From: Eledone cirrhosa
Lineage: Eukaryota
Direction: 5' to 3'
Assembly (NCBI GenBank): GCA_964016885.1
Contig: OZ024746.1
Span: forward strand, 101,308,001-101,372,000
Length of the DNA: 64,000 nt
Part shown: in pieces, positions 1-64,000 of the stretch
How the letters are laid out: each line of letters starts with the position of its first letter
Position numbering within the stretch: the first letter of the stretch is position 1
Made by a program: the position numbers and the translations under genes
Notes under the pieces: model-generated
Seen by the model: only the letters and a program-made list of their open reading frames with translations
Databases searched by the model: none
Told to the model about the DNA's origin: nothing

Positions 1-533
1 GGAATCTTGGGAAAGTTTCTTTAATATAACTTCAGTTGTGAAATTAGGTAGACTGAAACTGGAAACTCATTAGATGGACTGCACCTGTAATTCATACCCA
101 TATCACATATTGTGTCAAACTTATTCAGCTTGGTCATTACATTCAGGGTAGTCAAGGAGTTACATGTGTGAGCGAGTAAGTTGAGCAAACAACCAAACAA
201 TAGAATACTTATCAAAACTAACATTAGAGAGAGAGAGAGACAGAGAGCTAATCATGGTCAAAACATTCTTGCTAGTTCAATCAATCTAGTAGTAACTATA
301 TATCAAAGATGGCTGCTGCTGCAAGGTACTTGGCAGAACTAATAAAAATATATTTTTTCAATTGCTCCTATAAAGGCCAATAAGATGTGAAATCAGAAAT
401 CAGTTTCAAATCAGACCACCCAATCATCAATGTCAGAACCAATGAGTGTGTATATTGGGGGCTGAGAGAGACTTGTAGCACCAATGGCAAATTGTAAGTG
501 CATAAGAACCTTTGGGGCGGATAGAACTAGTTT

Positions 534-574
534 AAAAGATGAGTATTGACCATGTACGTCAATACTCATCTTTT
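534..574. repeat. Perfect 17-bp hairpin
   Basis: AAAAGATGAGTATTGAC-catgtac-GTCAATACTCATCTTTT. Confidence 0.85.
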
Positions 575-680
575 TCCATTTCTCCGAGGGTTCTTAACCC
601 CACTATCAGGCTAAATAATTTCTTTAATTTCTTTAGTCAAAATACGGCGATAGCTTACATTTCTAATAATATATATATAT

Positions 681-1050
681 ATGAAACAGTTCTAGTCCTG
701 TAGAAGCTCTTCTATATTCTATATTAAAATATATATATATATATTTTAATATAGAAGAGCTTCTACAGGACTAGAACTGTTTCATTCTTGAGAAATCATC
801 AGGAAGCTGGCTGTCCAAGTAAATGGTAGTATTTATGTCTTTCCTTATCTGGTGGTAGGAGAGGGTGGGGATTAGGATGGGTGGAGGTCATTGGTTGAAG
901 GATTTAAAGGAAGGGGATTCATTAAAAGCTAATTCTTTAAAGCTAATTCTTTAAGGCTAAAATGAGGGTGACAAAGGCAGAAAAGGTTCCATCAACAGAT
1001 TCAAGTGTTGGGGTGAACCCCCTATTGTGAAGTTTCTCTTAATATATATT
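681..1050 (-). mobile_element. Penelope-like element 3' remnant/pLTR with inverted terminal duplication
   Basis: 681-718 is the reverse complement of ~747-785; contains a hammerhead motif; embedded in (TA)n. Confidence 0.6.
758..808 (-). ncRNA. Minimal type I hammerhead ribozyme
   Basis: Minus strand: AGCTTC CTGATGA tTTC tcaa GAAt GAAA CAG ttctagtc CTG TA GAAGCT; core intact, stems I-III pair. Confidence 0.75.
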
Positions 1051-1243
1051 CCAGGTGTCGACAAACACATTGACACATGCGCCCACTTACACACGTACAC
1101 ACACTTACACGCACGTACAGGCACACACACAACAAACATACATAATGGTACATACACACATACATACATACAAATACATACATACACATATACATATATA
1201 TGTGTACATACATACGCACACATATACATATATATATATATAT

Positions 1244-1697
1244 ATATTTATTAAAATAACAGATTAAAGTTTAAGCAAAGAATCGCTGCTTTCAGCCAGA
1301 GAACGTCTCTATGAACCACCTAAGAGAACATTAGTCTACGACCTCTTTTATACCATAAACGTGGTTCTGTCTTTGCGCGTAATTGTTTTTCACCGCTCCT
1401 ATTAATGACGTATTATATTCGTTTTTTCCCGTTCTTTGTCAGGGAACGTTTCCACGAACCAAAGTATCGTCTTCCTGTCTTCCTCCGGTTGCAACGTTTT
1501 TTGAAATATCCACTTCTGCGTTTACAGATTGACTTTGTTAGTTTCAGAAGATCCCGTTAAGGGTGAAAGCAGCGATTCTTTGCTTAAACTTTAATCTGTT
1601 ATTTTAATAAATATTTGCTCTACAGTTCTTATATATTTGATATATATTTATCCTTATCGAGCCCTCTTTGGATTTTAGTCTTCAAATTTATTATTAT

Positions 1698-1700
<3 letters not shown>
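1244..1700 (+). mobile_element. Penelope-like pLTR remnant with 51-bp inverted repeat
   Basis: 1244-1294 is the reverse complement of 1564-1614; (TA)n flanks; hammerhead-like motif inside. Confidence 0.55.
1540..1590 (+). ncRNA. Hammerhead-like motif with U4A core change
   Basis: AGTTT CAGAAGA tCCC gttaa GGGt GAAA GCA gcgattctt TGC TT AAACT. Confidence 0.6.
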
Positions 1701-1738
<38 letters not shown>

Positions 1739-1769
1739 AAGAATCAAAGAACTGTTCAAAACATTATTG

Positions 1770-1816
1770 TGCTTACAGCTGTTTCCTCCAAACCGAGGTT
1801 TGGATTCTTCGGAGCA
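1770..1816 (-). ncRNA. Minimal hammerhead motif (U4C), mirror copy
   Basis: Reverse complement of 2545-2591. Confidence 0.6.
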
Positions 1817-2544
1817 ATTTATTAATGCATGGACAGTTATATGACCTCCTTTTCAGCCGAGAGACATACCAAATACATATTCAAACATTGATACATATTC
1901 AAACATTGTGGGTCAACATTCATTACAGAATTTAGAGTGGCAGTACACACTTCGAGATTACATTTATATTAATAGGTACAATCAAAAATCAAAGATATAG
2001 GTTAAAGTACAACATGAAGATAAGTGGTTATATAGTGCAAATGTTATATGTGTGGCACGCATGTGCGTCTTGTTTATATAGTGTGGCAGAGAGATATGTG
2101 TGGTAGAGGCACTTAGGTAGGTAAATAAGAGTGTTAGGTTGGTAGGTCTGGTGGCAAAGTCTTTATATGATTGATATAGTCTGTGTGTGGAGAAATATTA
2201 TAAGCATTACCAGACCTACCAACCTAACACTCTTATTTACCTACCTAAGTGCCTCTACCACACATATCTCTCTGCCACACTATATAAACAAGACGCACAT
2301 GCGTGCCACACATATAACATTTGCACTATATAACCACTTATCTTCATGTTGTACTTTAACCTATATCTTTGATTTTTGATTGTACCTATTAATATAAATG
2401 TAATCTCGAAGTGTGTACTGCCACTCTAAATTCTGTAATGAATGTTGACCCACAATGTTTGAATATGTATCAATGTTTGAATATGTATTTGGTATGTCTC
2501 TCGGCTGAAAAGGAGGTCATATAACTGTCCATGCATTAATAAAT

Positions 2545-2591
2545 TGCTCCGAAGAATCCAAACCTCGGTTTGGAGGAAACAGCTGTAAGCA
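2545..2591 (+). ncRNA. Minimal hammerhead motif (U4C) with palindromic stem III
   Basis: TGCT CCGAAGA aTCCAAACC tc GGTTTGGAg GAAA CAGCTG TA AGCA. Confidence 0.6.
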
Positions 2592-2792
2592 CAATAATGT
2601 TTTGAACAGTTCTTTGATTCTTATATTTCATATAACTGCTCTGTAAATCATCTGATGTTTTTACATTGAGCTACTTAACTTACTGGTAATAAGGTAGTAA
2701 TACATTACTGCCTACCACTATTTAGGGTGTGTGTAAAATACTTACAACTGCTTAAGGTTTTGTGTTTACATAACCATAAATAGTATAACTAA

Positions 2793-2854
<62 letters not shown>

Positions 2855-3048
2855 TTTTCCTGGGTCCTGTATTTTCGTTGCTCTGGTAATGCGGTCGGAC
2901 TGCCGACTGCTATATCTAATTTGCTAAGCTGTCTGAACATAATGTTATACTCTGGGGTCTTACCTCATCTGAGTGCTAAAGCTACAAACCGAATAAGCAT
3001 ACACGCTAGCTTGGCCGTATACTAGAGCTTCGTCTATGCTGTACTAAA

Positions 3049-3119
<71 letters not shown>

Positions 3120-3954
3120 TATATATATATATTGTTATACTTGGGAGGGGGGGGGGGTTATATTGTGGTAATAATATTGCCAGAATTAATGACAGAACAC
3201 ACTCATTATTTGGTTGGTTTTCGCTTCTGTATCTTTTATTCGGTCCTCAATGTTTACTATTGACTGACCAACGGTCAAAAATACAGATGTAATATAGACA
3301 CAAACACATATATATAGTCTAACAAAGTTCTTTCGTTGCACATCTGCAACATCGTCAGTGGTGCTATTATGTTTCCTCTTGTTGTATTGTATGTCTACGT
3401 ATCTTTATTTAATCTGTTTATTTATTTATTTATTTATTTATTTTTGTCTTCTTCGCTGCGCATGCGTTTGCGTGTGTGTATAGTGTTTGGTGTGTGTTCG
3501 TGTTTGGGTGACTGTGTTTTGGTTATTGTATTCTATCTTAGTTTACTAGTGTGTGTTTATATGTGTTTGTTGTGCTTGTGTATTTATTTATTTATTTATT
3601 TATTTATTTATATTTCTCTTAAGTCAGTATTGTTTGTTTGGGTGTTGTTGTTATTCCATTCATTTTTTCTGTTTAATTTTGACCTTCTAAGTTATATTTC
3701 ACTGACCGCTCTGATTTGCCTATTTGCTGGGTCATTTCTATGTTTAGATATTATTTTAATTTCTATGCTGTCTATGTTACCGTCGTGTTGTTGTCTGGCA
3801 TGTTTGTATAGTACTGAACTGTTTTTTCGTCCTATATATATATATTGTTATACTTTGGTTCTCTGGAAGGGTCAGACTGCTAATAACAAAATCGAAGTCT
3901 AGATACATGCACTCTTGTTAGCAGGCAAAGTAAATGTTAAATGAAGATGATGAT

Positions 3955-4590
3955 GATATATAAGAAGACATGGGATGTAACACTAAAGGTTGACCTGGCA
4001 CAGCTGAACCTCTTGACGGAGATAACACAGGACCAAGACTTCTGGCGCTATGGCATATGACAGAAGACCCGAGTCGACTACCCAGTCAAGCCCACACTGT
4101 AAACATGGCTTGTGCTTAAGAAGGGCATCTGGCAGTCATGAAATCCCATCCAAAACATGATCCCGCTATATGCAAGGTTTAGTGTAGTAAATTGGCCAGA
4201 CCTTCCTCATAACATACCCACCCAGCTCCCATAATATAGTTAGGAGCAGGGTACAGCGTGAACAGCTGGCCAGACCCTCCTCATAGTGAGACCACCCACT
4301 TCCATACTGTGAACATGGTTGCTGTTAAGAAGGACATCTAACAGCTGTAAAAGCTTAGCCAAGGTCCCACATGAGCAAGGTATGGCCAACTGACGAGACT
4401 TGCTTCACAAGTGTGACCACTCAGTCCCACACTGTAAATGTGGTTAGAGTTGGGAAAGGCATCCAGCTGTAAAAAGATGGTTAAAATATAGTTCTGTTTG
4501 AGCAAGGGATGGTGCAGCCAAAGGGCCAGACCCATAGCATGAACAACCCATCTGACCTATGGAAAATAAGATGTTAAACGGTGATGATGA
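3955..4590 (+). mobile_element. Degenerate RTE LINE 3' end with extended 3' UTR
   Basis: KKTWD...DL-like coding remnant, degenerate GGAAGGGCATCCAGCTGTA motifs, gttaaacggtgatgatgat tail. Confidence 0.55.
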
Positions 4591-5139
4591 TATCAAATTC
4601 TAATACTGATGTTTGTAGTACTTCTATGATATTGGCCATGTGATGCTGAAATGAAGTTTCAGAAGAAAACCATTGGCCTATATTGCTGTCACATGAGATA
4701 GTTGAATTGCATTGCTTAAAGATATTTTTAAAAATTACAACAAAAATATAGGAGGAATAAATTATTTTTTTAATGAGTAATAGATATATCCTAACTTTCA
4801 AAAACAAACAAAATATTGCAAGAGATCAGCTTTCAGTAAAAAAAAAAAAAAAAAAAAATTAATCACATCTTTCTTTTTATCTATTTATATTTAAAATAAA
4901 CAACAAATTTTGATAAAATATCAAACATGAAGTTAAGGAGGAGAAAAGGGTGTGTCGGACTGAAAAGAAGGAAAATTTAGCTGATGAAGAAAAATTAGAG
5001 TCTACTTAAATTTCAATAAGTGCTGTGAGATTGAGTGTAATTTTATTCTTGGAAGGTTTATAATATTGATATATTGATATAGCATTAATGGTGACTTGTA
5101 GACACTGAGTTTCAAATAAGTATTTCAGTTTCACCTAAA

Positions 5140-6848
5140 GCATGTATATAGAATATGTTGTAGTGGTATATATAGTATATATTGTAGTGATGTATATAGA
5201 ATATGTTGTAGTTGTAGCGACCCCTTAGGGCTGGAACTCAGAACTTATAAGAGTTGCGTCCCTTTGTGACGGTCCCTTTGTTACTTCTATGAAGTAAAAC
5301 TTTGTATAAACACACACCAGCCATTGTTATTCTTTCTAATATTATTACAAGTAATATGTTTACTAATACCAACCTTCTAAAGTGGTGGTGTATATAGAAC
5401 ATGTTGTAGTGGTGTATATAGTATATATTGTAGTGATGTATATAGAACATGTTGTAGTGGTGTATATATTGTAGTGGTGTATATAGAACATGTTGTAGTG
5501 GTGTATATAGTATACATTGTAGTGGTTTATATAGAACATGTTGTAGTGGTGTATATAGTATATATTGTAGTGGTGTATATAGAACATGTTGTAGTGGTGT
5601 ATATAGTATATGTTGTAGTGGTGTATATAGTATATGTTGTAGTGGTGTATATAGTATATATTGTAGTGGTGTATATAGTATATATTGTAGTGGTGTATAT
5701 AGTATATATTGTAGTGGTGTATATAGTATATGTAGTGGTGTATATAGTATATGTTGTAGTGGTGTATATAGTATATATTGTAGTGGTGTATATAGTATAT
5801 ATTGTAGTGGTGTATATAGTATAAGTTGTAGTGGTGTATATATTGTAGTGGTGTATATAGTATATGTTGTAGTGGTGTATATAGTATATATTGTAGTGGT
5901 GTATATAGTATAAGTTGTAGTGGTGTATAAGTTGTAGTGGTGTATATATTGTAGTGGTGTATATAGTATATGTTGTAGTGGTGTATATAGTATATATTGT
6001 AGTGGTGTATATAGTATATGTTGTAGTGGTGTATATATTGTAGTGGTGTATATAGTATATGTTGTAGTGGTGCATATACTTTATGTTGTAGTGGTGTATA
6101 TATTGTAGTGGTGTATATAGTATATGTTGTAGTGGTGTATATAGTATATATTGTAGTGGTGTATATAGTATAAGTTGTAGTGGTGTATATATTGTAGTGG
6201 TGTATATAGTATATGTTTGAGTGGTGTATATAGTATATATTGTAGTGGTGTATATATTATATGTTGTAGTGGTGTATATAGTATATGTTGTAGTGGTGTA
6301 TATAGTATATATTGTAGTGGTGTATATAGTATATGTTGTAGTGGTGTATATAGTATATGTTGTAGTGGTGTATATAGTATATATTGTAGTGGTGTATATA
6401 TTGTAGTGGTGTATATAGTATATATTGTAGTGGTGTAATAGTATATATTGTAGTGGTGTATATAGTATATATTGTAGGGGTGTATATATTATATGTTGTA
6501 GTGGTGTATATAGTATATATTGTAGTGGTGTATATATTATATGTTGTAGTGGTGTATATAGTATATATTGTAGTGGTGTATATAGTATATATTGTAGTGG
6601 TGTATATAGTATATGTTGTAGTGGTGTATATAGTATATGTTGTAGTGGTGTATATAGTATATGTTGTAGTGGTGTATATAGTATATATTGTAGTGGTGTA
6701 TATAGTATATATTGTAGTGGTGTATATAGTATTTGTTGTAGTGGTGTATATAGTATACGTTGTAGTGGTGTATATAGTATATGTTGTAGTGGTGGTGTAT
6801 ATAGTATATGTTGTAGTGGTGTATATAGTATATGTTGTAGTGGTGTAT
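5140..6848. repeat. 24-bp minisatellite (GTGGTGTATATAGTATATGTTGTA)n with shorter variants
   Basis: Direct tandem repeats. Confidence 0.95.
5213..5381 (+). mobile_element. Candidate solo LTR inserted in the minisatellite
   Basis: Non-repeat 169 bp starting TGTAG and ending CTAAA (near CTACA); flanks GTAGT/GTGGT. Confidence 0.4.
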
Positions 6849-7060
6849 CATCATCATCGTTTAACGTCCATCTGCTACGCTAGCATGGGTTAGACGGGAG
6901 TTGTGCCACTTGAGGCAAGGTGGGTCGGGTGACCGTGTCTTGCTCGTATGGGACTATCTGGTAGGTTTTCTATGGCTGGATGCCCTTCCTACCACCAACT
7001 ACATTTACAGTGTGGACTGGGAACTTTTTACCGTGTTACACGGCCACATTACAGCGTGCA
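6849..7060 (-). mobile_element. RTE-tailed interspersed repeat (SINE body or LINE 3' UTR)
   Basis: Reverse complement of GGAAGGGCATCCAGCC...ACCCATGCTAGCG...GGACGTTAAACGATGATG. Confidence 0.75.
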
Positions 7061-7346
7061 CTGTGTATTTTTTTCTTTCCTTTTTTCCCCTTTTATAATT
7101 ATAGTATATGTTGTGTAAAGGGGTGATGTGTTGTTGGGGAGAGTCTGCTCTAAACAACAGCAGTTTAAAAAAAATTAAATCATAAGTGAATATATTAACA
7201 AGTGTTTAACCCTTTTAATATAAATGTCTTAATATACGTAATGGTTAGCTGGTTGCTTCTATTATGGTTTAATAAGTGTTGGTGTCACAATACACCCAGT
7301 ACACTCTGTAAAGTGGTAGTGTTGGTGGCATGATAAAATACACCCA

Positions 7347-7908
7347 GAGTTCTCTAACACAGCTCCAGTATAAACAATAGGAGATGTGAGAGTTCTCTAA
7401 CACAGCTCCAATATAAACAATAGATGTGAGAGTTCTCTAACACAGCTCCAATATAAACAATAGGAGATGTGAGAGTTCTTTAACACAGCTCCAGTATAAA
7501 CAATAGGTGATGTGAGTGTTCTCTAACACCGCTCCAGTATAAACAATAGGAGATGTGAGAGTTCTCTAACACAGCTCCAATATAAATAATAGGAGATGTG
7601 AGAGTTCTCTAACACAGCTCCAGTATAAACAATAGGAGATGTGAGAGTTCTCTAACATAGCTCCAGTATAAACAATAGGTGATGTGAGCGTTCTCTAACA
7701 CAGCTCCAGTATAGACAATAGGAGATGTGAGAGTTCTCTAACACAGCTCCAGTATAAACAATAGATGTGAGAGTTCTCTAACACAGCTCCAGTATAAACA
7801 ATAGATGTGAGAGTTCTCTAACACAGCTCCAGTATAAACAATAAGTGATGTGAGCATTCTCTAACACAGCTTCAGTATAAACAATAGGAGATGTGAGAGT
7901 TCTCTAAC
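7347..7908. repeat. 43-bp minisatellite with 40-bp variants, ~13 copies
   Basis: Unit GAGTTCTCTAACACAGCTCCAGTATAAACAATAGGAGATGTGA. Confidence 0.95.
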
Positions 7909-8049
7909 CTGATCTAAGTATTGAGTTCTCGTGTTACTGGAAACCCTACATGTTTTAGTATGCAACTTGCTTAAATAATTTTAATATTTCTGTTTTCTTC
8001 ATAGTTATCTATTTATTATCTATTATATGTTCTTATTTTTATAGACATT

Positions 8050-8250
8050 GAGGGTGGTGGGTTGGCAGTATTGGTAGAGAGTCGGATGCCATGCTTTGCA
8101 GCACAGAGTTACGGCCCTTTATGATCTGAGTTCAAATCTCGCCAAGGTTAACTTTGCCTTTCATCCTTACGGGGTTGATAAAATAAAGTACCAGTCACAC
8201 AACTTTCCCCTCCCCCAAAATTGCTGGCCTTGTGCCTATATAAGAAACCC
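8050..8250 (+). mobile_element. tRNA-derived SINE with Meta-type core
   Basis: A-box-like TGGCAGTATTGG, B-box GAGTTCAAATC, core GCCTTTCATCCTTACGGGGTTGATAAAATAAAGTACCAGT; at least six copies in window. Confidence 0.8.
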
Positions 8251-8299
8251 TATATTTATAGACATTTCTAAATGTTTTCTTTATATTCCTCTTCATATA

Positions 8300-8710
8300 A
8301 CTTTGTCTTATTTATTCACACACATCATCAACTTCTTCAAATTTCACCTGGAAAGGAAGGTGAGGTGAAGAAAGAAGTGCTGCCTCCCAGTACATTTGCT
8401 GAAAGGTGGGTGAATGTGGCGAGAATGGCCTGTGTGAGTGGGCCTACTCTGACCATGCACCTACAGGCTGGCTAACCCGGGTGCCTTAGAAGAGCTGGGT
8501 GGTTCAGGATTGGTGGGGTACCTGAGTCACCCCTGGCCCCCCCCCCCCCTATTGGGGAATTTATTTTGTTCTGTTTATACATAGTTTATTTTATATTTTC
8601 ATTGTTAAATTAGTCTTGCCATTGTGCACTTTTACTCAACCTTATTGTAAACTCCCACTGTCTGTGTCTTTGTATTGTTGGCCCTTGTGCCTAATAAATG
8701 AAATCATTTA
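8300..8710 (+). mobile_element. Possible Tx1/L1-type LINE 3' fragment
   Basis: FFKFHLERKVR / STFAERW-like C-terminal remnant followed by T-rich UTR and AATAAA. Confidence 0.35.
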
Positions 8711-8734
8711 TTCACACACATTTTCTTTGCTGCA

Positions 8735-8885
8735 TAGAGTTAATAGAGTTACGGCCATTTACGTTCTGAGTTCAAATCCCGCTGAGGTTAACTTTGCCTT
8801 TCATCCTTACAGGGTTGATAAAATAAAGTACCAGTAATACACTGGGGTAATTGTGGCCTTGTGCCTATACTAGAAATCATTATTA
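8735..8885 (+). mobile_element. tRNA-derived SINE (5'-truncated)
   Basis: Same family as 8050-8250. Confidence 0.8.
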
Positions 8886-9002
8886 CAAGGGTTACCAGTA
8901 ATACACTAGGGTAATTGCTGGCTTTATGCCAAAAGTAGAAAGAATTATTTCAAGGGTTACAGAGATTTCAAAATAAAGAAATAGAAGAGATTTTCTACTC
9001 AC

Positions 9003-9200
9003 TTTGTCCAGAGTGAGGTAAATTTTCCTTGTGCCCTCCACCTTTTCTCTTGTTACTTCTAAATCTTTAACGAATTGTTTCAAGTGAACCTTTAGACCTT
9101 TTACAAGGTCCCTATAGCCGGTTGCAGAGTCAGTGGAAATCCCAGACTGTGCGAGCATACACGCCTCTTCCACCAAGTCATTCCCTTTGTCGATGTATGT
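9003..9200 (-). CDS. Internal coding exon (phase 0-0, 66 aa), spectrin-repeat-like helical segment; likely puratrophin-1/PLEKHG4-like RhoGEF
   Basis: Acceptor tttctaattttag|ACA, donor AAA|gtgagt, 198 nt open frame TYIDKGNDLVEEACMLAQSGISTDSATGYRDLVKGLKVHLKQFVKDLEVTREKVEGTRKIYLTLDK; family assignment is from recalled similarity, not a search. Confidence 0.8.
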
Positions 9201-9264
9201 CTAAAATTAGAAACAGAGAAAAATATTTAAAACATTACAACAGTAATAATAATAATAATAATAG

Positions 9265-9752
9265 ATGGAGAACAGTCAGGTGAAGGTGCTGTGGGATTTT
9301 AGGATACAGACGGACAAAAAACTGGAACACAATAGACCTGACCTGGTGGTTGTGGATAAAGAAAAAAGATCGTGCCTGATTGTGGATGTGGCCTGCCCGT
9401 TCGACACGAGAGTGCAAGAGAAGGAGAGGGAGAAAATTAACCGATACCAGGACCTAAAGTGGGAGGTGAAAAGGATTTGGAACTGCCATGAAGTCAAAGT
9501 GATCCCGATTGTCATAGGCGCACTGGGGACTATCTCCAAAGGTTTCCAGGGATGGTTAAAGAAAATCGGCCCCTTCACGCTTTTTGGAACGCTTCAAAAG
9601 GCATGGTTGCTGGGAACAGCAAGAACCCTCTGATACGTCCTGAATATCTGAGGCTGCAGGTAGTGGCTTGATATTCAATCCAACGGACTTTCCAGTTAAC
9701 CAACATCAATGACTGAGATTCAAGGAATAACAATAACAATAATAATAATAAT
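9265..9752 (+). mobile_element. R4/Dong-like non-LTR retrotransposon 3' end (restriction-like endonuclease)
   Basis: LWDFRIQTD..HNRPDLVVVD..IVDVACP..EKINRY..PIVIGALG; (TAA)n on both sides. Confidence 0.85.
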
Positions 9753-9911
9753 GATTCAAAATAAATCACATTTCTCAGGTTTCTCTCTGAGCCCCCCTCC
9801 CCCACACTCCCATGACATTTCTCAGCCAGAGAAAGGAAAGCCAGATTTAAAGTGAAACCATTACACTCAGCCTATGAAGTAAACACAAGGGCTGTCAGAA
9901 ATGATAATGAT

Positions 9912-10185
9912 GCACATGGATACAAAGAGGTCCCTTGAAAGGGGAGACAGAGGGTTTGGTTATGGCAGCCCAGGACCAGGAAATAAGAACTAATTGGATC
10001 AAAGTTAATGTGGACAAGGTGATCACATCACCACTGTGTAGGATGTGTGGGAAGGTAAATGAGACACAGCCATATTGTCTCAGAATGAATACAAAACTTG
10101 GAGACATGATAACATGGCAACAGTAATACATTGGGGATTATGTAAAAAGTTTGGGTTCAACTGTAATGGAAAATGGTACGACCAC
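9912..10185 (+). mobile_element. R4/Dong-like fragment (CCHC knuckle region)
   Basis: LKGETEGLVMAAQDQ..CRMCGKVNET; frameshifted. Confidence 0.75.
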
Positions 10186-10556
10186 TTGAAATAACAGCCA
10201 AATCTCTCTCAACTTAAAAAGGAAAAGACTATTTTGCATAATGCAGCCCTAGATACACTATATCTGAATAACAGATGTAACGGTTATGGTAGAAATTAAG
10301 GACATTGGTATACTAATAATCAGTTGACAGATGTAGTCAGTCATAGACCATTTGACAGATGTCATCAGCCATGGACCAGTTAACAGATCTTTCCTACACC
10401 TCCCATGTCTAAAATACTCCCCCCTACCTACACCTCCCATGTCTAAACTGTCCTGCATTAAATTATCTTAGTTAACAATTGTCCTAAATGACTTTTCAAA
10501 ACAAAATGTGGCTTCATTTCTTCTCTCTTTTTTAATTTCTTAAGTCTAGAGGTATG

Positions 10557-10622
<66 letters not shown>

Positions 10623-10951
10623 GTGAGTGCTGTAAGTTTCAAGCCCCAAGCAGTGTAAGTTATTTTTAGTAAAAATCTGTATCCCGTGTACAAGTATATA
10701 GAGTAGATTCTACTCCAACCAGAATCTTATAGAAAGAAGGAATCCCAATCTTTGTTCAACATAATTAGTAGAGTCTCTACTAATGTACAACAGTTGCCAT
10801 GAAGTCAATAGCCAAAAATATAGACATGAGCACACAGAATATTGGCGGAAAGTGAAAAAAGGTGGGAGGAAAAACAAAAGCAAATTCCATAAACCTTTGA
10901 ATAAATATGTGAGAAAAGTTATTGAATTTCTGTAAGGAGAAGAATCTATGT

Positions 10952-11219
10952 CAACCATGGGCAAACTGCGACCCGCGAAGCTTTCTGAAAGGCTCGCTTT
11001 CTGATTTTTTTACCCCAACTTTTCAGTTGTAATTTATCTTTCTATCATTTTTACGATCGAGGAAAACAACGTGTACGAATTCTGAAGAAACAAATCAAAA
11101 CAACCTGAGTTACCTACCGCCTTTCTTTAATGTGGGCACGATGTAAATTAGTGCTTGTGGCCCGCCTGATGAGCCATATCTCATGCGGCCTGCTTCTCGA
11201 CAAAGGTTGCCCATGGCTG
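10952..11219. mobile_element. hAT-superfamily MITE
   Basis: TIRs CAACCATGGGCAA / TTGCCCATGGCTG; exact 8-bp TSD ATCTATGT (10944-10951, 11220-11227). Confidence 0.9.
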
Positions 11220-11429
11220 ATCTATGTCATAGCAATAGTAAAATAGATTTTCTCCTTCGCAAAAATAAATGGCTGAACGAGTGACATAACCTCAGATATA
11301 TATTTAATAGGAAGCTCAAAGAAATAAAAGTTGTGAATTAAGTAATACATATAATTTTATTGTATTTAATTATCATTAGATGATAGTGTGGCATGTAATG
11401 GATAATAATGTGTGTTATCATTACATGTG

Positions 11430-11612
11430 GAGTGGCAGTATCAGTAGAGGGTTGGATGCCATGCTTTGAAGCATAGAGTTACGGCTTTTACAGTCTGAAT
11501 TCAAATCCCGCTGAGGTTAGCTTTGCCTTTCATCCTTACGGGGTCGATAAAATAAAGTACCAGTAATGCACTGGGATAATTGCTGGCCTTGTGCCAAAAG
11601 TAGAAACAATTA
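11430..11612 (+). mobile_element. tRNA-derived SINE with Meta-type core
   Basis: Same family as 8050-8250. Confidence 0.8.
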
Positions 11613-12684
11613 TATATGTCTTGCAAATTTATACATAAAATTAAGGTGAAGATAGACCAACATATAAGAAGGAATTAACATAAATTGCAATACTTATTTT
11701 TATAAGCACTTAAAACTATATTTACATACTTGACGTGTTTTAAAATTGTATACAATGTCTATAATTAAGTTAATATACGTATGTAAAAACAGATAAGCAG
11801 TGGAGCTGATTTAATCCAACTTTTCCTTCCCCCTAAATTTGCTGGTCTAAGATAGACACCATTAACAGCAGAATCAATTAGTGCAAGGATCACGATATAT
11901 ACACATGTGTCACATGTGTATGAAGTAATTCCGAAGAAAAAGCAAAGAAAAAAAAAGTGCTCTATGTATAGAACAGAGCTATTTAATTAGGAAGTGAACA
12001 ACACAACATATAACTACTCCATTACCAAAGGTTTCTGGACCTTAGACAATATTAACATATGTCTAGGTCGCTCATCAGATGAAATATTTCTATATTGTGT
12101 TGTTTACTCTCTAATGTATGTAAATGTATGTATATGTACATATATATACGGCATGTAAACTGTAAGTTGAACTTTCTCACAATTTTAACCTAGTTGGATT
12201 TATTTTTTATTGTTTGCTATACTGTATTTGTTTTCTATTTGAAATCACACTGGATGAGTGCTTGTGGCAATAATCATATTTTTTCAAAATTGAATTTTTT
12301 TTGCCAATGTGTTCCCCTGTATATGGTTAAACCTGGCTTACCTCCTCTTTGATGTGACATCATACATCACTAAAGGGTTAACTGCTACCTTCACTTGCAA
12401 CTAGCAACTGAGAGAGCTAGCACCCCATATTTGTTGTTCCTTAACAGGCAACTTCCTGCTGATGAAATGACTATGCCTAATTACGTAATATGTAGTGTCA
12501 TTACCTAATATTCTGCACATATTTGCATATGAAGCTGTATAAGTTGATTCAATTTAAAAGAAGAATTAAAATTTAGCTTCATCATATCTGTATATATATA
12601 TGTATGTGAATTTCCTATATCGAAAGATATATCAGCCCATCTACGCAGGCAAAAATGCTATATATTCTCGCCTGTTCTCAAGTT

Positions 12685-12700
12685 CCAGCAGAGGGCAGCA
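12685..12700 (+). promoter_or_regulatory. Candidate CTCF-binding site
   Basis: CCAGCAGAGGGCAGCA matches the bilaterian CTCF core; GC-rich spot in non-repeat sequence. Confidence 0.4.
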
Positions 12701-13033
12701 GGGAGGCACTGTTTCAATGAAAGCAATCAGCTCGATATAGCCACAAGAAATGGATGAATATATCTATATCTTTATAAAAGGAAGTTTGTACTAAATGAAA
12801 TTGATAATAATTAAGGTTTTTTGTGTGTTTTTAACTCATCTGACTTTCAAATTTACTGCTATTTCTAGCATCTGACTTTCAAATTTACTGCTATTTCATG
12901 TCTGTTCATCATGCCACCACCACCACCACAACAACAACAACAACAACAACAACACGCAAACATAACCAAAACAAGAACAACAAACCAAAAGTGGCAACAA
13001 GTCCATGATTCGGTCTTTGAAGGACCAAATACG

Positions 13034-14172
13034 TGTCTGTGTGTGTGTCTATGTGTGTGTGTCTGTGTGTGTGTCTATGTGTGCCTATGTGTGTGTGTGA
13101 CTATGTGTGTGTGTGTGTCTATGTGTGTGTGTGTGCCTATGTGTGTGTGTGTCTATGTGTGTGTGTGTCTATGTGTGTGTGTGTCTATGTGTGTGTGTCT
13201 ATGTGTGTGTGTGTCTATGTATGTGTGTGTGTCTATGTGTCTATGTGTGTGTGTGTCTATGTGTGTGTCTATATGTGTGTGTGTCTATGTGTGTGTGGCA
13301 AAGGTAAAGAAAAACAACCGTTCCTTTGTAAAGGAACAAAAGCTTTATAAAGATAATATTTTAATATAATTTGAAACTCTTATTAAATAACAAACCTTTG
13401 TGCTTCGCTTACAGACAGACACACAGACATAGACACACACACAGACATAGACACACACACAGACATAGACACACACACAGACATAGACACACACACATAG
13501 ACATAGACACACACACAGACATAGACACACACACAGACATAGACACACACACAGACATAGACACACACACAGACATAGACACACACACACAGACATAGAC
13601 ACACACACAGACATAGACACTCACACAGACATAGACAAACACACAGACATAGACACACACACAGACATAGACACACACACAGACATAGACACACACACAG
13701 ACATAGACACACACACAGACATAGACACACACACAGACATAGACACACACACAGACATAGACACACACACAGACATAGACACACACACACAGACATAGAC
13801 ACACACACAGACATAGACACTCACACAGACATAGACAAACACACAGACATAGACACACACACAGACATAGACACACACACAGACATAGACACACACACAG
13901 ACATAGACACTCACACAGACATAGACACACACACAGACATAGACACACACACAGACATAGACACACACACAGACATAGACACACACACACAGACATAGAC
14001 ACACACACAGACATAGACACTCACACAGACATAGACACACACACAGACATAGACACACACACAGACATAGACACACACACAGACATAGACACTCACACAG
14101 ACATAGACACACACACAGACATAGACACACACACAGACATAGACACACACACAGACATAGACACACACATAG

Positions 14173-14203
<31 letters not shown>

Positions 14204-14607
14204 TAGACACACACACAGACATAGACACACACACAGACATAGACACTCACACAGACATAGACACACACACAGACATAGACACTCACACAGACATAGACAC
14301 ACACACAGACATAGACACACACACAGACATAGACACACACACAGACATAGACACACACACAGACATAGACACACACACACAGACATAGACACACACACAG
14401 GCATAGACACACACACACACACAGACACACATACAGACATAGACACACACACACAGACATAGACACACACACACATAGACACACACATACACATAGACAC
14501 AGACATAGACACATACATACATAGACATACACACACACACACACATACAGACAGACAGACAGACAAACTACAGACAGACAGACAGACATACTACAGACAG
14601 ACAGACA
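13034..14607. repeat. Compound TG-rich (13034-13296) and CA-rich (13411-14607) microsatellites
   Basis: (GTCTATGTGTGT..)n followed by (ACACACAGACATAG..)n. Confidence 0.95.
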
Positions 14608-14801
14608 TTACAAGAACAAAAGATGGAACAAAGAGAAGCAAAACTTTGAAGTTTGAAGAATGAACATTTTGTAAAAGATGTTGAAGAAAACATAACACAC
14701 ACACAGAGAGAAACACACACATATACATATATTTATATATAAATATATATATATATATACATATATTTATATATAAATATATATATATATATACATATAT
14801 T

Positions 14802-14840
<39 letters not shown>

Positions 14841-14912
14841 TAGCGAGAATCGTATTTCGGCTTAGGAATTAACGAAAAACAACTTCCGAGATGTGTGGCA
14901 AGCGCTCAATGA

Positions 14913-14965
<53 letters not shown>

Positions 14966-15104
14966 GAGTTAAACAAGATTCAATGAGTACATCAAAGAAT
15001 GAGTTTTACAGTAGATTGGAAGCACTCTACGAGAAATAATTTTCCAGAGTTATTAATATTAAAATACAAATATTAATAAAATAGATGTTCTTTTGATCAA
15101 TTAC

Positions 15105-15157
15105 ATTTTATTATACATATTTCGGATGTACAACAGTACGTCCTCTTCAGACAAAAT
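15105..15157 (-). ncRNA. Minimal hammerhead ribozyme, mirror copy
   Basis: Reverse complement of 15204-15256. Confidence 0.7.
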
Positions 15158-15203
15158 ATAATCTTAACCATTTAACATCTCAGGGTATGTCATGTATCAT
15201 TAT

Positions 15204-15256
15204 ATTTTGTCTGAAGAGGACGTACTGTTGTACATCCGAAATATGTATAATAAAAT
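15204..15256 (+). ncRNA. Minimal type I hammerhead ribozyme
   Basis: ATTTTGT CTGAAGA GGAcGTAC tgtt GTACaTCC GAAA TATGTA TA ATAAAAT; intact core, G-C closing stem II. Confidence 0.75.
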
Positions 15257-15393
15257 TAGTCCAGAATTAGCCGTCGAAACGGCTTGAGCTCAGCCGTCGG
15301 GTCCTACTTGTTCCTATTACCCACTCTACTACCCTAAGTATTGAGTACTTTGGTGCATTATGGTCCATCTGGTTCCTTACCACATTTCCTTCG

Positions 15394-15395
<2 letters not shown>
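15257..15395 (+). mobile_element. Short interspersed repeat (probable Penelope pLTR end); also at 24133-24337 (-) and 24603-24785 (+)
   Basis: Shared TAGCCGTCGAAACGGCTTGAGCTC...TTTGGTGC..TATGGTCCATCTGGTTCCTTACCAC ending in (TA)n. Confidence 0.6.
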
Positions 15396-15458
<63 letters not shown>

Positions 15459-15497
15459 ACAGCCAAAACTTTGATTTTGTTAAGCCCCCACATGTAT

Positions 15498-15499
<2 letters not shown>

Positions 15500-15529
<30 letters not shown>

Positions 15530-15575
15530 TTTACGTCCGCTTTTCCCTGCTTGCAAGGGTGGGACGGGTCTTATT
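15500..15575 (-). mobile_element. Extremely 5'-truncated copy of the young RTE LINE
   Basis: Matches the terminal ~55 nt plus (TGA)n tail at 58161-58217. Confidence 0.85.
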
Positions 15576-16689
15576 TATATATATATATATATAAATTGTT
15601 TTTAACTGCAGATTTTCACTGAAATGGTGAAATAATTGGTGTTATAATCTAAAGTTGTTTATGAAATGTACTAGCCTCCCCCCCCCCTAAATACCAGTAA
15701 TTATATATTGTATGTTCGTAAAAATGGGATTTCTTGAAATGTTCTTTTTTTGTCATGTATAATGTTGTTTTAATGTGAAATAGAATTAGTAGATTCTCCA
15801 GCTGCTGTATCAATATGAATCAGTTTCAACATTTCACTGGAGATTGATTAACAAAATTTAATAAACAGAGAAGAGGATGGGGTGAATAAATGTGGGGGAG
15901 GGGTTGGGAAAAATCTGGAAAATTAATAAGCGGGGAGCTGGGAGGGATTATTGAAGACGTGAGAGCAGTTGTTTAGCACCTGGTTATACCTGAGAGGAGA
16001 ACAAGGATAAAAGGGGTTCCAGCTATGCCTTTTGTATATCAGATATTGTTCAATGTGTTGTTTAAGACAGTAGAGTATAATTTGAGGGAGATTTGATTGC
16101 TATTTCTAGCAGAGCAAACAACTAATTCTTGTTGGTAGTTGTTGGTGCATTTTACAATAGAAACAGGCAGAATGGTAACAACGTAGAAAAATGTAAACAA
16201 CATCAGACAACAAAGCTATCACTATCACCGATGGCAACAATAACGAGCCACTTTGTGGTCGTTCGTCTTACTAGAAATAACAGCCGAACTCCCTCAACTC
16301 CCACTCTGGCTACCACCTTTAAAACTATAGCAGAAGACACAGAATAAGATGGTAGCAGTAAAACTGAAAGATCTTTCATCATAGGATTGCTCAATCACAA
16401 GAAATAAAGAATATATATACATGTATGTTTGTGTGTATATATGTACGTGTGTGTGTGTGAGTGTACATACATGAACGTGTGTGTGTGTATACATGTACTT
16501 GTGTGTATATACATATACGTGTGTTTGTAGTGAGATATAGTTGTACTTGAAGAATTGTTGATAAACTTTCTGAAGAAGTGTCAGAAATAGGGCTACACAA
16601 CAACATCAAAATAAAACAGTTGCAACCTTACCAATAAATTCTGCTCAGGTAAAACAGTAAAATATATCTTAAAAGAGGGAAGTTGTGGA

Positions 16690-16945
16690 TGACACAACAG
16701 AAGGAGCGAGGTGACACCACAGAGGGAGCGAGGTAATGGTGACACCACAGAGGGAGCGAGGTAATGGTGACACCACAGAGGGAGCTAGGTAATGGTGACA
16801 CCACAGAGGGAGCGAGGTAATGGTGACACCACAGAGGGAGCTAGGTAATGAGAACACAACAGAAGGAGCGAGATCCTACCCTAATGGTGACACAACAGAG
16901 GGAGCTAGGCTCTACCCTAATGGTGACACAACAGAGGGAGCGAGC
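16690..16945. repeat. 28-bp minisatellite
   Basis: Unit GAGCGAGGTAATGGTGACACCACAGAGG, degenerate at ends. Confidence 0.85.
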
Positions 16946-17089
16946 CACTAATGTGACACAATAAAATGACAAGAAGCAATCAAATCTAAAATCTACCTTT
17001 CTACTTAAGTTCAGCACATGACTAACACTCTCCTCATTGTTTTCACTATACCTTTAAAATAAGGGATAGCTAGGTGGTTATAATGATTA

Positions 17090-18705
17090 GGGTGATGGTG
17101 GTGATGGTGGTGGTGGTGGTGGTGGTGGTGGTGGTGGTGGTGGTGGTGGTGGTGGTGATGGTGGTGGTGGTGATGGTGGTGGTGGTGATGGTGGTGGTGG
17201 TGGTGGTGGTGGTGGTGGTGATGGTGATGGTAGTGGTGGTGGTGGTGGTGATGGTGGTGGTGGTGGTGATGGTGATGGTAGTGGTGGTGGTGGTGGTGGT
17301 GGTGGTGGTGATGGTGGTGGTGGTGATGGTGGTGGTGATGGTGGTGGTGATGGTGATGGTAGTGGTGGTGGTGGTGGTGATGGTGGTGGTGGTGGTGGTG
17401 GTGGTGGTGATGGTGGTGGTGGTGGTGGTGGTGGTGGTGGTGGTGGTGGTGGTGGTGGTGATGGTGGTGGTGGTGATGGTGGTGGTGGTGATGGTGGTGG
17501 TGGTGGTGGTGGTGATGGTGGTGATGGTGATGGTAGTGGTGGTGGTGGTGGTGATGGTGGTGGTGGTGGTGATGGTGATGGTAGTGGTGGTGGTGGTGGT
17601 GGTGGTGGTGGTGATGGTGGTGGTGGTGATGGTGGTGGTGATGGTGGTGGTGATGGTGATGGTAGTGGTGGTGGTGGTGGTGATGGTGGTGGTGGTGGTG
17701 GTGGTGGTGGTGATGGTGGTGGTGGTGGTGGTGGTGGTGGTGGTGGTGGTGATGGTGGTGGTGGTGATGGTGGTGGTGGTGGTGGTGGTGATGGTGGTGA
17801 TGGTGATGGTAGTGGTGGTGGTGATGGTGGTGGTGGTGGTGGTGGTGGTGGTGGTGATGGTGGTGAAGGTGGTAGTGGTGGTGGTGATGGTGGTGGTGCT
17901 GGTGATGGTGGTGGTGGTGATGGTGGTGGTGATGGTGGTGGTGGTGATGGTGGTGGTGGTGGTGATGGTGATGGTGGTGGTGGTAGTGATGGTGGTGGTG
18001 ATGGTAGTGGTGGTGGTGATGGTGGTGGTGGTGGTGATGGTGGTGATGGTGATGGTAGTGGTGGTGGTGGTAGTGGTGGTGGTGATGGTAGTGGTGGTGG
18101 TGGTGGTGGTGGTGGTGGTGATGGTGGTGAAGGTGGTAGTGGTGGTGGTGATGGTGGTGATGGTGGTGGTGCTGGTGGTGGTGATGGTGGTGATGGTGGT
18201 GGTGCTGGTGATGGTGGTGGTGGTGATGGTGGTGGTGATGGTGGTGGTGGTGATGGTGGTGGTGGTGGTGGTGGTGATGGTCGTGGTGGTGATGGTGATG
18301 GTAGTGGTGGTGGTGGTAGTGGTGGTGGTGGTAGTGGTGGTGATGGTGGTGGTGGTGGTGGTGGTGATGGTGGTGGTGATGGTGGTGATGGTGGTGGTGA
18401 TGGTGGTGATGGTAGTGATGGTGGTGGTGATGATGGTGGTGGTGGTGGTAGTGGTGGTGGTGGTGGTGGTAGTGGTGGTGGTAGTGGCGGTGGTGATAGT
18501 GGTGGTGGTGGTGATGGTGGTGGTGATGGTGGTGATGGTGGTGGTGATAGTAGTGGTGGTGGAGGTGGTAGTGGTGGTGGTGGTGGCGGTAGTGGTGGTG
18601 GCTGTGGTGATGGTGGTGGGTTTGGTGAAGGTGGTGGGTGTGGTGATGGTGGTGGGTTTGGTGAAGGTGGTGGTGGTGGGTGTGGTGATGGTGGTGGAGG
18701 TGTAA
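17090..18705. repeat. 1.6-kb (GGT)n/(GAT) trinucleotide tract
   Basis: Direct reading. Confidence 0.97.
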
Positions 18706-18984
18706 GGTTACAGCAGCATCACAGTAGAAGAAACAAACAAAAATAAAATGGATGAGAGAAGGAGGAGGAGTAGGGAATGAAAGGAGGGGAGTTTGATAAA
18801 TTTTTGTTTTTGTTTTGATGTTTATTTTCTATCTCAACAAAGCCAGTTGAGGTGGGCGTGGTCGGTGTTGAAGATTACCTCCCTAAAGAATAATAGCAGC
18901 AGCAGCAGTCTGACAATGAACTCAACATTGACACCCTAGCCAACATGGGACACTATATATCTAGCAACAGCAGCAGCAGTAACT

Positions 18985-19645
18985 CAAGTACGAAGAAGGA
19001 GTGATGCTTCTTGAATTTTGTGATCCATTGGCAACACTAACTTCCAGAAACCTGCCAACCACCTAATAACCTACCAATCAAGCAAGCACATAAGCCAGAT
19101 TGACTTCTTGCTAGTTAGGCAATGAGACAGACATTTGATTACAAATACTAAGGCATACTCCGGGGAAGAATGTACCCCACAGCATAGGTTAGTCGTTAGT
19201 GACATCTCAGTAAGCAAGAGACAGAATGAGACATACAGGAAGGTGTGGAGAAGGAAGGTCTGGAAGCTAAAAGACCTTTCACTAAAATACAAAGTTAGGA
19301 AAGCCCGTCAAGATGTGTATGACGTGAAAGAAGACGATTTAGAATCATATGACATATATGATAACTGGAATTTCTTACGTGACAACTTACTGCAGGCTAC
19401 TGATGAAACTTGTGGCTGGAGCAGAGCTCCGACCAGGCAGAGAGTGACTTGGTGGTGGAACAGCACGGTAGATAAGGCCATTAAAGACAAAAGACTAGCA
19501 TGGAAGGCTTGGAAAAATGGTGGGAGTAGAGACCAATACACAACCGCTAAAAGAGAAGCTACCGTCAGATATACTTAGCACACAGGGAAGCTGAGAGTAG
19601 GAGGTTTGCTAATGTTCTGCGACTAGAAGATCAGAGATGTGCGGT
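18985..19645 (+). mobile_element. Internal fragment of RTE LINE (same family as 55151-58217), decayed
   Basis: GEECTPQHRLVV..RKVWKLKD..TWWWN aligns to ~55650-56320; stops and deletions. Confidence 0.9.
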
Positions 19646-19919
19646 GAGGAGGTGGAGACATTCTCCTAAATCTGATGTACTTCTACATGTTTTCATCTTT
19701 CTTTCCAACCAAATATATTCAATATTAATACATTTAGAGATATTTCACTTCATTTTTTTAAGAATGGTTACCTGAATATAGATTTAATTCCACATACTGG
19801 TATTTTACTAAAATGATAAAAAATAACCATTCTTTTTTATAAATATATTGTGTGTTTGGTGAAACTAAAGGTAATAAAATGGTATAATTCTCCCTAAACC
19901 CTTAGTTGTATTATATATA

Positions 19920-20055
19920 CAACGCGAGTGGTTAGAGAATTGGACTCTCAATCGTGAGGTTGTGAGTTTGATTGCCAGACCGGGCGATGCATTATGTCCT
20001 TGGGCAAGACACTTTATTTCACGTTACTCCTTCTACCTGGAGTTGCGACCGCTAG
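19920..20055 (+). mobile_element. tRNA-derived SINE head with CORE/V-like domain
   Basis: AGTGGTTAGAG..GTGAGTTTGATT..GTCCTTGGGCAAGACACTT; related to 53939-54080. Confidence 0.7.
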
Positions 20056-20144
20056 ATAGTATTAGCAATTGGAAAGACCAATGGAAACATTGTTTCCTCG
20101 GCGGTCCGATTTGACGAAAGTCGATATATATATATATATACATC

Positions 20145-20186
<42 letters not shown>

Positions 20187-20299
20187 AGCAGAATAAATGG
20201 AGAAGGCAATACATTCAAAAACAAATTTTGTTTTTGAACGTATTGCCTTTCTGCTTACCTTCTGCACTTAACTCTCATTAAATATTAATTATTTATGTG

Positions 20300-23200
20300 T
20301 CAGGCCACTCTCGAGTGCTACTGGTAACATGTAACCCAGTACAACCTGTCGCATGGTCGGGTCGTCGGTGACTAAACCGGCAACCCCATCAAGTTTTCTT
20401 GGTGAGGAGGGTGATTTTGGACATCCTGCAGGTCAAAAACAAAACCTGACAAAGGGCGGAAGAACTCATAAGAGTCAACGGCCATCCAAAAATTGTGTAA
20501 ATATGTATATAGTGTATATAGTGTGTATTTGGTAGCCTTGGTTGGCAATCTGTCTAGGAGAGGGACCACTCTCATTTCAAAGCCGGGGCAGACAGAGCTC
20601 TTTGGCCTTGATAGGCAATCTGTCAAACCAATCCTGACTGGGTTAAATGACGACATTGGTAAGCAGGATGTCGGATCAGTAGATAAGGCAATGATCAAGT
20701 AACTGTGAATTTGGTTCATACTACTAGTGGCAAGGCAATCATATCAACTATTGTTGGATGTTTCGGTGAAGCACAACCGCTCTAATACAGAGTACTGCTT
20801 TCACTTGTATGGAGTAGCGATCGCAAGTGTCTATCCAACTACTGAAAGCTAAATATGGCACAAATTCTTTGATGTTCATCCCGCAGCGCTCGTCGCGCGG
20901 TTAAACAAGGAGCGTGTCCTGCAACGGATTCCCAGATTGCAGTTGAAAAATCAGATACTGGGAAACATACACGGAGAAAACAACCAACCCGACTTGTACA
21001 CAGAAAGAAAGACATCTTTACTGGTACACTCAATGTTCAAACACTCCAGAAAGACCATCAAATCCCTGAACTAATTGCTTCAGCAGGGGCGACCAACCAT
21101 GATGTTATCTGTCTTCAGGAGCACCGGTTCATACATGAAGAGCTTGTAACAAAGGAGCAAATATTTGGCAATTGGAGGCTGATAACCTGCTCAGATTGGA
21201 AAAACAACATAAATGCAGCAAATGGTGGAGTTGGAATGCTTTTCAGCCCGCGAGCCTATGATGCACTTGCGAATGTTGAAATGATAACATCAAGGATAAT
21301 GATAGCTATGTTTAACGGGAACCCTAAAACCACTGTAATCTCTTGCTATAATCCAACAAATGTATGTGACGTGGCCGAAGTAGAGAGGTTCTACATGGAA
21401 CTAACATCACTCACTAGACAAATCCGGAAATATAATGTTCTCATCATTGGCGGAGACTTCAACGCGCGTCTTGGACAGCTTGATGGATTCAAATTCTCAT
21501 ACCACTGACAAACCAATAGAAACGGTTGTATGCTAAAAGATTACTTGTGTGAGAACAATTTACGATGTCTCAACGCCATATTCCAAAAAAGACCAGGCCA
21601 GCGGTGGACACACAAATCTCTAAATGCGGACAAGACACAACTGGATTATATCATAATCAATCGAAAATGGAAGAACAGCGCAAAAAACTGCAGTGCATAT
21701 GACTCGTTTGTTAGTGTTGACTCGGATCATCGCATTGTCTCGGCCATGATACGATTAAGTCTCTGAGTGGATAAAAAGAAATCTGCAAATGCTACTCCTT
21801 ACAACTGGGCAGTTCTGAATACCAATCCTGAGACTTACAAAACCTTTGTAACCCAACTGAACAACCGATTTGCTGCCCTACAAGACTCTGCGCCAACAAA
21901 ATCATCAAATTCTACATTTAACCACTTTCAAAGAGGCAGTGGCCGACACCATCCCTTTAAAACCCAAGGTTAAAAAACGAAAACCCTGGGAAACAGAGAG
22001 GATACGCCAAAAGCGCAAAGAGTTGCGAAAAGCTGCAGAATTGAAAGACACTCAACGATCTCCAGAAAACATTAGTAACTTCAATGCTGCTTGTACAGCA
22101 CTGAAAAGAGAGTATGAAATTGAGCAAGCCGAATACATGCAGAAAAAGATCAATCATATCTCAAGTACTGTCAGCAATAAGAGGTCTGCTGAAGCCTGGA
22201 CAACTGTCAATGAAATTAGTGGCAGAAAAAGTAGTGACAGAGCCAAACTGAAAGCCTCCAGCCAAGACGAACGTTTAAAACTGTGGCAACAACATTTTCA
22301 GAACCTACTTGGCAAAGCACCACAGATCATCGAAGAAGAAATAATACCCGTTTTTACAGAGGAACACCAAATACAGAAAGGTCCTTTCACTATGGAGGAA
22401 CTACAGAAAGCAGTGAAAAGTATTGGTAACGGAAAAGCGTGCGGACTCGACGAGATCCCAGCTGAAGTGTGGAAGGTACCTGAATTTCACCCAATCCTAC
22501 TAGAGTTGCGTAATGCTGTCTATAATCAAGACCCCATAGACAAATGGACTGAGGGATATATTCTCCCTTTTCTCGAAAAGGGCGATCTTAGAATGGCTAA
22601 AAACTACCGTGGCATAACACTAATGGCAATTGCCGCAAAGATATACAATCTCATATTGCTTAACAGAATAAGACCTGTCATTGAGCCCTTGCTGAGAAAA
22701 AACCAAATTGGCTTCCGCACCAACAGATCAACATCAGGGCAAATACTTACTATTCGGCGTATCTTGGAAGGTGTAAAAGCCAAAAACCTCCCAGCAACTC
22801 ACCTGTTTATTGACTTTTCAAAAGCATTCGATTCCATCCATCGTGGGAGGATGAGAGAGATACTTCTAACCTACGGCTTGCCAAGGGAAACAGTAAATTC
22901 CATCATGATGTTATATAAAAACACCCACGCAATGGTGCGCTCACCTGATGGAGATACCAACTTCTTTGACATCATTGCAGGAGTACTCCAAGGAGATACT
23001 CTTGCACCAGATATTTTTATCATCTGCGTCGACTATGTATTGAGAAAAGCCCTGAACGAAAACTTAGAGCTTGGTTTCACTCTCACAGAACGAAAGTGTA
23101 GACACCATGCAGCTCAGAAAATCACCGATGCTGACTATGCGGATGATTTAGCGGTCCTCGCTGACTACCTTAAGGATGCAACATCACTACTTCCCAGCAT

Positions 23201-23862
23201 CTAATCAGTTGCAAAGGAAATCGGGCTCTATGTCAACGCAGGCAAAACAGAATATATTTGCCTGAACCAAGACTCCTCAGTTTGGTATGCGAAGTCTAAA
23301 CGGCGATATAATCAAGCAAGTTGACGACTTCAAATACCTGGGTAGCTATATCGCCTCCACAGAACATGCTGTTAAAATCAGACTGGGAAAAGCCTGGGGA
23401 GCATTGAATGCAATGGAAAAAATATGGAAATCAAACCTGCCGGCCAAACTGAAAAGGAATTTCTTCAGAGCTGCTGTGGAATCTGTGCTTGTTTATGGCT
23501 CTATCACTTGGATGCTAACGTCGAAACTGGAGAAAAAGCTAGACGGGGCATACACATGTATGCTCCGCGCTGCTTTAAACGTATCTTGGAGGGAACACCC
23601 AACAAATAATGATCTCTATGGCAATATACCACCTATCAGCAAGTCAATACGTAAACAGAGACTCAGATTTGCTGGCCACTGTTGGCGCAGCAAGGAAGAA
23701 ATAGCAGGTGATGTATTGTTATGGAGTCCATCTCTTGGAGCAAGAAACGCTGGTTGTCCCAAGAAGACATACGTCAAGCAACTTGAGGACGATACTGGAT
23801 GCACTGTGGAAGAACTAGCAAACACTATGAGAGACAGAGATGGATGGAGGAAACGTGTCGTA
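20300..23862 (+). mobile_element. Near full-length decayed RTE-clade LINE (5' UTR, APE endonuclease, RT)
   Basis: GTLNVQT, LQE, GDFNA, LDYI, SDH; NYRGITL, FIDFSKAFDSI, GVLQGD, YADD, LRFAGH; split by stops/frameshifts into ORFs 21236-23883. Confidence 0.92.
20303..20483 (+). ncRNA. Multi-hairpin structured RNA at RTE 5' end (candidate ribozyme)
   Basis: Closing stem plus five internal hairpins; second copy at 48728-48909. Confidence 0.55.
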
Positions 23863-24098
23863 GAAATATTAACCTTACTATAATATTTAACACTGCATTG
23901 AGCACACTTCGCTTCGGCTATTGGCATGTAATATACTGTATCATAATTTTCTTTCACCTCCATGTCTCTTCTTTGATATATATATACATTTGTATTTGTA
24001 AAGCCAAAACAATGCAGGTATGGACATAGAATAAAAATGCAAATGCAAAAGATATTGTTGACAATTAGTCTTTTACCTTAAATTTATTTAAATGTCCT

Positions 24099-24134
<36 letters not shown>

Positions 24135-24339
24135 CAAAGAAAGTGTGGTAAGGAATCAGGTGGACCATAACGCACCAGAGTACTTGATACTTTGGGTAGT
24201 AGAGTGGGTAATAGGAAAAGAGCCAGGACCCCAATGGCTGAGCTCCGGCTGTTTCCACAGCTAATACTGCTGGCTTAGTTCGGATCTAGCTGTCAAAACG
24301 GCTTGAGCTCTGCCGTCGGGGTCCTGACTATTTTCCTAT

Positions 24340-24590
24340 ATATATATATATATAGTGGTAGAATACTGGAAGGTAATATCCGTAGTGGTAGAGCACTCAG
24401 TCCATGTTACCTCCCCTACACCTCTCGCACGCAATTTAGTATTGTCTGTGTGAAGTGACAGTTTCTGCGCATGCGCGTTCGTATGGTTGTCCTTCCTGTT
24501 CCGTATAACCATGTCCATTACGAGCTGAGGATCCGCTAAGGTGAAACAATTGTTCTTGGTATGGTGAAGTAACTGTTGTGTAACCACTTC
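24340..24590 (+). mobile_element. Penelope-like pLTR remnant
   Basis: (TA)n-flanked and contains a hammerhead motif. Confidence 0.55.
24521..24558 (+). ncRNA. 38-nt minimal hammerhead ribozyme with palindromic stem III
   Basis: CGAG CTGAGGA tCC gctaa GGt GAAA CAATTG TT CTTG. Confidence 0.7.
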
Positions 24591-25276
24591 TATATATATA
24601 TAGGAATAAGTCTGACCCCGACGGCAGAGCTCAAGCTGTTTCGACGGCTATTTCCAGAAATAGCCGTCGAAACGGCTTGAGCTCGGGGTCATATACTTGT
24701 TCCTATTACTCATTCTACTACCCTAAGTATTGAGTACTTTGGTGCGTTATGGTCCATCTGGTTCCTTACCACAATTCCTTTGTTATATATATATATATAC
24801 AAACAATAACATTTACATATATATATACACATACACACACACATATATATATATATGTATGTGTGTGTGTGCGTGCACATATATATATACTTAGATGTAT
24901 ATGTGATAATTATACAGCTTCAGTAAGATAACAATAGTTGGTATAAGAGGCCATTAGTACTAAGGGACATGTCAGGTAGAAGTGACACTTCTCTAGAGAA
25001 TTGGGCCAGAGTTACAGTAAAGATATTAAAGACTGCTAAAACTATTTTTATGTATGAAAATATCAGAAAATCTTCTCAAAATGTGTTGTGTTGTTGCTGT
25101 CTCTTCCACAGTATCACCTAGAGGTCTCTATTGTATGTTGAGAGAGAGAGAGGGGTAAAGAGAGGGAAGGAGATGTAGAGAGAGAGGGGTAAAGATAGGG
25201 AGAGAGAGGGAGGGAGAGAGAGTATGTGTGTGTTATGCTTTTAAGTTAAATTAGATAAATTTTGCGTATGATATAA

Positions 25277-25857
25277 GATGCGAATGAGGGTAACGCTGGT
25301 GAGGATCTGTAGGTAAGAGCTGGACAAGGTGGTGAGGATCTGTAGGTGAGAGCTGGACAAGGTGGTGATCATCTGTAGGTGAGAGCTGGACAAGGTGGTG
25401 AGGATCTGTAGGTCAGAGCTGGACAAAGAGATGAGGATCTGTAGGTCAGAGCTGGACAAGGTGGTGATCATCTGTAGGTAAGAGCTGGACAAAGAGATGA
25501 GGATCTGTAGGTCAGAGCTGGACAAGGTGGTGATCATCTGTAGGTAAGAGCTGGACAAGGTGGTGATCATCTGTAGGTCAGAGCTGGACAAAGAGATGAG
25601 GATCTGTAGGTCAGAGCTGGACAAGGTGGTGATCATCTGTAGGTAAGAGCTGGACAAGGTGGTGATCATCTGTAGGTCAGAGCTGGACAAAGAGATGAGG
25701 ATCTGTAGGTCAGAGCTGGACAAGGTGGTGATCATCTGTAGGTAAGAGCTGGACAAGGTGGTGATCATCTGTAGGTCAGAGCTGGACAAACAGATGAGGA
25801 TCTGTAGGTCAGAGCTGGACAAACAGATGAGGATCTGTAGGTGAGAGCTTGACAAAC
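25277..25857. repeat. 33-bp minisatellite with 99-bp higher-order period
   Basis: Unit GGTGGTGATCATCTGTAGGT(C/A)AGAGCTGGACAA. Confidence 0.95.
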
Positions 25858-26214
25858 CGATCAAAGTTATTCTAGCTATGTTCATCCATTGTTTTCTAGG
25901 TGACATTACTTAAGACAGATGACATCACTTATCTTCCTGGTAGGTAACTTCTCTCATCACTGATGAGACAAATCTTGGAATTCCAATAAAAATTAAGGAA
26001 ACAACTGTATGAAAAATTATTTTGAGGTGATGAAGATATATCAGCTTCAACCACACACAGACAAACACACTGTTCCACTACAGACACACTGTTCCAGGAC
26101 AATAAGTATGACATGCTGGTTGTAGTGAGCTACCAGATATCATCATTTTAAGGGTTGGATGGTTCTACATAGCCCAAGCAGTACTGAAGTCGGGCTACTG
26201 ATCACCCAGACAGG

Positions 26215-26455
26215 CCAGGGATCTGTGTCTTGCTTCTGTATGGTCTCACGTTCCACCCTCAGTTTTCTATGTCACTCATGCACACTAACATTACACATAC
26301 ATCAGAGTATACTCGACTCATTTCTTTCTAACCTCTGCAGGTCTTCTGCAGTCAAAGCCCATCTTTCACAGCCATGTAGCATAGCAGTTTGTACACAAGC
26401 ATCACACAGTCTATCTTTCACTCTGAGAGAAAAGCATTTTGTTGTTAGCAGTGAT
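26215..26455 (-). mobile_element. Decayed RTE LINE fragment
   Basis: Reverse complement resembles the FSLR.K.RL.DACV..AML.G.E.WA.TAED segment of the 55-58 kb LINE. Confidence 0.65.
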
Positions 26456-27313
26456 AATAGATCTATTTTGTTTTAATGGCTTTTTCTACCTTATCATTCC
26501 ACCACCGGGACCTTGCTCCAACCATAGACCTGGCTTCAGGGACTTTAATTGACAAGCTTAACATACAATAGTATGGTTTAGTTTAAGCATCTAGAAATAT
26601 TTTCATGCTCAAAATTTTATGATATATTTTGGAGAATTAATTAATTTGATTTAGAATACAAATATAATAGTAATAAGTTTTTATATATTGAGATCTGTCT
26701 TCCATGTCAGAATTGTTATTTGAAGCAGCCCGCCCTTGGTTTCAGATGACTAGATATAAACAAGTTTACCACAGTCTTAGCTGTGTAAAGAATCAGCAAC
26801 ATGTATTACAGGTTTTTAACAATTTTACAGTTCACAGCCCTGGACAACTATTTCATTATATCAACCCCTCAAAGACAAAATTAATCAAATACTACAAATT
26901 TCCTGACTAAGATAATATGGTGGCATTTGAGGGAGATTTAGTTGTTATTACTAGCATGCTGAATAACCATGTAGAGGCTCCTTTATTGGCTTGTGGTCCT
27001 TAATAATAATGATTACTGATGATCAGGATTATGTGAACACTTTATAGCAATCATGGATAAAAACAGATTCCTCTCAGGGTAGATGTACTTCACAGAGATA
27101 TTTAAAAGTTGAGTTATTTTTTAAAACTATTAGTTTGATTTGTTTATGAAAAAGCAGCCATAAGTAATGCCTGAATAGCTGGGAATATGAATATGATGTA
27201 CATGAAGTAAAACTAACCTATATATGATGTCTGCTTACTTCAACAAAACAGTCAGTACTATAGTCACATACTTTTGGACAATGTGTGTAGGATTTGATAA
27301 AGACAGTTAGTAC

Positions 27314-27570
27314 ATCATCATCATCATCACCGTTTTACGTCCATACTTTCACACTAGCATGGGTTGTCCTGTTGTGGGCAGTGTCCAGTCGGCTGACCTT
27401 GTCTTGCTCATACAGGAACTGATTTTGGCTTGATTTCTACAGCTGGATGCCCTTCCTAACACCAACTTCATTTACAGTGAGTACTGGGTGCTTTTTTACC
27501 ATGGCGCCTACACAACCACTTTACAGTGTGGGCTGGGTGCTATTTTACTGATTTTTTGTTGTGACACCTT
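27314..27570 (-). mobile_element. RTE-tailed repeat (3' UTR family of 44193-44622)
   Basis: (CAT)n tail, CTACAGCTGGATGCCCTTCCTAACACC motif. Confidence 0.8.
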
Positions 27571-28752
27571 AGTACAATATAAACTAAAATGAAAAATATA
27601 TTGAGGGAGAGAAAGAGTTATCTTCAGTGCTATATCTATATGGTCACTTATATTTTTCTAAATCTTACTTCTAAACATTGACCCGAATGTCCCAATTATG
27701 ACTTCCTTTCATCTCCTCCATTTGTAACTCACAATATTCCAGTCTCAGCAAGGCCTCTAACATTCCATCAACTGGGGTGTAACTCAGGTTTCACCAATGT
27801 CCCCCACATGGCACATGATACTATCCTTTATTGTTCCTTGACCTTCACATAATAGGCAGCCTAGACATCTCACATCAAACTTACATCACCTCCTCCAAAT
27901 GCACTAAAACACTACTTCTCTATGACCCTATTTATGAGGAACCAGCAAGAAGAGCTTTTACATGGTCTCTCAACCTCCTAGAAATAGAAGCTAATTATCC
28001 CTCCATTCAACTGATGAAGTAAGATATTTGATAATGTACTCTTTGATATACTGTATCTGAAAATAAGGAAAGATGTTGACACAAACTATTTGGTCATAAG
28101 TCAGCTTGTTTAGGGTTGCAATGGCATCTAAACAACAACAAAAACAACTGTAAACTCACTACTACAAATGGTTACCACATGGTTACCACATACCTATATT
28201 GTCCTTACCACATGGTTACCATATACCTATATTGTCCTTACCACATGGTTACCATATACCTATATTGTCCTTACCAAATACCTATAATATTATCAAACAG
28301 GAGCTGTCCTTGAAGTTTATATTTATCTTACAATATTTTTTCACCACATAAAAACATATTACTGAGGATTTTATTAAATTGAAAGAATAAAGTTGTTTAT
28401 TTGTTTCTCTCCGAATATAAAGAAGACTTTACCTGAGAAGTGTCAACTGTCTCAAGCAATTAACAATAGTTGTACTAATAATAGCCGGACAGAAAACAAA
28501 AGAAAAATTACTGAAATTAGTTAATGAGTGTCCTTCATAGACACCTGCCACTCTTTCAGATCAAACCTAACTGAAGAGACTTATGATGAAAGGCATTCCA
28601 ACCATGACCATGCTGAGATATCTAGAACTACATTATCTAATGTACACCCTGCTAGTTTTTTAAGAAGGCATTATTACCCTACATCATTTACAGTGAGATG
28701 GACTGAGCTGTTGACAGCTAAATGATAATGGCACCAGCAAATCATCGGAATG

Positions 28753-28857
28753 CAGTATTCCGATGATTTGATCAGAGATGCACACTGTATTTAAGCTCAT
28801 TCCGAGTGATCAGCGGCCTTTAGACTCACCTGATCAATGAAACAATTGTTAATACTG
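28753..28857 (+). ncRNA. Hammerhead motif (U4C) with long stem II insertion in a pLTR-like repeat
   Basis: CAGTATT CCGATGA tTTGATCAG [insert] CTGATCAAt GAAA CAATTG TT AATACTG; 3' half recurs at ~58270-58360. Confidence 0.6.
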
Positions 28858-29079
28858 TAAATAAAACCCTTTTTGTACAGCCAACCATGTTATTCTTCAC
28901 TCTTTCACTATTATTACTCCAAGAATCACCTGCATGGGAATTCTCGTAAACTCGGAAACTCGCTACCTAACTAAGGAAACCTCTTGTTGAGTCAAACAAC
29001 GCCATACGTTTAAACTATCCACAACACAGAGTACTCACAACCTCTAACTGGATTACTTTAAACAATAACTTGTTATCCC

Positions 29080-29240
<161 letters not shown>

Positions 29241-29629
29241 AGAACAGGTGTTGGGTAGTGAATATTGCTGAAAGTGGTAGTTGAGGAGGTAGAGGTGGGT
29301 GAAGGAGAGAAATAGAAGGGACTGGTGAACTAAAGGCTTTTCATATGGCTAACATTGTACAATTAATACAGGAGTGGGTGTGTGGAGAGAGAGAATGAGA
29401 GGGTGGAGAGCTTATTGTTGAGTAGATCCAACATTTTCTTGTAATTCAATCAAGAAACAAATAAGGAATATAAATACCTAAAATATTAATAGTTTTGGTG
29501 ACATTTTCAGAAGTACAGTTGATTAAATTCTTATTTAAAGAGGCTTTTTTTAATTGTAATTTCCCAACTACCACATCTATTATTGTGATATTACTAATAT
29601 TTAGCCACAGACCTCAATCAAATACAACG

Positions 29630-30433
29630 ATTCATTGTATGTTAGCCATGAACACCTCACAACTTATTCATTGTATGTTAGCCATGAACACCTCACAACT
29701 TATTCATTGTATGTTAGCCATGAACACCTCACAACTTATTCATTGTATGTTAGCCATGAACACCTCACAACTTATTCATTGTATGTTAGCCATGAACACC
29801 TCACAACTTATTCATTGTATGTTAGCCATGAACACCTCACAACTTTACAACTTATTCATTGTATGTTAGCCATGAACACCTCACAACTTATTCATTGTAT
29901 GTTAGCCATGAACACCTCACAACTTATTCATTGTATGTTAGCCATGAACACCTCACAACTTTACAACTTATTCATTGTATGTTAGCCATGAACACCTCAC
30001 AACTTATTCATTGTATGTTAGCCATGAACACCTCACAACTTATTCATTGTATGTTAGCCATGAACACCTCACAACTTATTCATTGTATGTTAGCCATGAA
30101 CACCTCACAACTTATTCATTGTATGTTAGCCATGAACACCTCACAACTTTACAACTTATTCATTGTATGTTAGCCATGAACACCTCACAACTTATTCATT
30201 GTATGTTAGCCATGAACACCTCACAACTTATTCATTGTATGTTAGCCATGAACACCTCACAACTTATTCATTGTATGTTAGCCATGAACACCTCACAACT
30301 TATTCATTGTATGTTAGCCATGAACACCTCACAACTTATTCATTGTATGTTAGCCATGAACACCTCACAACTTATTCATTGTATGTTAGCCATGAACACC
30401 TCACAACTTATTCATTGTATGTTAGCCATGAAC
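29630..30433. repeat. 36-bp minisatellite, ~22 near-identical copies; three units carry an 8-bp insertion
   Basis: Unit ATTCATTGTATGTTAGCCATGAACACCTCACAACTT. Confidence 0.97.
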
Positions 30434-30660
30434 AGCCTATCTTTTTTCAAGTAGTATATCTAGGATCATATTATTGAATATTTTTTTCCTTTCTTTATGG
30501 TTTGAAGGAACATTTGGCTGCTATTTCTAGCAGGTTAAACAAACAGTAGCTTATCTCAGCTTGCAATCCCAGTTATCACCTACAGTTTCAATATTATAAA
30601 TTAGAACATTAATGAAATTAAGAGAATTGACACCAAAATCAGGGAATTTTTTATCTGTAA

Positions 30661-31563
30661 CTAGCATTAAAGCCCGGCGTTGCTCGGGGTCATTAAGTTA
30701 CCAAAGTTAGGTTGCACCACCAATTTTATGGCAGCACTTTTTTGTCTGCCAGGCACTGGGTGAATGAATTGCAGACCTGGAAGCAGGAGCTGCGCCAGCA
30801 GTGACAATTGTAGTTTCGCCTACGGATATTATCTCTGTGCAAAAAAGTGTTGAAATTTATTGTTTCACAGTACTTGCGCAACACGCGCGTAGACGATGCA
30901 AGCCGAACAACAGAGCTGCGATGGAGTTGTTCTGCATGGTTGTCTGTGTGTTTTCTAAATTTAAGACAGTAGGGAGGGGTGTGATATGAGGGAGAGTTAG
31001 CTGTTGTTTCTAGCAGGTTTAGTGACCTCATAGAGTATATGTGTTTTCTAAATTTAAGACAGTAGGGAGTGGTGTGATATGGGGGAGAGTTAGCTGCTGT
31101 TTCTAGCAGGTTTAGTGACCTCATAGAGGATATTATTGTTTATCATTATCTATAAAAGGCAGATTGTTGTTGTTGTTGTTGAAGTGAGTGTGTGTTTGTA
31201 TGCGTTTGGAAAAGAGGTTTTAAAAAAGATTTATCGCTTGTTGTTGAATAAATGTATCTGTTGCTTTTCGGACAGTATCACCATCAAGCTTGGAAAGAGA
31301 AAGTAGCAGAAAGTATGAAGTTGTATAGATTTTGAATGGTAGTGGAAAGAGTTTAACAGTTTAAATGACAGAGAAAAATCGTAAAATATTGAGTTTTATC
31401 TATTTTTTGCGTAATTGTGGGTGAAATTGAAAAAATGAGATGTGCCAAGACGCAATCGAAACTATTTCGAATACTGAATTGTAAATTTCAATTGAAGAAA
31501 TTCTATATCGTAGATTTCTATAAGAAAGGAGCATGACCACACACTGAGCTTTATAGATTATGA
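30661..31563 (-). mobile_element. Non-autonomous Helitron
   Basis: Minus strand starts TC(ATAATCTATAAA), ends hairpin CCCGAGCAACGCCGGG + CTAG, between A and T; internal ~90-bp tandem duplication. Confidence 0.65.
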
Positions 31564-31564
31564 T

Positions 31565-31790
31565 AGAACATATCACCCAACAGAAGATGTGGATCACCTC
31601 TGTCTCCCTAGACAAAATGAGAGGAATGCTCCAGCCCAAGCTGTCATACAAGATATCGACTATTGGACTGAATCAGTACCTTAAAACCACAGATGACAGG
31701 ATGATGAAAATGGTTGCAGATCATGAAAGGAGGAAGAGGTTACATTCAGTCACAAAGGAAAGTAGGGAGTTTGCTGAAGAACTGCTTCTA
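31565..31790 (+). mobile_element. R4/Dong-like LINE internal fragment running into the satellite
   Basis: DVDHL.LPR.. and LSYKISTIGLNQYL..DDRMMKMV..HE..KRLHSV.KE..F. Confidence 0.55.
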
Positions 31791-34700
31791 ACACTAGAGA
31801 TGTATTACAGTGAACTGGGGTAACACCCCTTATCTCAGCTTCTAACACTGGAGATGTATTACAGTGAACTGAGGTAACACCCCTTATCTCAGCTTCTAAC
31901 ACTAGAGATGTATTACAGTGAACTGAGGTAACACTCCTTATCTCAGCTTCTAACACTAGAGATGTATTACAGTGAACTGAGGTAACACCCCTTATCTCAG
32001 CTTCTAACACTAGAGATGTATTACAGTGAACTGAGGTAACACCCCTTATCTCAGCTTCTAACACTGGAGATGTATTACAGTGAACTGAGGTAACACTCCT
32101 TATCTCAGCTTCTAACACTAGAGATGTATTACAGTGAACTGAGGTAACACCCCTTATCACAGCTCCTAACACTAAAGATGTATTACAGTGAACTGAGGTA
32201 ACACCCCTTATCTCAGCTTCTAACACTAGAGATGTATTACAGTGTTAGCTGTTCACTACCAGTGAACTGGGGTAACACCCCTTATCTCAGCTTCTAACAC
32301 TAGAGATGTATTACAGTGTTAGCTGTTCACTACCAGTGAACTGGGGTAACACCCCTTATCTCAGCTTTTAACACTAGAGATGTATTACAGTGAACTGAGG
32401 TAACACCCCTTATCTCAGCTTCTAACACTAGAGATGTATTACAGTGAACTGAGGTAACACCCCTTATCTCAGCTTCTAACACTAGAGATGTATTACAGTG
32501 AACTGGGGTAACACCACTTATCTCAGCTTCTAACACTGGAGATGTATTACAGTGAACTGGGGTAACACCACTTATCTCAGCTTCTAACACTAGAGATGTA
32601 TTACAGTGAACTGAAGTAACACCCCTTATCTCAGCTTCTAACACTGGAGATGTATTACAGTGAACTGAGGTAACACCCCTTATCACAGCTTCTAACACTA
32701 GAGATGTATTACAGTGGACTGGGGTAACACCCCTTATCTCAGCTTCTAACACTGGAGATGTATTACAGTGAACTGAGGTAACACCCCTTATCACAGCTTC
32801 TAACACTAGAGATGTATTACAGTGGACTGGGGTAACACCCCTTATCTCAGCTTCTAACACTAGAGATGTATTACAGTGGACTGAGATAACACCCCTTATC
32901 ACAGCTTCTAACACTGGAGATGTATTACAGTGAACTGAGGTAACACCCCTTATCACAGCTTCTAACACTAGAGATGTATTACAGTGGACTGGGGTAGCAC
33001 CCCTTATCTCAGCTTCTAACACTAGAGATGTATTACAGTGAACTGAGATAACACCCCTTATCTCAGCTTCTAACACTAGAGATGTATTACAGTGAACTGA
33101 GGTAACACCCCTTATCACAGCTTCTAACACTAGAGATGTATTACAGTGAACTGGGGTAACAGCCCTTATCTCAGCTTCTAACACTGGAGATGTATTACAG
33201 TGAACTGAGGTAACACCCCTTATCTCAGCTTCTAACACTAGAGATGTATTACAGTGGACTGGGGTAACACCCCTTATCTCAGCTTCTAACACTGGAGATG
33301 TATTACAGTGAACTGAGGTAACACCCCTTATCACAGCTTCTAACACTGGAGATGTATTACAGTGAACTGAGGTAACACCCCTTATCACAGCTTCTAACAC
33401 TAGAGATGTATTACAGTGGAATGGGGTAACACCCCTTATCTCAGCTTCTAACACTAGAGATGTATTACAGTGAACTGAGGTAACAGCCCTTATCTCAGCT
33501 TCTAACACTGGAGATGTATTACAGTGAACTGAGGTAACACCCCTTATCTCAGCTTCTAACACTAGAGATGTATTACAGTGAACTGAGGTAACACCCCTTA
33601 TCTCAGCTTCTAACACTGGAGATGTATTACAGTGAACTGAGGTAACACCCCTTATCACAGCTTCTAACACTAGAGATGTATTACAGTGAACTGGGGTAAC
33701 ACCACTTATCTCAGCTTCTAACACTAGAGATGTATTACAGTGGACTGAAGTAACACCCCTTATCTCAGCTTCTAACACTAGAGATGTATTACAGTGGACT
33801 GGGGTAACACCTCTTATCACAGCTTCTAACACTAGAGATGTATTACAGTGGACTGAGATAACACCCCTTATCACAGCTTCTAACACTGGAGATGTATTAC
33901 AGTGAACTGAGGTAACACCCCTTATCACAGCTTCTAACACTAGAGATGTATTACAGTGGACTGGGGTAACACCCCTTATCTCAGCTTCTAACACTGGAGA
34001 TGTATTACAGTGAACTGAGGTAACACCCCTTATCACAGCTTCTAGCACTGGAGATGTATTACAGTGGACTGGGGTAACACCCCTTATCTCAGCTTCTAAC
34101 ACTGGAGATGTATTACAGTGGACTGGGGTAGCACCCCTTATCTCAGCTTCTAACACTGGAGATGTATTACAGTGAATTGAGGTAACACCCCTTATCACAG
34201 CTTCTAACACTAGAGATGTATTACAGTGGACTGGGGTAACACCCCTTATCTCAGCTTCTAACACTGGAGATGTATTACAGTGGACTGGGGTAGCACCCCT
34301 TATCTCAGCTTCTAACACTAGAGATGTATTACAGTGAACTGAGATAACACCCCTTATCTCAGCTTCTAACACTAGAGATGTATTACAGTGAACTGAGGTA
34401 ACACCCCTTATCACAGCTTCTAACACTAGAGATGTATTACAGTGGACTGGGGTAACACCCCTTATCTCAGCTTCTAACACTGGAGATGTATTACAGTGGA
34501 CTGGGGTAACACTCCTTATCTCAGCTTCTAACACTAGAGATGTATTACAGTGAACTGAGGTAACACCCCTTATCTCAGCTTCTAACACTAGAGATGTATT
34601 ACAGTGGACTGGGGTAACACCCCTTATCTCAGCTTCTAACACTAGAGATGTATTACAGTGAACTGAGGTAACACCCCTTATCACAGCTTCTAACACTAGA

Positions 34701-37700
34701 GATGTATTACAGTGGACTGGGGTAACACCCCTTATCTCAGCTTCTAACATTGGAGATGTATTACAGTGAACTGAGGTAACACCCCTTATCACAGCTTCTA
34801 GCACTGGAGATGTATTACAGTGAACTGAGGTAACACTCCTTATCACAGCTTCTAACACTGGAGATGTATTACAGTGGACTGGGGTAACACCCCTTATCTC
34901 AGCTTCTAACACTAGAGATGTATTACAGTGAACTGAGGTAACACCCCTTATCTCAGCTTCTAACACTAGAGATGTATTACAGTGAACTGAGATAACACCC
35001 CTTATCACAGCTTCTAACACTAGAGATGTATTACAGTGAACTGGGGTAACACCCCTTATCTCAGCTTCTAACACTAGAGATGTATTACAGTGAACTGAGA
35101 TAACACCCCTTATCACAGCTTCTAACACTAGAGATGTATTACAGTGGACTGGGGTAACACCCCTTATCTCAGCTTCTAACACTAGAGATGTATTACAGTG
35201 AACTGAGGTAACACCCCTTATCTCAGCTTCTAACACTAGAGATGTATTACAGTGGACTGGGGTAGCACCCCTTATCTCAGCTTCTAACACTAGAGATGTA
35301 TTACAGTGAACTGAGATAACACCCCTTATCTCAGCTTCTAACACTAGAGATGTATTACAGTGAACTGAGGTAACACCCCTTATCTCAGCTTCTAACACTG
35401 GAGATGTATTACAGTGAACTGAGGTAACACCCCTTATCTCAGCTTCTAACACTAGAGATGTATTACAGTGAACTGAGGTAACACCCCTTATCTCAGCTTC
35501 TAACACTGGAGATGTATTACAGTGAACTGAGGTAACACCCCTTATCTCAGCTTCTAACACTGGAGATGTATTACAGTGAACTGAGATAACACCCCTTATC
35601 TCAGCTTCTAACACTAGAGATGTATTACAGTGAACTGAGGTAACACCCCTTATCTCAGCTTCTAACACTGGAGATGTATTACAGTGAACTGAGGTAACAC
35701 CCCTTATCTCAGCTTCTAACACTGGAGATGTATTACAGTGAACTGAGGTAACACCCCTTATCTCAGCTTCTAACACTAGAGATGTATTACAGTGAACTGA
35801 GATAACACCCCTTATCACAGCTTCTAACACTAGAGATGTATTACAGTGAACTGGGGTAACACCCCTTATCTCAGCTTCTAACACTAGAGATGTATTACAG
35901 TGAACTGAGATAACACCCCTTATCACAGCTTCTAACACTAGAGATGTATTACAGTGGACTGGGGTAACACCCCTTATCTCAGCTTCTAACACTAGAGATG
36001 TATTACAGTGAACTGAGGTAACACCCCTTATCTCAGCTTCTAACACTAGAGATGTATTACAGTGGACTGGGGTAGCACCCCTTATCTCAGCTTCTAACAC
36101 TAGAGATGTATTACAGTGAACTGAGATAACACCCCTTATCTCAGCTTCTGACACTAGAGATGTATTACAGTGAACTGAGGTAACACCCCTTATCTCAGCT
36201 TCTAACACTGGAGATGTATTACAGTGAACTGAGGTAACACCCCTTATCTCAGCTTCTAACACTAGAGATGTATTACAGTGAACTGAGGTAACACCTCTTA
36301 TCTCAGCTTCTAACACTAGAGATGTATTACAGTGAACTGAGGTAACACCCCTTATCACAGCTTCTAACACTAGAGATGTATTACAGTGGACTGGGGTAAC
36401 ACCCCTTATCTCAGCTTCTAACACTGGAGATGTATTACAGTGGACTGGGGTAACACTCCTTATCTCAGCTTCTAACACTAGAGATGTATTACAGTGAACT
36501 GGGGTAGCACCCCTTATCTCAGCTTCTAACACTAGAGATGTATTACAGTGAACTGAGGTAACACTCCTTATCTCAGCTTCTAACACTGGAGATGTATTAC
36601 AGTGGACTGGGGTAACACCCCTTATCTCAGCTTCTAACACTGGAGATGTATTACAGTGAACTGAGGTAACACCCCTTATCACAGCTTCTAACACTGGAGA
36701 TGTATTACAGTGAACTGAGGTAACACCCCTTATCACAGCTTCTAACACTAGAGATGTATTACAGTGGAATGGGGTAACACCCCTTATCTCAGCTTCTAAC
36801 ACTAGAGATGTATTACAGTGAACTGAGGTAACAGCCCTTATCTCAGCTTCTAACACTGGAGATGTATTACAGTGAACTGAGGTAACACCCCTTATCTCAG
36901 CTTCTAACACTAGAGATGTATTACAGTGAACTGAGGTAACACCCCTTATCTCAGCTTCTAACACTGGAGATGTATTACAGTGAACTGAGGTAACACCCCT
37001 TATCACAGCTTCTAACACTAGAGATGTATTACAGTGAACTGGGGTAACACCACTTATCTCAGCTTCTAACACTAGAGATGTATTACAGTGGACTGAAGTA
37101 ACACCCCTTATCTCAGCTTCTAACACTAGAGATGTATTACAGTGGACTGGGGTAACACCCCTTATCACAGCTTCTAACACTAGAGATGTATTACAGTGGA
37201 CTGAGATAACACCCCTTATCACAGCTTCTAACACTGGAGATGTATTACAGTGAACTGAGGTAACACCCCTTATCACAGCTTCTAACACTAGAGATGTATT
37301 ACAGTGGACTGGGGTAACACCCCTTATCTCAGCTTCTAACACTGGAGATGTATTACAGTGAACTGAGGTAACACCCCTTATCACAGCTTCTAGCACTGGA
37401 GATGTATTACAGTGGACTGGGGTAACACCCCTTATCTCAGCTTCTAACACTGGAGATGTATTACAGTGGACTGGGGTAGCACCCCTTATCTCAGCTTCTA
37501 ACACTGGAGATGTATTACAGTGAATTGAGGTAACACCCCTTATCACAGCTTCTAACACTAGAGATGTATTACAGTGGACTGGGGTAACACCCCTTATCTC
37601 AGCTTCTAACACTGGAGATGTATTACAGTGGACTGGGGTAGCACCCCTTATCTCAGCTTCTAACACTAGAGATGTATTACAGTGAACTGAGATAACACCC

Positions 37701-40528
37701 CTTATCTCAGCTTCTAACACTAGAGATGTATTACAGTGAACTGAGGTAACACCCCTTATCACAGCTTCTAACACTAGAGATGTATTACAGTGGACTGGGG
37801 TAACACCCCTTATCTCAGCTTCTAACACTGGAGATGTATTACAGTGGACTGGGGTAACACTCCTTATCTCAGCTTCTAACACTAGAGATGTATTACAGTG
37901 AACTGAGGTAACACCCCTTATCTCAGCTTCTAACACTAGAGATGTATTACAGTGGACTGGGGTAACACCCCTTATCTCAGCTTCTAACACTAGAGATGTA
38001 TTACAGTGAACTGAGGTAACACCCCTTATCACAGCTTCTAACACTAGAGATGTATTACAGTGGACTGGGGTAACACCCCTTATCTCAGCTTCTAACATTG
38101 GAGATGTATTACAGTGAACTGAGGTAACACCCCTTATCACAGCTTCTAGCACTGGAGATGTATTACAGTGAACTGAGGTAACACTCCTTATCACAGCTTC
38201 TAACACTGGAGATGTATTACAGTGGACTGGGGTAACACCCCTTATCTCAGCTTCTAACACTAGAGATGTATTACAGTGAACTGAGGTAACACCCCTTATC
38301 TCAGCTTCTAACACTAGAGATGTATTACAGTGAACTGAGATAACACCCCTTATCACAGCTTCTAACACTAGAGATGTATTACAGTGAACTGGGGTAACAC
38401 CCCTTATCTCAGCTTCTAACACTAGAGATGTATTACAGTGAACTGAGATAACACCCCTTATCACAGCTTCTAACACTAGAGATGTATTACAGTGGACTGG
38501 GGTAACACCCCTTATCTCAGCTTCTAACACTAGAGATGTATTACAGTGAACTGAGGTAACACCCCTTATCTCAGCTTCTAACACTAGAGATGTATTACAG
38601 TGGACTGGGGTAGCACCCCTTATCTCAGCTTCTAACACTAGAGATGTATTACAGTGAACTGAGATAACACCCCTTATCTCAGCTTCTAACACTAGAGATG
38701 TATTACAGTGAACTGAGGTAACACCCCTTATCTCAGCTTCTAACACTGGAGATGTATTACAGTGAACTGAGGTAACACCCCTTATCTCAGCTTCTAACAC
38801 TAGAGATGTATTACAGTGAACTGAGGTAACACCCCTTATCTCAGCTTCTAACACTGGAGATGTATTACAGTGAACTGAGGTAACACCCCTTATCTCAGCT
38901 TCTAACACTGGAGATGTATTACAGTGAACTGAGATAACACCCCTTATCTCAGCTTCTAACACTAGAGATGTATTACAGTGAACTGAGGTAACACCCCTTA
39001 TCTCAGCTTCTAACACTGGAGATGTATTACAGTGAACTGAGGTAACACCCCTTATCTCAGCTTCTAACACTGGAGATGTATTACAGTGAACTGAGGTAAC
39101 ACCCCTTATCTCAGCTTCTAACACTAGAGATGTATTACAGTGAACTGAGATAACACCCCTTATCACAGCTTCTAACACTAGAGATGTATTACAGTGGACT
39201 GGGGTAACACCCCTTATCTCAGCTTCTAACACTAGAGATGTATTACAGTGAACTGAGGTAACACCCCTTATCTCAGCTTCTAACACTAGAGATGTATTAC
39301 AGTGGACTGGGGTAGCACCCCTTATCTCAGCTTCTAACACTAGAGATGTATTACAGTGAACTGAGATAACACCCCTTATCTCAGCTTCTGACACTAGAGA
39401 TGTATTACAGTGAACTGAGGTAACACCCCTTATCTCAGCTTCTAACACTGGAGATGTATTACAGTGAACTGAGGTAACACCCCTTATCTCAGCTTCTAAC
39501 ACTAGAGATGTATTACAGTGAACTGAGGTAACACCTCTTATCTCAGCTTCTAACACTAGAGATGTATTACAGTGAACTGAGGTAACACCCCTTATCACAG
39601 CTTCTAACACTAGAGATGTATTACAGTGGACTGGGGTAACACCCCTTATCTCAGCTTCTAACACTGGAGATGTATTACAGTGGACTGGGGTAACACTCCT
39701 TATCTCAGCTTCTAACACTAGAGATGTATTACAGTGAACTGGGGTAGCACCCCTTATCTCAGCTTCTAACACTAGAGATGTATTACAGTGAACTGAGGTA
39801 ACACTCCTTATCTCAGCTTCTAACACTGGAGATGTATTACAGTGAACTGAGGTAACACCCCTTATCTCAGCTTCTAACACTAGAGATGTATTACAGTGAA
39901 CTGAGGTAACACTCCTTATCTCAGCTTCTAACACTGGAGATGTATTACAGTGAACTGAGGTAACACCCCTTATCTCAGCTTCTAACACTGGAGATGTATT
40001 ACAGTGAACTGAGATAACACCCCTTATCACAGCTTCTAACACTGGAGATGTATTACAGTGAACTGAGGTAACACTCCTTATCTCAGCTTCTAACACTAGA
40101 GATGTATTACAGTGAACTGAGGTAACACCCCTTATCACAGCTTCTAACACTAGAGATGTATTACAGTGAACTGAGGTAACACCCCTTATCTCAGCTTCTA
40201 ACACTGGAGATGTATTACAGTGAACTGAGGTAACACCCCTTATCTCAGCTTCTAACACTAGAGATGTATTACAGTGAACTGAGGTAACACCCCTTATCTC
40301 AGCTTCTAACACTGGAGATGTATTACAGTGAACTGAGGTAACACTCCTTATATCAGCTTCTAACACTTGAGATGTATTACAGTGAACTGAGGTAACACCC
40401 CTTATCTCAGCTTCTAACACTGGAGATGTATTACAGTGAACTGAGGTAACACTCCTTATCTCAGCTTCTAACACTAGAGATGTATTACAGTGAACTGAGG
40501 TAACACCCCTTATCTCAGCTTCTAACAC
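31785..40528 (+). repeat. 54-bp satellite, ~160 units, with a 3.2-3.3-kb higher-order duplication
   Basis: Unit CTTCTAACACTAGAGATGTATTACAGTGAACTGAGGTAACACCCCTTATCTCAG. Confidence 0.98.
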
Positions 40529-41077
40529 AGTTCACTGTAATACATCTCTAGCGTTAGAAGCTGAGATAAGGAGTGTTACCTCAGTTCACTGTAATACATC
40601 TCCAGTGTTAGAAGCTGAGATAAGGAGTGTTACCTCAGTTCACTGTAATACATCTCCAGTGTTAGAAGCTGAGATAAGGAGTGTTACCTCAGTTCACTGT
40701 AATACATCTCCAGTGTTAGAAGCTGAGATAATGGGTGCTACCCCAGTTCACTGTAATACATCTCTAGTGTTAGAAGCTGAGATAAGGGGTGTTACCTCAG
40801 TTCTCTGGTAGTGAACAGCTAACACTGTAATACATCTCCAGTGTTAGAAGCTGAGATAAGGGGTGTTACCCCAGTTCACTGGTAGTGAACAGCTAACACT
40901 GTAATACATCTCCAGTGTTAGAAGCTGAGATAAGGGGTGTTACCTCAGTTCTCTGGTAGTGAACAGCTAACACTGTAATACATCTCCAGTGTTAGAAGCT
41001 GAGATAAGGGGTGTTACCTCAGTTCTCTGGTAGTGAACAGCTAACACTGTAATACATCTCCAGTGTTAGAAGCTGAG
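40528..41077 (-). repeat. Inverted block of the same satellite (54- and 73-bp units)
   Basis: Strand switch at ...TCTAACA|CAGTTCACTG... Confidence 0.95.
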
Positions 41078-41202
41078 CAAAGAAACAATAATAATAATAA
41101 TCTGTTAAGTTTCAATGCAAAACTATTGTTTATGATATGGTGTATAGAAGTCTGATAATTATATAAACATTTAACTTCCTGAAAATACAGGACAAGGAAG
41201 CG

Positions 41203-41373
41203 AAACGGTGCTAGAGAGTTACCAAACGGTGCTAGAGAGTTACCAAACGGTGCTAGAGAGTTACCAAACGGTGCTAGAGAGTTACCAAATGGTACTAGAG
41301 AGTTACCAAACGGTGCTAGAGAGTTACCAAATGGTACTAGAGAGTTACCAAATGGTACTACAGAGTTACCAAA
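41203..41373. repeat. 21-bp minisatellite x8
   Basis: Unit AAACGGTGCTAGAGAGTTACC. Confidence 0.95.
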
Positions 41374-41457
41374 CTAAAAATAAATGAATAGATTGAATGA
41401 ATGAAGACAAAAAGGTACTTAAAGAGAATTATAGACACACAAATGTGTATGAGTCTA

Positions 41458-41508
<51 letters not shown>

Positions 41509-41607
41509 TCTGGAAGGTTGGCTAGATTAAAAACACCTTCAGATGCAATCAGACAAGATGTTTATATCAACAATTTTGTAATTTTCCAAATCATAATCCC
41601 ACACACA

Positions 41608-42965
41608 TACACTGACAGTGTAAACATGTGTGTGTGTGATACACTGACAGTGTAAACACGTGTGTGTGTGTGGTACACTGACAGTGTAAACACGCGTGTG
41701 TGTGTGTGTGATACACTGACAGTGTAAACATGTGTGTGTGTGTGATACACTGACAGTGTAAACACGTGTGTGTGATACACTGGCAGTGTAAACACGTGTG
41801 TGTGTGTGTGTGTGTGTGTCATACACTGACAGTGTAAACATGTGTGTGTGTGTGATACACTGACAGTGTAAACACGTGTGTGTGTGATACACTGACAGTG
41901 TAAACATGTGTGTGTGTGTGATACACTGACAGTGTAAACACGTGTGTGTGTGTGTGATACACTGACAGTGTAAACACGTGTGTGTGTGTGATACACTTAC
42001 AGTGTAAACACGTGTGTGTGTGTGATACACTGACAGTGTAAACATGTGTGTGTGTGATACACTGACAGTGTAAACATGTGTGTGTGTGTGTGATACACTG
42101 ACAGTGTAAACACGTGTGTGTGTGTGATACACTGCCAGTGTAAACATGTGTGTGTGTGTGATACACTGACAGTGTAAACACGTGTGTCTGTGTGGTACAC
42201 TGACAGTGTAAACACGTGTGTGTGGTACACTGACAGTGTAAACACGTGTGTCTGTGTGATACACTGACAGTGTAAACACGTGTGTGTGATACACTGACAG
42301 TGTAAACACGTGTGTGTGTGATACACTGACAGTGTAAACACGTGTGTGTGATACACTGACAGTGTAAACACATGTGTGTGTGTGATACACTGACAGTGTA
42401 AACACGTGTGTGTGTGTGATACACTGGCAGTGTAAACATGTGTGTGTGTGATACACTGACAGTGTAAACACGTGTGTGTGTGTGTGTGGTACACTGACAG
42501 TGTAAACACGTGTGTGTGTGTGATACACTGACAGTGTAAACACGTGTGTGTGTGTGTGTGTGTGATACACTGACAGTGTAAACACGTGTGTGTGATACAC
42601 TGACAGTGTAAACACGTGTGTGTTGTGATACACTGACAGTGTAAACACGTGTGTGTGTGTGATACACTAAAAGTGTAAACATGTGTGTGTGATACACTGA
42701 CAGTGTAAACATGTGTGTGTGATACACTGACAGTGTAAACATGTGTGTGTGTGTGTGATACACTGACAGTGTAAACACGTGTGTGTGTGTGATACACTGA
42801 CAGTGTAAACATGTGTGTGTGTGTGTGATACACTGACAGTGTAAACACGTGTGTGTGTGTGTGTGTGTGTGATACACTGACAGTCTAAACACGTGTGTGT
42901 GTGTGTGTGATACAGTGGCAGTGTAAAGCCGTGTGTGTGTGTGTGTGATACACTGACAGTCTAAA

Positions 42966-42997
<32 letters not shown>

Positions 42998-44138
42998 ATA
43001 CACTGACAGTGTAAACACGTGTGTGTGTTTGATACACTGGCAGTGTAAACACGTGTGTGTGTGTGTGTGTGATACAGTGGCAGTGTAAACACGTGTGTGT
43101 TTGTGTGTGTGTGATACACTGACAGTGTAAACACGTGTGTGTGTGTGATACACTGACAGTGTAAACACGTGTGTGTGTGTGTGTGTTTGATACACTGACA
43201 GTGTAAACACGTGTGTGTGTGTGATACACTGACAGTGTAAGCATGTGTGTGTGATACACTGACAGTGTAAACACGTGTGTGTGTGATACACTGGCAGTGT
43301 AAACATGTGTGTGTGTGTGTGATACACTGACAGTGTAAACATGTGTGTGTGTGTGTGATACACTGACAGTGTAAACATGTGTGTGTGTGTGTGATACACT
43401 GACAGTGCAAACGCGTGTGTGTGTGTGTGATACGCTGACAGTGTAAACATGTGTGTGTGTGATACAATGACAGTGTAAACATGTGTGTGTGTGTGATACA
43501 CTGACAGTGTAAACATGTGTGTGTGTGTGTGTGTGTGATACACTGCCAGTGTAAACATGTGTGTGTGTGATACACTGACAGTGTAAACATGTGTGATACA
43601 CTGACAGTGTAAACACGTGTGTGTGTGTGTGTGTGTGTGATACACTGGCAGTGTAAACATGTGTGTGTGTGTGTGTGTGTGATACACTGACAGTGCAAAC
43701 AAGTGTGTGTGTGTGTGATACACTGACAGTGTAATCATGCGTGTGTGTGTGATACACTGACAGTGTAAACACGTGTGTGTGTGATACACTGACAGTGTAA
43801 ACACGTGTGTGTGTGTGTGTGATACACTGACAGTGTAAACATGTGTGTGTGTGATAGTGTAAACACGTGTATGTGTGTGATACACTGACAGTGTAAACAC
43901 GTGTGTGTGATACACTGACAGTGTAAACACGTGTGTTTGTGTGATACACTGACAGTGTAAACATGTGTGATACACTGACAGTGTAAACATGTGTGTGTGT
44001 GTGTGTGTGTGTGATACACTGACAGTGTAAACAAGTGTGTGTGTGATACATTGACAGTGTAAACATGTGTGTGTGTGATACACTGACAGTGTAAACATGT
44101 GTGTGTGTGATACACTGACAGTGTAAACATGTGTGTGT
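41608..44138. repeat. Array of constant palindromic GATACACTGACAGTGTAAAC units separated by variable-length (GT)n
   Basis: Roughly 70-80 units; TACACTG-A-CAGTGTA palindrome. Confidence 0.95.
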
Positions 44139-44192
44139 CTCAAGAAAAAAAGACCTACCAACTAATATCAACAAACCTACATTTGTGTGTGT

Positions 44193-44622
44193 CATCATCA
44201 TCATCATCATCACCGTTTTACGTCCGTTCTTCCACGCTAGCATGGGTTAGACAGGTTGTCCTGTTGTGGGCAGTGTCTGGTCGGCTGAGCATGCCTTGCT
44301 CATACAGGAACTGATCTGGCTTGATTTCTACAGCTGGATGCCCTTCCTAACACCAACCTCATTTACAGTGAGTGCTGGGTGCTTTTTCGTGGCGCCTACA
44401 CGTCCACTTTACAGTGTGGGCTGGGTGCTTTTTTGCCGTGGCACCTCCACGACTACCTTGCAGTGGGGTGTGTGGGGGCATATTGTTTATATGCTTCAGC
44501 TTGTACCCATGGGAGGTCGGGTACTCTGTATTACTGCGTGACGCCAGAGGTCACGGTCGTGTGTCATTGCCTTTGAGAGGTGTAATTGGGTAAGGTCGGC
44601 TTTTAGCACCTCATCCCAGGTG
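44193..44622 (-). mobile_element. RTE LINE 3' end with long 3' UTR
   Basis: TWDEVLKADL..DRDLWRHAV* then GGAAGGGCATCC body and (GAT)n tail. Confidence 0.85.
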
Positions 44623-44662
44623 TATATATATATATATATATATATACACATACATACATACA

Positions 44663-44825
44663 TGTGGTTGGTGTTAGGAAGGGCATCCAACTGTAGAAAA
44701 CCTGCCAGACAGTCCTATGCGAGCAAGACAATCACTCTTGACTCAAGTGGGAAAACCCCCGTCCAAACCCATGCAAGCGTGGAACACGGACGTTAAACGT
44801 TGATGATGATGATGATGATGATGAT
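44663..44825 (+). mobile_element. RTE-tailed repeat, truncated
   Basis: GGTGTTAGGAAGGGCATCC...GGACGTTAAACG(TGA)n. Confidence 0.8.
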
Positions 44826-44869
44826 ATATCCCTTCCATATACTATACCGATTGTGTTGTTTCTGTGTAC

Positions 44870-45382
44870 CTTTTACATATATATATATGTGTGTGTATAT
44901 ATGTATGTATGTATGTGTGTATGTGTGTATGTATGTCTGTGTATGTATGTATGTATGTATGTGTTTGTATGTATGTGTGTATGTATGTATGTATGTGTAT
45001 ATGTATGTATGTATGTGTGTGTATGTATGTATGTATGTGTGTGTATGTATGTATGTATGTATGTGTGTGTATGTGTGTGTATGTATGTATGTGTGTGTAT
45101 GTATGTATGTGTGTGTGTGTATGTATGTATGTGTGTGTATGTATGTACGTATGTATGTGTGTGTATGCATGTATGTATGTGTGTATGTATGTATGTATGT
45201 GTGTATGTATGTGTGTGTATGTATGTATGTGTATGTATGTATGTATGCATGCATGTATGTATGTATGTATGTATGTATGTGTGTGTATGTATGTGTGTGT
45301 ATGTGTGTGTATGTATGTGTATGTATCTATGTATGTGTATGTATGTATGTATGTATGAATGTATGTATGTATGTATGTATGT
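44870..45382. repeat. (TATG)/(TG) compound microsatellite
   Basis: Direct reading. Confidence 0.95.
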
Positions 45383-45384
45383 GA

Positions 45385-45580
45385 ACTATGATCTCCATGG
45401 TATTGTGAAGGTTGACAGGCAACCTGATGCAAGACCTGAGGCCAGGGAGATCCATAGTTGTCATCAATGTAAGAAGGAGTGCAAGTCTCTAGCAGGCTTG
45501 AAAAGCCATATCCAAGCATCACACATCTGAATCTGACAAGTGACTGCAAAACTCGCAGCAGAGTTTACAGCCATCATGTA
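45385..45580 (+). mobile_element. RTE-type 3' fragment with C2H2 zinc finger
   Basis: CHQCKKECKSLAGLKSHIQASH* followed by CAGCCATC tail. Confidence 0.55.
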
Positions 45581-45714
45581 TATATATATATATAATGTCA
45601 GTAGGCACCTCTAACAATAATACAACCCCGTCCCACTACTCCCACCCCATCCACACCACCCCTTCCAATGTTATGTTATGTTGGTACCACAACATCCAGT
45701 CAGAAACAAATAAG

Positions 45715-45952
45715 GTCGTGTAGGTGTCACGACAAAAAACACACAGTCCATGCTGTAATGTGGCCGTGTAGGTAACACGGTAAAAACCTCCCAGTCCACA
45801 CTGTAAACGTGGTTGGTGTTAGGAAGGGCATCCAGCCGTAGAAAACCCGCCAGACAGTCCTATACGAGCAAGACAACCAATCTTGCCTCAAGTGGGAAAA
45901 TTCCCGTCTAACCCATGCTAGCGTGGAAGATGGACGTTAAACGATGATGATG
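45715..45952 (+). mobile_element. RTE-tailed repeat
   Basis: Same family as 44663-44825 and 6849-7060. Confidence 0.8.
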
Positions 45953-46051
45953 TGTGTTCATGCGTGCATGTGTATGTATGTATGTGTGTGTGTGTATGCA
46001 TGTGTGTGTATGTATGTCTGTGTGTATACATATATGTACATATGTATGTAT

Positions 46052-46380
46052 GCTGGACACCCGATCGCACAGTTAAACCACTAGGAGTGAAGGACCCCTA
46101 GCCTTTGTCAGGGCATTCTTCTAGGAGAAGGAAACTGGGATAACTCCGATATAAAACCTGCGGCTCAGTAGTTACCGATGATGTTGATCTTTTCTTCTTT
46201 TCGGGTTATAGCTACTGTCGCTCAGAGAGTGGGATTGGCTCAGTGCACAGTCTTTCCTAACTTTAAAAAATATCTTCACGCACAGGCATTGCACGATAGA
46301 ATTAATTAATAATTATTAATAATGGTATATCGTGCAATGGCCATACTCGATAACGAGGGGGCAGCCATTATGTATGTATG
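46052..46380 (+). mobile_element. Non-autonomous RTE derivative (5' UTR segment fused to 3' tail), 5'-truncated
   Basis: Near-identical to 49085-49415; GGCATTCTTCTAGGAGAAGG motif; GGCAGCCAT(TATG)n tail. Confidence 0.7.
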
Positions 46381-46399
46381 TTTCTCTTTCTTTTAATTT

Positions 46400-48133
46400 A
46401 GAGTACATTTTTGACCAGCCACCTTCCTGATGGCAAGGTTGTAAAAGAAAAGAAATTATCATCCCTTGAATTGCGAGAATGTTTTGCAAATTTTGAAGGA
46501 GCCAGCTATCGTAGCCATTTGTAGTCTATGAATTAGGGATCTGTGCTCTTTGTCCACAAATCCAAGTTCAGTTATACTTTGGTCCAAGCGGGTTGGTATA
46601 TAACTTGCAGCTCCAATAATGATGGGTATGAAGCTGAAGGTGTATCTTAGATACTGGATCTGCAAACTCCTCATCAATGGTCCGTAGACATCCTCCCCCT
46701 CCTGTATTTTTCTTACAACGTTAAAATTAAGTGGGCAGCTGATCTCTACAACAGAGCACGTTTTCAATGTGTGGTCCCAAACAGCAATATCAGGCTGGTT
46801 GTGCTTTAATTTGGTGGCAGGTTTTATTTTCAGGTTCCACCAGTATTCTTTACTGCCAGTAATCTCAACATATTCCTCCTCATTTGTTTTTAATTTTGTT
46901 TTCCTAACTGCGTTCCAGATGGTTCTAGCTATCACATCGTGTCTCATAGGAAGGTAGTAACGAGACAACATTCTTTCGCAGTTAACAACAATGTGGCTAA
47001 CTGATGGCCCTCCACTTTTGTGTAGCAGATATTTGATAGGGATTTCTTGTTCCTGTATTGCATAGAGATATCCTTCAAGGTGGGATGTCATAAACTTGTC
47101 GGAATTCCATGCCAGGCTTTTTGAATTATTTATCCCCTCCATGGTCTGTTTCTCATCTCAGGTACCCATGCACAATTTTCTCTGTGAATTGATCCATTTT
47201 TTTAATCTTGTTCGAACATAGAATAGGATCTTCCAATTTCCCTGGGAGAGAGATTTATATCGGGCCTTATTCCATATCTCTCTTCCAGATCAGTGGCTAG
47301 CCTAATGATATTATTTCCTTCATGCTCATAAACCTGGGCAAGATGGTTGCTGACCTTTTTATTCTGCTGAAGATGTTGCTTCAGTGTTACTATTCGGGTC
47401 TCGTATGATGTTACTATGGATTTTAGACCCTGGCCACCTTCCTTGCGTGAGAATTATAGCCTATCCACATCACCATTAATGTTAAAGTTTACAGTAACAC
47501 TGAGAAACTTGCGAGTTCTTACATCCATCCTACTTTGTTCTTGCAATGACGAATTCAACAGGCCAAATGTTGGTGTTAGGATTGACACAGCATAAGCAAT
47601 GTATTTGTTGTATGCTGAGAGTTCTGATGACCATATTTTCTTTACTCTCCTGAGGTATTCAGTTCTGGTTCTCTCCTTATTTATGGGTCCATCATATCTG
47701 ACATTCTCATCCTGTCCAAGATATCTGTAGTTTCACCTGACTGTAGAGATTGTATTGTCAAGCCGTTCATCTTTATATTTCCAGAGGAGAGCACAACCCT
47801 TCCATGTTTTACTGTCAAATATGTACATTTAGACTCACCAAATTTCATTCTGATGTCTGCAGAAAATTGTTTAATGAAGTCCAATTTTTTTTTAATATAG
47901 TTGATATTTGGCTCATACAACTTCAGGTCATCAACAAAGAAAAGATGGGAGATATTTCTGGACCCACTTCCATGACCACTTTATTTTGTGAGCAGGTATG
48001 ATAGTGGGTTTAGTGAGAGGACGAAGAGCAGCACTGATAAGCTATCACCCTGAAAGATGCCTTTCTGGTAGTGTATTGTATCAATCTTAATTTGCTCCTT
48101 CTCACCCTAAGGATCAAATTGGTGAACCAGCTC
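46400..48133 (-). mobile_element. Decayed R4/Dong/NeSL-like RLE retrotransposon (RT plus endonuclease)
   Basis: GIFQGDSLS, FVDDL, AIQEQ, RHD, HNQPDI, VEISCP, PIIIGA. Confidence 0.85.
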
Positions 48134-48156
48134 TATGTGTATATGTATATATGTAT

Positions 48157-48650
48157 GTGGAGAAAGTCCATAAAGGGCAGTTGCAAAACTTTTGAGGAAT
48201 GACGTCTAGAACATAAACAACTAAAGTGTCAGCTCCGGAAGGGCTGTGCTCACAGTTTTGAAGAAGACATCAGTAGTTGGACATGCAATTGCTGTTAACG
48301 TGTACTCCTCTCAAAGACTGGTTATGTTAGTCACCTGAAGTTACATGAAAGGTTAACCATCCACAACACCACTCAACAAAGACCTGGTGAAACAATGTAA
48401 TATGCAACAAAGTGTGTAGAACTAGTTCTGGACTAAAAAGACACATGGTGGTACATAGAGATTGTGTCCCACAGGGTGACCCTACTGGTCCTGTGGAAAG
48501 CATAACTCTCTTCTGTCACCTGTGTCGTAAACCATGCAGATCTACAGCTGGCCTAGAAAGTCATCTACAAAGTCATGGACACTGATGGGATGACAATGAA
48601 GAATCAATAAGAGATGGTAATTGTCTGTGAAGGCGCTGCAATCCTGTGTA
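48157..48650 (+). mobile_element. RTE LINE 3' fragment with three C2H2-type zinc fingers
   Basis: WRKSIK..FEE; CNCC*RVLLSKTGYVSHLKLH; ICNKVCRTSSGLKRHMVVH; CHLCRKPCRSTAGLESHLQSH*. Confidence 0.7.
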
Positions 48651-48653
48651 TGT

Positions 48654-48724
<71 letters not shown>

Positions 48725-48727
48725 GTT

Positions 48728-48968
48728 GGGTGACTCTTGAGTGCTACTGTAACATGTAACCCAGTACATCTTATCGCATGGTCGGGTTGTCGGTGACTAA
48801 ACCGGCAACCCCACCAAGTTTACTTGATGAGGAGGGTGATTTTGGACACCCTGCAGGACAAAAAACAGAACCTGACAAAGGGTGGAAGAACTCATAAGAG
48901 TCAACAGCCATCCAAAAATGTGTAAATATGTATATACACATGTACATATGTATGTGTATGTATGTATA

Positions 48969-49033
<65 letters not shown>

Positions 49034-49415
49034 GTATATATATATGCATGTGTGCATATGTTCAGAGACATAGAAATAGTTGGGTTGGACACCCGATCGC
49101 GCAGTTAAACCACTGGGAGTGAAGGACCCCTAGCCTTAGTCAGGGCATTCTTCTAGGAGAAGGCAACTCAGGAAACTGGGATAACTCCGACATAAAATCT
49201 GCAGCTCAGTAGTTACCGATGATGTTGATCTTTTCTTCTTTTCGGGTTATAGCTACTGTCGCTCAGAGAGTGGGATTGGCTCAGTGCACAGTCTTTCTTC
49301 ACTTTAAAAAAAATCTTCACGCACAGGCATTGCACAATAGAATTAATTAATAATTATTTATAATGGTATATCGTACAATGGCCATAATTGATAACGAGGA
49401 GGCAACCATCATATG
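48728..49415 (+). mobile_element. Complete bipartite non-autonomous RTE derivative
   Basis: Structured 5' RNA homologous to 20303-20483, (TA)n, 5' UTR motif, RTE-type 3' tail; no ORF. Confidence 0.65.
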
Positions 49416-50099
49416 TATGTGTGTATGTATGTGTGTATGTATATATGTGTGTATGTATGTATATATGTGTGTATGAATGTGTGTATGTATGTGTGTGTGT
49501 ATGTATGTATGTATGTGTGTATGTATGTGTGTGTGTATGTATGTGTGTATGTGTGTATATATGTGTGTATGTGACAAGCTAAAAACACTCACAGAAAATG
49601 ACTCATGGTACAATCAATGAAGAAACGTTGGAACCACCGACTTCTACCCTTACTTTTGTGACAAACCTCGTATACATTGCTCCCCGCCCCCAAATATATA
49701 CATACTTCAATTAGAATGCTTTCAAAGTGTGTATACATTTTTTGGGACACCCTGTATATATAATACGCATATATGGAAATCTATGTGAAGATAACTGCAT
49801 TAGTATGTCGTGATAAATGTACATTGTATACCCTGCATCTTATGGTCCCACATTCTACGGAGTGCATTTTATCATGGCACCAGTACACAAGAGGTTCTCA
49901 TATCTTTCACACAACTGAACATCCTCCTGACCCTTTATTTGGCAAGTTTCCAATGGCTGGATACCGTTCCTATCACTAACCACTTTACAGAGTGTACTGG
50001 GTGTATTAATCATGTCACCAGCACTTAGGGAGGTTGTCATGTCCTTGACACAACCAATACATAATATATCTATATATTTATATATATATACACATAATA

Positions 50100-53000
50100 T
50101 ATCTATAAACCCCCCTAACATTCCCTCACAACAAACCCACAACCATCATTACTTTCAACATAGAACCCAAAATACACAACTACAACACATGACACATAGG
50201 GCCTCACAACCACACACCAACTATAAGGAAACCCCAATCTACCCTCCTCCACTAACCACATCCTACAACAACACCAGCAGGGGACAGTACAACCACACAA
50301 GACACCCTAACCACTACAACCACCATAACTACACACCATACAACAACAGCAGGACTCAATATACCCACACAAGGCAACCCTACTACAACAACCACCAAGT
50401 CTACACACCCTACAACAACAGCAGGGCTCAATACAACTATACGATGCAACCTAACTTCAACAACCACCACAACTACACAACCTATAACAATGTCCATCAA
50501 ATCTACACACCCTACAACAACATCAGCAGGGCTCAATACCACACGATACAACCTAACTTCAACAACCACCACAGCTATACACCCTCTAACAACAACAGCA
50601 GGGGCCAATACAACCATAAGAGACATCCAAACTTCAACAACCACCACAGCTTCCGTAGTCATTTTTTAGACATAGCACTCAGACACAGGGTAACGAGATA
50701 ACCCAAAACACACAGAAGACACAAAATATAATAAAAATCGTTAATTTAACCCCTAAAGAATTAACAACAGACCAAATCAACATACTCTCCAAAGGTCTGA
50801 AATTTACACCAACTCCCCAACTACTCCGAAAGGAAGGAAGATATTGCAGAATTCTGTAGAAAACTAAGATTCAGCAAGCAACTATACGACAAATACAATG
50901 AGGATGACTGAATAGCCAGAAATAGAAGCAACTACACCCCACCAAAAAGCAAGAACAAATTCCTCGATCAATTTTGCGAACACATTACTTATTACCCATA
51001 CCACCACCTACACAGACATAAACAAAAACCTAACCTAAGCAAAAAAGAATGGAATGGTCTTAACAGTCTAAAGAACGACAAAACCCTAACAATCAAAGAG
51101 GCGGATAAAGGAAGTACAGTAATCCTTATGAAAACAGATTACTACACGACTCTAGTACTCTCAACTCTAGAAAACCAAACATATTACAAAAAGGCCCAAC
51201 ACTACACACAACAGAAAATAATGAGAAACCTAAAATCCCTAACAACCCTTTACAAAGAAGGCCTTACCGACAAGGAATACAACTACATCACCAATTTCAA
51301 AAGTGAAGTAATAGGCAGGGCCTGCAAGGAGGCCACACACATTTACATCAATATCCTCCCTCCCGATGACCTTAAATTAAGACCCATAATAGCAGGCACC
51401 ACATGTGAAACCCACCGCCTAAGCAACTTCCTAGATATTCTGCTTAAACCTTTCCTAAAACACATAAAAAGCTTCATAAGGGACGACCTTGACATACTCA
51501 ACCACCTCCCAACAACACTTAATAATGAACAAACCCTACTAGTAACCTTTGATGGCATCAATTTATATTCCAATATCCCACACAACCTAGGTATAGAGGC
51601 AATACAATTCTGGATGGAAAATTTCCCTAGTGAACTTCCACAGCGCATCCCTAAAGAATTTGTGTTGGAGGGACTCAAATTCATCTTGGAAAACAACTTA
51701 TTCGAATTCGATGCCAAATACTACAGACAGAAATCCGGGACTGCCATGGGCACGAAAGTAGCCCCCTCATACGCCAACCTTGTCATGGGATATTTGGAAA
51801 CTACTCTCTACCGCAAAGTTCTAGACAAATACGGTAACCACTTCTACCAACACATAGAAAAGAAATGGAAGAGATATCTGGACGACTGCTTCATTCTCTG
51901 GCATGAAAGTATAGAAAGACTGATTGAGTTTAAAACCCTTCTAAATGGACTCAACACAAACTTACAATTTACAATGGAATACAGCCATGAACAACTCCCT
52001 TTCCTTGACATCCTCATCAAGAAAACAAACAACAAAATAGAAACAGACATATACTACAAATCCACAGACTCCAAATAATATCTTCCATTTAACTCGTGCC
52101 ACCCTTGCCATACCAAAATAGCAATTCCTTATAACCTAGCCAGAAGGATCTGCACAATAGTTTCAGATAAATACACATGCTACACACGACTAGAAGAATT
52201 AAGAACACACTTAGCAGAAACTACCCACCATCCTTAATCAACAATGGATTCCAACATGCCCTAAAACTCAACATCCAGGAATGAACCGCAACAGAAAACT
52301 CTACCATACATCTCCACACACAACCCCCTCAACAATGAGGCATTCGATACCATCCTCCAGAACATTCCTTTACTAAAAAGAGACCCAAGAATGAACAAAA
52401 TCCTCCAAAAACACACAACATCATAAAGAGCAAAAGACAACCTAAATCCATAAAAAACATCCCCACACAAGCCAAAATCCAACCAACCCTCCCAATGAAC
52501 CCTACAGTAAAAAAATGCGGAAGGCCCAACTGTGGTATATGCATAAATCTAATAGATGGTTCAACATTCCACTTTAAACAAGGACAACATTTCTCGGTTA
52601 AATACAACTTTAGATGTGCATCTGAAAACCTAATCTATGTTTTGAGCTGCTCAGGAGACAAAAAACAGCCTCCGACAATGAATGACCTTCCATAGATCAC
52701 AAATCAAAATACAAGAATACAGAAAGATTGCTTTTAGTGAACATATCGCCAATTGTGCACCTAACCAACAACCTAACTTTAAAATTTTCCCCATTTACAA
52801 ATTCATAGACAACGCTTCTTTCATCCATTGTACCAATAAGGAAACGAACTTCATTAACAAATTCCAACCTCTACTTAATGGACTAAACTTCGGACTAAAC
52901 TAAAACTGGAACGAACAATGAACCAAAGCTCCAAATTCCTATGTTCTCTAAAGAGTTACCTCCCATACACCCTACCTAATCCTTTTTCTTATATAAATGA

Positions 53001-53420
53001 ATTACCCCTCTCATTTTTCTCTCCTATGACCACCCTGAATTACCTCCCCCTGCATATTAACTCTCTAAAAGGGGAAAACATATCCAACCCCAGACTACCA
53101 TTTGCCTCCATCATGGATCAACTAAGCATTCTTGCCATAATAACACTTTTTGAACTGCTTATCCTCAAGAACTATGCCTGTAAATAATATTATTCTTTCT
53201 TTCCCATTACCTTATCATGTTCCACATCACACCTTTTTTTTCTTATTTCTTTTCACTTCAAAAACCTTGTTTGTAAATAACATTATTCTTTCTTCACCAT
53301 TTCCTTAACATGTTCAACATCACCAACATTTTACACCAATACAAATTTGATAATACATAAAATGCTGAAACCGGTAATAGACAAGTATTAAATATATAAA
53401 TAAATAAATAAATGCCATTG
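50100..53420 (+). mobile_element. Decayed Penelope-like element (RT and GIY-YIG endonuclease, 3' pLTR)
   Basis: VNLT..LSKGLKFTPTP, IKEADKG, LRPII, LYSNIP, GTAMG, RYLDD, LPFLD, YYKSTD; CxxxxCxxC and NLIYVLSC; stops/frameshifts; decayed hammerhead at ~53344-53381. Confidence 0.92.
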
Positions 53421-53887
53421 TTAATTAATAAATAAATTAACTGATACCTTAACACTTCATACAAAGTAAAATATTTTGTTTTAAACCAGAAAAAGAGAAA
53501 AAAATAAAGGAAAAATAAAAATTTTTCTTCCTAATAATCGTCTTTTTCTCCCTATTTACATATATATATTTATATATACACATAATATATTTATACATTT
53601 ATATACACGTATATACACATAATATATTTATATATTTATATATATATACATAATATATATATATATATACAAATATAAATTTAGCGAGAATCGCATTTCG
53701 GCGGGTAGAAATTAGCGAAACGCAACTTCCATATTGTGCAGACAAGTGCTCCATGGATATGAAGAAGAAGATACCAGAGCTATAAACATAAGTTAAAATG
53801 GTCAGACATGCTGAGACGATGGTTAACCACCATAGCCAAAAAAGCGAACAAGATAAACGGGTCAAACAAAATGAGATATGATTAAAA

Positions 53888-53938
<51 letters not shown>

Positions 53939-53940
<2 letters not shown>

Positions 53941-54326
53941 AGGGACATGACTTAGTGGTTAAAGCATTGGCCTTGCAATCGAAAGGTTGTGAGTTCAATT
54001 TTCAGACCGGGTGATGTGTTGTTTCCTTGAGCAAGACACTTTATTTCACATTGCTCCAGTTTACTCAGCTGTAGAAATGAGATGATGGGACTGGAGTCCC
54101 TATCATTCCACTGTAAAGTGGTTGTGGAGGTGCCACGGCAAAAAACCACCCAGCCCACACTGTAAAATGGACGTGTAGGCGCCACGGAAAAAAAAGCACT
54201 CAGCACTCACTGTAAATGAGGTTGGTGTTAGGAAGGGCATCCAGCTGTAGAAGTCAAGCCAGAATCATTTCCCGTCCCACCCTTGCAAGCAGGGAAAAGC
54301 GGACGTAAAATGATGATGATGATGAT
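53939..54326 (+). mobile_element. Composite SINE: tRNA head, CORE/V-like domain, RTE-UTR body, young-RTE tail
   Basis: A/B-box-like motifs, TCCTTGAGCAAGACACTT, GGAAGGGCATCC body; tail matches 58168-58217. Confidence 0.7.
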
Positions 54327-54391
54327 ATATATATAATATTATATAACATTTATATAATTATTTATATAACATTATATAATATTTATATAAC

Positions 54392-54576
54392 TTTTTCTAC
54401 TTTAGGCACAAGGCCAGCAATTACCCAGTGCATTACTGGTACTTTATTTTATCGACCCCGTAAGGATGAAAGGCAAAGTCAACCTCGGCGGGATTTGAAC
54501 TCAGATCGTAAAGGGACGTAACTATGCTGGAAAGCATGGCGTCCGACCCTCTACCGATACTGCCAATCCACTGCCA
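54392..54576 (-). mobile_element. tRNA-derived SINE with Meta-type core
   Basis: Reverse complement of the 8050-8250 family. Confidence 0.85.
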
Positions 54577-54637
54577 TTGTATAATATATAATGCTAGCAT
54601 GGAAGATAGACGTTAAACGATGATGATGATGATAACA

Positions 54638-55136
54638 CTAGCAGTGTATCCCGGCGTTGCACGGGTAAGAACATTGGTAATAGCACCTCCAATGAGAAAC
54701 GTTTCTCATTGGAGAATGAAGGAGATTTTTCATTCTCCAATGAGAAATGTTTATTTGTGAGTGCCTGTTAAAAACTCATGAACTGGACATGAAAATGAAA
54801 ATGGCATGTAATGCCCAATGCTAATTCGTAAATTTCCTAGAAACTATTAAGGAAATTGGAAATTATATTTGTCCACAGCAATGCAAGGGGACTAACTAAT
54901 GTGTGCTGCAAATTTTAAGGAAATTGGCTGGATTATCTTTAAGTTATGCCTCAAAAAAGCCTAAAATTGCCTAATGTGGGCCCCATCGCAGAAAAAGTTT
55001 AATTTTTTTAGCCCATTGCACTTCAAGAAATATAAGTAACACATGTGTAAAGTTTGAAAAATATCGGTTGGGTACTTCTCGAGTTTTAGGGATTTTCACA
55101 GACAGACAGACATCCTCTGTTTTATATATATAGAGA
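54638..55136 (-). mobile_element. Non-autonomous Helitron
   Basis: Minus strand 5' TCTCTATATATA...; 3' hairpin CCCGTGCAACGCCGGG + CTAG; A|T target. Confidence 0.75.
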
Positions 55137-58100
55137 TTGCAACACTTAATATATAGAGTTGCAACACTTAATGTTGGCACTCTCAGAGGTAGGTCTGCTG
55201 AAATAGCGGAGATGCTGGAGAGAAGGCAGGTGGATGTGTGCTGCGTGCAAGAGGTGAGATGGAGGGGTGCCTCTGCGAGACCAGTCGTAGGCAAGCGTCT
55301 TAGCTATAAGCTATTCTGGGTAGGTAAGGATGATGGGTTAGGGGGAGTAGGCATTTTCCTGGCTGAGAAATGGATCAATAAGACAATAGAGGTAGTTCGA
55401 GTTAGTAATCGAATAATTAAGCTTAGATTAGTTGTAGGTAGGAGACTACTGACAATCATCTCGGTCTATGCTCCCCAAGCAGGCCTAGGCAAAGATGAGA
55501 AAGACTGCTTTTATGAGCAACTTTTGCAAACAACCACAATGACAGAGGACGGAGACATCGTTATGCTAGCAGGAGACTTCAATGGTCATGTTGGACAGCT
55601 CCAGGATGGTTACACTGGGGTACATGGTGGGCACGGTTACGGTTCAAGAAATGAAGAAGGAGTGAGACTTCTTGAATTTTGTGATGCAAGTACATTGACT
55701 ATTTGCAACACAAACTTCCAGAAACCTGCCAATCACCTAATAACCTACAAATCTGGTGAGCACATAAGCCAGATTGACTTCCTGCTAGTTAGGCAGCGGG
55801 ACAGGCAGATAGTGTCTAATACCAAGGCATACCCTGGGGAAGAATGTACCCCACAGCATAGGTTAGTTGTTAGTGATATCTCAGTAAGCAAGAGATGGAA
55901 TGAGACATATAGGAAGGTGTGGAGAAGAAAGGTCTGGAAGCTAAAAGACCTTTCATTAAAATTCAAATTTAGGAAAGCCCTTCAAGATGTATATGACGAA
56001 AAAGAAGACGATTTAGAGACGTATGACATAGATAATAACTGGAAGTTCTTACGTGACAACTTGCTGAAGGCTACTGATGAAACCTGTGGCTGGAGCAGAG
56101 CTCCAACCAGACAGAGAGTGACCTGGTGGTGGAACAGCAGTGTAGATAAGGCTATTAGAGACAAAAGACTAGCATGGAAGGCTTGGAATAAGGGTGGGAG
56201 TAGGGAAGAATATACAGCCACTAAGAGAGAAGCTAGACGTCAGGTGTACTTAGCACGCAGGGAGGCAGAGAGTAGGAGGTTTGCCAATGTTCTGCGACGG
56301 GAAGATCAGAGGCGTGCGGTGTTCCACATTGCAAGGCAGTGTGTCAATGCAAATCAGGATGTTGTTGGTGATAAATGTGTCCGGGATGATGCCGGTGTAC
56401 TTAGTGTCACGAATGACCAGACAAAGGAGGCCTGGAAATGTCATTATGAGAGACTGATGAATGTGGAGAACGAATGGGAGAGAGAGAAATTACCCTTGGT
56501 AGATCCGACAGAGGGACCAGCTATTGAGATTGACGAATATAGGGTCCAAGAGGCGATTAGGGAAATGAAAAATGGTAAGGCGGCCGGACCATCAGGAATA
56601 GTTGCTGAGATGCTGAAGGCATCAGGGGACGTAGGCACTAAACTGGTTGCACGCATAATCAATCAGGCTATATATGGTGGTGTCATACCCAAAGACTGGT
56701 GCAGCAGTATTCTCATAAATTGCTACAAAGGTAAAGGGGATGCTTTGGAGAGGAGCAATTATAGGGGTATAAAACTGATAGATCAGGTTATGAAAGTGGC
56801 AGAAAGGATTTTAGCACAACTAATTAGAGAAAGGGTCAAACTAGATGAGATGCAGTTTGGTTTTGTGCCTGGGAAGAGTACAACAGATGCCCTCTTCTTG
56901 GTGAGACAAATGCAAGAGAGGTTCTTAGAGAAGAATAAGCCACTATACTTAGCCTTTGTTGACCTAGAGAAGGCCTTTGATAGGGTACCCCGATCTGTCA
57001 TCTGGTGGTCCCTAAGGAAGCTGGGTGTTGAGGAATGGCTTGTAAGGACAGTGCAAACTTTGTACAGAGGTACTCTCAGTAAAGTCAGGGTAGGAATGGA
57101 GTTTAGTGAGGAATTCCAGATACAAGTAGGAGTACATCAGGGTTCGGTCCTCAGCCCGCTCTTGTTCATTATAGTCCTCCAAGCCATAACAGAGGAGTTT
57201 AAGACTGGCTGTCCATGGGAACTTCTCTATGCTGACGATCTGGCTCTTATGGCAGAATCAGTAGAGGAGCTAGAGAATAAATTCCGGCTATGGAAACAGC
57301 AGTTGGAAGCAAGAGGACTGAGAGTAAATCTAGCTAAGACAAAAGTGTTGATGAGTAGAAAAGAGGACAAAACCCTGATTCCGTCAGGGAAATGGCCATG
57401 TTCGATATGCAGAAAAGGAACTGGCATAAATTCTATAAAATGCACACAATGTAGGTCCTGGGTACACAAGAGATGTAGCGGGATAGCAGGCAAACTAACA
57501 GGTAGGGAGAAATATGTATGCAGTAGATGTACAGGGAAGTTAGACAGTAGAAGTCGCACTGATAGACACATTTTTCAAATGCGAGAGGGCGCTATAGAAG
57601 TGGTGGATAGCTTCCGGTACCTAGGAGATCAGATTAGCATGGGAGGAGGGTGTTCCGAGGCCATAGTATCTAGAATAAGGACGGGTTGGAAGAAGTTTAG
57701 GGAGCTGCTTCCTCTGTTGACGAAGAAGGGTTTCTCCCTGCGTACGAAAGGCCGGTTGTATGATGCCTGTGTGAGGAGCGCGATGCTGCATGGTAGTGAG
57801 ACATGGGCAGCTACCGCAGAAGATATGCGACGGCTGGAGAGAAATGAGGCAAGCATGCTCCGTTGGATGTGCAGTGTAAATGTGCGTGAACGACCCAGCA
57901 TAAATGTGTTGAGAGAGAAACTGTGTCTGAGAGGGATAGAATGTAGTGTACGGGAGAGGAGACTGAGGTGGTATGGACATGTGATGCACATGAAGGATGA
58001 CCGATGGGTGAAGAAGTGCCAGGAAATGCCAGTTGAAGGAAGACGTGGTAGAGGTAGACCACGAAAAACATGGGCGGAGGTGGTGAGAACAGACCTCAGA

Positions 58101-58205
58101 TCATTGAAGCTCACGGTGGAGATGACGAGGGACCGTGACGAGTGGAGAGATGCTGTGCTGAATAAGACCCGTCCCACCCTTGCAAGCAGGGAAAAGCGGA
58201 CGTAA
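55137..58205 (+). CDS. RTE LINE polyprotein: APE endonuclease, reverse transcriptase, PHD-type finger; frame uninterrupted but lacks its ATG
   Basis: TLNVGT, VQE, YAPQ, GDFNGH, IDF, QHRL; NYRGIKL, DLEKAFD, GVHQGS, YADD; C4HC3 motif; RLRWYGH, GRPRKTW. Confidence 0.93.
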   Translation: MQHLIYRVATLNVGTLRGRSAEIAEMLERRQVDVCCVQEVRWRGASARPVVGKRLSYKLFWVGKDDGLGGVGIFLAEKWINKTIEVVRVSNRIIKLRLVVGRRLLTIISVYAPQAGLGKDEKDCFYEQLLQTTTMTEDGDIVMLAGDFNGHVGQLQDGYTGVHGGHGYGSRNEEGVRLLEFCDASTLTICNTNFQKPANHLITYKSGEHISQIDFLLVRQRDRQIVSNTKAYPGEECTPQHRLVVSDISVSKRWNETYRKVWRRKVWKLKDLSLKFKFRKALQDVYDEKEDDLETYDIDNNWKFLRDNLLKATDETCGWSRAPTRQRVTWWWNSSVDKAIRDKRLAWKAWNKGGSREEYTATKREARRQVYLARREAESRRFANVLRREDQRRAVFHIARQCVNANQDVVGDKCVRDDAGVLSVTNDQTKEAWKCHYERLMNVENEWEREKLPLVDPTEGPAIEIDEYRVQEAIREMKNGKAAGPSGIVAEMLKASGDVGTKLVARIINQAIYGGVIPKDWCSSILINCYKGKGDALERSNYRGIKLIDQVMKVAERILAQLIRERVKLDEMQFGFVPGKSTTDALFLVRQMQERFLEKNKPLYLAFVDLEKAFDRVPRSVIWWSLRKLGVEEWLVRTVQTLYRGTLSKVRVGMEFSEEFQIQVGVHQGSVLSPLLFIIVLQAITEEFKTGCPWELLYADDLALMAESVEELENKFRLWKQQLEARGLRVNLAKTKVLMSRKEDKTLIPSGKWPCSICRKGTGINSIKCTQCRSWVHKRCSGIAGKLTGREKYVCSRCTGKLDSRSRTDRHIFQMREGAIEVVDSFRYLGDQISMGGGCSEAIVSRIRTGWKKFRELLPLLTKKGFSLRTKGRLYDACVRSAMLHGSETWAATAEDMRRLERNEASMLRWMCSVNVRERPSINVLREKLCLRGIECSVRERRLRWYGHVMHMKDDRWVKKCQEMPVEGRRGRGRPRKTWAEVVRTDLRSLKLTVEMTRDRDEWRDAVLNKTRPTLASREKRT

Positions 58206-58217
58206 AATGATGATGAT
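55151..58217 (+). mobile_element. Young RTE-clade LINE, slightly 5'-truncated, (TGA)n tail
   Basis: Open 3-kb frame with tail immediately after the stop codon. Confidence 0.93.
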
Positions 58218-58359
58218 AAGTGAACAAGATATTGTTTAAGGTAACCCAATTAGAGGTTATAGCAATCAGCGATGTTTAGACACACCTGGCTAATGAAACA
58301 ATTGTTAATACTGTAAATAAACCCTATTGTACAGCCAACCACGTTATTCTTCACTCTTT

Positions 58360-58390
<31 letters not shown>

Positions 58391-58805
58391 ATGTGATGCT
58401 GCAGATTCTGTTTACCAAATTCCACTACCAAGGGTCAACGAGAGGCTATAGTAGAAACGAAGGTGCCACAGTGGCAGTGTACCCAAAACCATATAGTTGC
58501 AAAGTTAACCCCTTACTCACTCTGCCATGTCTGTGCCTATATCATACTCTCTTTATATATGTACGCTCGGGGAACGGATGTTGATTGATGATGATGATAT
58601 ATATGTATATATACACACACACACATATATGTGTGTGTGTGTAGGCATGCATACAGCAATGCTCCAGCCTGGCATAAGCCAGTTGGCTGGAACCGGAAAA
58701 AAAGTAAAAGAGGAATATACACACACACACACATATATATATATATAAATATATATGGAAAATAGCCATTAAACAGTGCTGTATATATGCATACAAACAT
58801 ACAAC

Positions 58806-58847
<42 letters not shown>

Positions 58848-58886
58848 TATATATATATATATACTTTTATTTTCTGTGGTCTTTAA

Positions 58887-59074
58887 CCCTTTAGCATTTG
58901 AACCAGCCATACCCGACCAGAATTCTCTCACCTCTTTCTGTTCAAACCAGCTGTAACTGGCCACTCATACTTATGTTAAGGTATTGTTCTCAAAATGAAT
59001 AATAGAAAAATCTCATAGATTCGATATCATGTGAAATAATGTAGTAAATATAGAGTAATGGAAATGCTAAAGGG
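58887..59074. mobile_element. piggyBac-type MITE
   Basis: 13-bp TIRs CCCTTTAGCATTT / AAATGCTAAAGGG flanked by TTAA on both sides. Confidence 0.88.
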
Positions 59075-59190
59075 TTAAATGTAAACCTACTGCTATTCTT
59101 TCAATTACCCCCCCACCCACTAATAAGTGTACATAAAAATATCCCAGGTCCTCTGTCAACAGTTTAGATGTGTAAAAAATCATCTAAACT

Positions 59191-59431
59191 CACATATTTG
59201 AGATGTTGAAAAAAGGTTGGGTCCCATCACCTTGATTGTATCCTGAGCTGATCAATATAAAAACTATTGTAATATGTGAAGTTTGTATATATACTGCAAC
59301 ACTGACTTCAGTTCTACTATCTATCTGTCATTACCACAACAGAGGTCCGACGAGTTTTTGATTTCAGAGTCAGGCTAGATCGATACAGTCGAACCTTGAA
59401 CTGATCAATAACGAAACGTGCATCACACCTC
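59191..59431 (+). ncRNA. Two decayed long-stem-II hammerhead-like motifs (59191-59278, 59342-59431)
   Basis: Second: GAGGT CCGACGA GTTtTTGAT...ATCAAtAAC GAAA CGTGCA TC acACCTC; first retains stem I CACATAT/ATATGTG with a mutated core. Confidence 0.4.
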
Positions 59432-60719
59432 AATAAACATGATGAAGACATAACAAATTATCCATTTTATTATTATTATTATTACACACGGCTTAGTACT
59501 AGACCTCTATACCTACACTATGCACCAAGTGCTCACACTAGTGAACCTACAGTAAGTTGACGTTACACTGGACGTATATATATATATATAAAGATGATAG
59601 ATAGACAGACAGGCAAATATCTATCTAGATAGACAGACAGACAGATATATATAGAGATAAATAGATAGACAGACAGATATATAGGGCTCCATACTTATAT
59701 TACAGAGAACTCTAAAAGTAGAGAAAATAAATAAAGGATTATAAGAAAAACATATTTGAAAAAGCAAAGAAACAGAAAACGACAATGAGAGGGTAAAAAG
59801 GTGTTTGTACCCTCTTTAAAATTTGAAAGAATTGATGAAGTGATGAAAGAACAATAAGAAAAAAGAAATAAAGAACGAAAAGGTATTCTTTTCTTTTTAC
59901 CTGATGACAAATGTAATCCCCAGTAATTAGCATCTATTCTTTAGAAAGTAAGAAATCTTTAACGTAGTTGTAATATTTCCTCCTTACATATAGATATATT
60001 CCTTTGGATAGAGTTTGGACTTGTGTAGATAAATATGTGTGGGTGTGCATATACATACATACATATATATATGTATGTATGTATGTGAAGAGGGAGAGTG
60101 CAAGAGGGAGGGGGAAAATTTTAGATAGACAGTAAGGTGTGTGGCATAGAAAGGTATCAAGTATTTTCAAGTGACACAAAATAAATAGATGATGTAAGGC
60201 GTTTTATTGTAGTTACTGTGGGTTGATCAGGTCAGGCAGAGAGAAAGCTGAGCTAAGATAGATGTAGATAAACACACATGTATATATAAACACATATCTA
60301 TCTACCTATATATATAAAGACATATTCGAGGAGAAGGACGAGGAGGATCGGACTAGTTTCTCAATGTCCTTTCATTTATTTAGTTTTCTTCAACTTCTTT
60401 ACTTATTCCTTTCACAACACCCCTCCCTTCTGTCTGTTTCTCACTCTTTAATTTCCTTCCCTCTCTCTCTGTAAACCATTTCACCTCCATTAAACCCCTC
60501 CCCACACACTCACCCCTCTTCCTCCCTCATGCCTATTACATTGCCTGTCTTTTTTTTTTTCATTCTCAGTGATATTCAAAAAATGCTTAGTACACACCCT
60601 GCTGATAATAGACACACACTGACACACACACAAACTGACACACACACAGACACACACTGACACACACACAACTCTCACACACTCACCACACCATATCTTC
60701 AGAAATAAGTACTAATATA

Positions 60720-60900
60720 TAATTGTTTCTACTTTTGGCACAAGGCCAGCAATTACCCAGTGCATTATTAGTACTTTATTTTATCGACCCCGTAAGGATG
60801 AAAGGCAAAGTTAACCTCGGCGGGATTTGAACTCAGAATGGCAAGGGCCGTAACTCTATGCATCAAAGCATGGTGCCCGACCCTCTACCGCTACTGCCAA
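60720..60900 (-). mobile_element. tRNA-derived SINE with Meta-type core
   Basis: Reverse complement of the 8050-8250 family. Confidence 0.85.
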
Positions 60901-61029
60901 TAATAATAGCAACCCTCATCTGAGTTATGAATGAAATTCTCTATGAAGCTGTGAATGTCAACCACTGTACTAGATAAAACACATACATAACTTCATGGTT
61001 ATGCTCAGTTTAGTTCATTACTTAATTTA

Positions 61030-61173
61030 GCATAGAGTTACATCCCTTTACGGTTTGAGTTCAAATCCTGCCAAGGTTAACTTTGCCTTTCATCCTTACA
61101 GGGTCGATAAAATAAAGTACCAGTAATACACTGGAATAATTGCTGGCCTTGTGCCAAAAGTAGAAACAGTTAT
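61030..61173 (+). mobile_element. tRNA-derived SINE (5'-truncated), inverted relative to 60720-60900
   Basis: Same family. Confidence 0.8.
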
Positions 61174-61181
61174 TACAATTA

Positions 61182-61340
61182 ATGGAGACTTCTGGTGTCC
61201 TTGACCCTAGGGCTACTGCCCTGCTCACCACCATAGACGCTGAGTGTGAGCCTCACGAGATGGAATGGCTCTTCCAACACATCTCCCTTACCATCCTTCG
61301 AGGAAATGCCTTCTCCATTCTGTCTGCCGGGGCTGTGGGG
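61182..61340 (+). mobile_element. CRE-like RLE retrotransposon C-terminal fragment
   Basis: ETSG..WLFQHISLTILRGNAFSIL motif. Confidence 0.55.
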
Positions 61341-61799
61341 CAGCCAGCATGTAGGACCCTATTTGCTCACTATACAGAGAGATGAGGGCAATGAAGGTGT
61401 TCAGACACATTGCACCTATCATGTGAGACATTTAATTAAGTTTGGAAATATGTTAGAGAGACGAATGACAAGAGTTAGACTATTAACCCATAACATCCTG
61501 TAATGGTTTAACAGAAAACATCTAAAATTAGTTTTGTTCATTCAGATGTTTATAGTATCTTTACTAGTGGACAGATCATGTAAAAATGTATAATAGTTGT
61601 GGCTTTTCCTTAAGAATATCTTTGCTAATATGGTTTCATTTGGTAGAATATGTTAAGAGTTATATCTGTGGCAACATGAGTAGTGATAAAAATGAAAAGA
61701 ATATTCTGAGTTGAAGTTTGTGTGAAGGAGAATGACATCTTAGGCCTGGTAAAAAAAGAGGTTTGAGCTAGCAACTTTTACCCATGTTATGGGAATGGT

Positions 61800-62735
61800 C
61801 CAAAGAAAACCTTTACAATTAATGTGGCCGAGACCAAAATATCGCCTAGATCATTCTGTTTCTTCTGCTTCCACTAATACCTGAGAGGGGCATGGAGGTA
61901 GAGTCCTCAAACACTCCCCCCAGCAGGTCCTGTCAGAAGCAATTCTCTAACTGATCCAGCTGGATCCCCAAGCGAGACCAACCAAACTCATGGATGTTAT
62001 CCAACTATCTTGCTCGGGGTCTACCCCTGGGTCTCCTGCCAATTGGTTTGGCCTGTAAAATCTGTCCAGTGATTCTTTCCTGAGACATTCTAACCACATG
62101 CCCATAGTATTGGAGCTGTGATTTCTCAATTGGAAAAACTAGCAGCTCTACCTGGAGTGATTCTCTGATCTCCCAGCCACACACTCTGTCCAGTAACATT
62201 ACTCCAAAGACCCTTTGGAGGAATCCCATTTCGGCCGCTTGTATTTGTGATCATATTCTTTCAGTAATTACCCAAGATTCATAACCATAGGTAAGGGTTG
62301 GCATGAATACCGAACTGAAGACAGCACTGCACCAGCTCCTGCAATTCTTGCACTTAATTCAGTCTCCTGCCTTCTATAACTCATAAATATGGCCCTGAGA
62401 TACTTGAACGTCTCCACCTGCTTCAGTGGAACACCAATCACATTGTGCACTGTGCAGGCTTCTTTGAAAAGACAAGTGTCTCAGTCTTCACATAGCTGAT
62501 TTTCATTCCAGCCATGTCGCACTTGGCATCAAACCTATCAAGTGCATATCATCTACCAATTCCAGCCGATTGATTCTACACTTGCCAGTCATGATATTAC
62601 TTCCAACCGAACTGTGCATATCAATTCTGTTCGTGAAAATAATGAACAGGAGAGATGACAGCATGCACCATTGACGGAGTCCAACTCCCACATTGAATAA
62701 TTTCAATTAGTACCATTTATAGATAACTAGATGGT
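61800..62735 (-). mobile_element. Decayed RTE-clade LINE 3' half
   Basis: VGLRQ..LSSLLF, VETFKYL, YGHVVRM, GRRPRGRPR. Confidence 0.8.
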
Positions 62736-63420
62736 GCTTAGTTGACTGCTCAGCTCCTCTCTGGGTGATAAAATACGAGATAAGTTTTGTAGAATGGATA
62801 TTAAAAATGATGCTATGATATCTTGATGTTATATTTTCTATTAAATAACTTTTTGTATGTTAATCTCATTTAGAAATCATTAATCTCACTTTGAGATGAC
62901 GTGCTCATTTAGAATTACAAATATTATAGTGCTCTTTTCTTTTATGAAGCCCAGTGCCTTAACAACTTTTATTTTATTGACTACATTGTACTAGTGGTAC
63001 AATGATCTTACTTTATTGACTACATTGTACTAGTGGTACAATGATTAAGAACCTGCAAATAGAAGATATGAAACTCAATACTGCCTAAGATTTAGACCAC
63101 AGCTTTACTAGTTGAGATAATTTTACATAATCTAATGTCTACATACAATAGGTTTAGTAAAGACTACTGATCCTCCTCATAAAAGACTGACATAAAAGTT
63201 AAAATCTAATATTTCTTTACATAAATACACACATGCACTAAATAATGAAATAATAAACCTCACACATTTATTGGGTTTCTATATGTACAATGTATATATT
63301 TCTATATATACAATGTTGGTATATATTTCTATATACACAGTGTATATATTTCTATATATACAATGCTGGTATATATTTCTATATACACAGTGTATATATT
63401 TCTATATATACAATGTTGGT

Positions 63421-63995
63421 ATCATCATCATCATCACTGTTTTACGTCCGTTCTTCCACGCTAGCATGGTTTAGACGGGTTGTCCTGTTGTGGGCAGTGT
63501 CCGGTCGGCTGACCATGCCTTGCTCATACGGGAACTGATTCTTGCTTGATTTCTACAGCTGGATGCCCTTCCTAACACCAACCTCATTTACAGTGAGTGC
63601 TGGGTGCTTTTTTGTCATGACATCTCCATAACCACTTTGCAGTGGGAGGGGAGGGGGCATATTGTCTATATGTTTCAGCTTCAGCTTGTTCCCATGGGGC
63701 TCAGGTCTTCTGTATTACTGCGTGACGCCAGAGGTCATGGTCGTGTGTCATTGGGTAAGGTCGGCTTTTATCACCTCATCCCAGGTCTTCTTGGGTCTCC
63801 CCACTCCGCGGCTTCCAACGAGTTCTAGTGCTCTGCACCTTTTTATGCAGCTGTCATCCTTCATATGCATCACATGTCCATACCAACGTAACCTCCTCTC
63901 CTGCACACAGCATTTGAATCCTCTTTTGCTCAGTCTCTCTCTCAATTCATTTATGCTTTCCCTATTACACACCCATCAGAGCATGCAGGCTTCAT
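63421..63995 (-). mobile_element. RTE LINE 3' end with long 3' UTR (family of 44193-44622)
   Basis: RRLRWYGHVMHM..GRPKKTWDEVIKADL, same UTR and tail. Confidence 0.88.
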
Positions 63996-64000
63996 ATATA

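Follow-up and report, generated by a model that had tools for sequence, protein, structure and literature searches.

A candidate cellular xrRNA at the 5' end of LINEs and SINE-like elements in Eledone cirrhosa

We analysed a window of 64,000 nucleotides from the genome of Eledone cirrhosa (GenBank assembly GCA_964016885.1, contig OZ024746.1, positions 101,308,001 to 101,372,000 of the forward strand). It carries two copies of a structured module, one at the start of a LINE (copy 1, family A1) and one at the start of a SINE-like element (copy 2). The features of the two elements, in window coordinates, are the following:

20296..20300, + strand: start of the element, the five letters ahead of helix P1 (-5 to -1), placed by conservation among copies and by descriptor register, in which PK1 is predicted to use U20298 and G20299, and the triple U20300
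20301..20348, + strand: three-way junction, with P1 (20301-20305/20344-20348), P2 (20306-20317) and the junction C (20318)
20319-20324/20336-20341, + strand: P3 side of the three-way junction, followed by CA (20342-20343)
20328..20355, + strand: PK2, loop L3 CAUG (20328-20331) with S4 CAUG (20352-20355), 3 nt past P1
20356..20385, + strand: second domain, at the P4 position, a hairpin or small H-type pseudoknot (GUCG/YGAC and GUCGG/CCGRC)
20387..20491, + strand: third domain, four hairpins and a long-range helix
20415-20421 with 20485-20491, + strand: the long-range helix, formed by a loop with the tail and showing compensatory changes
20873..23883, + strand: single ORF of the LINE, broken, with endonuclease (20873-21508), RT (21861-23204) and a C-terminal piece (23266-23883)
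48722..48915, + strand: second copy of the head module, decayed, with a 1-nt deletion in P3 and changes in both P1 strands
48722..49412, + strand: SINE-like element of family A2, non-coding, with the head module at its start

The LINE headed by copy 1 has the features of the RTE clade, namely a single ORF, an APE endonuclease with RT, no ORF1 and microsatellite flanks, and is probably of RTE type, a label taken from this architecture rather than from an RT tree. Intact relatives of its ORF in the same genome are 1049 and 1056 aa long, and a protein homologue search with the LINE returned no informative names. The element behind copy 2 is ~620-690 nt long and differs in body from the LINE. A preliminary description of this DNA had the module capping an RTE LINE; this is correct for copy 1, at the 5' end of a LINE encoding endonuclease and RT, but not for copy 2, which heads the non-coding SINE-like element. 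The presence of the head in both places (given there as 20303 and 48728) is real, as the copies are 90% alike and each folds below all 200 of its shuffles (z of -3.07 for copy 1 and -3.62 for copy 2). In searches of the E. cirrhosa genome (3.0 Gb), all of the best 30 matches to copy 1, itself included, continue into the same downstream sequence, shared over at least 1.4 kb in 16 of them, and their upstream flanks are unrelated. The head of copy 1 is therefore the real 5' end of the element.

Elsewhere in the window, a 1023-aa open frame (55134-58205, + strand) encodes an endonuclease and an RT with a PHD finger directly after the RT, which is unusual in a LINE. A 54-nt tandem array of ~160 units occupies 31646-40955 and has a minus-strand open frame of 2733 codons, a perfect 426-nt inverted repeat with a 56-nt spacer lies at 1727-2634, and a broken RT element with a weak RVT_1 match, presumably Penelope-like, at 50912-52900 (+ strand). 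Two related short repeats, inverted and (TA)n-flanked, were seen by eye at ~24130-24790.

The head module is the shared 5' head of two RTE-type LINE families and several SINE-like families in E. cirrhosa. A head pattern gave 13,790 exact matches in the genome and its reversed control gave none. Protein searches of the same genome found two further single-ORF LINE families, B and C. The endonuclease of family B is 40% identical to that of A1, and 8 of 12 family B loci carry the same head, cut inside the head in three of the eight (L093, L095 and L098). These three are truncated at a near-identical place in loop L3, which resembles the target microsatellite. All 8 loci of family C, with an endonuclease 37% identical, start with another head. 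Pattern searches added families G, H and I and the SINE-like B2 in the E. cirrhosa genome, and a scan of metagenome contigs covering at least 120 loci added family D (L218), where a full ~200-nt homologue precedes a LINE ORF 27-29% identical to those of A1 and B, and family E (at least 10 loci), whose ~270-nt repeats start sharply and showed no ORF. Heads with 86-90% likeness over 86-154 nt stand on LINEs that are 27-40% alike in their endonucleases. Variants of the head occur in contigs of four sequencing runs, of which two are presumably RNA, and these contigs are uninformative on ends or expression, and viral contigs contained no relatives of the RT.

Another metagenome repeat, family F (at least 6 loci with a sharp boundary), was not counted: it passed the loose form of the descriptor given below, but has no Watson-Crick PK2 and no match to our model. 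Its copies (L212, L249, L255, L272, L274 and L285) start sharply after (CTT)n with an xrRNA-like junction, and in L212 the repeat comes after a degraded RT. In L355, from the pattern match on, a family G xrRNA-like unit forms a head-to-tail array of ~59-nt units.

The structured head spans ~20296 to 20491. The interval first given for it, 20303..20483, contains a real structured head but is too short on both sides, losing 5-7 conserved letters at the start and, at 20485-20491, the 3' arm of the long-range helix. The stem supposed to close the whole module, GACTCTTGAGT/ACTCA(TA)AGAGTC, did not hold up: its cells are paired at 72.6%, shuffled ones at 72.4%, and 327 of 500 shuffles score as high. 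The G at its start occurs in 4 of 29 copies, C being the majority letter there, and its two halves each form a local hairpin of their own. A pseudoknot suggested between CCT..TCGC and AGG-GCGG is disrupted in family B (TCTC versus GCAA in the alignment). Among the proposed hairpins, TACTGG/CCAGTA, CAYCAAG/CTTGRTG and CAGG/CCTG are backed by covariation, and GGGTG/CAYCC and GTCGG/CCGGC show conservation and one-sided changes only.

The xrRNA of flaviviruses (Zika-type) is an RNA knot that halts the RNA-degrading enzymes of the cell. We took the defining features of subclass 1a from passages in PMC8374639, PMC8571300, PMC5760640 and PMC8078501. The head shares with the subclass 1a xrRNAs of mosquito-borne flaviviruses the order and spacing of UGU, P1 (CAGGY/RCCUG), P2, a single C, the A-U second pair of P3, CA, a 3-nt spacer and a PK2 of 4-6 bp, as well as a stem directly downstream and further tandem structured domains. 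It differs in its setting, as cellular retroelements carry it at their 5' end and the viral xrRNAs belong to 3' UTRs, and in a P3 that opens with U-A, not C-G. Since the head scores under the Rfam cut-offs and its resistance is predicted only, we treat it as a variant in a new setting and not as a proven member.

Minimum free energy folding gave the same three-way junction in families A1 and B, but not in D. Within the junction P2 and P3 covary, and P1 is near-invariant, with one G-U change and one mismatch; in family A1 its inner pair is C-A. The single C between P2 and P3, described as a subclass 1a feature in passages of PMC8374639 and PMC8571300, is present in all nine rows of our alignment, fixed by the search pattern in six and free in A1, A2 and B. 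A PK1 of UG with CA, corresponding to the 1-2 bp that the 5' end is expected to make with the linker from P3 to P1, can form in 9/9 rows; its letters are invariant (G at -2 in 29/30 A1 copies), so this is pairing potential only. The letters of the U-A-U triple stand at the register of the viral loci without covariation, the triple itself being invisible from sequence. PK2, where 2-7 bp between L3 and S4 are expected, has 4-6 bp, among them three pairs with two-sided change, and reads CAUG/CAUG, CCUG/CAGG or AGCUG/CAGCU depending on the family.

The nine rows represent about four independent lineages. Six were found by patterns that fixed the PK1, P1 and triple letters and left P2, the inner part of P3 and PK2 free; for families D, E, G, H and I the invariance of PK1, P1 and the triple is therefore built in. 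Family F was left out of the alignment as it has no PK2. We observed pairing in 96% of cells and a covariation score of 0.282 versus 0.104, with none of 500 shuffles as high, and alignments slid out of register were 26-48% paired. Two-sided changes occurred in 8 of 22 pairs, three in P2, two in P3 and three in PK2.

The window had no Rfam match at gathering score, and on the module there was only a sub-threshold match to Flavivirus_SLIV. This family (RF01415) was the best match of the module at loose E-values, with 19.0 bits for A1, 21.9 for B and 22.6 for D against a cut-off of 54.5, and for A1 and B it was obtained before any xrRNA-shaped search. For family E there was no match to SLIV up to E 5, and Flavi_xrRNA (RF03547) matched none of the retroelement heads scanned. 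The heads did not reach gathering score for RF01415 or RF03547, cut-offs that one of the four viral loci described below did reach.

We then wrote a descriptor of the subclass 1a fold, in loose and strict forms, from the features in the cited papers. It was passed by copy 1 and by 3/5 family B copies, and the decayed copy 2 failed. Among 60 viral pattern hits it passed four, exactly the ~10.8-kb flavivirus-like contigs, each with its match near the 3' end. Three of these contigs carry flavivirus 3' UTR families at gathering score (L126 has none), and in L164 both RF01415 and RF03547 lie at the matched place. The register from UGU through the 5-bp P1, P2, C, P3, CA, P1 and 3 nt to PK2 is identical in the heads and the four viral loci. 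The strict form had 2 matches in 953,432 nt of background and 2 in 20,000 shuffles (~2 per Mb and 1 in 10,000, respectively), and was kept by only 8/30 A1 and 15/30 A2 copies. The loose form was also passed by four GC-rich, apparently bacterial loci, one of which passes the strict form. A pattern for the viral-type C-G at the base of P3 gave three matches in the E. cirrhosa genome, none of them that variant.

A model built from the nine alignment rows, retroelement heads only, placed L164 (38.9 bits) and L161 (23.9 bits) at the top of the 60 viral loci. The other two flavivirus-like loci were missed, and controls chosen by pattern scored 14-21 bits. All 10 family E loci scored 51-69 bits (two are training rows), no family C or F locus was found, and copy 2 scored 48.3 bits compared with 82.5 for copy 1, itself a training row.

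We followed conservation upstream of P1 in copies anchored on P3, using 30 copies of A1, 29 of 30 of A2, and 17 of 30 loci found via the protein alone. It reaches -5 and falls at -6: T stands at -5 in 26/30 A1, 28/29 A2 and 14/17 protein-found copies, and the letters at -6 are mixed. Viral xrRNAs are described as halting Xrn1 5-6 nt before P1 (passages in PMC5760640). The family boundary at -5 in the genome coincides with this distance, a coincidence confounded by the (TA)n/(TATG)n target preference and by the TA-rich microsatellite flanks, which inflate T at odd positions. Of 55 duplicated 5' junctions, 39 have TA at -5/-4; by eye about a third include a longer stretch of microsatellite, so the junctions do not fix the RNA end, and longer RNA ends may occur. 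The family B junctions, at 55 places in the genome, show short 5'-terminal duplications, as from repeated priming at an RNA end.

Downstream of the first 60 nt, the second domain is 92-97% paired with one-sided changes only, and the third shows compensatory changes in three hairpins. The loop-to-tail helix covaries: family A has UUUUGGA/UCCAAAA, family I UAUUUGGA/UCCAAAUA, family D GCUGGA/UCCAGC and family G, read separately, GUGGA/UCCAC. Six downstream helices, drawn as an alternative to the closing stem, reach 93% pairing, and 9 of their pairs change on both sides; no Rfam family matched these domains. Because non-coding families keep them with covariation, comparison of the families suggests that they act in cis in retrotransposition, beyond translation alone.

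The different head of family C (L101-L108; e.g. L105 at ~1390-1420), a young LINE with many intact 1056-aa copies, starts with a hairpin followed by AUUAAACUAC, which has 9/10 letters of the spacer of the coremin xrRNA of beny- and cucumoviruses. The two share a GUC/GAC hairpin and this near-identical spacer, including A16-A20, the letters needed for resistance according to passages in PMC6546385, but the 8-nt loop of family C does not fit the YGAD/YGNNAD consensus in excerpts of PMC10520033 and PMC10321173. By analogy this head is a second candidate cellular xrRNA, and it supports the theme of an exonuclease block by analogy only. The second domain of the head studied here likewise has a hairpin and UAAAC, without the CUAC part. 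A match of ARRPOF to family C (E 6e-5, 27 bits versus 127) leans on the (TA)n flank and was set aside.

A head of this anatomy and covariation, placed at the 5' boundary, is shared among unrelated element bodies, and our best reading is that the element owes its 5' end to a stalled exonuclease and not to self-cleavage. On comparative grounds we hold it fairly probable that the first 60 nt, which match the subclass 1a layout, form the same predicted knotted ring and serve as an exonuclease roadblock that makes the RNA's 5' end. Copies would be transcribed inside longer host RNAs, and Xrn1 or Xrn2 would degrade the upstream RNA and halt 5-6 nt before P1. The trimmed, stable RNA would be the insertion template, and we propose that for this reason the halt site becomes the first position of full-length copies, which thereby transmit the module. 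The downstream domains could act in cis as a second block, in RT recognition or in translation. The role of the module would be that of the HDV-like ribozyme in R2 and of twister in Perere-3.

The same anatomy and covariation would be seen if the knot were resistant but only protected an RNA end made otherwise, or were mainly a recognition signal for RT at the 5' junction. Some duplicated junctions do include upstream microsatellite, and the R2 ribozyme fold is thought to stabilise RNA apart from cutting (passages in PMC12222951). We nevertheless consider this unlikely, as the family boundary falls at the Xrn1 halt distance and nothing is conserved upstream of it.

Sharp boundaries and head swapping would also fit an internal Pol II promoter, with the 5' end as the transcription start. 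Such a promoter was proposed for LP-SINEs, where a LINE-derived 70-nt head on unrelated LINEs and SINEs was read in this way and no structure was proposed (passages in PMC4758252). LP-SINEs and the elements Nimb-17_LMi, I-3_DR and RTE-9_CPB resemble our families in carrying a short head on unrelated bodies. Changes in the E. cirrhosa heads preserve base pairs, including those of the pseudoknot, which a DNA-level function would not require, and a promoter alone seems quite unlikely to us; promoter and xrRNA-like roles can coexist.

HDV-like ribozymes occur at the 5' end of R2 and other non-LTR elements. The head has the same position, exactly at the 5' end, and would likewise release the element's RNA from the host transcript around it and make it more stable. 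It differs in that no catalytic core was found in it and in that its end would be produced by a host exonuclease and bear a 5' phosphate, not a 5' hydroxyl. A new self-cleaving ribozyme cutting at the boundary would account for its sharpness, and the RTE-clade element Perere-3 has twister variants at its 5' end (passages in PMC8501958). In the third domain TGAG-GAGGG-T resembles the twister 3' strand in Table 1 of that paper, but of the twister order of UAA at the cut, L4 CCCAAGC and GAGGG only GAGGG is present. No Rfam ribozyme family matched any head at E up to 5-10, in agreement with the earlier view that the element fits neither HDV-like nor twister ribozymes. The HDV-like nested double pseudoknot (P3/L3 motif, P1.1) gave neither an Rfam match nor a match to our own pattern, and our rough hammerhead, twister, HDV-like and pistol patterns, run without a positive control, were empty in the module; one pistol-like string occurs in family B and one CUGANGA far downstream in family D. 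The xrRNA layout accounts for the whole 5' domain, and we regard a new ribozyme as very unlikely. The preliminary description had offered a new ribozyme or a 5'-processing element; a structured 5'-processing element agrees with our reading, while the global fold it drew was incorrect, and our data favour a known fold, the subclass 1a xrRNA, in a new place.

A chance likeness, with stems inherited without function, would suit the sub-threshold Rfam scores, the few independent lineages and the ascertainment by pattern, but is hardly credible given a match at the first base of several families at a background of ~2 per Mb and 1 in 10,000 shuffles and compensatory changes in PK2, which no pattern fixed.

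The head is therefore best described as a 60-nt candidate cellular xrRNA with named, testable positions. A 2021 review states that all xrRNAs characterised so far are viral and asks whether cells have them too (PMC8374639), and titles and abstract openings in the literature gave no report of an xrRNA in a retroelement. The octopus repeat papers PMC9115989 and PMC13282606, in their available text, do not contain the word 'ribozyme', nor does the one checked for it contain 'xrRNA'; PMC12222951 mentions xrRNA twice, a reference being the place seen, and holds that the R2 ribozyme fold likely protects R2 RNA. We advance tentatively the wider view that cellular xrRNAs exist as functional exonuclease blocks of the flavivirus type and, in family C, of the coremin type, that as swappable heads of animal LINEs and SINEs they replace both promoter and ribozyme in setting the 5' end, and that transfer between retroelements and RNA viruses has spread the fold. 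If true, the roadblock would join internal promoters and ribozymes as a third way of making LINE 5' ends, would explain heads common to unrelated LINEs and SINEs, and would bear on the origin of viral xrRNAs.
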